A DNA stretch of 64,000 bases, taken from the NCBI GenBank assembly GCA_963804995.1, contig CAWDSK010000003.1, positions 448,001 to 512,000 on the forward strand, written 5' to 3'. The translations under genes and the position numbers were made by a program. The stretch is from an uncultured Acidobacteriota bacterium. Its GTDB lineage: Bacteria; Acidobacteriota; Terriglobia; UBA7540. Of this stretch, positions 1 to 64,000 are shown piece after piece. The notes under the pieces were generated by a model. It had not been told where the DNA came from. It searched no databases and saw nothing but the letters and a program-made list of their open reading frames with translations. How positions within the stretch are numbered: the first letter of the stretch is position 1; the number at the start of each line of letters is the position of its first letter.

Positions 1-2
1 TA

Positions 3-401
3 GCCGATTACGCGCTCAAACTTCCTGCCTCGAACGGCAAGCTGTTTGTCGTGGGCTTCTGCTGGGGAGGTGGGCAGAGCTTTCGTTTTGCCACGAATCG
101 CAACGACCTGGCGGCCGCCTTCGTTTTCTACGGTCCTCCACCGGCGAAGGATGCCATGTCGCGTATTACGGCTCCGGTATATGGATTCTATGCGGGCAAC
201 GACGCGCGGATTGATGCCACCATCCCTGACACGGTCGACGCCATGAAGGCCGCCGGCAAGGCTTACGATCCCGTCACCTATGAGGGCGCCGGGCACGGCT
301 TCATGCGGGCGGGCGAAGCTCCTGATGCGAGCGAGGCAAACCGCAAGGCCCGCGATGCCGCCTGGGCACGCTGGAAGAAATTGCTGGCGGAAAGCAAATA
401 G
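3..401 (+). CDS. Dienelactone hydrolase family protein (5' partial)
   Basis: Frame open from position 3; GFCWGGG nucleophile elbow and YEGAGHGF catalytic His motif. Confidence 0.85.
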   Translation, partial: ADYALKLPASNGKLFVVGFCWGGGQSFRFATNRNDLAAAFVFYGPPPAKDAMSRITAPVYGFYAGNDARIDATIPDTVDAMKAAGKAYDPVTYEGAGHGFMRAGEAPDASEANRKARDAAWARWKKLLAESK

Positions 402-486
402 GAGCTGATTCTCGGGAAACGGTGCGCATCGCAAATGGCGAGCGCTGTCATTCCGGAACCTCCGCTCCTTGCCAACACCTTGAGGC

Positions 487-1773
487 GTGGCTCGGCACTC
501 GCACACCAGCAAGGGGACGCCTATCGGCTGGATAGCCCAACTTCATCGCAGCGAAAAGCTTGCCCTGGCGGCGACCGTTGGCGGCTTCGGTGTCGATGCC
601 TTCGATTACACGGTTTACACCTTTATTATTCCAACCCTCATGACTACCTGGCACCTCAGCAAAAGTCAGGCTGGCTTGGTCGCCACGGCTTCCCTGCTCT
701 CCTCAGCCGTGGGCGGATGGTTGGCAGGGGTCCTGGCCGACCGCTACGGCCGGGTTCGCATGCTTCAGGTCACGATCGTGTGGTTTTCCATCTTCACCGT
801 TCTCAATGGATTCGCCACTTCCTACTGGCCGCTGCTGGTCACGCGTACGATGCAGGGCCTCGGCTTCGGCGGGGAATGGTCGGTTGGCTCCGTGCTGATG
901 GCGGAAGTGATCCGCCCGGAACACCGCGGCAAAGCAGTCGGCATCATGCAAAGTTCCTGGGCGGTGGGCTGGGGAGTTGCCGCAATCACCTATGCCGCAG
1001 TCTATTCTTACCTGCCGGAGGCTCTCGCTTGGAGAGTCCTGTTCTGGATGGGAGTCCTGCCAGGGCTCCTGATCTGGCGGCTTTGCCGAAACCTGGATGA
1101 ACCTCCCCTCTACGTCGAAAATCGGCGCAAAGTCGAAAGCGGAAAGTCGCAGCCGACTTTTCTGAGGATATTTGCCCATCCCGTCCTGCGTATTACACTT
1201 CTTGCCAGTTTATTGTGTATGGGTATGCAAGGCGGGTATTACAGTGTTACCACATGGTTGCCAACCTACCTGCGAACCGTTCGGAACTTCAGCGTAACGA
1301 ATGCCGGCGCCTATCTGGTGGTTACTATCACTGGATCGTTTCTCGGATATGTGACGGCGGCCCTCATCATCGATCGCCTGGGGCGCCGCCGGACGTTCAT
1401 CCTCTTTGCCGTGGCGGCAGCCGCTTCCGTCGCCTTCTATATGCTACTTCCCGTCTCAGACCTGCTCCTGCTGCTGTTGGGGCTTCCTTTGGGATTCGCA
1501 GTGTCCGGAGTCTTCAGCGGCGCGGGCTCCTTCCTTTCTGAACTGTATCCCAACGAGATCCGTGGTTTCGGCCAGGGATTCAGTTACAACTTCGGACGGG
1601 CGGCAGGCTCGCTCTTCCCCACCCTCATCGGTTTCCTGAGCGTAAGAATGGGATTGGGGAAAGCGATTGGGATCTTCGCCGTCCTGGCCTATGGCTTGTT
1701 GGTGCTTTCCGTCTTATGCCTGCCGGAGACGAAAGGCAAGGACCTGAGTGAGGGAAGCTTCGTGGCGGGGTAG
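487..1773 (+). CDS. MFS transporter
   Basis: About 12 hydrophobic segments; motif A (GVLADRYGRVR, IDRLGRRR); GLGFGGEW; PETKG C-terminal motif. Confidence 0.9.
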   Translation: MARHSHTSKGTPIGWIAQLHRSEKLALAATVGGFGVDAFDYTVYTFIIPTLMTTWHLSKSQAGLVATASLLSSAVGGWLAGVLADRYGRVRMLQVTIVWFSIFTVLNGFATSYWPLLVTRTMQGLGFGGEWSVGSVLMAEVIRPEHRGKAVGIMQSSWAVGWGVAAITYAAVYSYLPEALAWRVLFWMGVLPGLLIWRLCRNLDEPPLYVENRRKVESGKSQPTFLRIFAHPVLRITLLASLLCMGMQGGYYSVTTWLPTYLRTVRNFSVTNAGAYLVVTITGSFLGYVTAALIIDRLGRRRTFILFAVAAAASVAFYMLLPVSDLLLLLLGLPLGFAVSGVFSGAGSFLSELYPNEIRGFGQGFSYNFGRAAGSLFPTLIGFLSVRMGLGKAIGIFAVLAYGLLVLSVLCLPETKGKDLSEGSFVAG

Positions 1774-1794
1774 TACAACCCTGCGTCGTGGGCT

Positions 1795-4194
1795 TTAGCC
1801 GACGGTCACCGACGGGATCGTCAAATCAAACGAAACTTGCACTGGCTGGCCGGCGTGGCGGAATTGGACGGTCACGGTCTTCTCGTCTGAAGCTTCTTTC
1901 ACATCGGTCACCTCTGGGTTCTGTCCGGCCCTGGCGATTCCGAGCACGGCGACGATATGAGCCGCAGCGCCTTTCTGCATCGTTTGAGCGGTCAGGTGCC
2001 ATTCCGGCGGGGGGGTACCGAGTTCGGGAGGAAACGGATACTTATCCGTCTGCGCGAGTTCGAGGCCGCCAGGCGCAAGCAAGAATCCCGCGAGCGATGC
2101 CTGCTCAAACGTCAGCTCGATGTGACCCGTCGATTGATCGATCGTGAATGGGGCACGTCCGTGCATCCACGACTTCATTAAGACGGCCTCCTTGCCCTGC
2201 ACCTCGTCAAGAATCACCAGGACTCCGGGTTTTAAGAACAGCAAGTGGCGGCGGTAGCGTTTCACGTCCTTACCGTAAGCGGGGGAAGCGTCACCGACTA
2301 CATAGTCATAGGAATCACCGGGCTCGAACACGATCACTTTGCCGGTGGCGGTTTCGTTCCTTGACTGCCCCTGGCCATTAATCTCAAGGGCGTTGTGAGC
2401 TTTCGTGGCAACATACCACTGCAAGAAAAAGGGGCTATCCCACCACGGCCGGATGCCGGTATTCACCAAGAGGGGGGAACCATACGCGCCCAGGACGATG
2501 CCGTTCTGGTCCGCATGGCTGTGGCTGATGTTTCCCAACTGGGAGGACCGCATCATTACCTGCACGTCTTCCCGCCCATCCACAAGATTGGTGTGAAGCG
2601 AGACCCAACCCACACCGCGGAACCACTTGGCTTTGGGCCAATCGAGGGGAGGTCGTGCCTTGGGAACCGGCGGGTCGGAGCGGAGCGCTCGCAGCAAGCC
2701 TAGGGCGGTGGGAGGGAAAGCGTCGCGCCCATATGCCTCGGCGTACCACTGCCATTCGGGCTTGGCACGCAGGCGAGCAAAGTAGGCATCGACAGATCCC
2801 AAGCCGCGGATACCCGGCTCAAAGTAACCGATGCGAGGCGCTTGGTCGGGGTATTCTTCACCGTAGTCGGCGAACCCCACCAGCGCTCCACCGGGAGGCG
2901 CCACGTAGATGGAAAAGTCCCCCACGTGCTGGTAGAAGGGCTTCTCCGTTCCGTCGATCTTCATCGCCGCTTGCAGCGTGTCCAGCCACCATGTCGAGCG
3001 CAGCATATAAACCCGCCAATAATTCAAGCCCTGCGCCCATCCACCGTCGGCATCGCCGAAGGCAGGATACCAACCCCAGAACATCATGAAGGCGTAGTCG
3101 AGCCATTTCTTAGACTCCGGCACTTCACCGTAGTAAGCGATGGCAGCCTCGGCTAGAAAATGCCATAGACGTCCCTGGTGACTGTCGTAGGCCTTCTGCT
3201 CGTGGGGCGCGCCGTGCAGTTTCTTGTAAGCCTCCTCGCCGCGCGCGCGGATCATGGCCCGCAGTTTCTCGCGATCGGACTCGCTGAGCGCGTCGTAGGC
3301 CCAGTCATAGGCGCGCGAGGTGACGAAGAGGATGGGCATGCCGCATTCATCATTTGTTTCGAGGCTCGTCGTGCCGGCTGGATCCCAGGAAGCAATGTGC
3401 AGGAGCCACTTTCGCGCCCCTTCCCCGTAACGCGGCTCGCCAGACAATCGGTAGGAGAGAGCGAGGGTTTCAGCGACTGCACACGCCTTGATGGTTGCGG
3501 TGTAATTGCGCCGCCATTCGCTGGCGTCCTCCTTGCCGTTGGTGTAAGGGGGTGGTTCAGGAGTCAAAGGTTGGATCAGTTGCTCTTCCGCAGCCTCACG
3601 GAATTGATTCCACCGTTCCCTTTGCGGTCCAAGACACGCCTTGCGGAGTGCCTCAACTTCTTCCGGCCTCATCATCAGGCGCGGGTGGGTCCGGGGAAGG
3701 CGCTCCAGGATCAAGCCTTCACTCGGACGTGGAAACGGCCGGGCGTCAGGGGCGATGGTAAAGTTGCGAACCTTACTCCAGTTAGACCTCGCTCCGTTTT
3801 CACCCTCGCAGGCATAGCGCCACCACCACTTGCCCGGCGCGAGTGTGGCCGTGTGGGTGTAGAGGACGTAAGGGGTTTTCGAGACCGTGATCACGTCGCG
3901 CGTAAACTTCGTGTCGCGGGCCAACTGGACTGCGTAAGTTTCGGCGCTATGCTCCGGCAGCCACGCGAGCGCCGGCGGATTGGTTCCAACCGTAGCCTCC
4001 TCCGCGGGCAAGTAACCGATCTCGTCGATGCGCGGCGCACGGTTCGAGACTTGGGGCGGCATCGAGGCAGGGCGCGTTGGCACAGGGCTTTGCTTGGCCG
4101 CGGCGTACCCGAATCCCTCAACCTGTGGCCTTGGCGCGGCAGTCACTACCAAGGCTCGTTTCGAAAACTCTTTAAGGAATTTGCGGCGCTTCAT
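1795..4194 (-). CDS. DUF4962/heparinase II-III domain polysaccharide lyase-like protein, Tat-exported
   Basis: KRRKFLK twin-arginine leader; SHSHADQN and TKAHNAL motifs typical of heparinase II/III C-terminal domains. Confidence 0.75.
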   Translation of the reverse strand: MKRRKFLKEFSKRALVVTAAPRPQVEGFGYAAAKQSPVPTRPASMPPQVSNRAPRIDEIGYLPAEEATVGTNPPALAWLPEHSAETYAVQLARDTKFTRDVITVSKTPYVLYTHTATLAPGKWWWRYACEGENGARSNWSKVRNFTIAPDARPFPRPSEGLILERLPRTHPRLMMRPEEVEALRKACLGPQRERWNQFREAAEEQLIQPLTPEPPPYTNGKEDASEWRRNYTATIKACAVAETLALSYRLSGEPRYGEGARKWLLHIASWDPAGTTSLETNDECGMPILFVTSRAYDWAYDALSESDREKLRAMIRARGEEAYKKLHGAPHEQKAYDSHQGRLWHFLAEAAIAYYGEVPESKKWLDYAFMMFWGWYPAFGDADGGWAQGLNYWRVYMLRSTWWLDTLQAAMKIDGTEKPFYQHVGDFSIYVAPPGGALVGFADYGEEYPDQAPRIGYFEPGIRGLGSVDAYFARLRAKPEWQWYAEAYGRDAFPPTALGLLRALRSDPPVPKARPPLDWPKAKWFRGVGWVSLHTNLVDGREDVQVMMRSSQLGNISHSHADQNGIVLGAYGSPLLVNTGIRPWWDSPFFLQWYVATKAHNALEINGQGQSRNETATGKVIVFEPGDSYDYVVGDASPAYGKDVKRYRRHLLFLKPGVLVILDEVQGKEAVLMKSWMHGRAPFTIDQSTGHIELTFEQASLAGFLLAPGGLELAQTDKYPFPPELGTPPPEWHLTAQTMQKGAAAHIVAVLGIARAGQNPEVTDVKEASDEKTVTVQFRHAGQPVQVSFDLTIPSVTVG

Positions 4195-4311
4195 GACTTT
4201 TCCCCGGTCAGAACAGATTTGATGCTTGACAAGGGGTTACTACCCTTAAGTAAAGCATCGAAGTCTTCATAATGGTTCACACCAGAGGGCAAGGGGCGAG
4301 AGGGTCGCGCG

Positions 4312-5595
4312 CTATGGCCGGGTTTCAACTTGTTTTGGCACATATTCCTGGCGCACCATGAACACGTAGGCGGCGACGCCCATGATCAGGAAGAGTACGA
4401 TGGCCTGCATCGGCGCCTCATAACTGCCTGTGGCTTGCTTGAGCAATCCTGTCAAATAGGGGGCAGCGATTCCAGAGAGGCTGGCGGCGCAATTCTGGAC
4501 GCCCACGATGCGCCCCACGGCCGCGCCTGGAAATAACGTTTGGGTCAAGGCCCAATAGTTGGCCGTCGCGAGGCCCAGGCCACTCAGCGAAAAGACCGCG
4601 AAGAATAATGCCACCGAAGAGGAATGCGAGAAGGCCCCAATAATTTCCGTTGACGCCAGCAGCAGGCCTGCGATCGTGAACGCCTTGCGAATCCGGACCG
4701 GCTCTCCACCGCGAGCGATAATCCGGTCGGCCACCCAGCCTGCCAGGGTCGCCACGGCCGCCATTCCCAGGAAACTGAACATGGTGTAATACCCCATGGA
4801 ATCGAGAGAAAGGTGGCGGCGTTCCACAAAGTAAGCCGGCATCCAGGTCATGCAGAAATAAACAAAATACTGATAGCTGAAGGTGCCGATTACCGTGCCC
4901 CAGATTACGGGGCTCGCCATCACTTGGCCGAAGCGAATCGTCGCCTGCGTGGTTTTCTGAATCGCGGGGTTCGGTCCCCTCGGGCGATCGTCTTTTACCA
5001 CGCCCAGCCAGGGAAGGAGCCAGACCAATGAGCCGAGGCCCAGGATGACAAACATACTACGCCAGCCGGAAGCGAGTACCAGCCAGGCCGCGATGGGAGC
5101 GCCCAGCGCCGGGCCAACCTTGGCAGCGGCCATATAGAGACCCACCGCAAATCCACGCTTTTCCTCGGGAAAATTAAATCGGATCCAGCTCATGCCGGCG
5201 GGAGTCACCACCGATTCCGATGCGCCCAGCACGACGCGAACCAGGAAGAGTTGCCGTACCGAGTGGGTCACCGCCGTGGCCGCTGACAACATGCTCCACA
5301 AGAAGTAGCCGGCAGCCAGGGGATATTTCGCACCATAACGGTCAACCCACCATCCGGCGGGAATCTGCAGGAATGCATAAGAGAGAAAGAAGGCGGAGTT
5401 CAGGACGCCGCGGTCCTGGTCGGTTAAGTGATAGAGCTCCTTGAATTCCTTCAGCACTAACACGACAGAAAGATTCACTCGGTCGAAATAAGCAATAATC
5501 ATCGCCAGGCAAAGCAGGCCCAGAATGAACCATCGCTGGAACGCGGGACTGGATTCGCGGGGTGAGGCCTGCCCTGCTGAACGGTCGGTATCCAT
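4312..5595 (-). CDS. MFS transporter, anion:cation symporter (hexuronate/galactonate-like) family
   Basis: IAYFDRVNLS N-terminal motif, FPEEKRG, TWMPAYF; about 12 TM segments. Confidence 0.85.
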   Translation of the reverse strand: MDTDRSAGQASPRESSPAFQRWFILGLLCLAMIIAYFDRVNLSVVLVLKEFKELYHLTDQDRGVLNSAFFLSYAFLQIPAGWWVDRYGAKYPLAAGYFLWSMLSAATAVTHSVRQLFLVRVVLGASESVVTPAGMSWIRFNFPEEKRGFAVGLYMAAAKVGPALGAPIAAWLVLASGWRSMFVILGLGSLVWLLPWLGVVKDDRPRGPNPAIQKTTQATIRFGQVMASPVIWGTVIGTFSYQYFVYFCMTWMPAYFVERRHLSLDSMGYYTMFSFLGMAAVATLAGWVADRIIARGGEPVRIRKAFTIAGLLLASTEIIGAFSHSSSVALFFAVFSLSGLGLATANYWALTQTLFPGAAVGRIVGVQNCAASLSGIAAPYLTGLLKQATGSYEAPMQAIVLFLIMGVAAYVFMVRQEYVPKQVETRP

Positions 5596-5952
5596 GGGAT
5601 GGGTGCCGGCTCCTTAATCTACCCTGAGATCTGGAAAAACACTCTATATGCCAAGAGGCTGGACTGCAAGCCCCTTTCCGGTATATGTGGGCGTGCAGCA
5701 GCAATGCTGGCCCTTGGCGATTGCGACGTTGCCCGGTGCGGTTTCTTGCGTGTATGTTACCCTCTTGCGCTAGGGCGGTAAGTTCGCAATGGGGTTTTGG
5801 ATCAGGTGATCGTTGAGTAGGAGTACACGCACTGTGAATTAGACGGGATTTATCACCGCGCCGAGGGGTTTTCTTCGAGTGGTCGGAAGCACGGGGGTAG
5901 GGGGGGTGAATTCCTAACTCGCGGAACCTTTAAACGCCCCAAACCTACGAGT

Positions 5953-6088
5953 GACCCCTCACCCGCCTGCGGGCAAAAGCCGAAGTCGTTTACGGTTCCC
6001 AGGTGCCCCTTCGGTGGGCGTAGGCCCGTCCCGCCTCCCGATAGAATGCATCGGGACGGCGGTCCACCCTCTCCCCTCGGAGAGGGCT
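5953..6088. repeat. CCCCTCACCC...CCCTCTCCC/GGAGAGGG palindromic repeat core with internal insert
   Basis: Same core recurs near 13156, 14472, 26515, 34048, 34175 and 47803. Confidence 0.65.
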
Positions 6089-6204
6089 ATTACTTAAGCT
6101 GTGAGGTGGGCGGCATATTTGAGCGACATGCGTTCCGGCCGCGAGCGATGCGCCGACAGATCAAAATTGGAAAACCTGGTTCACAGGCAAGAGGGAGAAA
6201 GCTG

Positions 6205-7443
6205 ATGACGGTCTGGCAACAATGCCTGGCGGTGGCTCTGACGGTTTGGCCAACCATCATTTCTGCGGGAGGGGGGAAGCACTCCGCCGCCGTGATTTCC
6301 AATCAGGGAGCCACACTCGGGGCTGGCGCGCCAGAGGCGCTGGCGGCGCCACCCAAGAGGGCTTCCGGTGACGAGCTTCCAGGAAAACAGGAAGTCTTTT
6401 CCATTTTGAAGAACGTGAACTCCTACCAGGTAGCGCATCCGGTGGTGGACGCATGGGAAGCAGCGAATCCGACGGTAGGTCCGGCGAGACGGCCCTGGCC
6501 GCGCGCCACGTGGTACACCGGTGTGATGGCCGTGTGGAAGGCAACCAAGGACCCCGCGTTCCTGGAACAGGCCATCGAGTATGGCCGCCTGCTCCATTGG
6601 GGAGTAGGCGAGGAGCAACTGGGGGCCAATCGGCTTTTCCCCGTCGAAATCTGGACCGAAATTTACTTCGTCAAAAAGGACCGCACCATGATCGAACCCG
6701 GGATCAGATGGCTCGCCACGCCTGATCCCCTCACGCCCACCAGCCAGAAGCGCTGGTATCTGGATGCGAGAGATTCTTTCGCAGAGCATCCTGTCCCCTA
6801 CATCGATTCCACCTATGGGGCGGCCGGCCTCGCCATGCTCACCAAGGCCACGGGGGATAAGAAGTATCTCGATATCATGAGGGCTTTTCTCGACAACGTC
6901 ACCGGAGAGCTTTTGGATCAAGAGACCGGACTGTTCTACAGGGACACTCGCTTCATTGGGCAGCGGGATGCGAATGGAAAGAAGGTCCTGTGGTCGCGCG
7001 GCAATGGTTGGGTTTTCGCGGGGATCGCGCGCGTGCTGGACTACCTTCCGAAAAACGACCCCAGCCGTGCGCACTATCTCGCCCTCTTCCGGCGGCAGGC
7101 GGCAGCGTTGGTCAAGCGGCAAGGCGCGGATGGCTTGTGGCGCGCGAACTTGGATGACCCTGACCAGTTTCCCAGTCCTGAGACGAGCGGAACGGGATTC
7201 TTCTGTTTCGGCTTGGCCTGGGGCATCAATCACGGCGTCTTGAATCGCACCGAGTACCTTCCGGCCGTCGAGAAAGCCTGGAAGGGCTTGAACCAAAGTC
7301 TTAGCCCGGAGGGTAAAGTCTTGTGGGGTCAGATCGTGGATGATCAGCCGCACAACGTGGCGCAGGACAATACTCACGAGTACGTTACCGGAACGTTTCT
7401 ATTGGCCGGAAGCGAAGTCTACAAACTAACTCGAAAACCATAG
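6205..7443 (+). CDS. Glycoside hydrolase family 88/105 (unsaturated uronyl hydrolase)
   Basis: WSRGNGW and ETSGTGFFCFGLAWG motifs; signal peptide; ATG 6205 after GAGGGAG. Confidence 0.85.
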   Translation: MTVWQQCLAVALTVWPTIISAGGGKHSAAVISNQGATLGAGAPEALAAPPKRASGDELPGKQEVFSILKNVNSYQVAHPVVDAWEAANPTVGPARRPWPRATWYTGVMAVWKATKDPAFLEQAIEYGRLLHWGVGEEQLGANRLFPVEIWTEIYFVKKDRTMIEPGIRWLATPDPLTPTSQKRWYLDARDSFAEHPVPYIDSTYGAAGLAMLTKATGDKKYLDIMRAFLDNVTGELLDQETGLFYRDTRFIGQRDANGKKVLWSRGNGWVFAGIARVLDYLPKNDPSRAHYLALFRRQAAALVKRQGADGLWRANLDDPDQFPSPETSGTGFFCFGLAWGINHGVLNRTEYLPAVEKAWKGLNQSLSPEGKVLWGQIVDDQPHNVAQDNTHEYVTGTFLLAGSEVYKLTRKP

Positions 7444-7494
7444 CACGTCGGGAATCTCCGAGTAGCCGGTGCTCGCATAAGTGCGTACCGCAGT

Positions 7495-7606
7495 GCGGCG
7501 GAGCACTCACCAAAAGTCATAGGAAAAAAACGCGTCAAGATGCGAAATTAAGTGGGACCTCGCTCGCTACGCCCCTCGGAGAGCAACAACTGGGACATGT
7601 CCCACT
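7495..7606. repeat. Dispersed ~110-bp repeat ending in a GTGGGAC...GTCCCAC hairpin (copy 1)
   Basis: Aligns by eye with 31237-31347. Confidence 0.65.
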
Positions 7607-7726
7607 ACGACAACATGTCGCACCGCCACTTCAGCCCCCCAGCAACAGACCCTTGACCACAACTGTTAGCGAACTGCGAGCCCCAAGCCAGCCGCTTTGG
7701 CGCAGATCAGGATACGACGCTGTGTC

Positions 7727-7815
7727 GGTGATGCCGCAGTTTCAGGACGTAGCGGCGAGTTCACCTCGCCATATGGCGGCGTAAAGCCGCCTCTACGTCA
7801 AACTGAGACACTACC
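7727..7815. mobile_element. MITE with IS1-like ends enclosing a GTAG REP doublet
   Basis: GGTGATGCCGCAGTTTCA ... TCAAACTGAGACACTACC around GTAGCGGCGAGTTCACCTCGCC...CTAC; no target duplication seen. Confidence 0.65.
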
Positions 7816-7896
7816 AGGGCATATCCATACTTCCCAACCACTGAGACTTCATGGTAAACTTTGATTCAATCAGACTTTACGTATTGAGGTGGATGA

Positions 7897-8172
7897 TTGA
7901 AGACGATTACGGCAACCCACTTGGCACGCAATCTGCGCCGCATATTAGATCGTTTGGTCATCGAGGGCGAGGGCATCGTCATCGAAAGGAATCGCCAAGA
8001 GGTGGCTCGTCTCCTCCCCGGTCCGGCGCAACAAACCGCGCTGGAAGCCATGGCCGACCTCTACCAAACCCTCCCGCACGACGCTGCCGCCACCTGGGAG
8101 GCGGATAGCCGCAAGGGGCGGTGGAAGGGCAGCCGGCTCGATAAGGGCCTTCGTGATCCATGGGTTTCTTGA
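7897..8172 (+). CDS. Phd/YefM-like antitoxin
   Basis: KTITATHLARNLRRILDRL...IVIERNRQEVARL pattern; overlaps downstream PIN gene. Confidence 0.75.
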   Translation: MKTITATHLARNLRRILDRLVIEGEGIVIERNRQEVARLLPGPAQQTALEAMADLYQTLPHDAAATWEADSRKGRWKGSRLDKGLRDPWVS

Positions 8173-8585
8173 TGGACACTTGCGTGTGGATTGATGTGGA
8201 GCGGGGCGCGCTCGCCCCCGCCGACGTGGAGGCACTGACTCACAGCGAACCCATTGTTATGTCTCCCGTGACTCTCGCCGAACTGCGCTTCGGCGCGGAA
8301 ATCGTCCTCGACCCAGGAATCCGCCAGCAGCGCTTGGCCGCCCTCCGGCGGCTCGAACGCAAGCCCCTTCTGTATATCGATGGCACCACAGGAATTATTT
8401 TCGGCTCCCTGGCAGCGCAGATTAAGGCCGCCGGACGCCAGCATCGTTACCGCGTTCAAGACCTCTGGCTCGCCAGCCAGGCCTTGCAACATGCCTGCCG
8501 CCTATTAACCCGAAATAAGCACGATTTCGAAGATATCCCCGGCCTCAACCTCGTGGTTTACCAATTGGCGCGACACAAACCTTGA
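8160..8585 (+). CDS. vapC: PIN-domain (VapC-like) toxin
   Basis: LMDTCVWID, TLAEL, DLWLASQA, LLTRNKHDF acidic PIN motifs. Confidence 0.85.
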   Translation: MGFLMDTCVWIDVERGALAPADVEALTHSEPIVMSPVTLAELRFGAEIVLDPGIRQQRLAALRRLERKPLLYIDGTTGIIFGSLAAQIKAAGRQHRYRVQDLWLASQALQHACRLLTRNKHDFEDIPGLNLVVYQLARHKP

Positions 8586-8590
8586 GCAAC

Positions 8591-8662
8591 CGTAGCGCAG
8601 GCCTCCGCGGTTGAGTTCGAGCGAAAGCCGCAGAGTTTGAACTACACAAACTCTGCGCTACG
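8591..8662. repeat. GTAG-type REP doublet
   Basis: CGTAGCGCAG ... CTGCGCTACG inverted ends. Confidence 0.65.
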
Positions 8663-8792
8663 CGCTTTTCATGTGCACCTCCAACTCTCACACTTAATTT
8701 AGCTGCGCTCAGCGTAACCTGCGACCTCCGCAAGTGGAGGCCGCTTCACCACCTCTCAAAGAAGGAAGGTGCCGTCCGGCTGCCGAAGGCGC

Positions 8793-9092
8793 TCAGAGCT
8801 TCTTCGGCCACTTGCGGGCGCCATGGAAGACGCGGAGGATTTCGACAGCGTGGCCGCGCACGCGGTAAGGGACCAGGTAGGGAGTATCGGTTACCACCAA
8901 CTCGCGGGTGCCCTCGACGCGCCCGGGGCGGCCCAGCGCGGGATGCTCGGCGAGCAGTTCCACCGTACTGGCAATGGCTTTCACCACGCGGGCAGCGGCG
9001 GCGGGATGATCGCGGGCGATGAAGGCGGCCTCGGCGTTGAGGTTGGCCAGCGCCCGTTTCAGCCAGCGGATCTCCAGCCGGCTATCGGGCAC
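8793..9092 (-). CDS. RelE/ParE family toxin
   Basis: GRPGRVEGTRELVV, PYLVPYRV, ILRVFHGARKW. Confidence 0.9.
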   Translation of the reverse strand: MPDSRLEIRWLKRALANLNAEAAFIARDHPAAAARVVKAIASTVELLAEHPALGRPGRVEGTRELVVTDTPYLVPYRVRGHAVEILRVFHGARKWPKKL

Positions 9093-9339
9093 GTGCGCTC
9101 CGCTCGGTCCACTTCTTCACCACGCGGCGAACCTCGGACGGAGAGGCAAACTCTCCCCGGTCAGCTTCCGCCAGCGCCTTGCGGGTTTCCTCGATCTGCC
9201 ACTCATTGATCTTCACGTATTCGCGGATCGCTTCCGTCGCCACAAACGAGCGGCTGCGGCGCTGCGCCTTCGCCAAACGGTCCAGGCGTTCCCGCAGCTC
9301 GGGTTCCATGCGTACGGTCACTACCGGGGTGGTCGCCAT
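9082..9339 (-). CDS. Ribbon-helix-helix (CopG-like) antitoxin
   Basis: VTVRMEPELRERLDRLAKAQRRSRSFV; ALAEADRGEFAS; overlaps toxin start. Confidence 0.85.
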   Translation of the reverse strand: MATTPVVTVRMEPELRERLDRLAKAQRRSRSFVATEAIREYVKINEWQIEETRKALAEADRGEFASPSEVRRVVKKWTERSARAR

Positions 9340-9502
9340 GATGCACTCCTAACACAACTGAATACAGGTGATTCTACCATGTCCAAAGGGCGCGGGAAAA
9401 GAATTTGCGCACCTGCCCGCTCGTACGCTGCCAGCGCCCCTAACCAGGGACTCCCGTTGGATTCCCCGGCATTGTTAATAAGGAAAAGTGGGGACAAGGA
9501 AT

Positions 9503-9648
9503 TGGTGACTGGAACGTGTGAAAAAATCGTCCAGAACCTTCTTACCGCAGAGACGCCGAGGCGCAGAGGATAGAAAATAAAGGTCTTTTTCTCTGCGCCT
9601 CTGCGCCTCTGCGATAAAATTGCTATTTCTTCACAGCTTCCTGACACC
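9503..9648. repeat. MITE-like element with imperfect 24-bp inverted ends around an ACCGCAGAG/CTCTGCG hairpin core
   Basis: GGTGACTGGAACGTGTGAAAAAAT versus reverse complement of right end GGTGTCAGGAAGCTGTGAAGAAAT. Confidence 0.5.
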
Positions 9649-9674
9649 GTTTCCTGCGCGAACGTTGGGTGGCA

Positions 9675-10271
9675 TTACCGATCATTTAATCCCTTGCCAT
9701 GGAGAATTTTCGGCATACATTTTTCAACCCTTGACTCCCGAGTTTTGGATTGTTTGGGTGCAGAGAAATAAAGAATGTATCCTCTTTGCCGTCCTGGCGT
9801 CAGTGCCTCAAAAGCAGTTTTCAAGCCAGGGATTGCATTTAATTTATTTTTGACTTCTTTTGGAATGATGAATTCTGTAGTCTTTTTAAGCTTCACTTTC
9901 AAACCGGCTTTTTCCACTTCAATGGCCTCATCAATATAGGCTTTCAAGATGGTTTCCATCTCAGCTATTTCCCGAACCTGGGTGAAGCGAATCAGGCGCC
10001 CCGCCTGCGTATTCTCCCCAGGTTTGACTAGAAGACCATGGGCATCCTTTAACAAGGCGCCTTTGAAAAACAAAAGCGCACAATAATTTTTAAATCCACC
10101 TATTAAAACGATGTTCTTCCCCTGAAACGTATAACAAGGCTGACGCCACTTCAATTCTTCGGTCAGCGGACAGTCAAGAACGATCATTCTCAATTTCTTA
10201 AATTCTTCCCGCCACTTTTTGACTTTGCTGAAATATACGTCAAGCTTAGGGTTCATTTTGCTCGTTGTCAT
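9675..10271 (-). CDS. YdeI/OmpD-associated family protein (DUF1801)
   Basis: EELKWRQPCYT, LFFKGALLKD, LTPGRQRGY, AKQSKTR-like motif; visibly AT-richer than flanks. Confidence 0.9.
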   Translation of the reverse strand: MTTSKMNPKLDVYFSKVKKWREEFKKLRMIVLDCPLTEELKWRQPCYTFQGKNIVLIGGFKNYCALLFFKGALLKDAHGLLVKPGENTQAGRLIRFTQVREIAEMETILKAYIDEAIEVEKAGLKVKLKKTTEFIIPKEVKNKLNAIPGLKTAFEALTPGRQRGYILYFSAPKQSKTRESRVEKCMPKILHGKGLNDR

Positions 10272-10420
10272 AACATGTTAATTTAACTTGTTTACGATGT
10301 CTTGTAAAAGGTGAACGCGGTGTTTCAAGACGATTCGGGAAACTGGTTTTCGCTGAGTGAGGCGAAGAAAGATTAGTGATCATGGGTCAGTACCACGTGC
10401 GCACCCATGTGGTTATATCA

Positions 10421-12828
10421 TTAATGAGCGGCATCACCTGCCCGGGCGGCGATCCAATCGAAAGCGTGCTCCTGGGTGGCATGGGGAAAGCGGTTGATGT
10501 CCTCCGGCGTCTCAAATTGCAGTGCGTCGGTATGGCCGAGCAGCTCATAAACCTTTCTGGAAGTATCAACCTCACGCCGTACATCCGGGATTCGCGCGTA
10601 ACGGTTGAGCGTGGGCGCCACAAGAAGCACGGGCGTAGGAGCGACCAACGCCAGGACCTCGTCAAAATCAAATGGCACGCGATCCTCATGGCCAACGAAG
10701 AAACCGAGGCGGGGCAACAACCCGTGGAGGTGCGAATAGTGCCGGATGCCCTCCACTCCCTTTTCTTGAGTGTCCAAACGCAGCGGATCGAAGCCACAGA
10801 CTGAAACCAGGCCCTTGACGCGATCGTCGAAAGCCGCGGTCAGCAAGCCGACTTTGCCGCCCAGCGCGTAGCCGACCAAGTAGATTTGGGAGGAGTCGAT
10901 CTCTTCCAAAGCGGAGAGGGCATCAATAGCGGCCCGTGTGTCGCCTATCATGTTCCCCATGATCGACCACTTGGGGTAACGCGCGTAGAAATCCTTGGCC
11001 TCGTGGACCCGGGTTCCGAACCCGAGTTGGTCAAAGGCGAACACGGCGAAACCCCTTTTCGCGAGCGATGGAAACGACGGCCTCGCGTCCTGGGTATAAT
11101 CCCAACCCCCAGAATGCCACGGGCTTTCCGCCGACCACCCGTCCTGGTAGCTGTAGGGGTGCAGCCAGATCACCACTGGCCACTTGCCGGGTTTGGGTTT
11201 GCCATCGGGTCCCAGCGGGTAAAACAAATCGCCCTTCAAGCCATCGCCAAACGGCAGCCCCGCCACACCCATGCCTTCGCTCTTCAAGCGCGCCCGCCCC
11301 TCCCTGCCGTCCACAGGCCTGTTGAACAACGTTGCCAGCCAACCGTCGGTCGACCAGTTAGTCTCCGAAAGCTTGTGATGCACTGCAAAAGGAACTCGGG
11401 GCGGCGCCTCGCCCAGGACTTGCGAAATCTTCTGACGGATGGCTTGCTTCTTTTCTTCCCACTGCGGCGCTCGGTTGATGGGATGTCCATCGGCCTGGTT
11501 CAGGAAATCGCCGACCGATCTTTTCGGGTAGGTGAGTGGATCGATCTTTTCCTGGGTGATTTTCTGCCACCCTTCAAACGTATAGCCCAGAATCCAGGTC
11601 TCCGACTTCGGGTGGGGCTTGCGGCCAAAAACCGCATCAAAGAAGTCCATGAAGTTCTCGAGGTCTTCGGTAGTTGTTTCATGCTCGCCATCGCGGAGGT
11701 TGAGCCAGACGTTCTCCTCATGCCCCAGGAAGCGGTATACGCTCCGCACGGAGCGGTAGGCCTGCTCAAATCCCAGAGGGTTGCCCGCCGATTCCGCGTA
11801 TCCGGAGTACATCATGAGGCCCCGCGGGGCGATGGCGGCCATCAGCATGTTCTGGTCCACGGGCAGCTTATCTTCCCGGCCGGCGAAGAAGCGCAGCCGC
11901 GGGTGAAACCAGTGAGGCTGGCCCCCCGTCAGCAACTCGATGCTTTCGTTGACATACATGTCGGTGGTGTAACGCCAGGGGTCGCACTCTCCCGTATTGC
12001 CACTGGAGAGGATGACCGCTCCAATGCGCTCGTCAAATGCCGCCGCCACCAACGACTGTTTCCCGTTGCGCGAGTGCCCCGTCAGGCCAATCTTCTTCTT
12101 GTCGACCTCGGGAAGTGTGTAGAGATAATCCACTGCCCGCGAAGCCGACCACCCCCAGCGCGCCAGGCAGGAGAAATCGTATTCCGGGTAGATATCAATG
12201 AACGCATCGGAATCGTCGACGTCTCCGTACCGCGGGTCAGTAGCATTGTAGTAACAGCCAATATAGCCCCGCCGTACAGCCGTGTAGAGCCAGGGCCGGT
12301 TGAGTCCGTGATTGGTCAGAAAAACAGGGAAGGGACCTTTGCCATCCGGAATGATCAACTGCAGGCGTAAGGTGGCGCGATGATCGGGGCCAAACTCCAG
12401 GCGCACGTCGCGCACGGTCGTCGTTCCCTCACGTCGCGTACCGGTAACCACGGCGCGCAGATTGTTCGGTGGCGGAGGCATGGTGCCGAAGACCCAGTGC
12501 TCAGTTTGCGAGCGGATCCACTGCTTCTGGCGATTCCACAAGGCCAGATTGGTGACGGGGATACTGCGGCCGTTCTCCCGCAGCACGAGGGGATCAGGGA
12601 GTCGGGAATCGAAGGCAGGGCGTCAAAGTCCGGCGGGAGTTCGCCAGTGCGCTTGACCCATTCCTCCCACGTATTCTCATGAGCGCTGAGCCTTCCCGTC
12701 GCGGGCGCTTGACTGGGTGGGAGAACTCGCAGTATGAGATCCAAATCCTGCCGCCGCTGGTTGGCACCTTCCTGGGCAAGGATGCAAAACGGAATCAAAA
12801 AGGCGATGAGGAATGTTAGTCTTCGCAT
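10421..12828 (-). CDS. Secreted two-domain alpha/beta hydrolase (CE15 glucuronoyl esterase-like plus second hydrolase-fold domain), with a 1-nt frameshift near 12601
   Basis: Signal peptide from ATG 12828; adding one C gives LPSIPDLPDPLVLRENG joining the two ORFs; GHSRNGK motif. Confidence 0.7.
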
Positions 12829-12917
12829 GGTCGGTTTCGCTCCGCTGGAAAATGGACAATGCATTATATGCCTTTTCGCGGAGCGCACCGAGATTCAGGG
12901 CGCGGACGTGAATAGAG

Positions 12918-13027
12918 GGTAGTGTCTCAGTTTGATGTAGAGGCGGCGGCATTCATCCCGATTTGATCGGGACGCCGCCATATGGCGAGGTAAACTCGCC
13001 GCTACATCATCAAACTGAGACACTACC
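12918..13027. mobile_element. MITE with perfect 18-bp IS1-like TIRs enclosing a GTAG REP doublet
   Basis: GGTAGTGTCTCAGTTTGA/TCAAACTGAGACACTACC; flanks GAATAGAG/GAATAGGT (6/8). Confidence 0.8.
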
Positions 13028-13117
13028 GAATAGGTGAGACTCGAAGGTCACACTCCGACGCCGCAGTTTCAATTCGCCTTTATCAAGAGTAAACTTCACC
13101 GCGCCGGGAGAGTATCC

Positions 13118-13300
13118 CTAGTGTCATGTAACAGAAGTTCGCTGATTATTAGAGAACCCCCTCACCCGTCCCGCCCCGGCTGATGAAAACGCCGGCGGCG
13201 GTCCACCCTCTCCCCTCGGAGAGGGCTAGGCACCGTAATTCCCAGCCTTCTCCCAGGGGAGAAGGTGGCCGACGTAGGAGGTCGGATGAGGGGTTACTTC
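13118..13300. mobile_element. Degenerate MITE with CTAGTGTC left end and CCCTCACCC/CCCTCTCCC core
   Basis: CTAGTGTCATGTAACAGAAGTTCGCTGA resembles the ends of 14419-14645; right end decayed. Confidence 0.55.
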
Positions 13301-13403
13301 CAGGCGCGCACGCCAAATCGACAGAGGCTTTATCAGTGAGGTCATCGCGACAGGTTTAAAGAAATAGAACGAGCATCACTTAGTGATTCAGGAGGCAAAG
13401 GTT

Positions 13404-14288
13404 ATGTTGTTCACCAGGAGGTCGGTCAACTTGATTTTGTTACTCGCGGGTTTGGTCTATTCCTGCTCCGCATTTGGGCAGGGTTCGAAGCCGGTGAAGG
13501 TGTTTATGGTTACCGACATGGAAGGTGTGAGCGGAATCTTCGACAGCGATTTGCAGTGCCTTCCGGGCCAAAGCAAGCGCTTCGAGGAATCACGGAAGCT
13601 GGAGACGGGTGAGGTCAATGCCGCCGTGGATGGGCTTTTGGCCGGGGGCGCGACCGAGGTGATCGTGTGGGACGGCCACGACTCCGGCGAAACACTCTCC
13701 GTACTCGATATTCATCCCCGGTGCCGTCTGCTGCAGGGCCGGCCGATCCCGCCGACGATGGGCCTCGACTCCTCGTACAGCGCCGTGGTGCTCATCGGCC
13801 AGCACGCTATGGCCGGTAATGAGAAGGGGATTCTAAGCCACAGCTACAGCTCCCTGGGCATTCAAAACATCTGGGTGAACGGGAAACGGCAGGGTGAATT
13901 CGGCACCATTGCCATGCTGGCGGGCGAGTTCGGCATCCCCATCGCGATGCTCTCTGGCGACGCGGCCGCCTGCCAGGAGGTGCGTGACCTTACGCCGCAA
14001 GCGGAGTGCGCAGAAGTAAAACAGGGCATCAATCGGACCGCGGGCTACATGCTCCCACATGTCACTGCCTGCGCTTTGATTAGCGAAAAGGCCAAGCGCG
14101 CCATGGAACGGCTCCCAGAAATGAAACCGCTGAAACTCACAGGGCCCGTGGAAGTCAAGGTGGAGGTAACCACGCGCGGCACGGGACACTGGAGCCCGGG
14201 AAATGGAATCGAACAGGTGGACGGTCGCACCTGGGCCTTTCATGGTAAGACCTTCCTGGACGCCTGGCTGAAGTATCGGCCGGAATGA
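13404..14288 (+). CDS. M55 family D-aminopeptidase (DppA-like), with signal peptide
   Basis: TDMEGVSG, DGHDSG, GQHAMAG, LSHSY, SGD motifs; GGAGG RBS. Confidence 0.88.
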   Translation: MLFTRRSVNLILLLAGLVYSCSAFGQGSKPVKVFMVTDMEGVSGIFDSDLQCLPGQSKRFEESRKLETGEVNAAVDGLLAGGATEVIVWDGHDSGETLSVLDIHPRCRLLQGRPIPPTMGLDSSYSAVVLIGQHAMAGNEKGILSHSYSSLGIQNIWVNGKRQGEFGTIAMLAGEFGIPIAMLSGDAAACQEVRDLTPQAECAEVKQGINRTAGYMLPHVTACALISEKAKRAMERLPEMKPLKLTGPVEVKVEVTTRGTGHWSPGNGIEQVDGRTWAFHGKTFLDAWLKYRPE

Positions 14289-14418
14289 ACGCAGGGAGGG
14301 CTGGGCGCTGCCGTCAGATCCAGTCGCCGCGCGCGAGGGTCCAGAAATTGCCGTGATTGTCAATGAGTGCACCTAGTGGGCTTTCGGGTGCCTGTAATGC
14401 TCAGATGCGTGCCCACAC

Positions 14419-14645
14419 CTAGTGTCGTGAGTCAGAAGTTCGCTGACAAAGTCTCACTGGGTTTCAGGGCGACCCCCTCACCCGTCCCGCCCCGGCTGAT
14501 GAAAACGCCGGCGGCGGGCCACCCTCTCCCCCAAGGGGGCGAGGGCAGTAAACTCAAACCAACTCCCCCCTCGCCCCTTTGGGGGAGAGGGGCCGGGGGG
14601 AGGGGGTTCTCGAATCATCAGCGAACTTCTGACTCAGGACACTAG
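14419..14645. mobile_element. MITE with 28-bp TIRs bounded by CTAG (IS630-like target), CCCTCACCC/CCCTCTCCC core
   Basis: CTAGTGTCGTGAGTCAGAAGTTCGCTGA versus TCAGCGAACTTCTGACTCAGGACACTAG (27/28). Confidence 0.82.
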
Positions 14646-14656
14646 GGAGTAAACTC

Positions 14657-15025
14657 ATGAGTCACACCAACCGCCGCAAATTCCTCGAAACCATGGCGAC
14701 TCCTTCGTTCCTTTCGCTCCAGACCGGCCGTTATATCGGTGCGGAAGCAGCAGGCAGCAACTGCGCCGACCGCCGGCAAGAGATGCTGGCCAAACTGGAA
14801 CTCGTCATGGGCCCCTTCCCCAAGCAAAAGAGGAAACCGCCCCTGGATATCAAAACTCTGGACAACCTCGATTTGCCCACGCATTCCCGCCTGAGCATCA
14901 CCTATGTGAGCGAGGAGGGTGACCGGGTGCCGGCATACATTTTAAAGCCCAAGAAATTGGAAGGCCGCGCGCCGGCGATGCTTTGCCTCCACCAAAAATG
15001 GCTTGAGCACAAACCGGCAACTTAA
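14657..15025 (+). pseudogene. Truncated Tat-exported alpha/beta hydrolase (esterase-like)
   Basis: NRRKFL leader; GDRVPAYILKP...PAMLCLHQ then stops before any nucleophile motif. Confidence 0.65.
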
Positions 15026-15169
15026 CCTTGTCAAGTGCTGACCAGAAATCCGGAGAAACTCCATCGCGAAGAATAAGCGAAAGGACCCCAAAACACGACA
15101 AGGACAATATTACCGTTGCGTGAGAAGGCTTGTTGACAGGGCAATTTGAATTCGAGAAGATAGAGTCAT

Positions 15170-15748
15170 ATGAATGTAGTCATAGCGCCCCACGCTGCCC
15201 CCCAGGCTCAGGGAGAAGCGTGCCGGTTAGTGATCCGGAAAGACAAGGGCCTCTCCGAAATCATACAATTCGTAGTTGCTGGTTTGGAGATTGGTCAACA
15301 AGCGGTCATCCTGGGGGGGCCCACGTGCCTCAAGGATATCGCACACGGGCTTAGCGAGAGCGGCCTAAAGACTGACGCCATGCTGCATAGCGGCCGCCTG
15401 GTGTTCCTAACAGCGCCCAACTGCCTGACCGAACTGCTGCGGCCGAGCGAACCTTTCCAGCGCGGGCCGTTGCATCGCCATGCCACGGTCATGCGTTGGG
15501 TGACGGACTGGTCATGGGCCTACGGGAATGGCAGTGACCCGGGCACCCTCCGCGATTATCAGCGCCGAATTCACGAGTTCATTCGCCCCTTCGATGCCAT
15601 CTCCATGTGCACCGTCGACTGCGAAAAAGTGGATCGGAGTGACTTGCTCGCCATGCTGGTGGACCACCGACGGGTTGCGAAGACTGTGGAAGTAGCCCGG
15701 CGCGATGCAAAGATCGTAGAAGTGGCCCGCCGCGCAGCACACGCCTAG
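15170..15748 (+). CDS. Stand-alone MEDS (DcmR-like sensory) domain protein
   Basis: FVVAGLEIGQQAVIL, SGRLVFL, RWVTDWSWA, SMCTVD pattern. Confidence 0.6.
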   Translation: MNVVIAPHAAPQAQGEACRLVIRKDKGLSEIIQFVVAGLEIGQQAVILGGPTCLKDIAHGLSESGLKTDAMLHSGRLVFLTAPNCLTELLRPSEPFQRGPLHRHATVMRWVTDWSWAYGNGSDPGTLRDYQRRIHEFIRPFDAISMCTVDCEKVDRSDLLAMLVDHRRVAKTVEVARRDAKIVEVARRAAHA

Positions 15749-15937
15749 CCCTATCGATCGCCTCCTGCCGCGTTGACCAAGCATCATCCACCCAGGTGGA
15801 TAGGTGCCTATATTCGAACCCGTAATGAACCGGCGGGCCAATTCCCTGCCCCCGCCTCCAACCGTAAACTGCAAGCGTCGGTCAACTGCTCCGGAATTTG
15901 AGCTTCGTTATTCACAAATTAAATGATTTGAGCCTGG

Positions 15938-16900
15938 TTAATTGGAGGGTGGTGCGGAGCCAAAGGGTGCGCTCATCGGATTCATGCCGCCCTGGGGAGG
16001 GCCAAAACCGGGTTGCATGGGTTGCTGCCCTGGTTGCAGGGTTTGCCCAGGTCCCATCGGCCCTGACATGCCGCCCCCGGAGGTTCCCACCTGAATCCCA
16101 AAGACGCCCAGATCGATACCGGTGAATTCCCACTCATCGTAGTGTTGATGCTTATTCCAAATGATGATGGATCCGTGATGACTAGTGGGAGCAACCCCCA
16201 CGATGAAGGCTCCCTGGATGTCGCTGCCGCCTCCAAACATAGATGAAGAAGTTTGAGGGCCCGTCTGGCCGACTTGGGGCGATACCGTGCTCTGCCCCGA
16301 CCCCCCAAAGGAACCTGGCTGAGAGAACATGCCACCTTGTGGGGAGATCATGCTCTGCCCTGGTCCCCCAAAGGAGCCCGGCTGAGAGAACATGCCACCT
16401 TGTGGGGAGATCATGCTCTGCCCTGGTCCCCCAAAGGAGCCCGGCTGAGAGAACATGCCACCTTGTGGGGAGAGTTGATTCTGTCCAGGCCCCCCGAAGG
16501 AGCCCGGCTGATTCATCTGGCTCAATCCACCCATGGACAAACCGCCAGCCCCCAATCCCGCGGGGTTGGGTTGGTTGGCGTTCAAGGGCTGGTTTTTCGA
16601 GTCGATCAGCACGCCCGCCGCATTGGCGTGAATGAAACGCCACTTCCCCTTCCGGTCCAAGGGATCGGAATATTCCTTGCGGAGAAATCGCATGCCGTTG
16701 GTCCCCATCAACTCTTTCACACTGACGGGGTAGCGGTTGAATTTACGGTGGAAGAGCGCCACGGCAATGGCGTACTGCTTGCCACGAAAAATCGTCTCCT
16801 TTTCGCGCTCCCGTTGACCCTCCTGATAAACGCTGGGAAGGGTGGCCGTCAAGGCCACGAGCAGCAACGTGGCGATCATCATAACAATGATCAGCACCAT
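15938..16900 (-). CDS. Pilin/pseudopilin-like protein with Gly/Gln/Pro-rich repeat insert
   Basis: Hydrophobic N-terminal helix, REREKETIFRGKQY, RFLRKEYSDPL, HYDEWEF; start uncertain (16900 or upstream). Confidence 0.75.
   Translation of the reverse strand: MVLIIVMMIATLLLVALTATLPSVYQEGQREREKETIFRGKQYAIAVALFHRKFNRYPVSVKELMGTNGMRFLRKEYSDPLDRKGKWRFIHANAAGVLIDSKNQPLNANQPNPAGLGAGGLSMGGLSQMNQPGSFGGPGQNQLSPQGGMFSQPGSFGGPGQSMISPQGGMFSQPGSFGGPGQSMISPQGGMFSQPGSFGGSGQSTVSPQVGQTGPQTSSSMFGGGSDIQGAFIVGVAPTSHHGSIIIWNKHQHYDEWEFTGIDLGVFGIQVGTSGGGMSGPMGPGQTLQPGQQPMQPGFGPPQGGMNPMSAPFGSAPPSN
16270..16512. repeat. 63-bp coding tandem repeat, about 3.7 copies
   Basis: GAGAGAACATGCCACC at 16321, 16384 and 16447; encodes 21-aa units such as SQPGSFGGPGQSMISPQGGMF. 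Confidence 0.9.
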
Positions 16901-16925
16901 GCCTTCCGCCTCGCGCCCTCGGGCT

Positions 16926-17490
16926 CTACTGCGGGATAGGCAGTTCCGTGGTTTCGTGTGAAGCCGCATCTTCGACTGAAATCGTTGTAGGAGTTATTTT
17001 TATGACCTTGTATTTTTGAGCCGACGACGTCGCCTACGTGAACAACCATGGCCTGGTCCTGGTAGGAAACAAAAGCTTCACCCCCACCTCCCGGCACTTC
17101 ATTGTAGCCCATGGGTTTGATCGGGGGCGGAGGGGGTGGAGGCGGGGCGGCCGGCGCCGCTCCAGCCGCCACTTGTACAGAACCGGGACCCGCTGCCGGC
17201 ACAACCCCACCATATTCGAACGGATTTCTCTCGCCGTCCGGTAGCGGACGAGCGTCAAGTTCCTTCAAAGTTTCCGTGTGCAAACTGGGATCATATCCCG
17301 CCAGATCGTCGGCAGCCCGGACGACGCCCCTTCCCGCATGCGTTCGAACCTTGCTGGCGGCGCCCGGGAAGCGCCAGGCGCCTGCCGCCGGAACGCTCTT
17401 GTAGCTCGTCACGAGGTGCGCGACAAGGAGCACGCACAATAACCCGAGAATCCCAGTCCCCCACTTTTCGATGCCAGGTGATAGTTTCAT
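16926..17490 (-). CDS. PilP/GspC-like accessory protein, with a +1 frameshift in the T5 run at 17013-17017
   Basis: TM anchor, RNPFEY, poly-Pro linker; removing one base gives VGDVVGSKYKVIKITPTTISVED...PIPQ-stop at 16926. Confidence 0.65.
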
Positions 17491-18089
17491 GGTATTAAAT
17501 AAAGGTCCGCGACCAGACGCAAACCGAGCGTTCCATTTTCACCCGCCGCCAAGCTGAATTCACGAATCAGGATGAACTCTTTCGCAGTCTCCAAGCCATG
17601 GGAAAATTTCACGATCTTCGAATAAGGCCCATCCACGGTGATGTCGAGCCCCAGCCGTTCCAGCGGATCCTGGTGTTTAGAGTCGAGCCGATAAACCACG
17701 TTGGTAACCTGCACGCCTGACGCATCGGAGACCTGCCGGAGAAGATGCGCGGCTTGGGAGAAACCTCGCTTGCGGGGAGGGATGCCGGCGGCCGTGAAAT
17801 CCTTCAGTTGCTCGCCCGCCTGAGGCAGAGCCGCTTGAAACTTTTCGAGCCTTTCGATCCGGACTTCCTGGTCACGCACGCTCTGGCGCGTTTCCGAATA
17901 TTGTTGCTGCTCAGAAGCGATCCTATACCCCAACGGCCGGTAAGCGGCGAAGTAGAGGACAACGTCCAAAACCACCAGCCCCAGGCCGGTAATTTCCACG
18001 ATCCGCTTCACAATTTGACGTTGGGTTCTGCGCATAGGATCGACACTCGCAAATCGAAATTCGAAACTCGCAACCGCCCCTTTGTTCAC
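17487..18089 (-). CDS. PilO/GspM-like assembly protein
   Basis: TM plus coiled coil plus VDGPYSKIVKFSHGLE motif; follows PilM/PilN; ATG 18035 is an alternative start. Confidence 0.7.
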   Translation of the reverse strand: MNKGAVASFEFRFASVDPMRRTQRQIVKRIVEITGLGLVVLDVVLYFAAYRPLGYRIASEQQQYSETRQSVRDQEVRIERLEKFQAALPQAGEQLKDFTAAGIPPRKRGFSQAAHLLRQVSDASGVQVTNVVYRLDSKHQDPLERLGLDITVDGPYSKIVKFSHGLETAKEFILIREFSLAAGENGTLGLRLVADLYLIP

Positions 18090-18107
18090 GCTCCGAAAGG
18101 AGGGTCA

Positions 18108-18758
18108 TCACTTGGTTCGGTTTTCGAGTTTCGGTTTTGGCTTTTCGGCCCCTTCTGGCTCCTGACTTTTGACTTCTGACTCCGCCCCGGCAGCTCCCGG
18201 CAGGTAATGCGCGGCGCAAGCTATATTCACCTGTCCGGACTGCACGCCTTCTTCCTGAAATCCCTGATTAATAATCGTCACATCTTTGAAGTCCGGAGCG
18301 TCTTCGAGGTCGCTGAGGAACGTCTCAACGGCCTCCTCACTCTTTCCGCTGATGGACATGCGCACTACGATCTCGCCTTCCCGGGAGGTCAACGCCAAGC
18401 CGGTCAGCCGCGCTTCGTCGGGCAAGAGATCAGCAATCCGCGCGGATAGTTCCGTCAGGGATAGTTGCTTCTGGTCGATCAGCGTATTGACAAACTTTGC
18501 CTCGCCGAGCAAGGCGCGATACTCCGGTTTCTCAAGGTCTTTGCGAATGCCCGCTTCCTTCTTGCGCAGATCGTCCTCATGTTGCTGGACTTCCGCCACC
18601 TGGCTTTGGACTCCGTGAAATTCGCGGTACTCCCGGTTCCCTGAAACCCCCAGCAGCACAAGTCCGAGTACACCGACCAGCGTGGCGGGAATGCCCCACA
18701 CCAGGGCGTAACGGTTGCGCGTGCTATCAGCGGCGGAGAGGTTAAGAGTGATTCTCAT
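18108..18758 (-). CDS. pilN: PilN-like assembly protein
   Basis: MRITLNL start, TM, coiled coil, LLPDEARLTGL, FLSDLEDAPDFKDV. Confidence 0.75.
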   Translation of the reverse strand: MRITLNLSAADSTRNRYALVWGIPATLVGVLGLVLLGVSGNREYREFHGVQSQVAEVQQHEDDLRKKEAGIRKDLEKPEYRALLGEAKFVNTLIDQKQLSLTELSARIADLLPDEARLTGLALTSREGEIVVRMSISGKSEEAVETFLSDLEDAPDFKDVTIINQGFQEEGVQSGQVNIACAAHYLPGAAGAESEVKSQEPEGAEKPKPKLENRTK

Positions 18759-19729
18759 CGTGGTTCGTTCCGATTCGCAATCAGGCCGGCAAAGGGCATT
18801 CCAAAATGTTGAAAGGTCTCACGCTCATCGCCGTGGAGCACAGTTCCCTGGGCAAAATCCCCCGCCAGCGGACGGAGTTCGCGACCCAGCGTCTTCGCCA
18901 GGATCTCTCGCATCTCATTTCCGGCAGGAGGACGCGCACAGAACCAAACATTCTGGATCTGGACGCCAAGTTGGTCCTGGCACGTCGCCAGGATACGTGT
19001 CGCTTCGCGCGTGACCTCCTCGAGGTTATCGGCCTCCGCCGCGCCCTCCAGCACCCTCGTCCTCCACAAGCGCACGCGATCGAACTCAACCACCACCGCG
19101 GTCAAAACGCCGGGACACAGATGCAGCAGAAGCTGTCCCTCCCTATCCACGGGGAGCAGCGGCAGCAAGGCCACGCTCACCGGCAGGATCAGCGCCGGCC
19201 CACCGTTAAGGGATTCGAGGACCGCTTCGTACTCCGCGAGCACGGAGCTGCGGACGGCTATTCCCAATATCTCCACCTGACGCGGCTGTTTCGCCAAAAC
19301 CTGAAAACTCACGCGCGCCTCTTCCGGCGGAAAAGGAAGGAACTCTCGCATCCGCCAGCGGATCAACGATTCCGCTTCGCGTTGGGCGTCAGGGAGGGCT
19401 TCGAACTGTAGCACCGCCACACGCGCCGCTAAGTCGGGGATCAACAGGCCGAACCTTCCGCCGCCCATGCCCACCAAACCGGCTACTTCGGCGACGGCTT
19501 TGTGGACCACCGCCTCACTCGTGATGTTGGTCTTGTTCAGGGAAGGCGCCAGCGCCCCGGCATGGAGTTCGCGAATCCCCACCCGCTGGATATGTCGCGC
19601 GCCACCCTCCAGACGGGCCCCCACCACAAAACCGGGCTCCAACTCCAGAACCACGGAAGGCATGACGAAGTGCGCCGTGCTCACCTGCCCGTCCAGCCCC
19701 AGCCGTTTTTTTAGGGTCACCCAATTCAT
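18755..19729 (-). CDS. pilM: PilM-like assembly protein
   Basis: LLIPD, IRWRMREFLPFPPEEARVSF, VLAEYEAVL; upstream of pilN. Confidence 0.75.
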   Translation of the reverse strand: MNWVTLKKRLGLDGQVSTAHFVMPSVVLELEPGFVVGARLEGGARHIQRVGIRELHAGALAPSLNKTNITSEAVVHKAVAEVAGLVGMGGGRFGLLIPDLAARVAVLQFEALPDAQREAESLIRWRMREFLPFPPEEARVSFQVLAKQPRQVEILGIAVRSSVLAEYEAVLESLNGGPALILPVSVALLPLLPVDREGQLLLHLCPGVLTAVVVEFDRVRLWRTRVLEGAAEADNLEEVTREATRILATCQDQLGVQIQNVWFCARPPAGNEMREILAKTLGRELRPLAGDFAQGTVLHGDERETFQHFGMPFAGLIANRNEPR

Positions 19730-19950
19730 ACTTGCTTACCTCGGGATACGGGATACGGGACACGGGGTACGGGAGACGGAGCACAGGAGACAGGGTTTGT
19801 GGTAGGGGCTGAAAGTCGGTCCCAGCGGGTTCTCAATACCCTGATTGGAGCACTCTTCCTCCACACATTCAACTCTTTGTAAATCTGGATCACAAATCTA
19901 CCTTCCCCCCGTCACTCGTATCCCGTGCCCCGTGTCCCGTATCCCGGCTC

Positions 19951-21555
19951 TTACTCAACAAAAGTAACCTTGTTAACTTCCCGCAAAGTCGTCAGCCCCT
20001 GCTGAACCTTCTCCAGCGCCGAGTCTCGCAACGAGAACATTCCTTCCTGGCGGGCAGCCTTGCGAATTTCTGAGGACGGCCGTTTCGCGAGGATCATTTC
20101 CCGGATACTGTCGGAGAGTGCCAGCAGCTCACCAATCGCGGTGCGCCCGCGAAATCCCGTCTGGTTGCACTCCTGACATCCCTGCCCTTCATAGAACGTC
20201 ACCTCCCGCCACGCCGCGGGGTCGAGCCCAGACTCCTCCAACAGCTCGATGGGCACGGTGACGGGGCGCTTGCACGCTTCACAGATGGTGCGGACCAGCC
20301 GCTGCGCCAAAATACAATTGAGCGCGGAGACAAAATTGTAAGGTTCCACCCCCATGTTAAGGAACCTGCCCAGAACATCCACCACATTGTTGGCGTGTAC
20401 GGTGGTGAAGACCAGGTGTCCGGTGAGCGCCGACTGGATGGCGATCTGCGCCGTCTCGTTGTCACGAATTTCGCCCACCATAATCTTGTCGGGATCGTGG
20501 CGCAAAATGGAGCGAAGTCCCCGTGCGAAGGTCAGCCCCCGCTTCTCGTTTACCGGAATTTGCGTGATCCCGCGAAGCTGGTACTCAACCGGATCTTCAA
20601 TGGTGATGATCTTGTCCTCATCGCTCTTGATTTCAGAGAGCGCGGCATACAGTGTAGTGGTCTTGCCGCTGCCCGTGGGACCGGTGACCAGCACCATGCC
20701 GTAAGGCTCACGGATGAAGCGGCGCAGCCGGCGGATTTCCCGGTCCGCCAGCCCCAGCACCTCCAGGCGCAGGGAGTGGAATTTTTCGTGCAGCGATTCC
20801 TTATCGAGGATACGCAGTACCGCATCTTCGCCATGAATCGAGGGCATGATGGACACACGGAAATCGATGGGGCGCCCGCGATATCGCACCCGGAAGCGCC
20901 CGTCCTGGGGAACACGGCGCTCCGCAATATCCAATTCCGCCATGACCTTGATGCGCGTAATGAGGTTGGACTGAAACTCCCGTGCCAGGGGCGCCATGGC
21001 CTGCTGCAACACACCATCAATTCGATACTTCACCACGACGGAGTTGTCACGGCTCTCGATATGAATGTCGCTGGCGCGCTGCTCCAGCCCCGCAAAGATG
21101 ATCGAGTCAACCAACCGGATCATGGGGCTGACGTCCCGCTCCTCCACCAGGTGTTCGAGCGAAAGCCCCTCACCGGCCGCTTCTTCGTCACGGATCACGT
21201 CCAGACGAAATTCTTCTGTGGCATCGTCAAGAACGCGCTGCGAGGGCTCCGTCTGTTTCAGGAAATCCCGTACCTGGCTGGGCGCGGCCACGCGTACGAG
21301 CAATTTCCGGTCCAGCTTGACTTCCAGCTCATCCAGCCGCGCCAGGTTGGTGGGATCTGCCACCACGATTACCAGTTGATGGTCGCGCCCCTCCAACGGC
21401 AGGAACTCATAGTGGAGCATCAGTTCGAGAGGGATGGTGCGGAGCAGATCCCCGTCCGGGTGTGAATCCCGCAGGTCCACGAAATCGAACTGATAGCGGG
21501 CCGCAAGCTGGCGCGCCGCCTCCAGTTCCTTCAGATCGACTTCCTTTTCCGCCAA
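19951..21555 (-). CDS. GspE/PilB assembly ATPase
   Basis: ASDIHIE, Walker A GPTGSGKTT, TIEDPVE, LRHDPDKIMVGEIRD, CxxC pairs; TTG 21555 after GGAGG. Confidence 0.93.
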   Translation of the reverse strand: MAEKEVDLKELEAARQLAARYQFDFVDLRDSHPDGDLLRTIPLELMLHYEFLPLEGRDHQLVIVVADPTNLARLDELEVKLDRKLLVRVAAPSQVRDFLKQTEPSQRVLDDATEEFRLDVIRDEEAAGEGLSLEHLVEERDVSPMIRLVDSIIFAGLEQRASDIHIESRDNSVVVKYRIDGVLQQAMAPLAREFQSNLITRIKVMAELDIAERRVPQDGRFRVRYRGRPIDFRVSIMPSIHGEDAVLRILDKESLHEKFHSLRLEVLGLADREIRRLRRFIREPYGMVLVTGPTGSGKTTTLYAALSEIKSDEDKIITIEDPVEYQLRGITQIPVNEKRGLTFARGLRSILRHDPDKIMVGEIRDNETAQIAIQSALTGHLVFTTVHANNVVDVLGRFLNMGVEPYNFVSALNCILAQRLVRTICEACKRPVTVPIELLEESGLDPAAWREVTFYEGQGCQECNQTGFRGRTAIGELLALSDSIREMILAKRPSSEIRKAARQEGMFSLRDSALEKVQQGLTTLREVNKVTFVE

Positions 21556-21591
21556 GCAACACCTCCGAAACGGGACTCGGGGCACGGGATT

Positions 21592-21741
21592 ATGAAAATA
21601 GCTGTGCCGAAGGCACCTTGGAGTGCGGTAGCAGCAGCTACCGCCTTCCGCCTTCGGTTCATACGGCAAATGTACTAGGGGCGGAGGAAGAAAGGCGGTA
21701 GCTGCTGCTACCGCACTCCAAGGCGCTTCGCGCATTTTCAT
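21592..21741. repeat. TGGAGTGCGGTAGC-type REP doublet with ATGAAAAT/ATTTTCAT outer ends
   Basis: CCTTGGAGTGCGGTAGCAGCAGCTACCGCCTT and its inverted copy. Confidence 0.78.
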
Positions 21742-21926
21742 CGTCGGTGGTGCGCCCCAGCCGCATGGGCGTCTGTGCGGAAAGCCTCCGGCTTTCCGGC
21801 CCGGTCCGCTTCATTTCTCTCCCTCCGCGCCATGTTCCGAGTTCGGCGTTCCGAATCCGAACCCCGAACTCCTAACCCCGATTTCCGAAGCCCGTGTCCC
21901 GTTTCCCGAATCCCGTGCCCCGGTCC

Positions 21927-23132
21927 TTATTGCACCTTCGTCGCCATCGAGAATAGCGGAAGGTAGAACGCCACCAGGACAAACGCCACCGCCACGGCGA
22001 TCGCGGCAATCATGATCGGATCAACCAACGCCACCAGAGTCGTGAGGTCGATGTTCACGTCCTCTTCAAAGAATTCCGCCAGCGCTTCCAGCATGGTTGC
22101 CATAGCGCCGGTGGTCTCCCCCACTTCCATCATATCCAGCGCCATGACCGGGAAGAAACCGCTCATGCGCAGGCTTGAGCTGAGCGCGCGCCCGCCGGCC
22201 ACTTCCGTCCGGGCCTGGGCAATGGCCCGAGCCAGCAGGGGGCTCGAAACTGAATCCTTAGCTGTCTCCAGCGCCGCCACGATGGGAATGCCGCCCTGGA
22301 GCAGCGTGGACAGGGTCCGCGCAAACTCCGCTACCGAAAATTTCAGCAAGAGCTTGCCCACCAAGGGCAGGCGGAACTTCACCCGTTCCCAGGCCATGCG
22401 GGTTTGCGAAGACCGGAGCGCTGCCCTCAAAAACAAGAAAACGCCAAAGAGCGCAAGCAGGATCAAGCCGGAAAAATGCTTCATGCTCATGGCCACTGAA
22501 ATCGTGAAAGTGGTCAACGCCGGCAGTTCCACGCCCAGGTCGGAATAAAGTTCTGCAAAGCGCGGAACGATGAAATTGATCACGAAGATAATCAGCGTTC
22601 CCAAGAAAACCAGCAGGAAGGCCGGGTAGACTAGTGCCGAAAGGAATTTTTTCCGAAAGGTCCGCGTCTGCTTCTGGTAGGCAAGAAATTGTCCCAGGAC
22701 CCGATCGAGGCTCCCGCTGCGTTCACCCGCGCGGACCGTGGCGCAGTAGATTTTGGGAAAACTGCCGGTGGATTCAAACGCTTCTGAAAGCAACGCGCCA
22801 GAGCGCACCTTGTCGCGAACTTCCTCGATAGCACGCCGCAACGTTTCACTTTGGGTTTGGTGGGCCAGCAGATCAAGTGATTTCTGGAGAGGCAATCCGG
22901 ATTTGGAGAGCGTCAGGAACTGTTGGTTGAAAATCAGGAAGTCGTCGGGCCGTATCTTCTTCGGACGCGGTGGTCTGATTTGGATACTTAAAATGTTCTT
23001 GGGGTGCACGGAAAAAACAAAATACCCCTGCGCGCGCAGCCGTTGGCGCAACTCCTCCTCAGTGCGGGCCTGTTCGGTTTGCGTCAAAACCCGTCCTGCG
23101 TCGGTCCCCAATTTACAGACAAACTCGGCCAT
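21927..23132 (-). CDS. GspF/PilC inner-membrane platform protein
   Basis: AGERSGSLDRVL, SALVYP, VGETTG, AFYLPLF. Confidence 0.92.
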   Translation of the reverse strand: MAEFVCKLGTDAGRVLTQTEQARTEEELRQRLRAQGYFVFSVHPKNILSIQIRPPRPKKIRPDDFLIFNQQFLTLSKSGLPLQKSLDLLAHQTQSETLRRAIEEVRDKVRSGALLSEAFESTGSFPKIYCATVRAGERSGSLDRVLGQFLAYQKQTRTFRKKFLSALVYPAFLLVFLGTLIIFVINFIVPRFAELYSDLGVELPALTTFTISVAMSMKHFSGLILLALFGVFLFLRAALRSSQTRMAWERVKFRLPLVGKLLLKFSVAEFARTLSTLLQGGIPIVAALETAKDSVSSPLLARAIAQARTEVAGGRALSSSLRMSGFFPVMALDMMEVGETTGAMATMLEALAEFFEEDVNIDLTTLVALVDPIMIAAIAVAVAFVLVAFYLPLFSMATKVQ

Positions 23133-23192
23133 GGGTGGCAAACCAGTCGACAGCCGACAGCTAAAAGTCGACAGTCAAAGAACTAAATCCTC

Positions 23193-23283
23193 GGTAGTGC
23201 CCTAATTTCAGACGTAGCGCCGGCTTCCAGCCGGCATTGAGCCCCGATGCATCGGGGCGCTACGTTCAAATTAGGACACTACC
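23193..23283. mobile_element. 91-bp MITE with IS1-like TIRs and a perfect 8-bp target duplication
   Basis: GGTAGTGCCCTAATTT/AAATTAGGACACTACC; AAATCCTC at 23185-23192 and 23284-23291; GTAGCGCC REP core. Confidence 0.85.
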
Positions 23284-23436
23284 AAATCCTCACTTAATTT
23301 GACTTTCGATCTCGACCTTTCCCTTCTTCGACTATGGGAAAGAGGTCAAAGCCGAAAGTCGCGAGCCGAAGCTGACGGGCCTCGACCTATGCTCCTGCTT
23401 CTGTCAGCCGTTAGCTGTAGGCTGTCAGCTTCTCTC

Positions 23437-23992
23437 TCACCAACTGCTATAGGGCGTGCCGTTCGAGCGAAGTATCATCGGCCCCGCTGTGCACATCCAC
23501 AATCCCCGCCGCGGCCTGATCCGGACTGATCGGCACATCCTCGACGTCCGTCTTCCAAGTCTCGTTCGAGCCCGTGAAGGGGTCAGCCGGAATCCCGCCC
23601 CGCAGATAACCGGCACTTACCAATTCATCGAGAGACGCCGGGGGATGCTGCTTATCGATCGTGTATTCGTCAATCATCTTACGCATGGTGAAAAGGTCAG
23701 AACGCAAGACGGCCTCACGGGCATGAATGATGGCCACTTGGTAGGTGGGCATGGCGAATGAGGCCAGGATCAGAATCAGGGTAATCACAATCATCAACTC
23801 CAGGAGTGTGAAGCCCGGAAAACCAGTCCGAAGTCGGAGGTTCGAAACTCGAAAATCGAAACTCGAAACTCGGGCCGCTCCCGGGCGAATTTCGATTTTC
23901 GATTTTCGATTTTCGATTTTCGAACTCCGAGTTTCGGTCCCTGAACATCGGACTTCGGACCTCAAGCTCCGGATTTTCCTACCAATCCGCAT
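23437..23992 (-). CDS. GspG-like pseudopilin with long repeat-derived leader and a +1 frameshift near 23462
   Basis: GFTLLELMIV cleavage motif, AREAVLRSDL, IPADPFTG, IVDVHSG; removing one base restores SLDGTPYSSW-stop. Confidence 0.8.
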
Positions 23993-24451
23993 ACTGCGTC
24001 CCATCCAGACCTGCTCCTTGGGCCTTTGAGTAGACGTTAAAAACGTTTTGCCCACCCCAACTCCGCGAGTCCGCATCATCCTGCATGGACCTGAGTCCCC
24101 AGTCCGCACGCCCCGTCATGGGGTTGAGGGGAATTTTGCGGAGGTATTTCTTCTTGGCGGTGGCATTTCCCTTCACCACTACCCCCTCGACCAGGGTCTT
24201 CAGGTCGGGCGGATAACCGAAGGTGTCTACTTTCACTGGAATCATGCCTGAGTCAGATTCGAGTTTGTAATGATCGATTGCGTCGCGCATTTCCCGCAAA
24301 TCCCGCCGCAGTTCAACCTCCCGCGCCCGTTGAATCTGCACCCGCGCCAGGGGCATAGCAATACTGGCCAGCAGCAAAAGAATCGTAATGGCCGCCATCA
24401 GTTCCACCAACGTAAAACCCTGATCTGATGGCTGGGGCGTCCCAACTTCAT
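23979..24451 (-). CDS. GspG-like pseudopilin, with an apparent 1-nt deletion in the G4 run at 24434-24437
   Basis: QGFTLVELMAAI, REVELRRDLREMRDAID, YPPDL, GLDGTQYADW; ATG 24451 after GAGGA is in frame only if one C is added. Confidence 0.8.
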
Positions 24452-24461
24452 ATTCGATTCC

Positions 24462-26279
24462 TCATTGAGGCTGCGCAGGAGGCTCTGGGCGGATCTCCGG
24501 AGTTTGAAAGATTTCCGGCGAGGTCGGCCCGGCAGAGCCTACTGCTCCTACGGGAAGGTTAGTGCCAGTCACGATGGCAGGTTCGGGAAGGCGGATGACC
24601 CGCGGGGTCAGCATGACCAGCACCTCTACGTCATTCACCTCTTTATTTTCCTGAGAGAAAAGGTAGCGCAGCCCTGGAATGTCGCCCAACCCCGGAATCC
24701 CTTGAACTGCATTAGTCAAGGTTCGTTGAATCAAACCACCCAAGAGATTCACTTCTCCTTCCTGCAAGCGGAAGTTGTCCTCAATAACGCGCTGACCGAA
24801 TGTAGGCTCACTGACCCCACCGACGGTAAGGGACGCCCCCAGGGAGGAAATCTCAATCTTGGCGTGGACGGCAACCTCTCCGTTTGCGAGTAAGTGCGGG
24901 GTCAGTTCCAGATTCACACCCACATCCTGAAACTGAAACTGCGTACTGGCTAGCAAACCAACACTTCCTGTCGAACCGGTGGTCCCCCCCAGCGAGGGTA
25001 GAAAACTGCCGGTAGCATAAGGGACCCGGCTGCCGATTTTCAACTTGGCGACTTGGCCGTCTGTAACCCGGATTTGAGGGCTCTGCAGAATGTGAGTTTT
25101 GTTATCGTTCAGGACAGCCGCGGCAGTTGCGCCAGGAAGAACCACGGCAATGTTCTTATAGGTCAAGGCATTGAGAAAAGTACCCCCGGCGCTGGCTACT
25201 GCAGTGGAGGAGGTAGAAGTAGAGCTTGAGACAGGCGGGATCAAAGCCGCCTCCGCCGCGAGTCCCGGCGTAATCGACCCACTGGAGCTTACGGTGCCCA
25301 GCGAAAGGCCCAGATTGCGAATTCGGTCGCGGTCGGCTTCTACGATATCGACATCAAGCAAGATTTCCGCTTTGGATCGATCCAACTCCCGCACGAGCTG
25401 CTCGGCTGCCGCCACTTTGGCGGGAGTATCGCGGATAATGATCGCGTTGGAGTCAGGGTTATCGATAATCCGCTGCATATTCAGCACTTGCTTGAGGGCC
25501 GTGGTGATGGCTGTGCGGTCGGCGGGGGTGAGGGGATTCGAGAGATAGATCGTCCTGACCACCTCCTCATCGTAATCCCGTCGATCATTGGGGGTGTCGG
25601 GAATTACCAAGATTGTATTGGAGGTGACCGGCCTCCAAAAGGTCTTGGTCTGGAGGGCGACTATCTTCAGCGCATCCTCGATCTTGATGTTTACAAGGTC
25701 AAGGTTGAGCGGACCTGGTCGAAAGTCAGATGTGAAAGCGACATTCAAGCCCGCCAGCTTGCCCAGAGTCTGGTAAATCATGCGGCTGTCAGCATTGAGA
25801 CGAATATGGGAATTTATTTCAGTGGGAAAGGGTTGAAGCTTGACGGCGGCTGGTTGCCCCGACTCGTCGCGAGCCTTAAGAGCGTTTCGAATAGCGGTTT
25901 CGCGCGCCCCTTTTTCCTCGGCCTGCTTGGTCAGAATCCGGGAAAGCTCCTGAGCGGCCGCCTCATTACTCGGATCTATGCTCGTGGCCTTCTTGAACTC
26001 TCCGGCAGCGTCCTCCATCCGGCCATCTTTAAGTAATCGCTGACCATTTTTGACGTGGAACATGGCTGCCTGGGTGCGAGCTTGTTTCTCGTGAAGAAGA
26101 AACATGGAATTGGCAGGGTCGGTCTGCACGGCTTTCTCGTAATTAACGAGGGCTGTGTCCCAATCCTTCCGGGCTTCCGCCTTGCGGCCTTCGTTAAAGG
26201 GAGAACTTCCGCCACCGCAGCCTAAGCACCCAATGAGCGCCGCCACCACGCCTGCTAATCGGAGTCTTTTCCCGAGCAT
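24462..26279 (-). CDS. Secretin (GspD/PilQ family) with N-terminal TPR region and lipoprotein-like signal
   Basis: LKIGSRVP, FQFQDVGVNLELTP, IPGLGDIPGLRYLFS, LVMLTPRVI. Confidence 0.92.
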   Translation of the reverse strand: MLGKRLRLAGVVAALIGCLGCGGGSSPFNEGRKAEARKDWDTALVNYEKAVQTDPANSMFLLHEKQARTQAAMFHVKNGQRLLKDGRMEDAAGEFKKATSIDPSNEAAAQELSRILTKQAEEKGARETAIRNALKARDESGQPAAVKLQPFPTEINSHIRLNADSRMIYQTLGKLAGLNVAFTSDFRPGPLNLDLVNIKIEDALKIVALQTKTFWRPVTSNTILVIPDTPNDRRDYDEEVVRTIYLSNPLTPADRTAITTALKQVLNMQRIIDNPDSNAIIIRDTPAKVAAAEQLVRELDRSKAEILLDVDIVEADRDRIRNLGLSLGTVSSSGSITPGLAAEAALIPPVSSSTSTSSTAVASAGGTFLNALTYKNIAVVLPGATAAAVLNDNKTHILQSPQIRVTDGQVAKLKIGSRVPYATGSFLPSLGGTTGSTGSVGLLASTQFQFQDVGVNLELTPHLLANGEVAVHAKIEISSLGASLTVGGVSEPTFGQRVIEDNFRLQEGEVNLLGGLIQRTLTNAVQGIPGLGDIPGLRYLFSQENKEVNDVEVLVMLTPRVIRLPEPAIVTGTNLPVGAVGSAGPTSPEIFQTPEIRPEPPAQPQ

Positions 26280-26300
26280 GCCTGTCTCCTGCGGCCGGTA

Positions 26301-28685
26301 TTAGAATGGATCGTGGGGATTATCGGCCATTGCCAGATGTAATTGTAAGTCATACCCGGCGAACCCCGACAACTCGAAAAGGGTTACACCCAGGTCTGTG
26401 AGCCCTGCCCCCCGGGGCGTGCCCATTGCTTGGAAAGCCTGTGGGTCTGACACGCTGGTGTGGTGTCCCGTGTTAGAGTTGACAATGGGTAGAACCCCCT
26501 CACCCCCACGACAAGCAGAACGTGGGGCCCCCTTCTGGCATCGGCTGATGAGAACGCCTCGGCCAGCCACCCTCTCCCCCAAAGGGGCGAGGGCAAGAGA
26601 ATTAACTCTCCCCTCGCCCCTTTGGGGGAGAGGGGCTGGGGGGTGAGGGGGTCGGACAGCCTTGTCAAATACTAACCGGGACACCACACTAGGTTGCTGA
26701 TTTCTCATAGCCAATTTCTTGGATGCGGGCTTTTCCCTGGAGTCTGTCTGCCCGGAAAGTAAGCCTTCATTTCCTGGAGGCGCCCGAACGGCTAATACCA
26801 GTCCAGCCTCAACACTTACGGCCATGTATCGGTCTGCGAATCTTTCACCCTGCTTCACCAAGTATACCTCGGAACCGCCAGCCACGATGGCTTCGATTTC
26901 TCCGTTTGAGGTCTCAATTGAGCCAAGCGTTTGGAAAATAAGGGTGGCCGCCTCCGGCGAGGGCTTTTCCGCCGCCCTAGATTTCATTTGAAGGTGGCCA
27001 GTTCCAACTCCATGCCCTGGCGGCGAACCACGACTCTTGGCTGGAGCAGCGAGGGGATTTGCCTCAAGAGCTAACCGCGTGACGGGAACCTCGGCGTTGC
27101 CGGCGTTCTCCCGTTCGGTTCCAAGGCCAAGCGCGTCCATATCGGGCGGAGAGGGACCGGTACTAAAGTCGAAAGAAAGTAGATCCGGCATCGGAAGTAT
27201 GAGCGGAATTGAGGTAACAAGCCCTTGGGGAGAAGACACTTCGGCCACTTCTACGGCCTCATGCGAAACCCGCACCGCCCGAAATCTTTCCCCGAACGTT
27301 TCCCCTTGTCGTACCACGAACACATCATCGTCTTTTGAAACCACTGCATCGAGCTCGCCGTCCGCCCTTTCAATGAAGCCAAGCGGTTTCAACGTGGTAG
27401 TGGTGGGCGCCGGTGAAAAGCTGGGCGTCTCAGGGGACTCCACCTCAGAGATCCGAACAGGATTGGTCCCCGTTCGGACTTGATTCATCCACAGATTTGG
27501 AGAAGGCGCAGCCAGGACTTGCTCGGAGGGGTCTAACAAACTCCGCGCCGTCGGTCCCGAAACCGTGGCAGGCTGCTCTCTTACCCCCGGTTGAGCCGGT
27601 ATCTCGGAAACCTGTGTCGGCGTCTCCGCCGGAGGCCCGCTTGCGACTTCATTTTCTGCGACCCGTTCCTCCGGGATTGGCGGAGGGGTAACCGAACCCT
27701 TGGCCATCAAACGAACCATCGGGACAGAAGCCGGGGCAGGGTTGTGAACGGTAACTGCTTCCTGCGCTTGAGGTACCAACCGTACGGTACCCCCATCTGC
27801 CACCACAGTATCCACATGACCGTTGGCTTTCTCGACATAGCCGAGCGGTTGCTCAGCCAGGGCGCTCGATGGCGCCGCAGCTTTTGCCTTCGACCCTTCT
27901 CGGGGAGTGCCCGAAGCGACTACCTGCCGCCGAGAAATCGCCCCAGGGGCGGGGGTGGCGGAGGGGCCTTTCACCGAAGCCGGTGACTTCAGGGCTACCG
28001 GTCCGTCCGGGATTGACGAGGGCCTCACTAAGTCTGCGCGTAACACTATGGAATCACTGCCCCTATTTTCGAGTGGAGCGGGTGGCGCCGGCATGTCTTC
28101 CACGGCCTCGACCGAGTCGGGAGATATCTTGAGGACCCGGTACTTGTCGGCGAATCGCTCCCCTATGTGAACGACGTAGACCTGGCTATCTTGCAAAATA
28201 ATTGCTTCGACTTGTCCCCCGGGCTTTTCAACGTAGCCGATTGGTGTGAACGTGCTCGGAACAGGTGGGGCCGGGGGAACATCTACCGACGCAACCGCTT
28301 TCGGTACAAGAGGTTCGTTGACCCTACTCGTCTCCAACTCAGGGGGCGGTAGCTGTCGCTCCCGCGCCACATGTGTCGCCAAGGCGCGGGGAGAGAGGTC
28401 GGAATTGGCCCGCACGCTTCCCAAAGTGGGGACATGCCGTGGCGGCCGAGTAAGCCCGGAAGTCATCGGACCGTGTGGTGTGGGCGTGTTCTGAGCAGTC
28501 GCCGTTACACCGCGAGGATGCAACAACTCGGAGGTCCGTGATCTTTCCGCTGGGTTGGCGTGGACTCTCTCCGGATGATGTGTTGTAGATTCTCGGAATT
28601 GCTGCCAAAGCTTGGGGAGAGGAAGCAGGCAAACTCCCACGGCGACACCGCACGCGAAACTGACGAGTTGCCCCCTGATTCTCAC
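26301..28685 (-). CDS. Pro/Ala-rich membrane-anchored protein with four PilP-like repeats and an in-frame MITE
   Basis: N-terminal TM; repeated (L/I)GxxE...V(Y/F)xVxxGExFxxx(Y/F) units; first gene of the pilus cluster. Confidence 0.65.
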   Translation of the reverse strand: MRIRGQLVSFACGVAVGVCLLPLPKLWQQFRESTTHHPERVHANPAERSRTSELLHPRGVTATAQNTPTPHGPMTSGLTRPPRHVPTLGSVRANSDLSPRALATHVARERQLPPPELETSRVNEPLVPKAVASVDVPPAPPVPSTFTPIGYVEKPGGQVEAIILQDSQVYVVHIGERFADKYRVLKISPDSVEAVEDMPAPPAPLENRGSDSIVLRADLVRPSSIPDGPVALKSPASVKGPSATPAPGAISRRQVVASGTPREGSKAKAAAPSSALAEQPLGYVEKANGHVDTVVADGGTVRLVPQAQEAVTVHNPAPASVPMVRLMAKGSVTPPPIPEERVAENEVASGPPAETPTQVSEIPAQPGVREQPATVSGPTARSLLDPSEQVLAAPSPNLWMNQVRTGTNPVRISEVESPETPSFSPAPTTTTLKPLGFIERADGELDAVVSKDDDVFVVRQGETFGERFRAVRVSHEAVEVAEVSSPQGLVTSIPLILPMPDLLSFDFSTGPSPPDMDALGLGTERENAGNAEVPVTRLALEANPLAAPAKSRGSPPGHGVGTGHLQMKSRAAEKPSPEAATLIFQTLGSIETSNGEIEAIVAGGSEVYLVKQGERFADRYMAVSVEAGLVLAVRAPPGNEGLLSGQTDSREKPASKKLAMRNQQPSVVSRLVFDKAVRPPHPPAPLPQRGEGRVNSLALAPLGERVAGRGVLISRCQKGAPRSACRGGEGVLPIVNSNTGHHTSVSDPQAFQAMGTPRGAGLTDLGVTLFELSGFAGYDLQLHLAMADNPHDPF
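26455..26692. mobile_element. MITE inserted in frame in a CDS (net 234 bp)
   Basis: CTGGTGTGGTGTCCCG...TTGACA and TGTCAA...CGGGACACCACACTAG inverted ends around the CCCTCACCC/CCCTCTCCC core. Confidence 0.82.
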
Positions 28686-28863
28686 TGGCGACCTGTCGCT
28701 TTAGTGGAGTTGCCTGGGTCCGGCTGCCTGGTCCCCTTCACTGCAGGTCGGCGTATCCGCCGCAACCTCGGCCGCTCGGTTCAGAGTCTCTGCCATCATT
28801 ATCTTAAGTCGATATCTGCTCCCTTATCATACCAAGGGCTGAGGAAAAATCAATCGGCTAAAG

Positions 28864-28966
28864 CGGTTGTGTTCAGTTTGCTCTAGCGGCGCTCGCTACT
28901 TGCCGGAACTCATTGAAGGACCAGCATTCATAGACGGCTGCAAAAGAATCAAACTGAGATACTACC
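28864..28966. mobile_element. Degenerate copy of the IS1-like-end MITE
   Basis: Right end TCAAACTGAGATACTACC; decayed left end GGTTGTGTTCAGTTTG. Confidence 0.45.
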
Positions 28967-29048
28967 CCCCAAACATCCTTTTCCGGATGCGTCGCTCGCC
29001 GCTGCTGGTAGAATAGGCAGCACGACTACCTATAGAGAGGAGTTAGTC

Positions 29049-29231
29049 ATGGCCAAAGTGCTGCGTTGCGGTGACCTCGGAACGAATTGCCCCAAGGAGA
29101 TTCGCGCTGAAACTGAAGAGGAACTTTTGAAGCTTGCCGCCGAGCACGCGGAGAAAGATCACGGCATCTCGGCCGCCAATATTCCGCCTTCCATCCTGGC
29201 GATGGTCAAAGCTGCTATCAAAGATGAATGA
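29049..29231 (+). CDS. DUF1059 family small metal-binding protein
   Basis: LRCGDLGTNC...AETEEELL...HAEKDHG; GAGGAG RBS. Confidence 0.85.
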   Translation: MAKVLRCGDLGTNCPKEIRAETEEELLKLAAEHAEKDHGISAANIPPSILAMVKAAIKDE

Positions 29232-29484
29232 TGACTTGCCTATGGTGGCCGCCCAAGACCTGACGATTCTTGACCTCTGCTGCTAAGCCATTTGCCAAAT
29301 CTTGAAGCCACCATCCCAGGCGATCGCGCGGCTTGAGTTCCCTTCTGACATCCACACGCGGGGTTCATGCTTCATCGCAGGCCTGGGTTGAGTTGGTTCG
29401 GTCCGGGCAAACCGGTCCGTCGCATGGATGAAATCCCTTGGCGCCCTGCTCGACTCAAGATAGAATCTCAAACTAATTACAGAC

Positions 29485-31110
29485 TTGGAATCGATCCGCA
29501 TGAGCACCTGGGTTCTCACAGCACTCTGGCTGGAAACCAGCACGCTGGCCGACATCGTGCATAATTTCCAGCTTACGGCCAAACAAGACGACCTGCTTCC
29601 GCTCTCCATCATTTTCCTGGGAACCGCAGCCGTGCTGGCCATGTTGGTGCGCCGCCAGAGAGCCCATATCCGGGTTGCGGTGCTGATGTTCGGCCTCGCG
29701 CTTTTCCTGGCATGCTTTTCGGTTGTCCCGGCGGCCTTCGGGTGGTCATCGGCCGCGCGCGCGCTTCATGCCGCGGGACTTTTGTTGGCTGGCTTTGCAG
29801 GGGTGAAACTCGCCAGCATTATCGTGTTCGATGTGCTTTTGTACTTCACTCCCTTCTCCCCGCCCCAAGTGCTGCGCGACCTCCTTGTAGCGGCAGGATA
29901 CGGGGGATTAGCCCTTTGGTTGCTTTCGCGTTGGGGATTCTCAGTCACTAGCCTGGTGGCCACCTCTGCGGTCGTGACCGGTGTGGTTGTCTTTTCCTTG
30001 CAAGACAGCCTCTCCAACATTCTGGGTGGACTGGTCCTGCAGATTGATGAAAGCTTCTCAGTTGGCGATTGGGTCAAGATCGATCAGACCTCCGGCCTAG
30101 TAAGAGAAATTACCTGGCGCCACGTTGCCATCGAGACGCGCAACTGGGATACGGTGATTATTCCCAACAGCGTCCTGATCAAGTCGCAGGTATTGATACA
30201 GGGGCGGCGCTCCGGAGAGCCAACCCAGGAGCGCCGCTGGATTTATTTCAACGTGGATTTCCGCGTTCCACCCACCGAGGTCATTCGCGTCGTGACCGAC
30301 GCGCTGGTAGCCGAGCCCGTGGAAGGGTCCGCGCTGGAACCCCCGCCCAATTGCATCCTGATGGACTTCAAAGAAAGCTACTGCCAATACGCGGCTCGCT
30401 ATTGGCTGACCAACTTGGCGAAAGACGACCCAACGGATTCGCTGGTGCGCAGCCGGATTTACTTCGCCCTGGAGCGCGCAGGTATCTCGCTCTCTGTTCC
30501 CGCTTACACAACCTTTGTCGAACAGCGGGACGTTGAGCGCGAGAGGCTGCACCACGAGCATGAGATCTCACAGCGAATAAGCGCTCTCGACCTGGCTCGC
30601 GTGGAGCTCTTCCGCGAAATGAACGATGAGGAGCGGCGCAAGCTGGCGGAGCGTCTGCGCTATGCCCCCTTTATGAAGGGGGAATTGATGACACGGCAAG
30701 GCGCGGAAGCTCATTGGCTGTACCTCCTGACCCGAGGGTCGGCGGAAGTGATCGTCTCGACCGACAGCGGCGTGCACAAGCGGGTCAACATCCTGAAGGC
30801 TGGCGACTTCTTTGGCGAGATGTCGCTGCTCACCGGCGAACCTCGCAGCGCATCATTGAAGGCGCTCGAAGATTCCGAGTGCTATCGCTTGGATCGGCAG
30901 GCGTTTGAGGATATCTTGCACGGCCGCCCTGAAATCGCCAATTACCTTTCGGAACTTCTGGCACGCCGGAAAGTGGAAATCGAAACCGTCCGCCAGGATT
31001 TGGATGCTGAAGCGCGAGCCAACATGATGCAGCATCAGCAGAAGAGTATCTTTAATAGCATTCACAAACTTTTCGGACTCGGCAGCACGACTCCGAAACC
31101 AGCGGAGTGA
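29485..31110 (+). CDS. MscS mechanosensitive channel with C-terminal cyclic nucleotide-binding domain
   Basis: LQDSLSNILGG, FSVGDWV, IIPNS; GDFFGEMSLLTGEPRSAS. Confidence 0.9.
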   Translation: MESIRMSTWVLTALWLETSTLADIVHNFQLTAKQDDLLPLSIIFLGTAAVLAMLVRRQRAHIRVAVLMFGLALFLACFSVVPAAFGWSSAARALHAAGLLLAGFAGVKLASIIVFDVLLYFTPFSPPQVLRDLLVAAGYGGLALWLLSRWGFSVTSLVATSAVVTGVVVFSLQDSLSNILGGLVLQIDESFSVGDWVKIDQTSGLVREITWRHVAIETRNWDTVIIPNSVLIKSQVLIQGRRSGEPTQERRWIYFNVDFRVPPTEVIRVVTDALVAEPVEGSALEPPPNCILMDFKESYCQYAARYWLTNLAKDDPTDSLVRSRIYFALERAGISLSVPAYTTFVEQRDVERERLHHEHEISQRISALDLARVELFREMNDEERRKLAERLRYAPFMKGELMTRQGAEAHWLYLLTRGSAEVIVSTDSGVHKRVNILKAGDFFGEMSLLTGEPRSASLKALEDSECYRLDRQAFEDILHGRPEIANYLSELLARRKVEIETVRQDLDAEARANMMQHQQKSIFNSIHKLFGLGSTTPKPAE

Positions 31111-31236
31111 ACACCGCTCACATTCCAAGCGACAAGTCTCGGACCTGCCTGCCGACACCTAACAGTGAACCCTGTCTCTTTCTCAATGGAGCGGAGGGGG
31201 AGAATTGGATTTACAACCCTCGCCCTCGTGCTTAAC

Positions 31237-31347
31237 GCAGCGGAACCGCACGTAAAAAGCCATAGGAAGAAAACGCATGAGGTTGGGAAATTTGGTGGGA
31301 CCTCGCTCGCTATGCCCCGCGGAGAGCAACATGTGGGACAGTCCCAC
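31237..31347. repeat. Dispersed ~110-bp repeat ending in a GTGGGAC...GTCCCAC hairpin (copy 2)
   Basis: Aligns by eye with 7495-7606. Confidence 0.65.
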
Positions 31348-31486
31348 TTCTTTACAAACAGTCGCGGGCCTGCATAAGTAGAGTGGGACAACCGGCGATG
31401 CTCGGCCCAACCCTCGCCCCCAAAGAGGGTCGCTCTGAAACAAATGAGAAGCTTTTTGGTCCGGCTGGTGGGGGGAGCTTCGAGGA

Positions 31487-31930
31487 CTATTCCTGGCAGC
31501 GGTCGCAGAGGCCGCCCGCTTCCACTCGCACCACTTTGATGCGGAACTGCTGCTCGCGCTCAATCTGGCCCTTCAGTTTTTCAAACAGCGAGCTTTCAAA
31601 CTCCAGAATGCGTCCGCATTTCAGACAGGCCAGGTGAATGTGGTCGCGGGTGGTTTTGGCTTCGTAGTAATGCTTGCCGCCCTCCAGGTGCATCAGGTCC
31701 AGCTCATCCACCAGGCCGTGTTTCTTCAGCATCGCCAGGGTTCGATAGACCGTGACTTTGTTGAGCGTGGAATCTTGTTGCTTGGCGCGTTGCCACAGCC
31801 CCACCGCATCCAGATGACCGTCCGCGCTCTGGATGATCTCGACCAGCAGGCGGCGCTGACGCGTCATTCGTACGCCGCGTGAAACCAATTCCTGTTCGAG
31901 CGGGCGACGCGAAACACGTGTTTCTTCCAT
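31487..31930 (-). CDS. Fur family transcriptional regulator
   Basis: RMTRQR, TVYRTL, HIHLACLKCG, GLCDRC. Confidence 0.92.
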   Translation of the reverse strand: MEETRVSRRPLEQELVSRGVRMTRQRRLLVEIIQSADGHLDAVGLWQRAKQQDSTLNKVTVYRTLAMLKKHGLVDELDLMHLEGGKHYYEAKTTRDHIHLACLKCGRILEFESSLFEKLKGQIEREQQFRIKVVRVEAGGLCDRCQE

Positions 31931-32008
31931 ACTTTCCTCGCTGCCCTGAAGTCCTGGCTTTCTCCTTCTAGTTTGGCTTTCGGATTCGAGCCTGTCAACG
32001 AGATTCCC

Positions 32009-32118
32009 GCTAATGGTGCAGTTTGATGTAGAGGCGGCGGTATTTACCCCAATCCTATCGGGACGCCGCCCTATGGCGAGGTAAACTCGCCGCTACAACA
32101 TCAAACTGCACCACCATC
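32009..32118. mobile_element. MITE with IS1-like ends, GTAG REP core and 8-bp target duplication
   Basis: TGGTGCAGTTTGATG/CATCAAACTGCACCA; flanks AGATTCCC/AGATTCTC (7/8); core closely matches 12918-13027. Confidence 0.78.
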
Positions 32119-32281
32119 AGATTCTCCGCCCGCTAGCGGATGGCGGTCACCACGGCAAAGCGCTCTCGGGAGACAAACCGTTGTACACTGATGGCAACGA
32201 GATCAAGCTGGAGATCCCGCTTATGCCTTTCGCGTGCTCGAAGCTCTTGCTCAGCAAGAAATCAGCCCAGGGAGAACTCTG

Positions 32282-32785
32282 ATGAACAGGCTTTGGATTG
32301 CATTGCGCACCACAGTTTATGCGGCCATATTCCTGGCGTTGTGGGCTTGGGTTGCATTGATGTGTCGTGCCCTCGACAAATACATCCCGCTCCGGGTGCC
32401 CGGCTGGTTAATAGTGCCGGGTGTCGTACTGTTTCTGGCGGGCGCGGCGCTGGGACTCACCACGATCGGGTTATTCATTTTCGAAGGCCTGGGCACCCCG
32501 GCGGTGTTTGATCCCCCGAAAAAGTTTGTGCCCAAGGGCCCCTACCGGCTTGTCCGGAATCCCATGTACGTCGGAGGCGTCTCGATGTTATTCGGCCTGG
32601 GCCTCTATCTTGCCTCCGTCTCGATGGTCATCTTTGCGTTTGTTGCGATCCTGTTGATCCACACGTTCGTCGTCCTGGCAGAAGAGCCCGGACTGCGGAA
32701 AAGATTTGGGAAGGAGTACGAGGACTATTGCCGCACCGTACCGCGTTGGATTCCGCGCATAACTAACCGGCATCTTCCAACCTAA
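32282..32785 (+). CDS. Isoprenylcysteine carboxyl methyltransferase/PEMT-like membrane protein
   Basis: GTPAVFDPP, GPYRLVRNPMYVG, EEPGLRKRFGKEYEDY, VPRWIP. Confidence 0.88.
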   Translation: MNRLWIALRTTVYAAIFLALWAWVALMCRALDKYIPLRVPGWLIVPGVVLFLAGAALGLTTIGLFIFEGLGTPAVFDPPKKFVPKGPYRLVRNPMYVGGVSMLFGLGLYLASVSMVIFAFVAILLIHTFVVLAEEPGLRKRFGKEYEDYCRTVPRWIPRITNRHLPT

Positions 32786-33006
32786 CCTGCGGGACCAATT
32801 CCTGCGCGGCTGCGAGGTCAGTCATCCGCGTTCCCTGCAAGGCCACGGTGGCGGCGCTGGCGGCCACCGCCAATCGAAAGGCGGCGCGTCTTGACCCCTC
32901 AGCAGCGATGGCTTACTGGGGAGAATTTGAAGCCCTGCGCATGAGTGAAGGTCACGGCTCGAGGAATGAAGAAAAGAAGGCTGCCCTGGAAAAGGTAAAT
33001 TCGCTT

Positions 33007-33168
33007 GCTGCCTTCTGCCTACTGACTTCCGCTTTCTGCCTACTGACTTCCGCTTTCTGCTTTCTGCCTACTGCCTTCCGCTTTCTGCTTTCCGCTTTCT
33101 GCTTTCTGCCTACTGCCTTCCGCTTTCTGCTTTCTGCCTACTGCCTTCTGCTTTCTGCCTTCTGCCTT
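33007..33168. repeat. Heptameric tandem repeat tract (GCTTTCT/GCCTACT/GCCTTCT variants, over 20 units)
   Basis: Direct reading of the sequence just downstream of the PhzF-family stop. Confidence 0.9.
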
Positions 33169-33955
33169 AAACCAACTCCCCACGCATGACCGTGACAGCT
33201 TGGCCGCTCAGTTTCACGCGGTTACCCTCTAAGCGCACCTTCACCACCCCGCCGCGAGCCGAGGCCTGATAGGCCACGAATTCCGTCTTGCCCAGACGTT
33301 TCGCCCAGAACGGGCCGAGCACGCAGTGCGCCGAGCCCGTCACCGGGTCTTCATCCACGCCCACGCCCGGGGCAAAGAAGCGGGAGACAAAATCAAATCC
33401 CTGGCTCTCCGCCCGCGCCGTCACAATCACCCCGCGTGCCTGCGTACGTTTAAGCAAAGTGAAATCCGGCGCCAGGTTGCGCACGGTCTGCTCGGAGTCG
33501 ACTTCAACGAGAAAATCAAACTGGCTTTTGCCCACGTAACGTGGCGTGACGCCCAACCCCTGCACTAACTCGTCCCAGGGTGTGGCAGGCTCCTCGGGCT
33601 TGGCGGGGAAATCCAATTCAATCCATTCGCCCTGACGCTCGGCGGTGAGTAACCCGCTCAAAGTATGGAAGCGCGCCTGCTCGTGCGGATTCATCGTGCC
33701 GGTCTCCCAAAGAATGTGCGCACTTGCCAGCGTGGCGTGCCCGCAGAGATCCACTTCCACGGTCGGCGTCAACCAACGCAGATTGAAGCCATCCGCCTGC
33801 GGCACCAGAAAAGCCGTCTCCGACAAATTCATCTCGCGCGCCACGTCACGCATCCACGCTTCGTCGGCCGGAGCGGGCAGAATGCAAACCGCCGCGGGGT
33901 TCCCGGCAAACGCCCGGCTGGTAAATGCGTCCACCTGGTAAATTGTCTGGCCCAT
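33167..33955 (-). CDS. PhzF family isomerase
   Basis: [39 protein letters not shown]. Confidence 0.93.
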
Positions 33956-34174
33956 GGTTTCCCCCTTCGCTTGCCTCCCAGCGCGCTCAGCCCGAAATCT
34001 TTTTCACTTACGCACTGTCAAGGAGACTCCCTGCAGTTCGACCTTAGAACCCCCTCACCCCTGGCCTCTCTTTCGCCGCAGCGACCGAGGGGAGAGTTAA
34101 ATTGAATATACTCCACTCACTCCGATATGACAGGGGGTACTAACAACTGAACGCTGCGAACCGAAAACTTACAA

Positions 34175-34250
34175 CCCTCGCCCATTTGGGGGAGAGGGTG
34201 GACCGCAGCCGGCGTTTTCATCAGCCGGGGCGGGACGGGTGAGGGGGTCA
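34175..34250. repeat. CCCTCACCC/CCCTCTCCC palindromic core (inverted copy)
   Basis: Reverse complement nearly identical to 13156-13228 and 14472-14545. Confidence 0.75.
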
Positions 34251-34365
34251 CCCATGCACAAATTGAAAAGCTGTTTGTTGAAACTCTCAATGTGAACAGC
34301 ATGGCGCCTCCCCCGCTTCTTAGCACACCCTGCGGACCCGTAAAGCCGTGTCCTCCCGCACCACA

Positions 34366-36471
34366 CTACTCACCACCTTTTAGATGACGATCAAAGAAAT
34401 CCGTTGCAGCATGAAAAGCCGCGAGCCAGTGCTCGTGCGTCAGAAAATCATGCACCTCGTCGGGGAAGACGATTTGCTGAAACTGCACGCCCTGCTTCCG
34501 CAACGCCTCCACAAGCTGCACCATATTCCCAAAAGCCACGTTGCGGTCGTCGTCGCCTTGAATCAGCAGCACGGGTGAGCGCCAGGTCTTCACATCCGCC
34601 AGCGGCGAAGACTCAAACGCCACGCGCGCCCTCTCCTGCAAGACTTGGGGATTCTCCGCCGGAAGCATTTGGGGGAACTCCAGATTCCAGTCGTGCACGC
34701 CGTGCAGATCCACGCCGCAGGCAAACAGGTCGGAAGCTCGCGCCAGGCCCAGCGCCGTCAGGTAACCGCCATAGGAGCCGCCCCACAGGCCGATGTGTGC
34801 GGAGTCGACATCCGGGCGGGAACGCAGGTACTGCCCCGCTCCCCGCACGTCATTAAACTCACTCGCCCCCGTAGCGCCGTAGTTCAAAGCTTCGCGAAAT
34901 TCCATCCCGTAGCCAATGCCGCTGCGATAATTTACCGATAGCACCGCGTAACCACGGCTGGCCAAATACTGATTCAGGCCATACGCGTTGTGGTAATACT
35001 GCATATAATTCCAGCCCAGCAGCATCTGCCGGCGTGAGCCTCCGTGGAAAAAGACCACGGCGGGATGTCGCTCGCCCTCCCGGCCGTGCGGAGGCAGAAA
35101 GAGCTGACCGTGTATTTTCAGGCCGTCCGCCGCTGCGAAGACCACCGGCTGCGGCTCAACCAACTGGCGAGTGGGAAAATCCGCGGGGATGGCTTGCGGC
35201 GCAAGGTCGCGGAGTTCACCGTTGTCCATGACCATGGCGGGCCGGGCGGGCCAGCGTGCATCCGAATGTAGCAGTATGATGTGATGTCCGTCGCTCGTCA
35301 CGACAGGCGACCATTCGATGCCCTGACCGCCCTTTAACAGTCGTGGCTCATCGCCCGCCGTGGGTTCGATCGATACGTGCCGCCGGTCGGCATCCTGCAA
35401 ATTTGAATTGAAAACCACTTCCCCGCGGTTGGGCGTCAGGGCAACATCTTCAACTTCGCCCTCTCCCGGGGTCATCAGTCGGGCCTCACCGCCCGCCACC
35501 GGCACCGAGTAAAGATGCGTCCAGCCGTCTCCCTCCCAGGGAAAGATCAAACGATTGCCAGCCGCCCAAAACAGTTGCTGCTCGGCTACAACTCCACGGA
35601 AGACGCTTCCCGGCCCTTCGTAAGCTTTCCAAACCTCGCGCCCCGTGCCGGTGGCCACATCCGCCACACGAATCGACCAGGGCGGGCCGGCGCGCTTGGC
35701 GCCGAATACGTTCGCATCCTTCCAGGCGGGCATACGCAGAAAAGCGATCTGCCTGCCGTCCGGCGACCACACGGGTTCCACATCGCGGTCTACACTCGCG
35801 TCGAGGTATTGCAGGTCCTTCTGAGCTACATCGTACACGCCGATGAAACTGTGATCCTCGCGCACGCTGACCATTGCCAGCTTCGATCCATCCGGAGACC
35901 AGCGTAATGAGCGCGCCTTCCCTTTCGCGTGGATAAGCTGGGCCGGCTTCTCGCTCCCGTCAAGCTTTGCGGACCAAACCTGGTCTTTGAAAATAAAGAC
36001 GACCCGATCGCCTTTGGGCGCGATTGCCGGAGAATGCCCTTCGCCCACCTTGCGAGGCGTACCGCCCGCGAGCGAAACGATCCATATATCTTGCTCCACA
36101 CCTTGCGGGGAACTTCGCGGGTTGGGCGCTTCGTGCAGTGTTTCGAAATCGCCGCCGCGTGCGTAAAGAATAGCGCGAGCGTCAGGGGTCCAGCAGAGTT
36201 CGGCAATTTCCTGCCCATCGTCCGCGGTGTAGGAAGTGATGGCGTGAGCCTGATAATCCGGCGGCTCCGCTACCCAGATATTCCGCACGCCGCGCGTGTC
36301 GAATACCCAGGCGACCTTGCCACCCGCGGGCGCCGCCACCAACTCGCTCGGGAACGGAGCGCTCATTATCTGTTCGAGTGTGAATGGCTGCTGCTGCGCC
36401 GGTCCCCGCGCCGGGAGGAGCAGCACCGCAAGCACTGCGCAAAGCAAAAGGCTTGACCTGACTTTTCTCAT
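34366..36471 (-). CDS. S9 family (prolyl oligopeptidase/DPP-like) serine peptidase
   Basis: Signal peptide, WSPDG propeller repeats, GGSYGG, DDRNV, DEVHDF. Confidence 0.92.
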   Translation of the reverse strand: MRKVRSSLLLCAVLAVLLLPARGPAQQQPFTLEQIMSAPFPSELVAAPAGGKVAWVFDTRGVRNIWVAEPPDYQAHAITSYTADDGQEIAELCWTPDARAILYARGGDFETLHEAPNPRSSPQGVEQDIWIVSLAGGTPRKVGEGHSPAIAPKGDRVVFIFKDQVWSAKLDGSEKPAQLIHAKGKARSLRWSPDGSKLAMVSVREDHSFIGVYDVAQKDLQYLDASVDRDVEPVWSPDGRQIAFLRMPAWKDANVFGAKRAGPPWSIRVADVATGTGREVWKAYEGPGSVFRGVVAEQQLFWAAGNRLIFPWEGDGWTHLYSVPVAGGEARLMTPGEGEVEDVALTPNRGEVVFNSNLQDADRRHVSIEPTAGDEPRLLKGGQGIEWSPVVTSDGHHIILLHSDARWPARPAMVMDNGELRDLAPQAIPADFPTRQLVEPQPVVFAAADGLKIHGQLFLPPHGREGERHPAVVFFHGGSRRQMLLGWNYMQYYHNAYGLNQYLASRGYAVLSVNYRSGIGYGMEFREALNYGATGASEFNDVRGAGQYLRSRPDVDSAHIGLWGGSYGGYLTALGLARASDLFACGVDLHGVHDWNLEFPQMLPAENPQVLQERARVAFESSPLADVKTWRSPVLLIQGDDDRNVAFGNMVQLVEALRKQGVQFQQIVFPDEVHDFLTHEHWLAAFHAATDFFDRHLKGGE

Positions 36472-36597
36472 GGGAGGAACTCCTGGCAGACCTCGCGACC
36501 CAATCCTGGTGGGGCCATGGCAAGCCCGGCAAAATCCATCAGCAAGGCGATGGTTCGAAGCGCATCATCTGCGTTTGCCGGCTAAACGAGCCGAAGC

Positions 36598-37326
36598 TCA
36601 TCGCACCTGGGTGACTTGTGCGGGAGTGGCAGGGCCGGGGAGAAGTCGTTTAAGAGTCTGCTCAACTTCTGCAGGCTTGAACCCATAGGGCCCCGGCCGG
36701 CTCTTGTAAGCCACCCGCCCGTCACGGTCAATTACGTACAGCCGGTCCGGCCACGCCGTGTATGCCCATTCCGTGGAGTTCTGCAGGTCGTCGATAACAG
36801 CAGGAATCCGCAGCGCCAATTTGGTAGCACATTTATCGGCCACGTCACAGCGTTCAACCAGCGTGCTAGGAGTGCTCACCGCAATCTTCTCTTTTAGATT
36901 GTCTTCGTCCTGCCAGGCATCGACCGGATGGGCTTCCAGAATGTAGACCACGTAGAAAGCTGCGCGGCTTTGGTACCGATCGAAGAGTTTGTTAAGCGCG
37001 GGAACCTCCCGGCGAAACGGCGGTCAGGTATAACTTCCGAAGACGAGCACCACGGGCTTTTGCTGGCGGAAGGACGCCAGTTGAACTCGCGCTTGCCGAT
37101 CCGCGGTGGGCAGGTTGAAGTCAGGCGCCCGCTCGCCCACCTGCAAGTGGCCCGCGCGCGCAAAGAACCAGAGTTGTTTGAACGGAACCACCATCATCAT
37201 CGGCTCGGGCACGTGACGCATGACTCAACCGAACACGGTGGGCTGGCGCATCACTGCCAGGAGCGCCACTACGACCAAGCCATAGGCGACGGCCAAGACC
37301 ATCACGAATTTACGCATTTTTCGCAT
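36598..37326 (-). CDS. Iodothyronine deiodinase-like selenoprotein (UGA at 37024-37026 read as Sec; second in-frame UGA at 37225-37227)
   Basis: Three ORF fragments share one frame: TM anchor, GERAPDF, PVVLVFGSYT-UGA-PPF, VYILEAHP, AYTAWPDRLYVI. Confidence 0.85.
36997..37014 (-). promoter_or_regulatory. Putative bacterial SECIS hairpin
   Basis: CG(C)CGGGA-GGU-UCCCGCG starting about 10 nt after the UGA; apical AGGU at +20 to +23. Confidence 0.65.
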
Positions 37327-37399
37327 CAGAAGATTCTGCCCTGACGAACCCTGCGTCAATTTACCACATTGGAGAAAAACCCAAAAGCGTCGCAGACAG

Positions 37400-37756
37400 C
37401 TACAGATCCAATGGCTCAAGCAAGGCTTCGATGTTGTCCTCACCCACGAGCAGGTTCAAGCCCTCATCCCGCAGGCGATCCAGTTCATCGAAGGCGCGAA
37501 ACAGGCGCATCTTGGCGAGCGCGTACATTTCGCTCGAATCCAGCTCCCGCCCGTGCGCCTGTCGCCACGCGGCCAAGGCGCGATCCGATACAAACACGCG
37601 CAGGGTGAAGGGTGGTTGCTGATCCGGTGTGACAACGAAAATGAAGTCCGCGCCGGAGCCTGCCCCCTCCGGCCGATTTACGCGCCGGCTGCTGGCGAAG
37701 AAATATTGGTACAACGTCCCCGTTTCAGCCGCGTAGATTTTGTAGCGACGCGCCAT
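37400..37756 (-). CDS. Hypothetical protein
   Basis: Protein-like composition (YAAETGTLYQYF, YALAKMRLFRAFD); GAGGA RBS; co-oriented in operon. Confidence 0.7.
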   Translation of the reverse strand: MARRYKIYAAETGTLYQYFFASSRRVNRPEGAGSGADFIFVVTPDQQPPFTLRVFVSDRALAAWRQAHGRELDSSEMYALAKMRLFRAFDELDRLRDEGLNLLVGEDNIEALLEPLDL

Positions 37757-37849
37757 CCCGGTTCCTCATGCTCCGAGGTTTGAGATTGATTGCCGACTTC
37801 GCCCGCCTGCTTCGCGCGCAAATCCCCACGGACAGAGGCCGCAGCCGAC

Positions 37850-38590
37850 TCAGTTGGATTTATTGGGGCTGCGTAGACAGGTTGCCTGGCCGGCGCCCAG
37901 GACAATCTGGGTAACGTGATCAGGCAGCGCAATGGGTTTGCCCAGATCAAACTTGTAACGCGGCTGGAGATAGTTCACCAGCACGAAATCCACCAGCCAA
38001 CTCGGTACGGCCATAGTTCCTACCGTCACGGTTTCGATCTGCACCTTGGCCAGCCCGTTCCCCGACTGTACTTTCCCCGCCACGGTCACGCGCTGCTTCC
38101 CTTTGAACATCGTCGCCAGAATCTTCGGACCCCAGTCGTTGGGATTAGTGTACAGGCGGCTGAACTCATCAAAGTTGATATCCCCCAACGCGGTTACATG
38201 CTCGGGCAGAAAGTGGACGGAGGGGTTGGCCACGCCGGGCGGAAGAAATTCGCGGCCATGAATCTGCAGATAGGAATCCGCCTCGAAGTCGGTGATGGTG
38301 ATCGCCGGGTACGACTTGCGAGGCTTCGCCTCCACGGTCTGCAGCACTCGTAGTTTCTTATCCAGCGCTTGCGCTGCGGATTGGGCACTCTCCGCACCAC
38401 CGGGTGTGGGCAGTCCAACAAGCAAAAGAAGCGCCGACGCCACCAGCACCGCTCCCGCGACTGTGCGCAGGAAACGCGGCAGGTGCGCCAACTGATGGCG
38501 CGCGCTCCTTGCTGACTCTGGTTCCATGGCATCTTTCAAAATTGTCCCTCGCGACAACCCTCGCGTCCCCGTCGCGCCCCGCTGCGACAA
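37850..38590 (-). CDS. Hypothetical exported protein
   Basis: Signal/TM segment; directly follows the AsmA gene; ATG 38527 is an alternative start. Confidence 0.65.
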   Translation of the reverse strand: MSQRGATGTRGLSRGTILKDAMEPESARSARHQLAHLPRFLRTVAGAVLVASALLLLVGLPTPGGAESAQSAAQALDKKLRVLQTVEAKPRKSYPAITITDFEADSYLQIHGREFLPPGVANPSVHFLPEHVTALGDINFDEFSRLYTNPNDWGPKILATMFKGKQRVTVAGKVQSGNGLAKVQIETVTVGTMAVPSWLVDFVLVNYLQPRYKFDLGKPIALPDHVTQIVLGAGQATCLRSPNKSN

Positions 38591-41185
38591 TCACTCGCGG
38601 GCGCGCGCAACTCCTGCCGGAGGAATGACCGCAACCTTATCGAGTGGCCCTGACAGTTGCGCCTCTGATTGCCGGGCGCTGGGTCTTGGTTCGTCTTCGC
38701 GCGCCAGCCAGTGGCGACGGAGGTGTTGCCAGTCTGCGCGCACTCGCAAGTTGAGCGTGCCATCCCAGGCGTATGCGCCGTTCAATATAAGGGTAGCACC
38801 GTTTAACTCTACGACAGTGTTCTTAAGTGAGACACGGCGGTTGGCGATTTCCAGAGTCATGGCAGCGGAACGGGCCATCACCGGTCCGTGCGCGGGTTCG
38901 AGCGTTCCCCAGTTCGCCTGGCGCGCCAGGGTTTCCAGCGGATCGAAATCGCCAAAGGACAAATCCTTCGAGCGCAGATTCACCTCCCCCGTCAGGTTTT
39001 CGCCCAGCTCGTCGCGGCTGAGGCCCCGTGTCTCAAAATGCCCGGTGGCGTTTACCGTCCCGCGCGCGCGGTGGAGAGCCGTGGGAAAGCGGGAGGTGAG
39101 GGTTGGCACCTGAACGCCCGCGAGCGATACTTGCGCGGACAGGGTGACGGGCGCACTCGCGAAGTCCACTAACCCGCCCGCCTCACCCCGCCCGCCCCCG
39201 GCGCGGAATTTTGCCGACTTCAAACGGATGGTACGGCCGCCGATTTCAAAGGTCCCCTGAAAATCCTTGAGGGTGACATTCCGGTAGCTCACGCTGGGGG
39301 TCGTGAAGCGGCCCTCGGCATTCAGGCTGCCGAAGAGTTGGGAGGCCGCGGTGCGTCGCGCGGTGAAAGAGGCGAGACCCGGCAAGCGCTCCAGCAGCGG
39401 CAGTGGCCGGCGGCGGCCCAGCGCGTCGAACCACAGGGAACCCTGCTCGAGACTCAGGGCATTGGCGCGCAGGTCAAACTGCCAGGGATTCCTCCAGGGA
39501 CCGCGATGCATCAGCTTGGCATCAAAGACGCTTGTGCCCAGTACTGCCACCACCGGGTCAGCGGTGATTCGGTCGTCAGCCACTTGCACGCTCGCGTGGG
39601 GAAGATTAAGCGGCTCCGTCAACCCCGGTATCAACAACCGGACGGCACGTAATTCCGCCCGCGCGGTCAGCACCGGACGCGCCGGTGGCCAAGCCGAACC
39701 CGTCAAATGTACCGAGGTGGTAATGGACCCCGTGGCGTCAAGCCCCTGAAAGGCGCGGTTCCCCAGACTCCGGCCAAAGGCCAGTACGTCGCGCAGGGGA
39801 ACGCTTTTGGCGGAGAGTTGCAGATCATAATGCGGAGCGGCGCCGGAGCGCTCGAGAGTGCCCTCCGCTACCAGGGCGACGCGAGGCGCCATGGCCACTT
39901 GCACCGGCGCGAGGCGGGCCCCGCGGTTGGTGATGCGCACGGCGACCTCAGAGAGCGGGAAGGAACCGGAAGTAGTTTCCAGGCTGACCCCGCGCGCGCC
40001 CACGAACCCGCCATACCTTCGCCCGGCACTGGGGCCCTGGATGGTCAGCATGCCATCCACTCGGCCTTTGAGACTCCAGGAGCTACTGCCGGGTTGCAAG
40101 CGCCGGACCACGGCCAACACATCCTCCAAGCGCGAGCGCTCCAACGCCAACACCAGATCAAGTTGCGGGAAGCTCAGCAGGTCAGCGACCGTCCCGGAAA
40201 GGTGCAGATGGGAATCCGCAAAAGAAGTGTCCAGACTGTCCACCAGCAGGCGCTCGCGTCCCGGCAGGATTTGGCCGCGGAAGCGGATCGTCCATGGCAT
40301 CGGGTCTGAAGGAGGAAGTCCCTCCCAACGGTGGAGCTGGGTGAGGCGCGATGCTCCCTCCACGCTCAGCGCGGGTAAGGAACCCGTGAGGTGGAATTCG
40401 GAATCGAAGAGCCCGTAGATTTCCGGGTTGTGGCCCGTGAGGATGGGAATCCAATCGTAGAGCATCGCGCCGCGGGTGCGTAGGGTGGCTTCGATCGGCC
40501 CACCCAGGTCACGCCCGGGTGTCCACAAACCCTCGGCCTCGACCGGGCCGGGGGTTGGAACCGTAAGGTCCGAGCGCACGGGGCTGGCGGTCATCTGAAA
40601 TTGCACCTGGCGCTGGGCGGGATCGATTCGCAACCGAGCCCTAAGATCGGTGAGCGCAAAAGGTTTCTTGTTGGGGCCCACTTGGAAGTTAATGCGCGCG
40701 TTGTCCGCCACCAAAATGAGTGGCGCGCCTGCCCGGGGATTCGCCGCGCCCGAGGGCGATCCGGCGGGTGCGGTGACGCCACTTTCCAGCAGCAACTTCT
40801 CCACGTTCCATTTCCCAGCGCGATTTAAAACGATGTTGAAGCTGGGGTGGTCCAAGTAAAGGCGCGCAAAGTCGAGGCGCGAGCGCCAGAGGCTTTGCCA
40901 GCGGAGGTCACAATCGATGCGGTCCACGCGCGCGAAGGGCTCAGAACCAAAATCAGGATCTTCCTCCACTTCGGCATTGGCAATGGAGAAACCCGGGCGT
41001 GGCAATAATCGGAAGGAAACGCTCCCAAACTTGACGGGCCGGTGCACGGCGCGCTCAAGGCCTGCCTCAAGGCGACGGCGATAGCGCTCCGCGCTGAAGT
41101 AAGAGGGAACAAACCACGCCGCCAGCACCAGCAGGACTGTGGCGATGGAAAGATTGCGAGCGCGTTGGCGATTCCAAACCATCAT
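38591..41185 (-). CDS. AsmA family protein
   Basis: N-terminal TM, FRLLPRPGF, GKWNVEKLL, long beta-rich body. Confidence 0.8.
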   Translation of the reverse strand: MMVWNRQRARNLSIATVLLVLAAWFVPSYFSAERYRRRLEAGLERAVHRPVKFGSVSFRLLPRPGFSIANAEVEEDPDFGSEPFARVDRIDCDLRWQSLWRSRLDFARLYLDHPSFNIVLNRAGKWNVEKLLLESGVTAPAGSPSGAANPRAGAPLILVADNARINFQVGPNKKPFALTDLRARLRIDPAQRQVQFQMTASPVRSDLTVPTPGPVEAEGLWTPGRDLGGPIEATLRTRGAMLYDWIPILTGHNPEIYGLFDSEFHLTGSLPALSVEGASRLTQLHRWEGLPPSDPMPWTIRFRGQILPGRERLLVDSLDTSFADSHLHLSGTVADLLSFPQLDLVLALERSRLEDVLAVVRRLQPGSSSWSLKGRVDGMLTIQGPSAGRRYGGFVGARGVSLETTSGSFPLSEVAVRITNRGARLAPVQVAMAPRVALVAEGTLERSGAAPHYDLQLSAKSVPLRDVLAFGRSLGNRAFQGLDATGSITTSVHLTGSAWPPARPVLTARAELRAVRLLIPGLTEPLNLPHASVQVADDRITADPVVAVLGTSVFDAKLMHRGPWRNPWQFDLRANALSLEQGSLWFDALGRRRPLPLLERLPGLASFTARRTAASQLFGSLNAEGRFTTPSVSYRNVTLKDFQGTFEIGGRTIRLKSAKFRAGGGRGEAGGLVDFASAPVTLSAQVSLAGVQVPTLTSRFPTALHRARGTVNATGHFETRGLSRDELGENLTGEVNLRSKDLSFGDFDPLETLARQANWGTLEPAHGPVMARSAAMTLEIANRRVSLKNTVVELNGATLILNGAYAWDGTLNLRVRADWQHLRRHWLAREDEPRPSARQSEAQLSGPLDKVAVIPPAGVARARE

Positions 41186-41946
41186 CAGCGCACAAACATC
41201 AAGGTGCGCCGCCAGCGGGTCTTGGTGGGGAAATGGATGATCAGATCCACGACCTGGAAGATACGGTCGCGCAATGAATTGTGCATGTACTCGTCGTGCG
41301 GCGTCTCAAACGACCAGTAGATCAGGAGCGGCCGGCCACTGACCACGCTGCGCGGAACAAAACCCCAGAAACGGCTATCCCAACTCTGTTCCCGGTTGTC
41401 CCCCATCACAAAAAACTTGCCAGGCGGCACGACCAGTTCATTGTCGTGGACATTGCTGGCTATTTCCGCGCCCCAGCTACTTGTGGCGCCACGCAGATAC
41501 TCAGTGTCGGGAGGCGGAAAGTCGTCGCCGGGACGGAGCTCATCAGTATAGGTGTGGTTAACGTAAGGCTCGTAAAGCGGCTGTCCATTCACGAAGACCT
41601 GTCGATGGAAGATTCGAATGTGGTCACCGGGCAGCCCGATCACCCGCTTCACAAAATGCTCGCCCGGCTCAGTCTGCTCGTCGGTGGGCGGAAACTTGAA
41701 TACCACGATATCGCCCCGGCGCAATTCGCGGTAAGGGAGGAGGCGGGTCAGGAAATTCCCCGGGGAGGCGAAAACAAATTTATTCACCAGAAGATGGTCG
41801 CCGATCAGCAGGGTGTTTTCCATGGACCCGGTGGGGATCTTGAACGCCTGGAGGACGAAGGTGGTCCCGAAAATAGCCAGGATGACGGTGACGACCAGCG
41901 ACTCAAAGGTGTCGCGCGTGGACGATTTCGTGTGGGGCTCAGCCAT
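41185..41946 (-). CDS. lepB: Signal peptidase I
   Basis: IPTGSMENTLLIGD, VKRVIGLPGD, MGDNREQSWDSRFWG. Confidence 0.95.
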   Translation of the reverse strand: MAEPHTKSSTRDTFESLVVTVILAIFGTTFVLQAFKIPTGSMENTLLIGDHLLVNKFVFASPGNFLTRLLPYRELRRGDIVVFKFPPTDEQTEPGEHFVKRVIGLPGDHIRIFHRQVFVNGQPLYEPYVNHTYTDELRPGDDFPPPDTEYLRGATSSWGAEIASNVHDNELVVPPGKFFVMGDNREQSWDSRFWGFVPRSVVSGRPLLIYWSFETPHDEYMHNSLRDRIFQVVDLIIHFPTKTRWRRTLMFVR

Positions 41947-42676
41947 GTGTTCCGAGGTCCTTTTCCAGCTCCGCCAGAATTATCCGGGCCGCTTCCTGTT
42001 CGCCAACCTTCTTGCTTCCGCCGCGCCCGCGGGCTACGCGATCGCCTCCTGCCACCACTTCCACCGTAAAGGTCTTCTGGTGTTCCGGCCCCGACTCCTC
42101 GACCACGCGGTATTCGGCCGCAGGCAGGCGGGCCGCCTGCAGACACTCTTGCAGGGCCGACTTATAATCGATCGGGAAGAGTTCCTGCGCGCCGGCCTCA
42201 AGATCGTCAGGAATAATGAAGCGTGCAATGAACTGGCGGGCCGCCTCAATGCCCCCGTCGCGGTAAAGCGCTGCGATCAGAGCTTCCAGCGCATTGACCA
42301 GAAGTGCCGGCTTGTTCCGGCCCCCGGTCTTCTCTTCGCCGCGTCCCAAGCGCAGGTGCTCCCCCAATCCCATGCGGTTCGCCACGTCGTGCAAGTGGGG
42401 AGCCGCCACCAGATGGGAACGCGCCCGCGTCAGTTGGCCTTCCTCCCAATCCGGAAAAGTATCCGCCAGTATCACGCTGACCACAAAGGTCAGGACCGCA
42501 TCGCCCAGGAATTCAAACTGCTCGTTGTCGCGAGGGCAGTCAGATGACTCTTGCGCAAACGAGGCGTGCGTCAAGGCTTCCAGGAGGAATTGAAGGTTCC
42601 CAAACCGATGGCCGATCGAGGCCTGAAATTGTTCGAGCGTGTTTTCCGCCATGCTCTCCGTGCGCTGCTCTGCCAC
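41939..42676 (-). CDS. rnc: Ribonuclease III
   Basis: ALTHAS, NEQFEFLGDAVL, C-terminal dsRBD (DYKSALQE, GPEHQKTF). Confidence 0.95.
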   Translation of the reverse strand: MAEQRTESMAENTLEQFQASIGHRFGNLQFLLEALTHASFAQESSDCPRDNEQFEFLGDAVLTFVVSVILADTFPDWEEGQLTRARSHLVAAPHLHDVANRMGLGEHLRLGRGEEKTGGRNKPALLVNALEALIAALYRDGGIEAARQFIARFIIPDDLEAGAQELFPIDYKSALQECLQAARLPAAEYRVVEESGPEHQKTFTVEVVAGGDRVARGRGGSKKVGEQEAARIILAELEKDLGTHG

Positions 42677-42833
42677 TTAGGGACCACAAACCACGCCGCC
42701 CCAACGTGCTCCTGGAATAGTCGGCAATCCCTGGCAGGAATCCATTTCCAGGTCCGTGGCCCCTTTACGCGGCCGTGGGGGGACGGCTTGCCGTACCCCT
42801 ACGACCAGGGCGGTGGAACTCCGTCGCGAAGCA

Positions 42834-43856
42834 CTAGGGCTTGGCTTGCGTCTTCAGCTTTTTCAGAGCTTCGATTTGCTGATCGGAATACTGCTTGATG
42901 GCCGTGCCCTGCCCTAACTCGCCGGCCTTGGTAAAGGCTTCGATGGCTTGATCCAGCTTGCCATCCATTTTATAGGTTTCGCCCATCCGGTAGTAGTCCC
43001 GCGGATCCGGGTGCTCCGTGAGGGTTACGGCCTTGGTGTATGCCTGTTCCGCCTTGGCCAATTCATCCTTATCGATTCCCGTCAGACCCAACTGCGCCTT
43101 CTGCAAGTGGATCATGCCGAGGCCCGAATCGACAGTAGCCATGTATTCGTTCTTGCGCTTGGCCAAGTCCGCATCCGACTCATTAGGTTGTTTCTTAAGG
43201 TCGTCGATCAGCTTTAGAGCATCCTGGGCATAACCCTCCGCCAGGGCCAAGTCCGCCTCGGGGTTCGTCCTCTTGCCCAGGTATTGGGGTTGAGGTATCA
43301 TGGTGCTGATCATAATCAAAGTCATCAAATTGTCTTTCTTCAGATTCAAGCTCTTCTTGCAGATATCCACGACCTTCGCCGCGTCGTTCTTCTGCTGGTA
43401 AGCATTCGCCTCGAGGGCGTAGGCATAACTGAGCGCCGGACTGTTGGGATATTTCGTAGCGAAGTCCTCGACCAGAGTGATAGTTCGGGCGGGATCCAGT
43501 TCGTTCCGGATCGCCGAAAAGTCCTTGCCCTCGTCGGCAGTAAGCACCATCCCTCCCGCCGCAACGATTCCGGCCGCCTTGGCGTTGGCACGGGCCTTCG
43601 GACCGGCGCCGCTAACCGCCTGCACTACCGCATCCGTAGCCTTGGCCTTGCGCAGGTCCTTCTCAATATCGGGGGTCATGTCGAAATCCACTCCGCGCTG
43701 GCCGACATCTTTAATAACCTGGTCAGCCCCCTGGCTCTTCAGCTCTTTGGTCACTTCCTTTTGCGTCATCGGCACGGGCGCGCTCGGGGTCTGGGCAAAT
43801 ACCAGACTCGTGAGAACCAGCGCCACTACAATTAAAAGGGTAGATTTGATTTTCAT
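42834..43856 (-). CDS. Exported tetratricopeptide-repeat protein
   Basis: Signal peptide; TPR-like helices (YYRMGETYKMDGKLDQAIEAFTKA); AGGAG RBS. Confidence 0.75.
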   Translation of the reverse strand: MKIKSTLLIVVALVLTSLVFAQTPSAPVPMTQKEVTKELKSQGADQVIKDVGQRGVDFDMTPDIEKDLRKAKATDAVVQAVSGAGPKARANAKAAGIVAAGGMVLTADEGKDFSAIRNELDPARTITLVEDFATKYPNSPALSYAYALEANAYQQKNDAAKVVDICKKSLNLKKDNLMTLIMISTMIPQPQYLGKRTNPEADLALAEGYAQDALKLIDDLKKQPNESDADLAKRKNEYMATVDSGLGMIHLQKAQLGLTGIDKDELAKAEQAYTKAVTLTEHPDPRDYYRMGETYKMDGKLDQAIEAFTKAGELGQGTAIKQYSDQQIEALKKLKTQAKP

Positions 43857-44060
43857 GTTCGTTTTTTGCTCTCCTGAATATGGCAATTACTCTAATGAAT
43901 GATTCGTGTTCAAACCCCTGAGCCTACAGGAAAGGATCCCCCCTGTCAATCAAGGTGGGTGAGGCGGGTGCGCGACATAAATGTAACGCTCTGGGCTGGC
44001 TCTTTTTTTGTCGCTTATATCCTAACGTATATGATACGTTAGGATAGAGGAGGCCTTAAC

Positions 44061-44465
44061 ATGCCCCAATCCCTTAACGTCCTGGAGAACCAACGGGCGG
44101 AGTTGATCCGCCAGATCGCCCAACTGGGTGACCTCCGCAGTGGTTCGATCACCAGCATTACCGCCCGCTGCGGCAAGTCCAACTGTCACTGTCATCAGCC
44201 CCATCATCCCGGCCACGGCCCTAACTTCCGGCTCACTTACAAGGTGCAGGGCCGGACCGTCAGCGAAACCTTCCCCAGCCCTGCCGCCCGGCACCAGGCG
44301 GAACGACAGATTGCCGAGTTCCGCAGGTTTCAACAACTGCGCCGGGCCTTCGTGGAGGTGAACGAAAAAATCTGCCGTCAGCGCCCCCTCCCCCAGGAGG
44401 CCGAAGCGGCGGAGCAGGAAAAAAAACGGCGGAAGCCATTCAGCGGGAAGTGGCGCGAGAAGTAG
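44061..44465 (+). CDS. IS ORF1 (DUF6788-like, CGKxxCxC...HGP)
   Basis: GSIT...RCGKSNCHC...GHGP motif inside the IS ends. Confidence 0.75.
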   Translation: MPQSLNVLENQRAELIRQIAQLGDLRSGSITSITARCGKSNCHCHQPHHPGHGPNFRLTYKVQGRTVSETFPSPAARHQAERQIAEFRRFQQLRRAFVEVNEKICRQRPLPQEAEAAEQEKKRRKPFSGKWREK

Positions 44466-45778
44466 AGTCCCTGCTGGCGGTGATCTTTGCTGGGCGGCGC
44501 AAGTCCGGGACGCTGGATTTGGAAGCCGTCGAGATGGCCACACGCGCGGCCATGCACCGGGCGGGGGCGGCGGTGCTGGAGGAGTTGCTGGCCGCCCCGG
44601 ACGAGTGCCCTCGCCAAGTTCCCTGCGGCTGTGGTCGGGGGGCACCCTACCGCGGCAGGCGTCGGAAGCAACTGCTGACCGTGCTGGGGCGGGTCGAGAC
44701 CGAGCGTCCCTATTACGTTTGTCCGGCCTGTCACCGGGGACAGAGTCCCCGCGATCAGGAACTGGATGTGGAGGGCACGGAATATTCTCCTGGGGTGCGA
44801 CGGATGATGGCGGTGGTGGGCAGCGAAACCTCCTTTGCGCTCGGTCGAGAACAACTGCAACTGCTGGCCGGGTTGGAGGTGACCACCAAGGCCGTGGAAC
44901 GGCAGGCAGAGGCTCTGGGCGCCGAGATTGCTGCCCAGGAACAAGCCTCGATCCAGCAAGGCCTGCAACGGAACTTGCCGCAGGTGAGGGGACCGGAAAT
45001 TCCGGTACTCTATGTGGAGATGGATGGGACGGGAGTACCGGTGGTGAGTTCGGAAACCGAGGGTCGAGCGGGGAAACAGAGCGAGCAAGCGCGCCCGCGG
45101 GAAGTGAAATTAGGTTGTGTCTTCGCCCAGACAACACGGGATGCCCGGGGCCGACCGGCGCGCGAAGAAGGCTCCACCACCTACACGGGAGGCATCGAAA
45201 CGGCCGAGGTTTTTGGGCGACGCATCTACCTCGAAGCATATCGTCGGGGCTGGAACCGGGCCCAAAAGAAAGTGGTGATCGGCGATGGTGCTCCTTGGAT
45301 TTGGAACCTCACCGCCGAGCACTTTCCGGGAGCCATTCAGATTGTGGATCTTTATCATGCCCGACAGCACTTAGGGGAGCTGTCGGGCCAGCTCTGGCCC
45401 ACCGACGAGCGCCACCGCCGAAGGTGGACCAGAAAACGGGAGGAGAAGTTGGAGAGCGGGCGGATCGAATCCCTAGTGCGCGATTTGCGCTCGCTGTTCC
45501 CAGCCACGCCCGAAGCCGCCGAACTCTTGCGCCACGCGGCAGATTATTTTACCGTCAACGCCCAACGGATGCGCTATCCGACCTTTCGGCGTCAGCATCT
45601 GTTCGTAGGTTCCGGGGTCGTCGAAGCCGGCTGCAAAACCCTCATCGGCACTCGGCTGAAGCGCTCCGGTATGTTCTGGAGGGTCCGCGGGGCCAATGCC
45701 ATCATCGCCCTTCGCTGCCATCGCTTGAGCGGCAAATTCGAGGATTACTGGGAGAACCGTCGCCCCCGCGCGGCCTGA
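44450..45778 (+). CDS. ISKra4-family DDE transposase
   Basis: MDGTGVP, IGDGAPWIW, VDLYHARQHL, GSGVVEAGCK, RLKRSGMFW. Confidence 0.88.
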   Translation: MAREVESLLAVIFAGRRKSGTLDLEAVEMATRAAMHRAGAAVLEELLAAPDECPRQVPCGCGRGAPYRGRRRKQLLTVLGRVETERPYYVCPACHRGQSPRDQELDVEGTEYSPGVRRMMAVVGSETSFALGREQLQLLAGLEVTTKAVERQAEALGAEIAAQEQASIQQGLQRNLPQVRGPEIPVLYVEMDGTGVPVVSSETEGRAGKQSEQARPREVKLGCVFAQTTRDARGRPAREEGSTTYTGGIETAEVFGRRIYLEAYRRGWNRAQKKVVIGDGAPWIWNLTAEHFPGAIQIVDLYHARQHLGELSGQLWPTDERHRRRWTRKREEKLESGRIESLVRDLRSLFPATPEAAELLRHAADYFTVNAQRMRYPTFRRQHLFVGSGVVEAGCKTLIGTRLKRSGMFWRVRGANAIIALRCHRLSGKFEDYWENRRPRAA

Positions 45779-45811
45779 CCCACACAGATTTGTCGCACAC
45801 CCGGGTGAGGC

Positions 45812-47103
45812 GGGGTCGTCAAGTTCTTTGTGTAAAAAGCTCCAGGGTGTGGTTTTGCCAATCTTCGTTGAAGCGGTTGAAGATCGCATAGATGATCCGG
45901 TCGACGCTCTGTGTGTTCGTAAACACGACGATGGGTCGAGTTCGACGCCTTACCTCCACGAAGCAGCGCTCGATAGCGTTGGTGGTGCGCAGCTTCTTCC
46001 AGAGGTGCTTGGGAAAGTTAAAGAAGGTGAGCAGTTCGGGCAGATCCTTCTGCAAGCTTTTGACCACGCGGGGATAGAGCGACTGCCAGTGGCGCTGGAA
46101 GCAGCGGAAGGCTTGGCGGGCCTCGGCCAAATGGAGCGCCTGATAGATTCTCTGGGCGTCCTGCTTGACCCGATCATGATCACGCCGCCGCACCGCCTCG
46201 CCGATATTCCGCATCTTGTGGACCCAGCAGCGCTGATGGGGCGCGGCCCCGTAGACGGTCTGCAGGGCCGCGGCCAGGCCGGCGCAGCCGTCGGTAATGA
46301 TCAGTTGGAGCTGATGGCCCTTTAAGCCGCGCTGAAACAGGTTTTGCAACATTCCCTCCCACGCCGCCTGGCTCTCGCCCCGGGCGCGCACGAAGGCCAG
46401 CAGTCGTCGCTCGCCGTTGGGTCGAATGCCGTAAGCAACCAGCAAGAGCACACGCTGCGGCCCGAAGCTCCGGCGCACCTTCATCCAGACGCCGTCCAGC
46501 AGCAGGTAAGCCCAATCGTCTTCTAACGCCGCCTCCTGAAAGGCGCGCACCTGGGCGTCCAGCACCCGCGTCAGGCGCGAGACCGTTTGCGCGCTGATCG
46601 GCTCGCCCGTCACCAACGCTACCACCCGACCCACCGCCCGCGTCGGGATCCCCCGCAAAAAGGCTTGCCGAATCAGTTCCGCCACCTCCGGCGCCCGCCG
46701 CTCAAAGGCGCCCAACACGCGGGGCAGAAACGAGCGGAAGCGCGTGCGCCGAACTCGAAAGCGGATGATTCCCCAAGGCGTCGCGTAGTCCCGTTCGTAG
46801 CAACCATTGCGACTGTCCACCCGTGGCTCATCCTCCGCCGCCCGCTCGTACCAGTGCAGCCCCAGGTACTCTTCCATCCGTTGTTCCGAGTCCACCTCCA
46901 GCATCTCTTTCACCGTCTGCTGGACCTGCCCCTGCAGGTCCCCCCAGAAACTCTCCTTCAGCTCTTGCACAAAGCCGGCGAACTGTTTCGTGCTATAGTC
47001 CCTTTTCATCAGGGGTGTAGGCCTCCGTTTCTTGGAGATTTTGTTGCTCGCACAACAAAACCTACACCCTCTCGCTTTTTACACAGAAGAAGTCAGACAC
47101 CCC
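45812..47103 (-). mobile_element. IS256-family insertion sequence
   Basis: Ends GGGGTCGTCAAGTTCTTTGTGTAAAAAGC and GCTTTTTACACAGAAGAAGTCAGACACCCC; no target duplication visible. Confidence 0.82.
45819..47009 (-). CDS. IS256-family transposase
   Basis: RNGCYER, YLLLDG, ITDGCAGL, QRCWVHKMRN, RTTNAIER. Confidence 0.93.
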   Translation of the reverse strand: MKRDYSTKQFAGFVQELKESFWGDLQGQVQQTVKEMLEVDSEQRMEEYLGLHWYERAAEDEPRVDSRNGCYERDYATPWGIIRFRVRRTRFRSFLPRVLGAFERRAPEVAELIRQAFLRGIPTRAVGRVVALVTGEPISAQTVSRLTRVLDAQVRAFQEAALEDDWAYLLLDGVWMKVRRSFGPQRVLLLVAYGIRPNGERRLLAFVRARGESQAAWEGMLQNLFQRGLKGHQLQLIITDGCAGLAAALQTVYGAAPHQRCWVHKMRNIGEAVRRRDHDRVKQDAQRIYQALHLAEARQAFRCFQRHWQSLYPRVVKSLQKDLPELLTFFNFPKHLWKKLRTTNAIERCFVEVRRRTRPIVVFTNTQSVDRIIYAIFNRFNEDWQNHTLELFTQRT

Positions 47104-47195
47104 CCACAAAGCGGGTGGCTTGATGAGTGGGGCCGCCTCAAAGGCGGCCACCCGTTAGTTTAGGCGTCGCGCCGAGGCGCGCCTTGGTCATGCAT

Positions 47196-47615
47196 TCAAA
47201 ACTGTCCGCCGCTTCCATCCGCTTCTTCCTGTTCGCGGATGTACTGGCGGACTTGTTCCAACTCGAACCCGACCGTGGACACGGCGTAACCACGGGCCCA
47301 GAGATGTCCTCCCGTGAAGTTTCGCTCCTTGCCGCACAGTCGGGCTACGGCGATAGCGCTCTTCCCCTGGAGAAACCCGATCACTGAGGCCACCGGGTGC
47401 TTGGGGGGAATCGCGATACACATATGCACGTGATCCGGCATCAGATGTCCATCCAAAATCTGGCACTCTTTCTGCCGGGCCAAAGCGTGGAAGATTTCTC
47501 CCAAGTGCCGGCGCGTCTTTCCGAACAGCACCTTGCGTCGTCGCTTGGGAACGAACACGACATGGTATTTGCAGTCCCATCTTGAATGGGATAGGCTCTG
47601 ATAAAGGTCTGACAT
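47196..47615 (-). CDS. tnpA: IS200/IS605-family Y1 transposase
   Basis: YHVVFVPKRRRK, PDHVH (HUH), LWARGY, VRQYIREQE; subterminal hairpins near 47128-47153 and 47700-47716. Confidence 0.93.
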   Translation of the reverse strand: MSDLYQSLSHSRWDCKYHVVFVPKRRRKVLFGKTRRHLGEIFHALARQKECQILDGHLMPDHVHMCIAIPPKHPVASVIGFLQGKSAIAVARLCGKERNFTGGHLWARGYAVSTVGFELEQVRQYIREQEEADGSGGQF

Positions 47616-47966
47616 AACATCCTCCTTTGGGATGGGTTCTCATCAAGCCACCTTGGAGGAGGATGTTACTCTGCTCAACGGTCAAACCTCTTCGAGTCTC
47701 ACTGGTCGAACCAGTGGCTTACGTCAGGGACAGTTACGTCACCTGCTGGGCTGCGTTGAATTCGCGGGCGTCGCATTCCTTATGCTTTACCCCCGTAGAG
47801 ACTCCTCACCCCCACCGCGCAAAACGTGGGGCACCCTTCCCGCGTCCCGATAAATTGTATCGGGACCGCGGTCCACCCTCTCCCCAGCAGAGAGGGCGGG
47901 TCGGAATTTTTCACCACCGATGTGGAAGGGCGGAACTAAGCACGCTGCGGAAAACCGCAAGGCGGA

Positions 47967-50129
47967 TTATTTCACCCGCACCGACACCGTGTTCGAGTAG
48001 GCCGATACCGTAGTGGCGTTGTAAGCCTGGACGCGATAGAGGTAGGTGCCGCTGCTGACGTGATCGGTAAAGGTTTTCACGTTGCCCGCTACGTTTCCTA
48101 CCGTCGCGAAGCTGGTGGAACCGGAGGGCGCCCGTTGAATGGTGAACCCCGTTTGTTTGGTGGAGTTGTCGGTCCACTTGAGCGTCGCCGAGCCTTTACC
48201 GCCTGTCCCGGTCAGATTCGACGGGGCAGTGAGGGTGGCACTGGGGCTGACGGTGATCGCCACCTGGGCCGTGCCCGTGGCGCCGAAGTTGTCCGTCACG
48301 GTCAGGACCGCGGTAAAGTTGCCGGCGTTCTGATAGACATGCGCGGGCGAAGGGCTGGTGCTCGGTTGGGAACCGTCGCCAAAGTTCCAGCTATAGGAAA
48401 CGATGGTGCCGTCCGGGTCGCTCGATCCGCCCGAGCTGAAGTTGACCGTAAGCGGCGCGGTGCCGGAAGTTGGATTCGCGGAGGCCTTGGCGGTCGGAGG
48501 CGTGTGGGGCGCTCCCATCGGCAGCACCAGCAGCGTGATGCTCTGGGCGGGCGCGGTGAAGCCGACCGTCGAACCGCTGAAGTTCAAATCCGTCAGCCGC
48601 GTGATGGCATTGGCCGAGGTCAACTGATAGACCTGTGCGGTGCCGTTGCTGCTGAAGTTGTTGAGCGCGATCGAAACTGGCGTAGTGCCGGAAAGATACT
48701 TGCAGATGACCACCACCGTGAGCGCGCTGTCCGAAATGCGCTGGGCCGCGAACACCGAAACGTTGTCGGGATTCGGCCCGCTCGCCGAGACGCTGGTGTC
48801 GCCGAACGTGGAGAGATTCCCGTCGTAATTGCGATAGATCTTGATGGCTTTGTAGGTGGGGGTGGAGGCATCGGGCGTGGTCCAGCGCGCCGCCAGGTCC
48901 AGGCCTTCGCGCCCAAAGATGCCCAGGATGTCAGCTTGCGCGGTGGCGCCATTGATGTAAGGTTCAGCCCCCCAGTTGTATTCCGTGATGCCGAGGGGCG
49001 TGCCCGTATAGTAGTAGGTGTTCACCCAGGTGCGCATCCGCGGGATCAGCATAACGGTGCTGTTGATCCAGGATTGGTCCACGTAGTTGGGATCCCACAG
49101 CGAACGCGTGGATTGGTTGCGCAGCAGCTCCGTCGAGGTGCTGACGTCGTTGCTGAACTCCCCGCCTTGCGGGTAGTAGTGCACGGTAAAGACATCCAGT
49201 AAGTGGCGTCCATCACTCTTCAACTGGCCCAACAGCCAAGGCAGGTAATCGGCGCCTCCATGTGCGGTACGGTCGGGCAGGTAGCTCCAACCGTGCAGGC
49301 CGCCGTACTGCTGGTCGTAGCCGCTATAAAAGTAGCCGCTCCAACCCCACTCTTCGGGACCGACGATGAGGGCGCCGGGATCGGTGGCGCGGATCATGGC
49401 GGCGTAGTTCTGGATGCGGCCCAAGACCTCGCTCATCGTTGCGCCCACCGGATGCACGTCACGATGCGTGGAGAACCAGATGCTGTGCTCGTTATCCAGA
49501 ATGTAGTAGCGCGGCGCGGTGCTGCTGGCCAGGCCCCAATCATTCACCATCTCCTGTATCCACTGCTGCTGGATCGTAGAAGTGTTGGCCACGTTGGCAT
49601 CATTGGGGTCGTTGTTCTGCACATACTGGTTGGTGGATTGCAAAATGCCGTTGCCCGCGTCGGGAAACCACTGGGCGTCGTTGCCCGTCTGCGCGCCATA
49701 CTTGGCTTGGGAAAAGCTGGCGAGCTTCGCGCGGTTGGGGCCGAGCTTGCCTATCCAGTCAAGCATGGGAATGGTGATCATGGCCCGCGCGCCGGCTGCC
49801 TGGGTGGTGGATATGAAGGTGTCGCCGCGTTCGCCCGGCACGCTGCTGGCGTCTCCGATACTCTCAAAGTACCAGTCATTGTCGCGGTTGTCGGCGTTGA
49901 TCTGCCAGTTGTAGCGGCTGGCGTTGTTGCCTCCATAACGGTTCAGCGTGACGTTAAGGTCTGAAAGCTGCGCCGTGGTGCCGTAGGCGACGCCATAGAC
50001 TCGCGGATCAATGGCATGGCGGTTGGCATTGGCATCCACCGTGATGCTTGCCGTGGGGTTCTGCGCCAAGGCAGCCACGCAGAAAGAGAGCGTGAGGATC
50101 GAGGCCCGATACGCAGATGCGCGCTTCAT
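47967..50129 (-). CDS. Glycoside hydrolase family 44 with PKD and FN3-like domains
   Basis: RYGGNNASRYNW, LDNEH, HYYPQ, ITEYNWG; SDPDG...WNFGDG PKD; APSNL...LKWTDNS. Confidence 0.88.
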   Translation of the reverse strand: MKRASAYRASILTLSFCVAALAQNPTASITVDANANRHAIDPRVYGVAYGTTAQLSDLNVTLNRYGGNNASRYNWQINADNRDNDWYFESIGDASSVPGERGDTFISTTQAAGARAMITIPMLDWIGKLGPNRAKLASFSQAKYGAQTGNDAQWFPDAGNGILQSTNQYVQNNDPNDANVANTSTIQQQWIQEMVNDWGLASSTAPRYYILDNEHSIWFSTHRDVHPVGATMSEVLGRIQNYAAMIRATDPGALIVGPEEWGWSGYFYSGYDQQYGGLHGWSYLPDRTAHGGADYLPWLLGQLKSDGRHLLDVFTVHYYPQGGEFSNDVSTSTELLRNQSTRSLWDPNYVDQSWINSTVMLIPRMRTWVNTYYYTGTPLGITEYNWGAEPYINGATAQADILGIFGREGLDLAARWTTPDASTPTYKAIKIYRNYDGNLSTFGDTSVSASGPNPDNVSVFAAQRISDSALTVVVICKYLSGTTPVSIALNNFSSNGTAQVYQLTSANAITRLTDLNFSGSTVGFTAPAQSITLLVLPMGAPHTPPTAKASANPTSGTAPLTVNFSSGGSSDPDGTIVSYSWNFGDGSQPSTSPSPAHVYQNAGNFTAVLTVTDNFGATGTAQVAITVSPSATLTAPSNLTGTGGKGSATLKWTDNSTKQTGFTIQRAPSGSTSFATVGNVAGNVKTFTDHVSSGTYLYRVQAYNATTVSAYSNTVSVRVK

Positions 50130-50210
50130 GATGAAACCTCTAAATTTAAGTTTGGGGCTGAGGGCAGTTGAAATCCTACACCAATTCTGGTCCAAATTAG
50201 ATTAATTTTT

Positions 50211-50312
50211 GGTAGTGTCTCAGTTTGATGATGTAGCGGCGAGTTCACCTCGCCAAATGGCAGCGTCTCGATCAGATCGGGATGAATGCCGCCGCCTCTC
50301 CGTCAAACTGGG
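50211..50312. mobile_element. MITE with IS1-like left end and GTAG REP core (inverted relative to 12918 copy)
   Basis: GGTAGTGTCTCAGTTTGA ... TCAAACTG (right end truncated). Confidence 0.72.
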
Positions 50313-50320
50313 AAAATCGA

Positions 50321-50485
50321 TTAAGCCTGGATACGCCGCTGTTTTCTGAGCGGAGTTTGAGCGATCGCCAAGCTGCGGTCGCGAAGCATTTCCAGAAGCT
50401 TGACCTTTTCGGAAAAGGAAAGCGCTTGGAGCCGTCGGCGCGTGGCTCGTTTGCTTTCCAAAACTTTACGCAGCCAATCGCTCAT
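50321..50485 (-). CDS. 54-aa basic helical protein missed by the ORF track
   Basis: MSDWLRKVLESKRATRRRLQALSFSEKVKLLEMLRDRSLAIAQTPLRKQRRIQA; GAGGT RBS; ATGA overlap with upstream stop. Confidence 0.6.
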   Translation of the reverse strand: MSDWLRKVLESKRATRRRLQALSFSEKVKLLEMLRDRSLAIAQTPLRKQRRIQA

Positions 50486-50665
50486 GGATTACCTCGCCCC
50501 GATGGATCTGGACCTCGAAGGAATTTAACTCCAAATTGCTCCCATTTCTCAAGCAGTCCATGCCGCTGCAGGATGGGGTCGAGCCGGCTCGAGCTCCAGA
50601 ACTCCGGCTTCGACGAATTGCAGAATGCGGGCGAAATCAATCTTCGGTATTTGACCCGACCTCTC
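50482..50665 (-). pseudogene. Frameshifted 3' relic of a gene, possibly nucleotidyltransferase-like
   Basis: GRVK / DFARILQFVEAGVL / LDPILQRHGLLEKWEQFGVKFL in shifting frames. Confidence 0.4.
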
Positions 50666-50691
50666 CGATTGAGATAAAGCAGGCAATTACT

Positions 50692-50928
50692 ATGAAGAAA
50701 GCGCACTACCACTTCAATAATGTTGTTCTCCGGCCCGAACCCGAGGGTGGATTTACTGCCCTGGTGCCCGCACTGCCCGGCTGCGTCACATACGGGCGGA
50801 CTCTTGTCGAAGCTAGAAAAATGGCCAAGGACGCTGTTTCCGGCTATATCGAGAGCCTCAGGAAGCACGGGGAGCCCATCCCCACCGACGAGGAGACCCT
50901 GGTGACCTCCCCCTACATCCCTCATTGA
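50692..50928 (+). CDS. hicB: HicB-family antitoxin (orphan)
   Basis: PEPEGGFTALVPALPGCVTYGRTLVEA...GEPIP. Confidence 0.85.
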   Translation: MKKAHYHFNNVVLRPEPEGGFTALVPALPGCVTYGRTLVEARKMAKDAVSGYIESLRKHGEPIPTDEETLVTSPYIPH

Positions 50929-50946
50929 GCCACCGTTCGATTTCTG

Positions 50947-52107
50947 TTACCCGAGCTCAATAATCTCCATATTTCGATTCGAAAACATCTCAACTCCGGT
51001 GGCGGTTACACGCACTCCGTTTTCCCAGCGCAACCCGAAGTCCACGTCCTGAACGAACGTGTCCACCTGGAACGTCATGTTTTCCTCGAGCCGGTAGTGA
51101 GAAGTTACCTCCATCCAAGGCGGCTCAACTTCGATCATGCCCCAGCCGTGGCAGGGGCCGTAAAGGAAGTTCTTCTCATATCCCTTTTCGACAAAGAGCC
51201 GGTGATAGCGCTGGGCGATTTCGGCGGCTTCGACTCCGGCGCGCATCCATTGCATGGTCTGCCCATGGGCGAGCTTGCCGAATTCGACCAGTTCCCGCCT
51301 CTTCCCGGTCAATTTCCCCAGGCAAACCGGCCGCCCCACCCCGGAGGAATACCCGTCGACTCGCGCCGCAATGTTGAGCTGGACCAGGTCGCCCTTCTCC
51401 AGGCGCCGGTGACCGGGCCGGGAGATGGCGTGGTTCGAGTGCGTTCCGGAGAGCACATACTGCGGCATGCCTTCGTACTCCGCGCCGTGCGCATAAATAG
51501 CTTCTTGCGCAATCCCCACCACCTGCAGTTCGGTCATGCCGGGCTTGATGCGCGCGAGGATGGCGTCGATGGCCAGCTCGGCGATTCGACAAGCCTCCCG
51601 CAGGCACGCCAATTCCGCTTCCGATTTCACCGAGCGCATCCGGGTCATGAGGTGATCGGCCCGGACGATCGCGGCCGTGGGAAAATGCTGCTTCAGCCCG
51701 TCCAGGACCGGAAGGGTTGTGACCAGATAGCCCGCAATGCCGATGCGCTTGGGATCGGTCACCCCGACTTCCGCAAAGACATCACGGAAATTCGAAACTG
51801 TCACGCCCGGATAGGCCGGATCGGCCGATTCCCGGTACTCCACCATCTTCCGGATGCGCGGAATGCGGCTGGTATCTTGCGCGAAGGTCTCCGATTCCGG
51901 ACCGATCAGCAGAGTGGGGGGGCCTTGCCGCGGGATGACCACGCCCGCCGTCTCAAAGATGGGCCAATCGCTCAAGAAATAGCGGACATTGGCAAAATCC
52001 GCCTCGTTGGAATTAACCAGCAGAACGTCCAGATCCGTTTCGCGCAGGAGTTCCTGGACTCTCGCCAGACGCTTTCCGAATTCTTCAGAAGGGATATTTG
52101 CGGTCAT
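50947..52107 (-). CDS. M24 family Xaa-Pro peptidase/creatinase-like protein
   Basis: RSVKSEAEL, IKPGMTE, HGWGMIEVEPP, GLRWENGV; several canonical metal ligands look altered. Confidence 0.8.
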   Translation of the reverse strand: MTANIPSEEFGKRLARVQELLRETDLDVLLVNSNEADFANVRYFLSDWPIFETAGVVIPRQGPPTLLIGPESETFAQDTSRIPRIRKMVEYRESADPAYPGVTVSNFRDVFAEVGVTDPKRIGIAGYLVTTLPVLDGLKQHFPTAAIVRADHLMTRMRSVKSEAELACLREACRIAELAIDAILARIKPGMTELQVVGIAQEAIYAHGAEYEGMPQYVLSGTHSNHAISRPGHRRLEKGDLVQLNIAARVDGYSSGVGRPVCLGKLTGKRRELVEFGKLAHGQTMQWMRAGVEAAEIAQRYHRLFVEKGYEKNFLYGPCHGWGMIEVEPPWMEVTSHYRLEENMTFQVDTFVQDVDFGLRWENGVRVTATGVEMFSNRNMEIIELG

Positions 52108-52187
52108 GGGTCCTCGCTTTGATTACCAAGTTATGATGAGCCGGGTTAACCCTGCTCAAAGTTGCTTCCTTTCGCCGGCAGCGCTGC

Positions 52188-53573
52188 TTAACCAGCGTCC
52201 TCGAACCTACCAAACGGCCAGGTCTGCCGCTTCCACGACATGATCGCGAACGCTGCGCATCCGGCCAAAACCGTCAACAAGCCAAAGCTCACATATCGAA
52301 TCCCGGCATCGAGGAAGAGAAATATCCACCCCACCAGGGCGATAGCGCAGGGCAAAGGGTAAAGAATCATCTTGAAGGGGCGGCAGACTTCCGGCCGATA
52401 CTTTCGCAACACCATCACGGCAACAACCTGCATCACAAATTGCACCAGGATGCGAGCCGTCATCAGTGCGCTGATCACCTCCGCCAGCTCGAATAAACTG
52501 GACAGCACGGATAACACACCGATGAGCAACAGGGAGACGTGAGGAAAATCCTTTTGGGTGTGAAGTTTCGCAAAGGGGCGGAAGAAGTTGCCATCCAGCG
52601 CGGCCGCATAAGGGACGCGGGAATAGGCAAGGATCAGGGCGTAAGTGCCCGCAAACGCACTCCATACTATCAGCAGACTTACCGCCTTCCCCGCCCAGTT
52701 CCCGTACACCCGGCTCATGAACAATGCAACGATGAAGGGTGACTGCATTGCTTCCCGCCAGGGAATCACCCCCAGAACACTCAGGCACAAAAGCAGATTG
52801 ATGACGAAGACCACGAGAACGGAAATGATGATGGAACGCGGCACGGTACGCGGCGGGTCCACAACTTCTTCCCCCAGATAGCAGACTGCGTAGTATCCCA
52901 GGTAGCAGTACATCACGTAGAGCGTTGACGATCCCAGGCCCATCAGGTATCCGGTGCGGAGAGCGAACGCATGGGGAGGAAATGAGAAGGCCAGATGGGC
53001 GTTGAAGTGCATGAACCCCGAAATGATCACCCAGACTACGGCGACCAGCATTCCTGCCCAGAGGGTCACCATCACCTTGGCAATGGAGGTGATCTTTCGA
53101 TAAAGCAGAATCGTGGCCAGCACTCCCGCGCCCGCCGCCACCAATTTGCCATCCCGCAACGTCATGCCGGGCCAAAGGTAGCCCATGTATTGCGCGAGGC
53201 CAATGTTCGAGGAGCCAATCTCCAGCGGGCCGCTCAAGATAAGCTGGAAAATGAACATGAAACCCAGAAAGCGTCCCCATTTTTGCCGGCCAAAGGAGTC
53301 GCGCAGGTAAACGTAAGATCCTCCCTCACCGGGGAAGGCACCGGCCAATTCGCTCCAGACCATACCATCGGCCAATGCGATGAGTGTGCCGGTAAACCAA
53401 CCCAGGAGCGCTTGGGGCCCTCCCATCGAGCTGATGATGAGCGGCAGGGTGATGAAGGTCCCGGCCCCCACCATGTTGGACATGTTAATGGAGGTGGCGC
53501 TTAAGAGCCCCAGCCGCCGCTCCAAATGCGGCTGTACTTGCGCCGGGTTTTTGTCTACGTGGGTGTCCTGCAA
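52188..53573 (-). CDS. APC family amino acid permease
   Basis: LERRLGL, MVGAGTF, ELAGAFPGEGGSYVY, GEEVVDPPRTVPRSI. Confidence 0.9.
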   Translation of the reverse strand: MQDTHVDKNPAQVQPHLERRLGLLSATSINMSNMVGAGTFITLPLIISSMGGPQALLGWFTGTLIALADGMVWSELAGAFPGEGGSYVYLRDSFGRQKWGRFLGFMFIFQLILSGPLEIGSSNIGLAQYMGYLWPGMTLRDGKLVAAGAGVLATILLYRKITSIAKVMVTLWAGMLVAVVWVIISGFMHFNAHLAFSFPPHAFALRTGYLMGLGSSTLYVMYCYLGYYAVCYLGEEVVDPPRTVPRSIIISVLVVFVINLLLCLSVLGVIPWREAMQSPFIVALFMSRVYGNWAGKAVSLLIVWSAFAGTYALILAYSRVPYAAALDGNFFRPFAKLHTQKDFPHVSLLLIGVLSVLSSLFELAEVISALMTARILVQFVMQVVAVMVLRKYRPEVCRPFKMILYPLPCAIALVGWIFLFLDAGIRYVSFGLLTVLAGCAAFAIMSWKRQTWPFGRFEDAG

Positions 53574-53797
53574 CTAGACCCCTTGGGAAGCGCATTCCCC
53601 ACTTCGATACGAAGTGACTTAAAATTCAGCCACTTGAAGTGGCATGGGCAGGTCTGCCGTGCCACATCAAAATGGTTCATTACCCTTCGGGCAGCATTAG
53701 GGTTTTCCCCCGCCCACGCGCCAGCATATCTGAGGACGGAAAAAACTCGGGGCAGGATATCTACAGGGAAGCTGGCTGTCAAGGCCGCTGAGAAACG

Positions 53798-53888
53798 GGT
53801 GCTGTCCTAATTTCAAACGTAGCGCCGGCTTCCAGCCGGCATGGAGCCCCGATGAATAGGGGCGCTACGTTTAAATTAGGACAGCACC
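53798..53888. mobile_element. MITE with IS1-like TIRs and GTAGCGCC REP core (sister of 23193-23283)
   Basis: GGTGCTGTCCTAATTT/AAATTAGGACAGCACC; flanks GAGAAACG/AAGGAACG (6/8). Confidence 0.82.
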
Positions 53889-54275
53889 AAGGAACGACTG
53901 CACGTGCATCTATTGTTGGGTCGGGCTTCGCCGCGGTGCGCTACCCGCTCTCGGAGGCGTGCGGGTCGTCCCCCATCGACAACAATATTACGCGGACCTA
54001 CAAAACTGGTCCGCGCTACGCGTGCTCGTCATGGTAGCGGGTGGATGCGCCGTGAAAATCGGTGATTTCTTGCGATTTTTTGAAGGCCTAATCGAATAAA
54101 GCAACCCATCCCCTCGATTCACATTATTGACCCTGGCAGTGGCTCCTTTGATAATCCACGCGTCAGGGTATTTCGGTTACAGCCGATCGGCCACATCAGA
54201 TTCAAACGTAACTCGCGTTGGGGGTTAAGTCTTTCCAGACATACAAACAACGCCATCCATAAGGAGGGTGGCTGC

Positions 54276-57200
54276 ATGGCAAAGCACGGGACGTGTATTT
54301 GGGTCACCGCATGGGTCATTCTGTTGTTTGCCGCAGTGCTGAGCGCACAGGAGACCACAGCGAGTTTTCGCGGTACCGTTTTGGATCCCAGCGGTGCGCG
54401 AGTGCCGTCGGCCAAGGTTACGGCCATCCAGGCGGAAACCGGGTTTACACGCAGCGGCGTAAGCGATGCGTCAGGCGACTACTTGCTGGTGCTCCTGCCC
54501 ATTGGCCATTACCGGTTGGAGGTCACAGCGCCGGGGTTTCGCAACTATGTGCAGGACGGCATCAGCTTGAGTGTCAATCAGGTGGCGCAGGTGCCGGTAC
54601 ACCTTGAGGTGGGATTGCCGCAGCAGACCGTGCAGGTCAACGCGGACGCGGGACTGGTGGCGACCACCAACGACTTGGGTGAGACCCTCCACGATAGCGA
54701 GATTGTCGATCTGCCGCTCAACGGCCGCAATTTCTCGCAGCTTGGCCTCCTGCTGCCTGGCACGGCGCCCCTCACGCCAGGTTTGCAGTTGGCCGGTGGC
54801 TCCATGCGTGGCGGCCAGTCGTATGCCGTGAACGGCATGCGGCCGGAGTCCAACGAATTCCTGGTGGACGGAGCGGAGAACTACAACAGCATCAATGCCG
54901 GCTTCGTTCTGAAGCCGCCCCCCGACGCCATTGCGGAATTCCGCATCCTGACCAACACCGCTTCCGCTGAGTTCGGCCATAACGCCGGCTCCAGCACCAA
55001 CATCGTGACGCGCTCGGGATCAAACCAGATTCACGGCGATGTTTACGACTTCCTGCGAAACGACGCGGTGGATGCGCGTAATTTCTTTTCCACCAGCGTG
55101 GACCCCCTGAAGCAAAACCAGTTCGGCGGCACGCTGGGCGGTCCCCTGCGACGTGATAAGACTTTCCTTTTTGGCTTCTACGAGGGCTATCGCAACCGGC
55201 AGGGGGAAACGCAGTTGACCACGGTCCCCACCGCCGCGCAACGGCAGGGAAACTTCGGCGCCGAGTGCGCCACTTATTCGCCCCAGGGATTCTGCACCGA
55301 TCCCGCGGGAACACAGTTGGTCAACGTGTTTGCTTCGCCGCCGCAACCTCTACCTTTCAACCAACTTCCCCCTGGCGCGATCAGTGCAATTTCGCAGAGT
55401 TTGCTGGCATTCTATCCGCTGCCCAATGAGTCGAACTACGGGCCCAACGCCTACGGCGCCACCGAGGTGTTGCAGAACACCTCCGACCAGTTCGGGCTCC
55501 GGCTTGACCACTACCTCTCCGCGCACGACACTATTTCCTTCCACTACCTCTTTAACAACGGTTCGCAGTTGGACCCGCTATCCATCGCCGGGGCCAATGT
55601 GCCCGGTTTTCCCGTAGGAGAGAATTTCCGCGCCCAAAACGCCGCCCTGGAAGAAACCCACTCGTTCTCGCCGTCGATTGTGAACGTCGTCCGGTTTTCC
55701 TTTCTGCGAAACAAATTCCTTTTTGGTGAAGCCACGAACCACACCCCGATCTCCTCGCTGGGATTCCAATACTCTCCCACCCTGGCAAGTCAGTTGGGGC
55801 CTCCCTTCGTGGAAGTCGGGGGCTATGCTTCGGTCGGCAATCCCATCACGGGGCCGGCCAACGACTATCAGAATACTTATTCGTTGACGGACTCGCTGGC
55901 ATGGGTCCACGGGAGGCACGAACTTAAATTGGGCGGCGAGTTTCAACGCGACCAATTGAATACGCTACTGGGCATTGCCTCGAATGGATTTTTCGTTTTT
56001 GCCCCCGTTCCCATCGTGGGCGATGCGTTTGTGGACTTCCTGATCGGACAGCCGGTGGTTTTCCTGCAAGGCGGGGGGCAGCTTCCACGCGGTATGCGCG
56101 CCACGAATTTCAATCTTTATGTGCAGGACAGTTACAAGCCCACTTCGCGCCTGACGGTCAATATAGGGCTGCGCTACGAATTGCCGCAGCCTTACCGCGA
56201 AATCCACAACCAGGACGCGTTGTTTGTGCCCCAGGCGCAGTCGCGCATCATTCCGAGCGCACCTCCGGGCCTGCTTTATCCGGGCGATCCGGGTGTGGGG
56301 CCTGGTTTAATCCCCAGGGAATACCGCGCCTTGGCTCCGCGTGCGGGCTTCGCTTGGGATCCCACCGGCAACGGGAAGTGGGCCGTGCGCGCCGCCTACG
56401 GTATTTTCTATGACCCTTATTACAACGGTGAAGGCGGTCCCTTGCAAGCGCCGGAAAGCGCGCCACCGTGGTTCAAGACAATCCAGGAATCGTTTCCTTC
56501 CAGCTTCGCGGACCCTCTGCCGGCCGGGTCCAATCCCTTTGCACCCAACTTTGCGGGCGGAGCCCAATCGCTGACCCTGCTCACTCTCGATCCACACCTC
56601 CAGGTGCCCTACGCGCAAGATTGGAACTTCACGGTGGAGCATTCTTTTGGACAGGGGTGGTTGCTGGAGGTTGGATACGTGGGAACCAAAGGGACCAAGT
56701 TGCCGCGCTTCCTCGAAAGCAATCCGCCCACACTCTGTTCCACGCTGCCGGCCAGTCAGCAATCCTCCTGCATCAGCGGCGAACAACAGAACGTAAACGC
56801 TTACCGCCCCTATTCGGGCTGCAATCCGGCGAATCCCAATCTTTGCAATTACGGGTCGATAGGCCTGATCTCCGGTGTCACCAACTCGAATTACAACTCA
56901 CTTCAGACGAGCCTGCGTAAACGCCTCGGCCACGGCATGGCGTTCCTGGCGTCCTATACCTATTCCAAGGCCCTGGACGACGTGTCAAGTTTCAATCTTA
57001 CGGGGTCCGCACCAACGCTAGTCGCTGGCGAAAATGACCTTGCGCAGAACCCGTGGAATCTGGAGGCGGAGTATGGCCGCTCGCTGTTCGACGCTCGCCA
57101 ACGTCTGGTCTTCAGCTATCAGTGGCAGCTCCCCTTCTGGAAGAGCTCCCACACCTGGTACCAGAGCGCCCTGGGTAACTGGCAGTTGAACGGCATCGTT

Positions 57201-57632
57201 TCCACGTCGACGGGGACGCCGTTTACCGTTTATGATTCCAGTGACCCGTCTCTTCAGGGACAATCCCCCGAGATCTCGGGGTTTGTCGGTGACCGCCCGA
57301 ACCTGGTGGGAAATCCCAACAACGGCCCCAAAACTGCGAGCCAATGGTTCAACACCCAGGCATTCCAGCAGAACACGCATCTGGGAACCTTCGGCAATGC
57401 CGGCCGAAATATCGTCCAAGCCGCCGGCCTCTCTCAATGGGACTTTGCAGTTTTGAAGAACTTTCATCTGGCGGAGTCGGCCACCCTGCAGTTCCGCGGC
57501 GAGTTTTTTAATCTTCTGAACCGGGTGAACTTTGGCGTGCCGAATGACGACATCAGCTCGCCCACCTTTGGGCAGGTTCAGACGGCTGCTGCACCGCGCC
57601 AGATTCAATTCGCGCTGAAGCTTTTGTTCTAG
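54276..57632 (+). CDS. TonB-dependent receptor, Oar-like, with carboxypeptidase-regulatory-like N-domain
   Basis: GTVLDPSGA, LPLNGRNF, TRSGSN, NQFGGTLGGP, PRQIQFALKLLF C-terminus. Confidence 0.92.
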   Translation: MAKHGTCIWVTAWVILLFAAVLSAQETTASFRGTVLDPSGARVPSAKVTAIQAETGFTRSGVSDASGDYLLVLLPIGHYRLEVTAPGFRNYVQDGISLSVNQVAQVPVHLEVGLPQQTVQVNADAGLVATTNDLGETLHDSEIVDLPLNGRNFSQLGLLLPGTAPLTPGLQLAGGSMRGGQSYAVNGMRPESNEFLVDGAENYNSINAGFVLKPPPDAIAEFRILTNTASAEFGHNAGSSTNIVTRSGSNQIHGDVYDFLRNDAVDARNFFSTSVDPLKQNQFGGTLGGPLRRDKTFLFGFYEGYRNRQGETQLTTVPTAAQRQGNFGAECATYSPQGFCTDPAGTQLVNVFASPPQPLPFNQLPPGAISAISQSLLAFYPLPNESNYGPNAYGATEVLQNTSDQFGLRLDHYLSAHDTISFHYLFNNGSQLDPLSIAGANVPGFPVGENFRAQNAALEETHSFSPSIVNVVRFSFLRNKFLFGEATNHTPISSLGFQYSPTLASQLGPPFVEVGGYASVGNPITGPANDYQNTYSLTDSLAWVHGRHELKLGGEFQRDQLNTLLGIASNGFFVFAPVPIVGDAFVDFLIGQPVVFLQGGGQLPRGMRATNFNLYVQDSYKPTSRLTVNIGLRYELPQPYREIHNQDALFVPQAQSRIIPSAPPGLLYPGDPGVGPGLIPREYRALAPRAGFAWDPTGNGKWAVRAAYGIFYDPYYNGEGGPLQAPESAPPWFKTIQESFPSSFADPLPAGSNPFAPNFAGGAQSLTLLTLDPHLQVPYAQDWNFTVEHSFGQGWLLEVGYVGTKGTKLPRFLESNPPTLCSTLPASQQSSCISGEQQNVNAYRPYSGCNPANPNLCNYGSIGLISGVTNSNYNSLQTSLRKRLGHGMAFLASYTYSKALDDVSSFNLTGSAPTLVAGENDLAQNPWNLEAEYGRSLFDARQRLVFSYQWQLPFWKSSHTWYQSALGNWQLNGIVSTSTGTPFTVYDSSDPSLQGQSPEISGFVGDRPNLVGNPNNGPKTASQWFNTQAFQQNTHLGTFGNAGRNIVQAAGLSQWDFAVLKNFHLAESATLQFRGEFFNLLNRVNFGVPNDDISSPTFGQVQTAAAPRQIQFALKLLF

Positions 57633-57692
57633 AGGGGACGGATTTCGGAAGCAAGTGTAGCGTGGACCTCTGCGGTGGTGGGGCAAGTTGAC

Positions 57693-57765
57693 GTAGCGGC
57701 GGGTTTACCCCGCCACCCTGCCCGCGATCGCGTGGCATGAAATGGCGGGGTAAACCCGCCGCTAC
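57693..57765. repeat. GTAG REP doublet upstream of parDE
   Basis: GTAGCGGCGGGTTTACCCCGCC...GGCGGGGTAAACCCGCCGCTAC. Confidence 0.85.
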
Positions 57766-57889
57766 GAATCGGGCAGGATCAACTCGCCGTTGGGGCAAAC
57801 AGACCTGACAGGCAAACAGACCTGAACTTGCTACACGCGAGGATTTCCCGTATCCTGAGGGCGTAGGGAGTGGAAACGGAGAACCAGCG

Positions 57890-58156
57890 ATGCAGTTAAA
57901 CGTCCCACCGGACCTTGAGACGCTCATCAAAAAGCGCCTTTCCAGCGGCGGCTATACGAGCGCTGAAGACGTAGTCCGCCGCGCCCTGGAGGCGCAGGAC
58001 GCCGAAGAAAGCTGGACCGACGAGGAACGCCGGGCACTCGCCGCTCATATCGAGGAAGGCTATCTCCAGGCCGAGCGTGGCGAGCTTATGGACGGCGCCG
58101 AGGCTCGCCGGGAAATTCAGGCGATGAAAGACAACTGGCGTTTGTCCAAACGATGA
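57890..58156 (+). CDS. ParD-like (RHH) antitoxin
   Basis: SSGGYTSAEDVVRRAL, IEEGYLQAERGE; ATGA overlap with toxin. Confidence 0.85.
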   Translation: MQLNVPPDLETLIKKRLSSGGYTSAEDVVRRALEAQDAEESWTDEERRALAAHIEEGYLQAERGELMDGAEARREIQAMKDNWRLSKR

Positions 58157-58464
58157 GCGTCTATGCTCTCACGCCTCTTGCCAAAACGGATATTTTTGAT
58201 ATCTGGTGTTACCTTGCCGATGCCAGCGAAGACGCCGCCGAGCGCGTAGAGCACGCCATTTACGACGCTTGCGCGTTCCTCGCCGAAGCGCCCCGGCGCG
58301 GCCATTCCCGTCCCGACCTCACATCCCGTCCGCTACGCTTCTGGACGCTGACGCGTTATCCCAATTACACCGTTGTGTACCGGCCAGAGACGGCCCCCCT
58401 TCAGGTCGTCGCCGTTCTCCACGGGAAAAGAAACATACAACGCATCCTGAAACAGCGCCCGTGA
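58153..58464 (+). CDS. ParE/RelE family toxin
   Basis: LTPLAKTDIFDIW, GHSRPDL, VVYRP, VAVLHGKRNI. Confidence 0.9.
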   Translation: MSVYALTPLAKTDIFDIWCYLADASEDAAERVEHAIYDACAFLAEAPRRGHSRPDLTSRPLRFWTLTRYPNYTVVYRPETAPLQVVAVLHGKRNIQRILKQRP

Positions 58465-58479
58465 CGAGGCCAATTTGAT

Positions 58480-58552
58480 GTAGCGGCGAGTTTACCTCGC
58501 CACCCGGCCCACGATCGCGTGGCATAAAATGGCGGGGTAAACCCGCCGCTAC
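58480..58552. repeat. GTAG REP doublet downstream of parDE
   Basis: Direct repeat of 57693-57765 with 5 differences. Confidence 0.85.
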
Positions 58553-59322
58553 GCTTGCTGTCCGTCCCGAACCCCGAAGCCCCCATCCCCTGCCGTGACA
58601 CACTCCACCACTTCGGTTATCGGTCGGTGGGCATACGAACATGAGCTTAAAGTCGGCTCGAAGTTTGAAAATCACAAAATCACTCAATGACTCGATGATC
58701 CGATGACTGAATGGCCCGATCACCCGATTGCCAGACCTCGCCGTGACACACTTCCCCGTATCGGTTATCGGTAGGATCGACGCCAAGGATGAGGCAAATG
58801 AGCGGCCCGTCACAAACGACTTGACCCCTCACCCGCCTGCGGGGCGTGCGCTACTCGTAGGGGCACCTCTCGTGGGTGCCCTGATGTCGGCTACGCCGAC
58901 GGGGAGGGCAGGCACGAGGCCCATAAGCGCTTAGATAAGGACGAATAACTTCCGAGTACACCGTCACTCGCTCGGAATATTTAATGGTCCATGGTCTCGG
59001 TGATAAACACTAAGCGACTTATGGGGAGAAATACGGAGAAACGGCAGCAACCGTTAGCCGATGAACCACTTGAAGCATCATTGGTGGTGGGAACTTGTGC
59101 CAGCCCAGTTCGCGGTGTTCATGCCGCTGCTAACCTGGTATTTCAACTCGCGACGAAATCACATCCTCAGGCACATGTAGCACTGCGGCAGGAAGTTCAT
59201 GCAGCGCAGGAGGTCCCGCAAGCGCGAGTCGGGGCGTAGCAGGTCCGCCGCGAAGCCGTCCAGGCGAAAGCTGATGGATGAACGCCGGCCCGTCACTCGC
59301 AACTTGTCACTCGTCACTGCTC

Positions 59323-62300
59323 TCAGAAGTTCTCCAGCAACCACACATTGGCTTCTCTGGTACTGCCCATCAGAGCCAGATGGCGACCGTCGGGAGAAAA
59401 AGAGGCGCCATAACGCATCTCCGCACCGCCGATGAAACCTTCTTTCTCGAGGACGTAAGGGGTACCTTTCAAATCCACATAACTGATCTCTCCGTGCCAC
59501 CCTGATACAACCAGACCCTTGCCGTCTGGCGCCCAGAACAACTGCCAGAAGGTCTCCCGATATTTGACACTAACCTCCTGGGCCGCCCCGCCAGCCAACG
59601 GCAGGATTTGGATTCGGCGCTCGCGCTCCTCATTCTGGTTAAATGCGAGGCGCATGCCATCGCTGGAAAGGTCCCAGACATGATACGCGTCCGGAGGGTT
59701 GAGATTAACCCTGGCAAGCTCCTGCCTCCTCGGTTCTTGCGACGGCTCGAACGCCGAGAAGATGATTTGTTTTCGGTCCGGACTCTCCTCGCTGAAGACG
59801 CACAAAGTCGCAGGGGCCCGGGCGCAGGCCAGGCCGTCGATACCCCGTCCCTCCAGCACTAGCTGCGGTGGTCCGCCCGAGGCGGGCACTCGCATGATGC
59901 GTACCGGGGTGGGGGGATTGACCTCAGCCGTTGCACTGGACAAGTATAGAATCCAGGAACCATCCGGGCTCACGACAGGGTTGTCCTTGAAGTCAGGACC
60001 TGTCGTTACCAGTTCGGCCGCCTCCTGGTCTAACGCCTGTTTAAAGATGTCCGTAGTGCCGTTCCGATCAGACCAGAATAGGACGGTTTTATTGTCCGGC
60101 ATCCACCCGCCCGGATAAGCATTGTGCTCATCCAGTGTCAGGCGGCGCGGCTCCTTCAAACCGTGGCCACCGGCTTCCAGTTCCCCGACGTAGACACTCG
60201 CCGGCGAGCTGTATTTCGTAACGGCCAACTGCTTTCCATCTTGCGTCCCGTTAACAACGTCTATATTGACCCCGGTCCATTCCGTGAGTTGTCTTGGTTT
60301 GCTCACAGGTTGACCGGTCCTGGTGTCAACCCTGATTTCCCAGAGATTGCTGTCGTCCTGATGCGGCGGCGCTTCTAACATTGTATAGATGAAGCGACCG
60401 CCGGGGTACCACAGAAATTGGATGCCCTGATTACATAACCTCGGGTCGGACACGATGAGAGTCGGCTGACCTCCCTTCAGGTCGCGACTCTCGATAGAAC
60501 ATACGAACGTGTCCGGCGTGCGGTGAAATCTTTCGTAGGCGATCCTCTGCCCGGTTGGCGACCACGCTGCCCAATAGAAGCCGTCATCCTCAGAACCGGA
60601 TAAAAACCTGCGTGGTTCCTCCCCTTGTGGTCCCATCAGCCAGATCTCGCAGTAGATTGCAGAAGGACCTTGACATACACCGGTTCCGAGCGCAATCAGG
60701 GTGCCGTCCGGGGAGACGGCCCAGAGGCCGGCGTCATCTCGAAACTTGCGAGGAGGTCCACCCATGGCTGAAGCAACCCAGCCGCTCCGGGGGACGGTTC
60801 CGTAGCTGGTGGCAAAGAACTTGGTACTATCAGGGAACCACCCAAGCGGGAAAAAGCCAGCGCGGTCAGGGGCCGGCCCTTCGGGTTGAGGAATGGTGCG
60901 CGTCTCCCCAGTTTGAATCAGCTTCAGGTGCATTCCCATTCGGTCGCCATAGGCGAGGTACTTCCCGTCGGGCGAAATAACACCACTTGTTACAGGGTTT
61001 TCGCTGGGATTGAAGGTGAGTCTGCGTTCCTTGAGTTGGGGCGGGGGACGCGTGAGCCAGTAGGCGAGAACCGCGCCGCCGATGACGACAGCACCGGCCA
61101 GGGCGATGGCCAGCCGGCGACGGTTCTGTAGCGGCGGTGTCCCCACCGCCGCGTGGCGATCAGAGATCGCCGCTACAGCCCGCCCCGAGTCCGTATCGCG
61201 TTTCAAGCGCTGGAGGTCGGCGCGCAAATCGGAGGCGTGCTGGTAACGAATGTCTCGATCCTTCTCCAGCGCCTTGTTGATGATCTCTTCAAGTTTGGGG
61301 GGCAGGCTGGGATTCAGGCTGACGGGAGAGACCGGCGCTTGGCTCAGAATGGCATTGAAGACGACCGCCGAGGTGTTGCCCGCGAACGGCTGCCTCCCCG
61401 TCGCCATCTCATAGAGCACCGCGCCGAAGCTGAACAGGTCGGTTCGCGCGTCGACCTCTTCGCCGCGCGCCTGCTCAGGCGACATGTAGGCGGCCGTGCC
61501 TACCGCCCCGCCCAGACTGGTCAGCGACTCCTCCGCCGCGGTGGGTAGCGCCGGCCTGTGGCCGCCACCCGGAGCCGCCGAGGACGGCAGCGCTAGTTTC
61601 GCCAGGCCGAAGTCGAGAACCTTGGCTTGACCTCGCGGGGTGACGAAGATATTCGCCGGCTTGATGTCGCGGTGAATGATGCCCTTGCCATGTGCCGCCT
61701 CGAGCCCTGCCGTAATCTGGATGGCGAGGTCGAGCAACGTGTCCAATTGTAGCGGCGGTCTCTGACCGCCGATTCGTCGATCGGAGATCGACGCTACAGC
61801 GAGCCGCTCCTTCAGCGTTTCCCCCTCCAGCAGTTCCATGGCGATGAACGGCTGGCCCTCGAACTCGTCGATGTCATGAATGGTGCAGATGTTGGGATGG
61901 TTCAGGGCGCTGGCGGCACGGGCTTCACGCTGGAAACGAGCGAGTGCTTGCCGGTCCTTCGCCAATTCCGCGGGCAGAAACTTCAGCGCGACCGTCCGGC
62001 CCAGCCGCGTGTCCTCCGCTCTATAGATCACCCCCATCGCGCCACGCCCCAGCATCCCGGTGACCCGGTAGTGCGAGACTTCCTTGCCCAGCAGGCTATC
62101 AGACCCCGTCAGATCAGGGGGGATCGACTCGGCCACGGGCTCCTCCACCGCAGCCACCGCCGGCTGAGGGGAGCCTGCGGGGTTTACCTCCTCCCATTCC
62201 ACGGGGACCAGCAGACGGTAGCCGCGGCGGGCTACCGTCTCCACGTATTTCGGCTCCTCCGCTGTGTCACCCAGCGCGTCCCGTAACCTCTTGATGGCGG

Positions 62301-62526
62301 CGTTGATGCTGTGGTCGAACTCCACGATGGTGTCATTCGGCCAGAGTTTTTTCTGCAGCTCCTCGCGCGTCACCACCTCGCTAGGACGCTCCACCAGCAT
62401 TTGGAGAATCCGGAAGGGTTGTTCCTGAAGGCGCAGTTTGCGCCCCTCTTTGTGCAGTTCCCCGGCTTTAAGGTCCAACTTGAAGGGCCCCAGACGGACC
62501 ACGTGAGAGCGCCGCGCCGCTTGCAT
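59323..62526 (-). CDS. OmpR/CadC-type winged-helix plus Ser/Thr kinase plus TM plus TolB-like beta-propeller fusion
   Basis: LQEQPF...VVTREEL...ETVARRGYR; GRGAMG, VALK, HRDIKPAN, DFG, YMSPEQ; one TM; SPDG repeats. Confidence 0.9.
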   Translation of the reverse strand: MQAARRSHVVRLGPFKLDLKAGELHKEGRKLRLQEQPFRILQMLVERPSEVVTREELQKKLWPNDTIVEFDHSINAAIKRLRDALGDTAEEPKYVETVARRGYRLLVPVEWEEVNPAGSPQPAVAAVEEPVAESIPPDLTGSDSLLGKEVSHYRVTGMLGRGAMGVIYRAEDTRLGRTVALKFLPAELAKDRQALARFQREARAASALNHPNICTIHDIDEFEGQPFIAMELLEGETLKERLAVASISDRRIGGQRPPLQLDTLLDLAIQITAGLEAAHGKGIIHRDIKPANIFVTPRGQAKVLDFGLAKLALPSSAAPGGGHRPALPTAAEESLTSLGGAVGTAAYMSPEQARGEEVDARTDLFSFGAVLYEMATGRQPFAGNTSAVVFNAILSQAPVSPVSLNPSLPPKLEEIINKALEKDRDIRYQHASDLRADLQRLKRDTDSGRAVAAISDRHAAVGTPPLQNRRRLAIALAGAVVIGGAVLAYWLTRPPPQLKERRLTFNPSENPVTSGVISPDGKYLAYGDRMGMHLKLIQTGETRTIPQPEGPAPDRAGFFPLGWFPDSTKFFATSYGTVPRSGWVASAMGGPPRKFRDDAGLWAVSPDGTLIALGTGVCQGPSAIYCEIWLMGPQGEEPRRFLSGSEDDGFYWAAWSPTGQRIAYERFHRTPDTFVCSIESRDLKGGQPTLIVSDPRLCNQGIQFLWYPGGRFIYTMLEAPPHQDDSNLWEIRVDTRTGQPVSKPRQLTEWTGVNIDVVNGTQDGKQLAVTKYSSPASVYVGELEAGGHGLKEPRRLTLDEHNAYPGGWMPDNKTVLFWSDRNGTTDIFKQALDQEAAELVTTGPDFKDNPVVSPDGSWILYLSSATAEVNPPTPVRIMRVPASGGPPQLVLEGRGIDGLACARAPATLCVFSEESPDRKQIIFSAFEPSQEPRRQELARVNLNPPDAYHVWDLSSDGMRLAFNQNEERERRIQILPLAGGAAQEVSVKYRETFWQLFWAPDGKGLVVSGWHGEISYVDLKGTPYVLEKEGFIGGAEMRYGASFSPDGRHLALMGSTREANVWLLENF

Positions 62527-62837
62527 GGGAACTCCTATGGCTTGATGGGGCCGACATTACCACTCCGTTATCGGCAATTCAAGGTGCCACCGGCGTAATT
62601 CTGGCGTTCGAGCACCGGAGCGAACCCTCCATACCCCCAGATTCAGGGGCTTGCGGAACCCTTTCACGGATGCCGCATTGGCCCTGCACCGCTTCTAAGA
62701 CATCGGCAAGTACCATTCCTACCAATCCGTTAGCTCGTCGCCCACATGTAATCCACGCGTAAGCGCTGTTGCATTGAGGTACCCGCTCGCCCAGCCCAAA
62801 GTCGCCCTCACCACGCAAGTTCGTGGAGGAGGGCGCC

Positions 62838-63578
62838 ATGGGATCGAAAGGCAAGACTCAGAAGGTAGCGCGATGGAAATCGTGGATTCTGGTGGGATGG
62901 ATGGCGGTTCTGGGAGTTCCGGGGCTGCTGGCTCGAACTGTAGCCCAGGCCCCGGACGGCGGCCCGGAATCTCAGGGCCAGCCCGCGGGCAATGGCGAAT
63001 CCGGCCTGCGGATTACCCTGCGCATCTTCAACTACGCTCACGTCACGCCCCCCGAACTGACCCGGGCGGAGCACGTGGCAGCAGCTATCTTCCGCAAGGC
63101 AGGAATCGAAACGATGTGGATGGATTGCCCGGTCTCACCGGAGGAGGTTGACCGCTTCCCCGCCTGCCAGCGGCCCTGGGCGACCTCGGACTTTGCCCTT
63201 CGCTTCGTATCCCAGCCCTTTGGGGAGAGACCCGGCTCCCACCACGACCTGGGGTGGGCTCTCCCTTGCGTGGACAGCCAACAAGGATGCTATACCTATG
63301 TCTTCTACCAACTGGCGAGGCAGTGGGCAGAGCGTTGTGACACTACGACCGATCAGATCCTCGGCCACGCCATAGCGCATGAAGTCGGGCACCTGCTATT
63401 GGGACCGGAGTCGCACTCGCAGACCGGCGTCATGCGCGGAGATTGGTCGATGGATGACTTAGCAGCAATGGCACGGACGTTTCTCTACTTCACCCCAACG
63501 CAATGCGAACGGCTCCAGAGGGACGTGTCAGCGAGGATGCGGGATCATGCGGGCGCGCTGGCAAGCCGAGGACTATGA
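62838..63578 (+). CDS. Exported protein with HExxH zinc-metalloprotease-like motif
   Basis: Signal peptide; GHAIAHEVGHLLLGPESHSQTGVM; GGAGG RBS. Confidence 0.75.
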   Translation: MGSKGKTQKVARWKSWILVGWMAVLGVPGLLARTVAQAPDGGPESQGQPAGNGESGLRITLRIFNYAHVTPPELTRAEHVAAAIFRKAGIETMWMDCPVSPEEVDRFPACQRPWATSDFALRFVSQPFGERPGSHHDLGWALPCVDSQQGCYTYVFYQLARQWAERCDTTTDQILGHAIAHEVGHLLLGPESHSQTGVMRGDWSMDDLAAMARTFLYFTPTQCERLQRDVSARMRDHAGALASRGL

Positions 63579-64000
63579 AGCCCCCCTGAGTACCTTCAAG
63601 TTTACCGCCGAGTAGACTGAGCAGATGCGCGCCAAGGTGAGGGAACGCGGGCGACAGCAGGCGGCAGAGGCCCCCAGTCTAACCGTATATTCACACAGTT
63701 CGCCGGGGTTAGCTCCCTTGTAACGCCATAGTGTAGAGCGAAGTCGCCCAACTCCTGTATCGTCGGCCACTCGGAAGTTATCCTCGACGAATCGAAATCC
63801 TCTATTCGATAACGAACGTCGCCCATGGAACCCCAACAGCCTATCTTAGCGCTTATGGGCACGAGGCCTGCCCCTACGAGACACGTTTTTGCGGCCGCTC
63901 CGCGCCGCCCCGCCGTGACACACTCCAACAGCAGTGACGAGTGGCTAGTGGCGAGAAAAGGCTGGCGGCGCCGCCGGCCAATCCAAAGTCGGAAATCGAA

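Follow-up and report, generated by a model that had tools for sequence, protein, structure and literature searches.

A 4.9-kb transposase-less cassette with IS186-like ends, probably a mobile insertion cassette, in a REP-like hairpin of an acidobacterial genome

Structure of the locus

The analysed window comprised 64,000 nucleotides of an acidobacterial genome. All coordinates are positions in this window, except those preceded by C1 or C6, which denote contigs of the same genome. A 4936-bp cassette (58922-63857) contains two passenger genes and no transposase gene. It interrupts a REP-like hairpin at its apex as one undivided insert, with a copy of an 11-bp duplication on either side. The features of the locus are as follows (strand given where one applies):

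58854..58921: left portion of the host REP-like hairpin doublet, i.e., the first hairpin and the left arm of the second, split by the insertion
58911..58921: target-site duplication of 11 bp (GGCACGAGGCC), left copy; its centre falls on the loop of the hairpin that was split
58922..58939, plus strand: left terminal inverted repeat CATAAGCGCTTAGATAAG, 19 of 20 bases identical to the left end of a 1338-bp IS
58945..58957, plus strand: left copy of the inner (subterminal) 13-bp inverted repeat ATAACTTCCGAGT, an exact 13-mer
59004..59135: conserved block of about 130 bp, 3' of the kinase gene
59323..62526, minus strand: cargo gene 1 (1067 aa), winged-helix/Ser-Thr-kinase/beta-propeller protein by its Pfam domains, with a predicted membrane helix
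62527..62837: intergenic region between the divergent cargo genes, where the promoters of both presumably lie
62838..63578, plus strand: cargo gene 2 (246 aa), predicted secreted metzincin-like zinc protease, divergent from gene 1
63769..63781, minus strand: right copy of the inner 13-bp inverted repeat, in opposite orientation to the left copy
63840..63857, minus strand: right terminal inverted repeat, read on the minus strand as CATAAGCGCTAAGATAGG
63858..63868: right copy of the 11-bp target-site duplication, a perfect match to the left copy
63869..63880: right arm and outer end of the split host hairpin

The 16-bp inverted repeats and the perfect 11-bp repeat that the earlier note had described as bounding the element were all found in place, the repeat cores being CATAAGCGCTTAGATA (58922-58937) and TATCTTAGCGCTTATG (63842-63857). 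These differ at one of 16 positions, at which the left repeat has T and every other copy A. With up to two mismatches, the end motif matched the 7.55-Mb genome six times in forward and six times in reverse orientation vs. zero and zero for the motif read backwards, so that the cassette ends are beyond chance; the eight matches with at most one mismatch form four inward-facing pairs. The description of the cassette as transposase-less likewise held, as it shares only 16-20 terminal bases with the complete IS in blastn comparisons and tblastx gave no match with an E-value better than 0.06. Its two small unassigned open reading frames had no Pfam match. A composite transposon, which needs two complete IS or MITE copies, was rejected, each side of the cassette carrying a single end motif.

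Two features go beyond the earlier note, namely the three cargo paralogues described below and the inner inverted repeat. Across the whole genome, the exact 13-mer is confined to two inverted copies inside the cassette, which sit exactly where the likeness to the paralogous modules stops. The DNA outside them (23 + 76 bp) amounts to about 100 bp of element-specific sequence, i.e., about the size of a MITE.

Deletion of the element and one repeat copy in silico yielded a closed hairpin, the outer 12-mers (58854-58865 and 63869-63880) being exact reverse complements, and both results bear out what had been proposed for the insertion site. The rebuilt site had 14 blastn matches in the genome, two of which were the flanks of the locus itself, while five ran unbroken across the junction in other copies of the hairpin repeat. 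The same 66-68-bp hairpin unit was found in two sister species (G013 and G003, 90-94% identity), and one insertion into the same hairpin type, flanked by GGCACGAGGCC and GGCACAAGGCC, was found in a sister species. The hairpin had been called a REP, and it is indeed a repeated palindromic doublet, but it belongs to a small family, with about 12 further copies detected in the genome, and the 72 occurrences of its core 9-mer barely exceed the ~58 expected, for which reason "REP-like" is the safer term. None of the four closest relatives showed an empty site; in them, synteny ends directly past the upstream gene and nothing is shared over the 14 kb downstream.

Cargo genes and intergenic regions

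The product of cargo gene 1 combines an OmpR/PhoB-type winged-helix DNA-binding domain (residues 28-105; Trans_reg_C, 2.2e-18), a Ser/Thr kinase domain with HRD and DFG motifs (residues 153-429; Pkinase, 2.7e-42), one predicted membrane helix (hydrophobic segment, residues ~472-492), and a PD40/TolB-like beta-propeller (PD40, 7.5e-18). A limited literature search for this domain combination yielded one paper of general scope on how abundant transcription factors are, but none on such an architecture.

For cargo gene 2, the ATG matching the start of the nearest relatives was used (starting from the GTG at 62823 would give 251 aa). Its product carries a signal-like segment at the N-terminus and contains the motif HEVGHLLLGPESH, after which GVM follows; neither a Pfam nor an NCBIfam match was obtained, and none of its 47 homologues carried a Pfam domain. 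Residues H186, E187, H190, G202, and M204 are invariant in the family. The AlphaFold2 model (mean pLDDT 81.8) best matched archaemetzincin, snapalysin, and MMPs in Foldseek, with E-values from 1.3e-5; the matches to archaemetzincin and snapalysin had TM-scores of 0.33-0.46 when normalised to the query and 0.52-0.61 when normalised to the target. Metzincins canonically have the motif HExxHxxGxxH/D, followed by a Met-turn. The spacing in HEVGHLLLGPESH is longer than this, and a conserved GxM lies just a few residues past the zinc-type motif.

Within the intergenic region, the ~190 bp on the protease-gene side align with the paralogous C6 copy without a single difference, and no sigma-70-type consensus site was found in 62527-62837. 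The conserved block 3' of the kinase gene recurs at 78-87% identity next to kinase genes, paralogous or related, of this genome and two others (G001, G015), and had no consistent open reading frame, Rfam match, or fold signal.

The cargo module has three paralogous copies elsewhere in the genome, and relative to the nearest paralogue the protease had a dN/dS ratio of 0.26 and the winged-helix-kinase part one of 0.27. Members of the protease family were found in 29 of 151 genomes sampled from the class, and in 16 of 29 loci (this locus left out) a winged-helix and/or kinase gene lay within 1.5 kb of the protease gene. Judged from these neighbourhoods, the pairing of predicted kinase and predicted protease recurs across Terriglobia. 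By its domain content and conserved gene neighbourhood, the cargo is most likely a self-contained signalling unit, in which the beta-propeller may sense something beyond the cytoplasm, the kinase domain would relay this signal to the DNA-binding domain of the same protein, and the secreted metzincin-like protease may serve as regulated output or processing partner.

Elements with the same ends in the genome

The earlier note had called for a search for an IS4-type transposase between the same ends, and this search returned a complete IS along with miniature derivatives. Besides the 4936-bp cassette, three elements with these ends are present:

C1:22327-23664: complete IS of 1338 bp with perfect ends and the 11-bp duplication GGCCGTTGGCC
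MITE of 92 bp with the 11-bp duplication GGCCAACGGCC
MITE of 93 bp with the 11-bp duplication GGCCTTCGGCC

Only about 18 terminal bases are common to all four elements, and all four, the cassette included, have duplications of 11 bp, each centred on a hairpin loop. The transposase of the complete IS looks intact, being encoded by a single open reading frame of 374 aa that fills the element. It contains a DDE_Tnp_1 domain (PF01609, 5.1e-14), scored 140.2 bits on the NCBIfam model transpos_IS4_1 (NF033592, cut-off 115), and has the motif YRLRWQIELIFKRLK, which fits the Y(2)R(3)E(6)K motif described for the IS4 family in PMC2266710. The IS thus combines a single DDE_Tnp_1 frame, this motif, and a duplication close to one helical turn in length (~10 bp), i.e., the traits of an IS4-family element. 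Among plasmid proteins, its best matches were of the IS421 family (31% identity over 93% of the protein, E = 1e-36). No other close copy of the transposase was found in the genome, the next best match being 41% identical.

Comparison with IS186/IS421 and IS231 ends

The end of a real IS421 copy (CATAAGCGCTAACTTAAGG) was identical to the acidobacterial ends at 17 of 19 positions, which agrees with the IS186 end given in the earlier note; the same IS421 copy has a 10-bp duplication within GGGG-N6-CCCC. The IS described here resembles IS186/IS421 of E. coli in length (1338 bp vs. ~1339 bp as counted on L046), in its homologous transposase, and in duplicating 10-11 bp of a short G+C-rich palindromic target. 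The conservation of the ends at 17 of 19 positions compared to E. coli IS186, despite only 31% transposase identity, points to bases that the enzyme must read. Two differences were noted. While IS186 is known as an autonomous IS, a cargo cassette and MITEs occur here as well; reports of either with IS186 ends were not found in a literature search, which was limited and hence provides a weak negative. Furthermore, the elements described here insert at hairpin apices into GGC(C)-N3-5-(G)GCC, unlike E. coli IS186, whose target is given as GGGG(N6/N7)CCCC in PMC5009759.

An affiliation of the ends with the IS231 subgroup had also been suggested. For this subgroup, Table 1 of PMC2266710 gives the end consensus CAT-------AA--TAA and direct repeats of 10-12 bp. 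The suggestion holds for the IS and MITE ends (CATAAGCGCTAAGATAAG), which agree with the consensus at every fixed position, and for the duplication length, but each cassette repeat departs from it at one fixed position (left, T at position 11; right, G at position 17). The assignment to the subgroup is based on ends and duplication, the transposase having been compared with the IS421 family only. IS186 itself is presumably placed in the IS231 subgroup of IS4 by ISfinder.

Distribution in other genomes

The IS186-like element family is active and widespread. Of the 29 genus genomes, 21 contain its ends, and 23 adjacent end pairs were found in the examined loci of these genomes, five with a perfect 11-bp duplication and ten with one of at most one mismatch; the duplications were mostly palindromic, of the type GGC-N5-GCC. 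An exact match to the 18-bp end was present in no fewer than 133 species-genome stretches, predominantly from Acidobacteriota. When 80 loci with this end were examined, 31 duplication-flanked pairs were obtained (102-517 bp, n = 12; 1324-1386 bp, n = 17; 1540 bp, n = 1; 2188 bp, n = 1), the duplication measuring 10-12 bp, most often 11 bp, in 30 of these 31 pairs of other species. The 2188-bp pair, in another acidobacterial genome (L185), is a transposase-less cassette with the same ends around an Lrp/AsnC regulator and an M19 dipeptidase, and provides the example of other cargo between such ends that had been looked for.

Regarding the 4.9-kb cassette itself, no second copy was found in the 28 other genomes of the genus, its right-end sequence was present in full length only at this locus among the 29 genus genomes, and a 24-base word spanning end and interior had no match in metagenome contigs. 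The wording of the earlier note, according to which the cassette spreads its cargo, is too strong, since there is one copy only among 29 genus genomes and none in the metagenome scan.

Origin of the cassette

Mobile insertion cassettes (MICs) are defined in PMC6199540 by two IS-type inverted repeats around one or more coding sequences without a transposase gene, which is the arrangement found here. Given the IS186-like ends and the lack of a transposase remnant, 58922-63857 is probably a non-autonomous MIC of an IS186-like IS (IS4 family, ends of IS231-subgroup type), and we infer that it was mobilised in trans. The DDE transposase of the complete copy at C1:22327-23664, or of an earlier copy, would have bound both 18-bp ends, the whole 4.9 kb would have been excised by cut-and-paste, a route known for IS4-family enzymes, and insertion would have proceeded by an 11-bp staggered cut into a G+C-rich palindrome, comparable to that of E. 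coli IS186. Points against the MIC reading are the single copy of the cassette, the lack of an empty site in the relatives examined, and the one-position departure of each cassette repeat from the subgroup consensus.

The inner 13-bp repeats and the MITE-sized DNA outside them allow for another order of events, in which a MITE of about 100 bp entered the hairpin, producing the 11-bp duplication, and was later invaded by a 4.8-kb module through recombination or a second mobile process, so that the 4.9-kb unit never moved as a whole. The outer DNA (23 + 76 bp) is close in size to the two MITEs of the genome (92-93 bp), the inverted 13-mers are unique and lie where paralogue likeness ends, three cargo paralogues provide donor DNA, and the ~190 bp of identity with the promoter region of the C6 copy show ongoing exchange between copies. 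We nevertheless consider this course unlikely, as the inner repeats have no flanking target duplication and no MITE with the outer sequences of the cassette was found in 29 genus genomes, 245 loci, and the metagenome scan. In addition, the 13-bp motif (≤ 2 mismatches) was found 120-220 bp inside six other IS186-like ends among the 44 examined, including both ends of an unrelated cassette (D2), and therefore looks like an end feature rather than the terminus of a separate element.

It is rather improbable that the cassette is the immobile relic of an autonomous "transporter IS" that arrived with its passengers and then lost its transposase gene by deletion. IS231-subgroup elements carrying passengers between left end and transposase gene are described in PMC2266710, and the single copy would fit such a relic, yet neither blastn nor tblastx revealed a trace of a transposase gene, and with both ends nearly intact and a matching transposase in the cell, the element would be mobilisable anyway.

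Two separate insertions into two hairpin copies flanking a resident gene pair, with loss of the inner ends and coincidentally matching flanks, are highly improbable. The family does hit the same loop sequences repeatedly, as seen from the sister-species flanks mentioned above, and pairs of 90-bp MITEs enclose 2 kb in G038 (L064, L075). Such a history would, however, require two precise deletions, removing both inner repeats and both inner hairpin arms; only one repeat per end is present, no remnants of inner arms or inner ends were seen inside the cassette, and the outer flanks join as one complete hairpin doublet like the unbroken copies elsewhere.

An assembly artefact with junctions from mis-joined repeats is hardly credible: the surroundings are repeat-rich (~250-bp repeats on both sides, paralogues up to 86% identical) and no run containing the stretch was found among the screened sequencing runs (best share of sampled words 0.09), but the assembly has nine contigs, with the cassette placed in the interior of one of 1.76 Mb, and inverted repeats, exact duplication, and a re-closing hairpin are the outcome of transposition, not of a mis-join.

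Comparison with known cassettes and significance

MICs are known chiefly from IS231 in the Bacillus cereus group and from a few resistance plasmids. Work on MIC231 and IS231 was reportedly presented by Chen et al. (1999) and De Palmenaer et al. (2004). In common with the cassette, MIC231 elements have, according to PMC6199540 and PMC2266710, CAT-starting IS4-family ends, no transposase, at least one passenger gene, and a duplication of 10-12 bp, and cassettes with differing cargo have only the ends in common; in both cases a cognate IS is present in the same cell, so that movement in trans is possible. The cassette differs from MIC231 in its host (Acidobacteriota vs. Bacillota), in the transposase clade (IS186/IS421, from comparison with the IS421 family only), in its target, the loop of a REP-like hairpin, and in a shared part of ~18 bp without counterpart of the "CA region" described beside the left end of MIC231. 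At 4.9 kb, it also exceeds the ~0.7-3 kb given for MIC231 in PMC6199540, a further point against the MIC reading. The qnrD and qnrS2 MICs (PMC3913671, PMC5444012) are likewise transposase-less, bounded by inverted repeats, and equipped with an accessory gene; those described there are plasmid-borne, carry resistance genes, and belong to other IS families, whereas the present cassette is located on the chromosome, with a signalling gene and a protease gene as cargo. Tobes and Pareja (2006, PMC1525189) describe REP sequences, which are extragenic palindromic repeats, as sites into which IS elements insert; in contrast to that case, IS, MITEs, and cassette here all duplicate 11 bp centred on the hairpin loop.

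The cassette would be a clean new case of an element type that is known, with the MIC strategy now placed in the IS186 branch of the IS4 family and in a soil acidobacterium. One genome holds every piece (autonomous IS, miniature elements, and cargo cassettes), and the hairpin-loop target is clear. The case likewise offers a concrete way in which signalling modules of two genes, as well as defence operons, can be copied within Terriglobia genomes, which are large and rich in paralogues. Only tentatively, and at low confidence, do we extend this to IS186-like ends as a general gene-cassette shuttle in Terriglobia, landing on REP-like hairpins or other G+C-rich palindromes. If true, the system would be somewhat integron-like, without an integrase, and the inner 13-bp inverted repeats could be exchange points for cargo swaps between cassette shells. 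The genome also contains four transposase-less cassettes of 2.8-7.6 kb with a second IS186-like end type (CATAGGCGTTAAAATA), which have only ~160 bp in common at each end and unrelated cargo, including candidate anti-phage systems, and a third IS186-like repeat terminates two more copies of the kinase-protease module.

Anatomy of the cassette and its target site

Each of the structural features that the earlier note had listed for the cassette was recovered from the window sequence with unchanged coordinates. The window corresponds to C3:448001–512000, and a named homologue assigns the genome to Terriglobia, Acidobacteriota. Together with the two cargo genes, these features are:

58854–58865 and 63869–63880, mutually complementary 12-mers
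58911–58921 and 63858–63868, 11-bp direct repeat GGCACGAGGCC
58922–58937, left terminal repeat CATAAGCGCTTAGATA
63842–63857, inverted partner of CATAAGCGCTTAGATA (1 mismatch in 16)
59323–62526, minus strand, cargo gene 1 (kinase gene, 1067 aa)
62838–63578, divergent from the kinase gene, cargo gene 2 (protease gene, 246 aa, signal-like N-terminus)

With up to 2 mismatches allowed, the end motif occurred 6 + 6 times in the genome (7.55 Mb, 9 contigs, 58–59% G+C), compared with 0 + 0 times for a backwards control. The pre-insertion site was reconstructed by a script that removed the element and one copy of the direct repeat, and the resulting sequence folded into a single long hairpin doublet. 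Blastn returned 14 matches to this site in the genome, two of which were the locus's own flanks, and five of the other 12 crossed the junction uninterrupted and represent intact copies of the same hairpin repeat. The proposed insertion into a REP hairpin therefore stands in that the hairpin re-closes without the insert; the hairpin family is small, so the term “REP-like” is safer than “REP.”

No trace of a transposase was detected inside the cassette, as blastn returned the termini only and the best tblastx match, against the complete insertion sequence (IS) of this genome, had an E-value of 0.06; the description of the cassette as transposase-less thus holds. An open reading frame at 63602–63835 was considered as a transposase remnant and rejected, having no Pfam match and a frame that is not kept in the paralogues; the conserved DNA at these positions resembles a degenerate second copy of the sequence for the protease's C-terminal helix. 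Taken as a whole, the cassette is probably a mobile insertion cassette (MIC) of an IS186-like element of the IS4 family, which was inserted as a single unit into a REP-like hairpin. Its cargo is a conserved pair of sensor-regulator and protease genes, and a matching transposase is encoded elsewhere in the genome. The interpretation reached in the earlier note was essentially right.

Repeats of about 250 bp (window 58589–58847 and C3:512035–512956, i.e., L009:11536–12457, just beyond the window) lie on either side of the cassette within a non-coding stretch of about 2.8 kb, and one piece (58740–58836) has a copy of 100% identity some 1 kb past the cassette.

Junctions and empty site

An empty site was sought by comparing the flanking DNA with seven orthologous loci, and by a six-frame comparison of 26 kb with 4.5–15 kb of sequence following the upstream gene in four relatives; in both cases the upstream gene was the sole match. 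Because synteny in the four nearest species ends after this gene, no empty site can be read there, and the cassette locus is situated at a synteny break. None of the public sequencing runs searched holds the stretch (best share 0.09). Four runs from soil, peat, and permafrost metagenomes contained short pieces only, mostly 90–95% alike and stacked on the kinase domain and its internal repeats; the contigs found are from distant relatives only and have no bearing on the junctions or the habitat. An exact 24-base word composed of the right end and 8 interior bases had 0 matches in the metagenome scan. A low-depth contig in which 58882 is joined to 63858 with 10 other letters between them was rejected as an empty site, as it looks like another copy of the hairpin. 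The junctions are supported by the assembly and by the internal consistency of the anatomy.

Elements sharing the ends in the genome

The 8 matches to the end motif with at most 1 mismatch formed four inward-facing pairs, which delimit the following elements:

C1:22327–23664, complete IS, 1338 bp, duplication GGCCGTTGGCC
C2:726794–726885, miniature element (MITE), 92 bp, duplication GGCCAACGGCC
C5:128438–128530, MITE, 93 bp, duplication GGCCTTCGGCC
Window 58922–63857, cassette, 4936 bp, duplication GGCACGAGGCC

In all four elements the 11-bp duplication comprises the loop and 3–4 bp of each arm of a short stem rich in G+C. The four have no more than about 18 terminal bases (CATAAGCGCTAAGATAAG) in common, and their interiors are unrelated. 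An IS4-type transposase between such ends, which the earlier note had proposed to search for, was found in the 1338-bp IS. This element encodes a 374-aa protein that contains a DDE_Tnp_1 domain and the Y(2)R(3)E(6)K motif and scores higher than the NCBIfam cut-off for transposases of the IS4 family. No other close copy of it is present in the genome, where the next most similar protein has 41% identity, followed by six copies with 32%.

Inside the cassette, the exact 13-mer ATAACTTCCGAGT is present in inverted orientation at 58945–58957 and 63769–63781, the only 2 copies in the genome, and these mark where the similarity to the paralogous modules ends. Variants with up to 2 mismatches were located 120–220 bp inside 6 other IS186-like ends among the 44 examined, including both ends of a 3842-bp cassette with another end type. 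The 13-mer may mark a cargo boundary or serve such ends as a second binding site. This inner inverted repeat leaves room for a different order of events, in which a MITE of about 100 bp came first and the cargo entered later, but no duplication surrounds the inner repeats, the outer-specific sequences of the cassette were unmatched in 245 stored loci, i.e., no precursor MITE was present there, and no MITE with these sequences was found in 29 genomes of the genus or in the metagenome scan. A MITE-first origin is improbable compared with the insertion of the cassette as a single unit.

Comparison with IS186, IS421, and IS231

Compared with the plasmid collection, the transposase was most similar to enterobacterial proteins annotated as “IS4-like element IS421 family” (31% identity over 93% of the protein, E = 1e-36). 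The ends of one such copy (L046), CATAAGCGCTAACTTAAGG..., are identical to those described here at 17 of 19 positions, in agreement with the IS186-type ends given in the earlier note, and the copy is flanked by a 10-bp duplication within GGGG-N6-CCCC, which is the reported target motif of IS186 (PMC5009759). Table 1 of PMC2266710 gives CAT-------AA--TAA as the end consensus of the IS231 subgroup, with repeats of 10–12 bp; the IS and MITE ends match this consensus, and each cassette repeat deviates from it at one position. Passenger DNA was described in 2008 as a hallmark of IS231 that was “not yet observed” in other IS4 subgroups (PMC2266710). MICs are defined as one or more genes between two inverted repeats without a transposase, and their trans-mobilisation by IS231 has been demonstrated experimentally (PMC6199540); the cassette conforms to this structural definition. 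The kind of element is known, and what is novel here is the IS186 clade, the host phylum, the size, the targeting of a hairpin loop, and the occurrence of several sister cassettes in one genome. The literature searched yielded no account of IS186-type MITEs or MICs or of such IS elements in Acidobacteria.

Cargo genes

The 1067-aa protein combines a winged-helix domain of the OmpR/PhoB type, a Ser/Thr kinase domain in which both HRD and DFG motifs are present, a single strongly hydrophobic segment (approximately residues 472–492), and PD40/TolB-type propeller repeats. The 246-aa protein carries an invariant HExxH...H...GxM block and belongs to a family with only 47 detectable members, 0 of them annotated; its AlphaFold2 model (mean pLDDT 81.8) was most like archaemetzincin, snapalysin, and matrix metalloproteinases. 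Of the 151 genomes sampled across the class, 29 encode members of this family, often more than one each, and a winged-helix and/or kinase gene was located within 1.5 kb, divergent or downstream, at 16 of 29 loci besides that of the window. The conserved pairing supports a functional link, the nature of which is a matter of inference. The cargo was also considered as a defence system and rejected, as PADLOC returned only generic Ser/Thr-kinase models for the kinase and nothing for the protease. A promoter scan for sigma-70-type sites, which is uninformative for this phylum, gave 0 sites vs 1.1 expected.

After the kinase gene, a block of about 130 bp (59004–59135) is conserved, with counterparts of 78–87% identity next to related kinase genes in the same genome and in two sister genomes. 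The block showed no consistent reading frame over five copies and no fold signal (z = +0.6 and −0.3, consensus structure weak), and an Rfam search of 57600–64000 gave nothing near gathering scores, only hairpin look-alikes of microRNA models. A REP doublet of the GTAGCGGCGG type, which is abundant in this genome, is present in two copies in frame within the kinase gene (61125–61178 and 61747–61799), where they encode ...SISDRRIGGQRPPLQ... and ...ISDRHAAVGTPPLQ...; both are also present in the C3 paralogue, the C6 paralogue has a diverged version of the first, and doublets of this type are also intergenic elsewhere in the genome.

Paralogous modules

Three further copies of the cargo module were identified in the genome:

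C6:1898779–1903461, C6 copy, 86% DNA identity over 2.6 kb
C3:339735–344705, C3b copy, full-length genes, four blocks of 73–82% identity collinear with the cassette interior
C5:230234–235143, C5 copy, kinase gene broken

Between the cassette and the C6 copy, dS was 0.11 (dN/dS 0.26) for the protease and 0.52 (dN/dS 0.27) for the winged-helix-kinase part, the sensor parts are unrelated, and the promoter regions share an identical stretch of about 190 bp. By this comparison the copies are functional and mosaic and continue to exchange sequence. Both the C6 and the C3 copy terminate, about 70 bp past the point where the cassette diverges, in degenerate IS186-like repeats of a third type, CATAGGCGTTAACCTGAG and CATAGGGATTAACCTAAG (C6:1903444–1903461, i.e., L078:2472–2489, and C3:344688–344705), and are mutually homologous up to and including this repeat, which resembles the ends of a second IS186-like IS located 5 kb away on C6. 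The search for left ends of these two modules gave degenerate candidates only, none of them flanked by a duplication.

Other IS types and cassettes in the genome

With a generalised pattern, 41 ends were retrieved from the genome, among which three autonomous IS types were distinguished, A (1 copy), B (1 copy), and C (six copies, 1390 bp). These and the cassettes with a fourth end type are:

C1:22327–23664 (L001), type A IS, ends CATAAGCGCTAAGATA
C6:1908453–1909782 (L112), second IS, ends CATAAGCGTTAACCTA, transposase 41% identical to the first
C5:647339–648728 (L113), third IS, CATATGCGCTAGAATA paired with CATAGGCGCTAGAATA, transposase 32% identical to the first
C3:136650–144217 (L108), 7568-bp cassette without transposase, ends CATAGGCGTTAAAATA
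C3:837399–841240 (L109), 3842-bp cassette without transposase, ends CATAGGCGTTAAAATA
C6:599931–604020 (L110), 4090-bp cassette without transposase, ends CATAGGCGTTAAAATA
C6:1929309–1932096 (L111), 2788-bp cassette without transposase, ends CATAGGCGTTAAAATA

One genome thus holds three different IS186-like IS, with ends that are related yet distinct; every duplication of the six copies of the third is G- or C-rich. The CATAGGCGTTAAAATA ends had no matching transposase in this genome. Three of the four cassettes are flanked by a perfect 11-bp duplication and one by a 9-bp duplication, and they share only about 160 bp per end. Their unrelated cargo comprises DUF1643 together with an operon of radical SAM, XRE, IrrE-chagasin, and papain genes, genes for membrane and BON-domain proteins, a gene for a 1107-aa protein without a domain match, and an AAA_21 ATPase and DUF4276 pair. 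These four further cassettes indicate that MIC formation is recurrent in this genome.

Spread of the ends beyond the genome

The end motif was detected in 21 of the 29 genomes of the genus. Among 23 distinct adjacent end pairs in the extracted loci, the 11-bp duplication was perfect in 5 and had at most 1 mismatch in 10, nearly all duplications being palindromes rich in G+C, for example GGCATCCTGCC or AGGTTTCACCT; in a sister species, a 262-bp element (L023) lies within the hairpin type of the cassette. In the species-genome collection, at least 133 stretches contained the exact 18-bp end, most of them from Acidobacteriota with scattered other phyla, and 80 loci contained 31 duplication-flanked pairs (12 of 102–517 bp, 17 of 1324–1386 bp, and one each of 1540 and 2188 bp). 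The 2188-bp element (L185:7831–10018, from a Bryobacteraceae genome bin) is a cassette without transposase that shares the 18-bp ends, is flanked by the perfect duplication GGTCTGGTACC, and carries genes for a divergent Lrp/AsnC regulator and an M19 dipeptidase; the same ends do therefore enclose other cargo, as the earlier note had proposed to look for. Large cassettes with these ends are rare, and transposases at least 70% identical to the 374-aa protein are very common among metagenome proteins. The cargo of L185 is once more a regulator and a peptidase, as in the 4936-bp cassette.

A 1646-bp element in another genome (L058:337–1982, G018:C24:986036–987681) is bounded by perfect ends of the type described here, is flanked by an 11-bp duplication, and encodes a different IS4-type transposase (DUF4372 and DDE_Tnp_1) that was missed by tblastn with the 374-aa transposase. 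Some MITEs of sister species (L044, L065, L070) are flanked by reverse-complementary instead of direct 11-mers, e.g., GGGCAACGCCC and GGGCGTTGCCC, for which a flip of the hairpin loop after insertion or recombination between copies seems to account. At L075:9938–12243 (G038:C9), 2.1 kb with a transposase of another type lie between two 90-bp MITEs of the family, and the outermost flanks are identical 11-mers, GGCATCCTGCC; this arrangement could represent either a composite or a pair of MITEs between which an IS has inserted.
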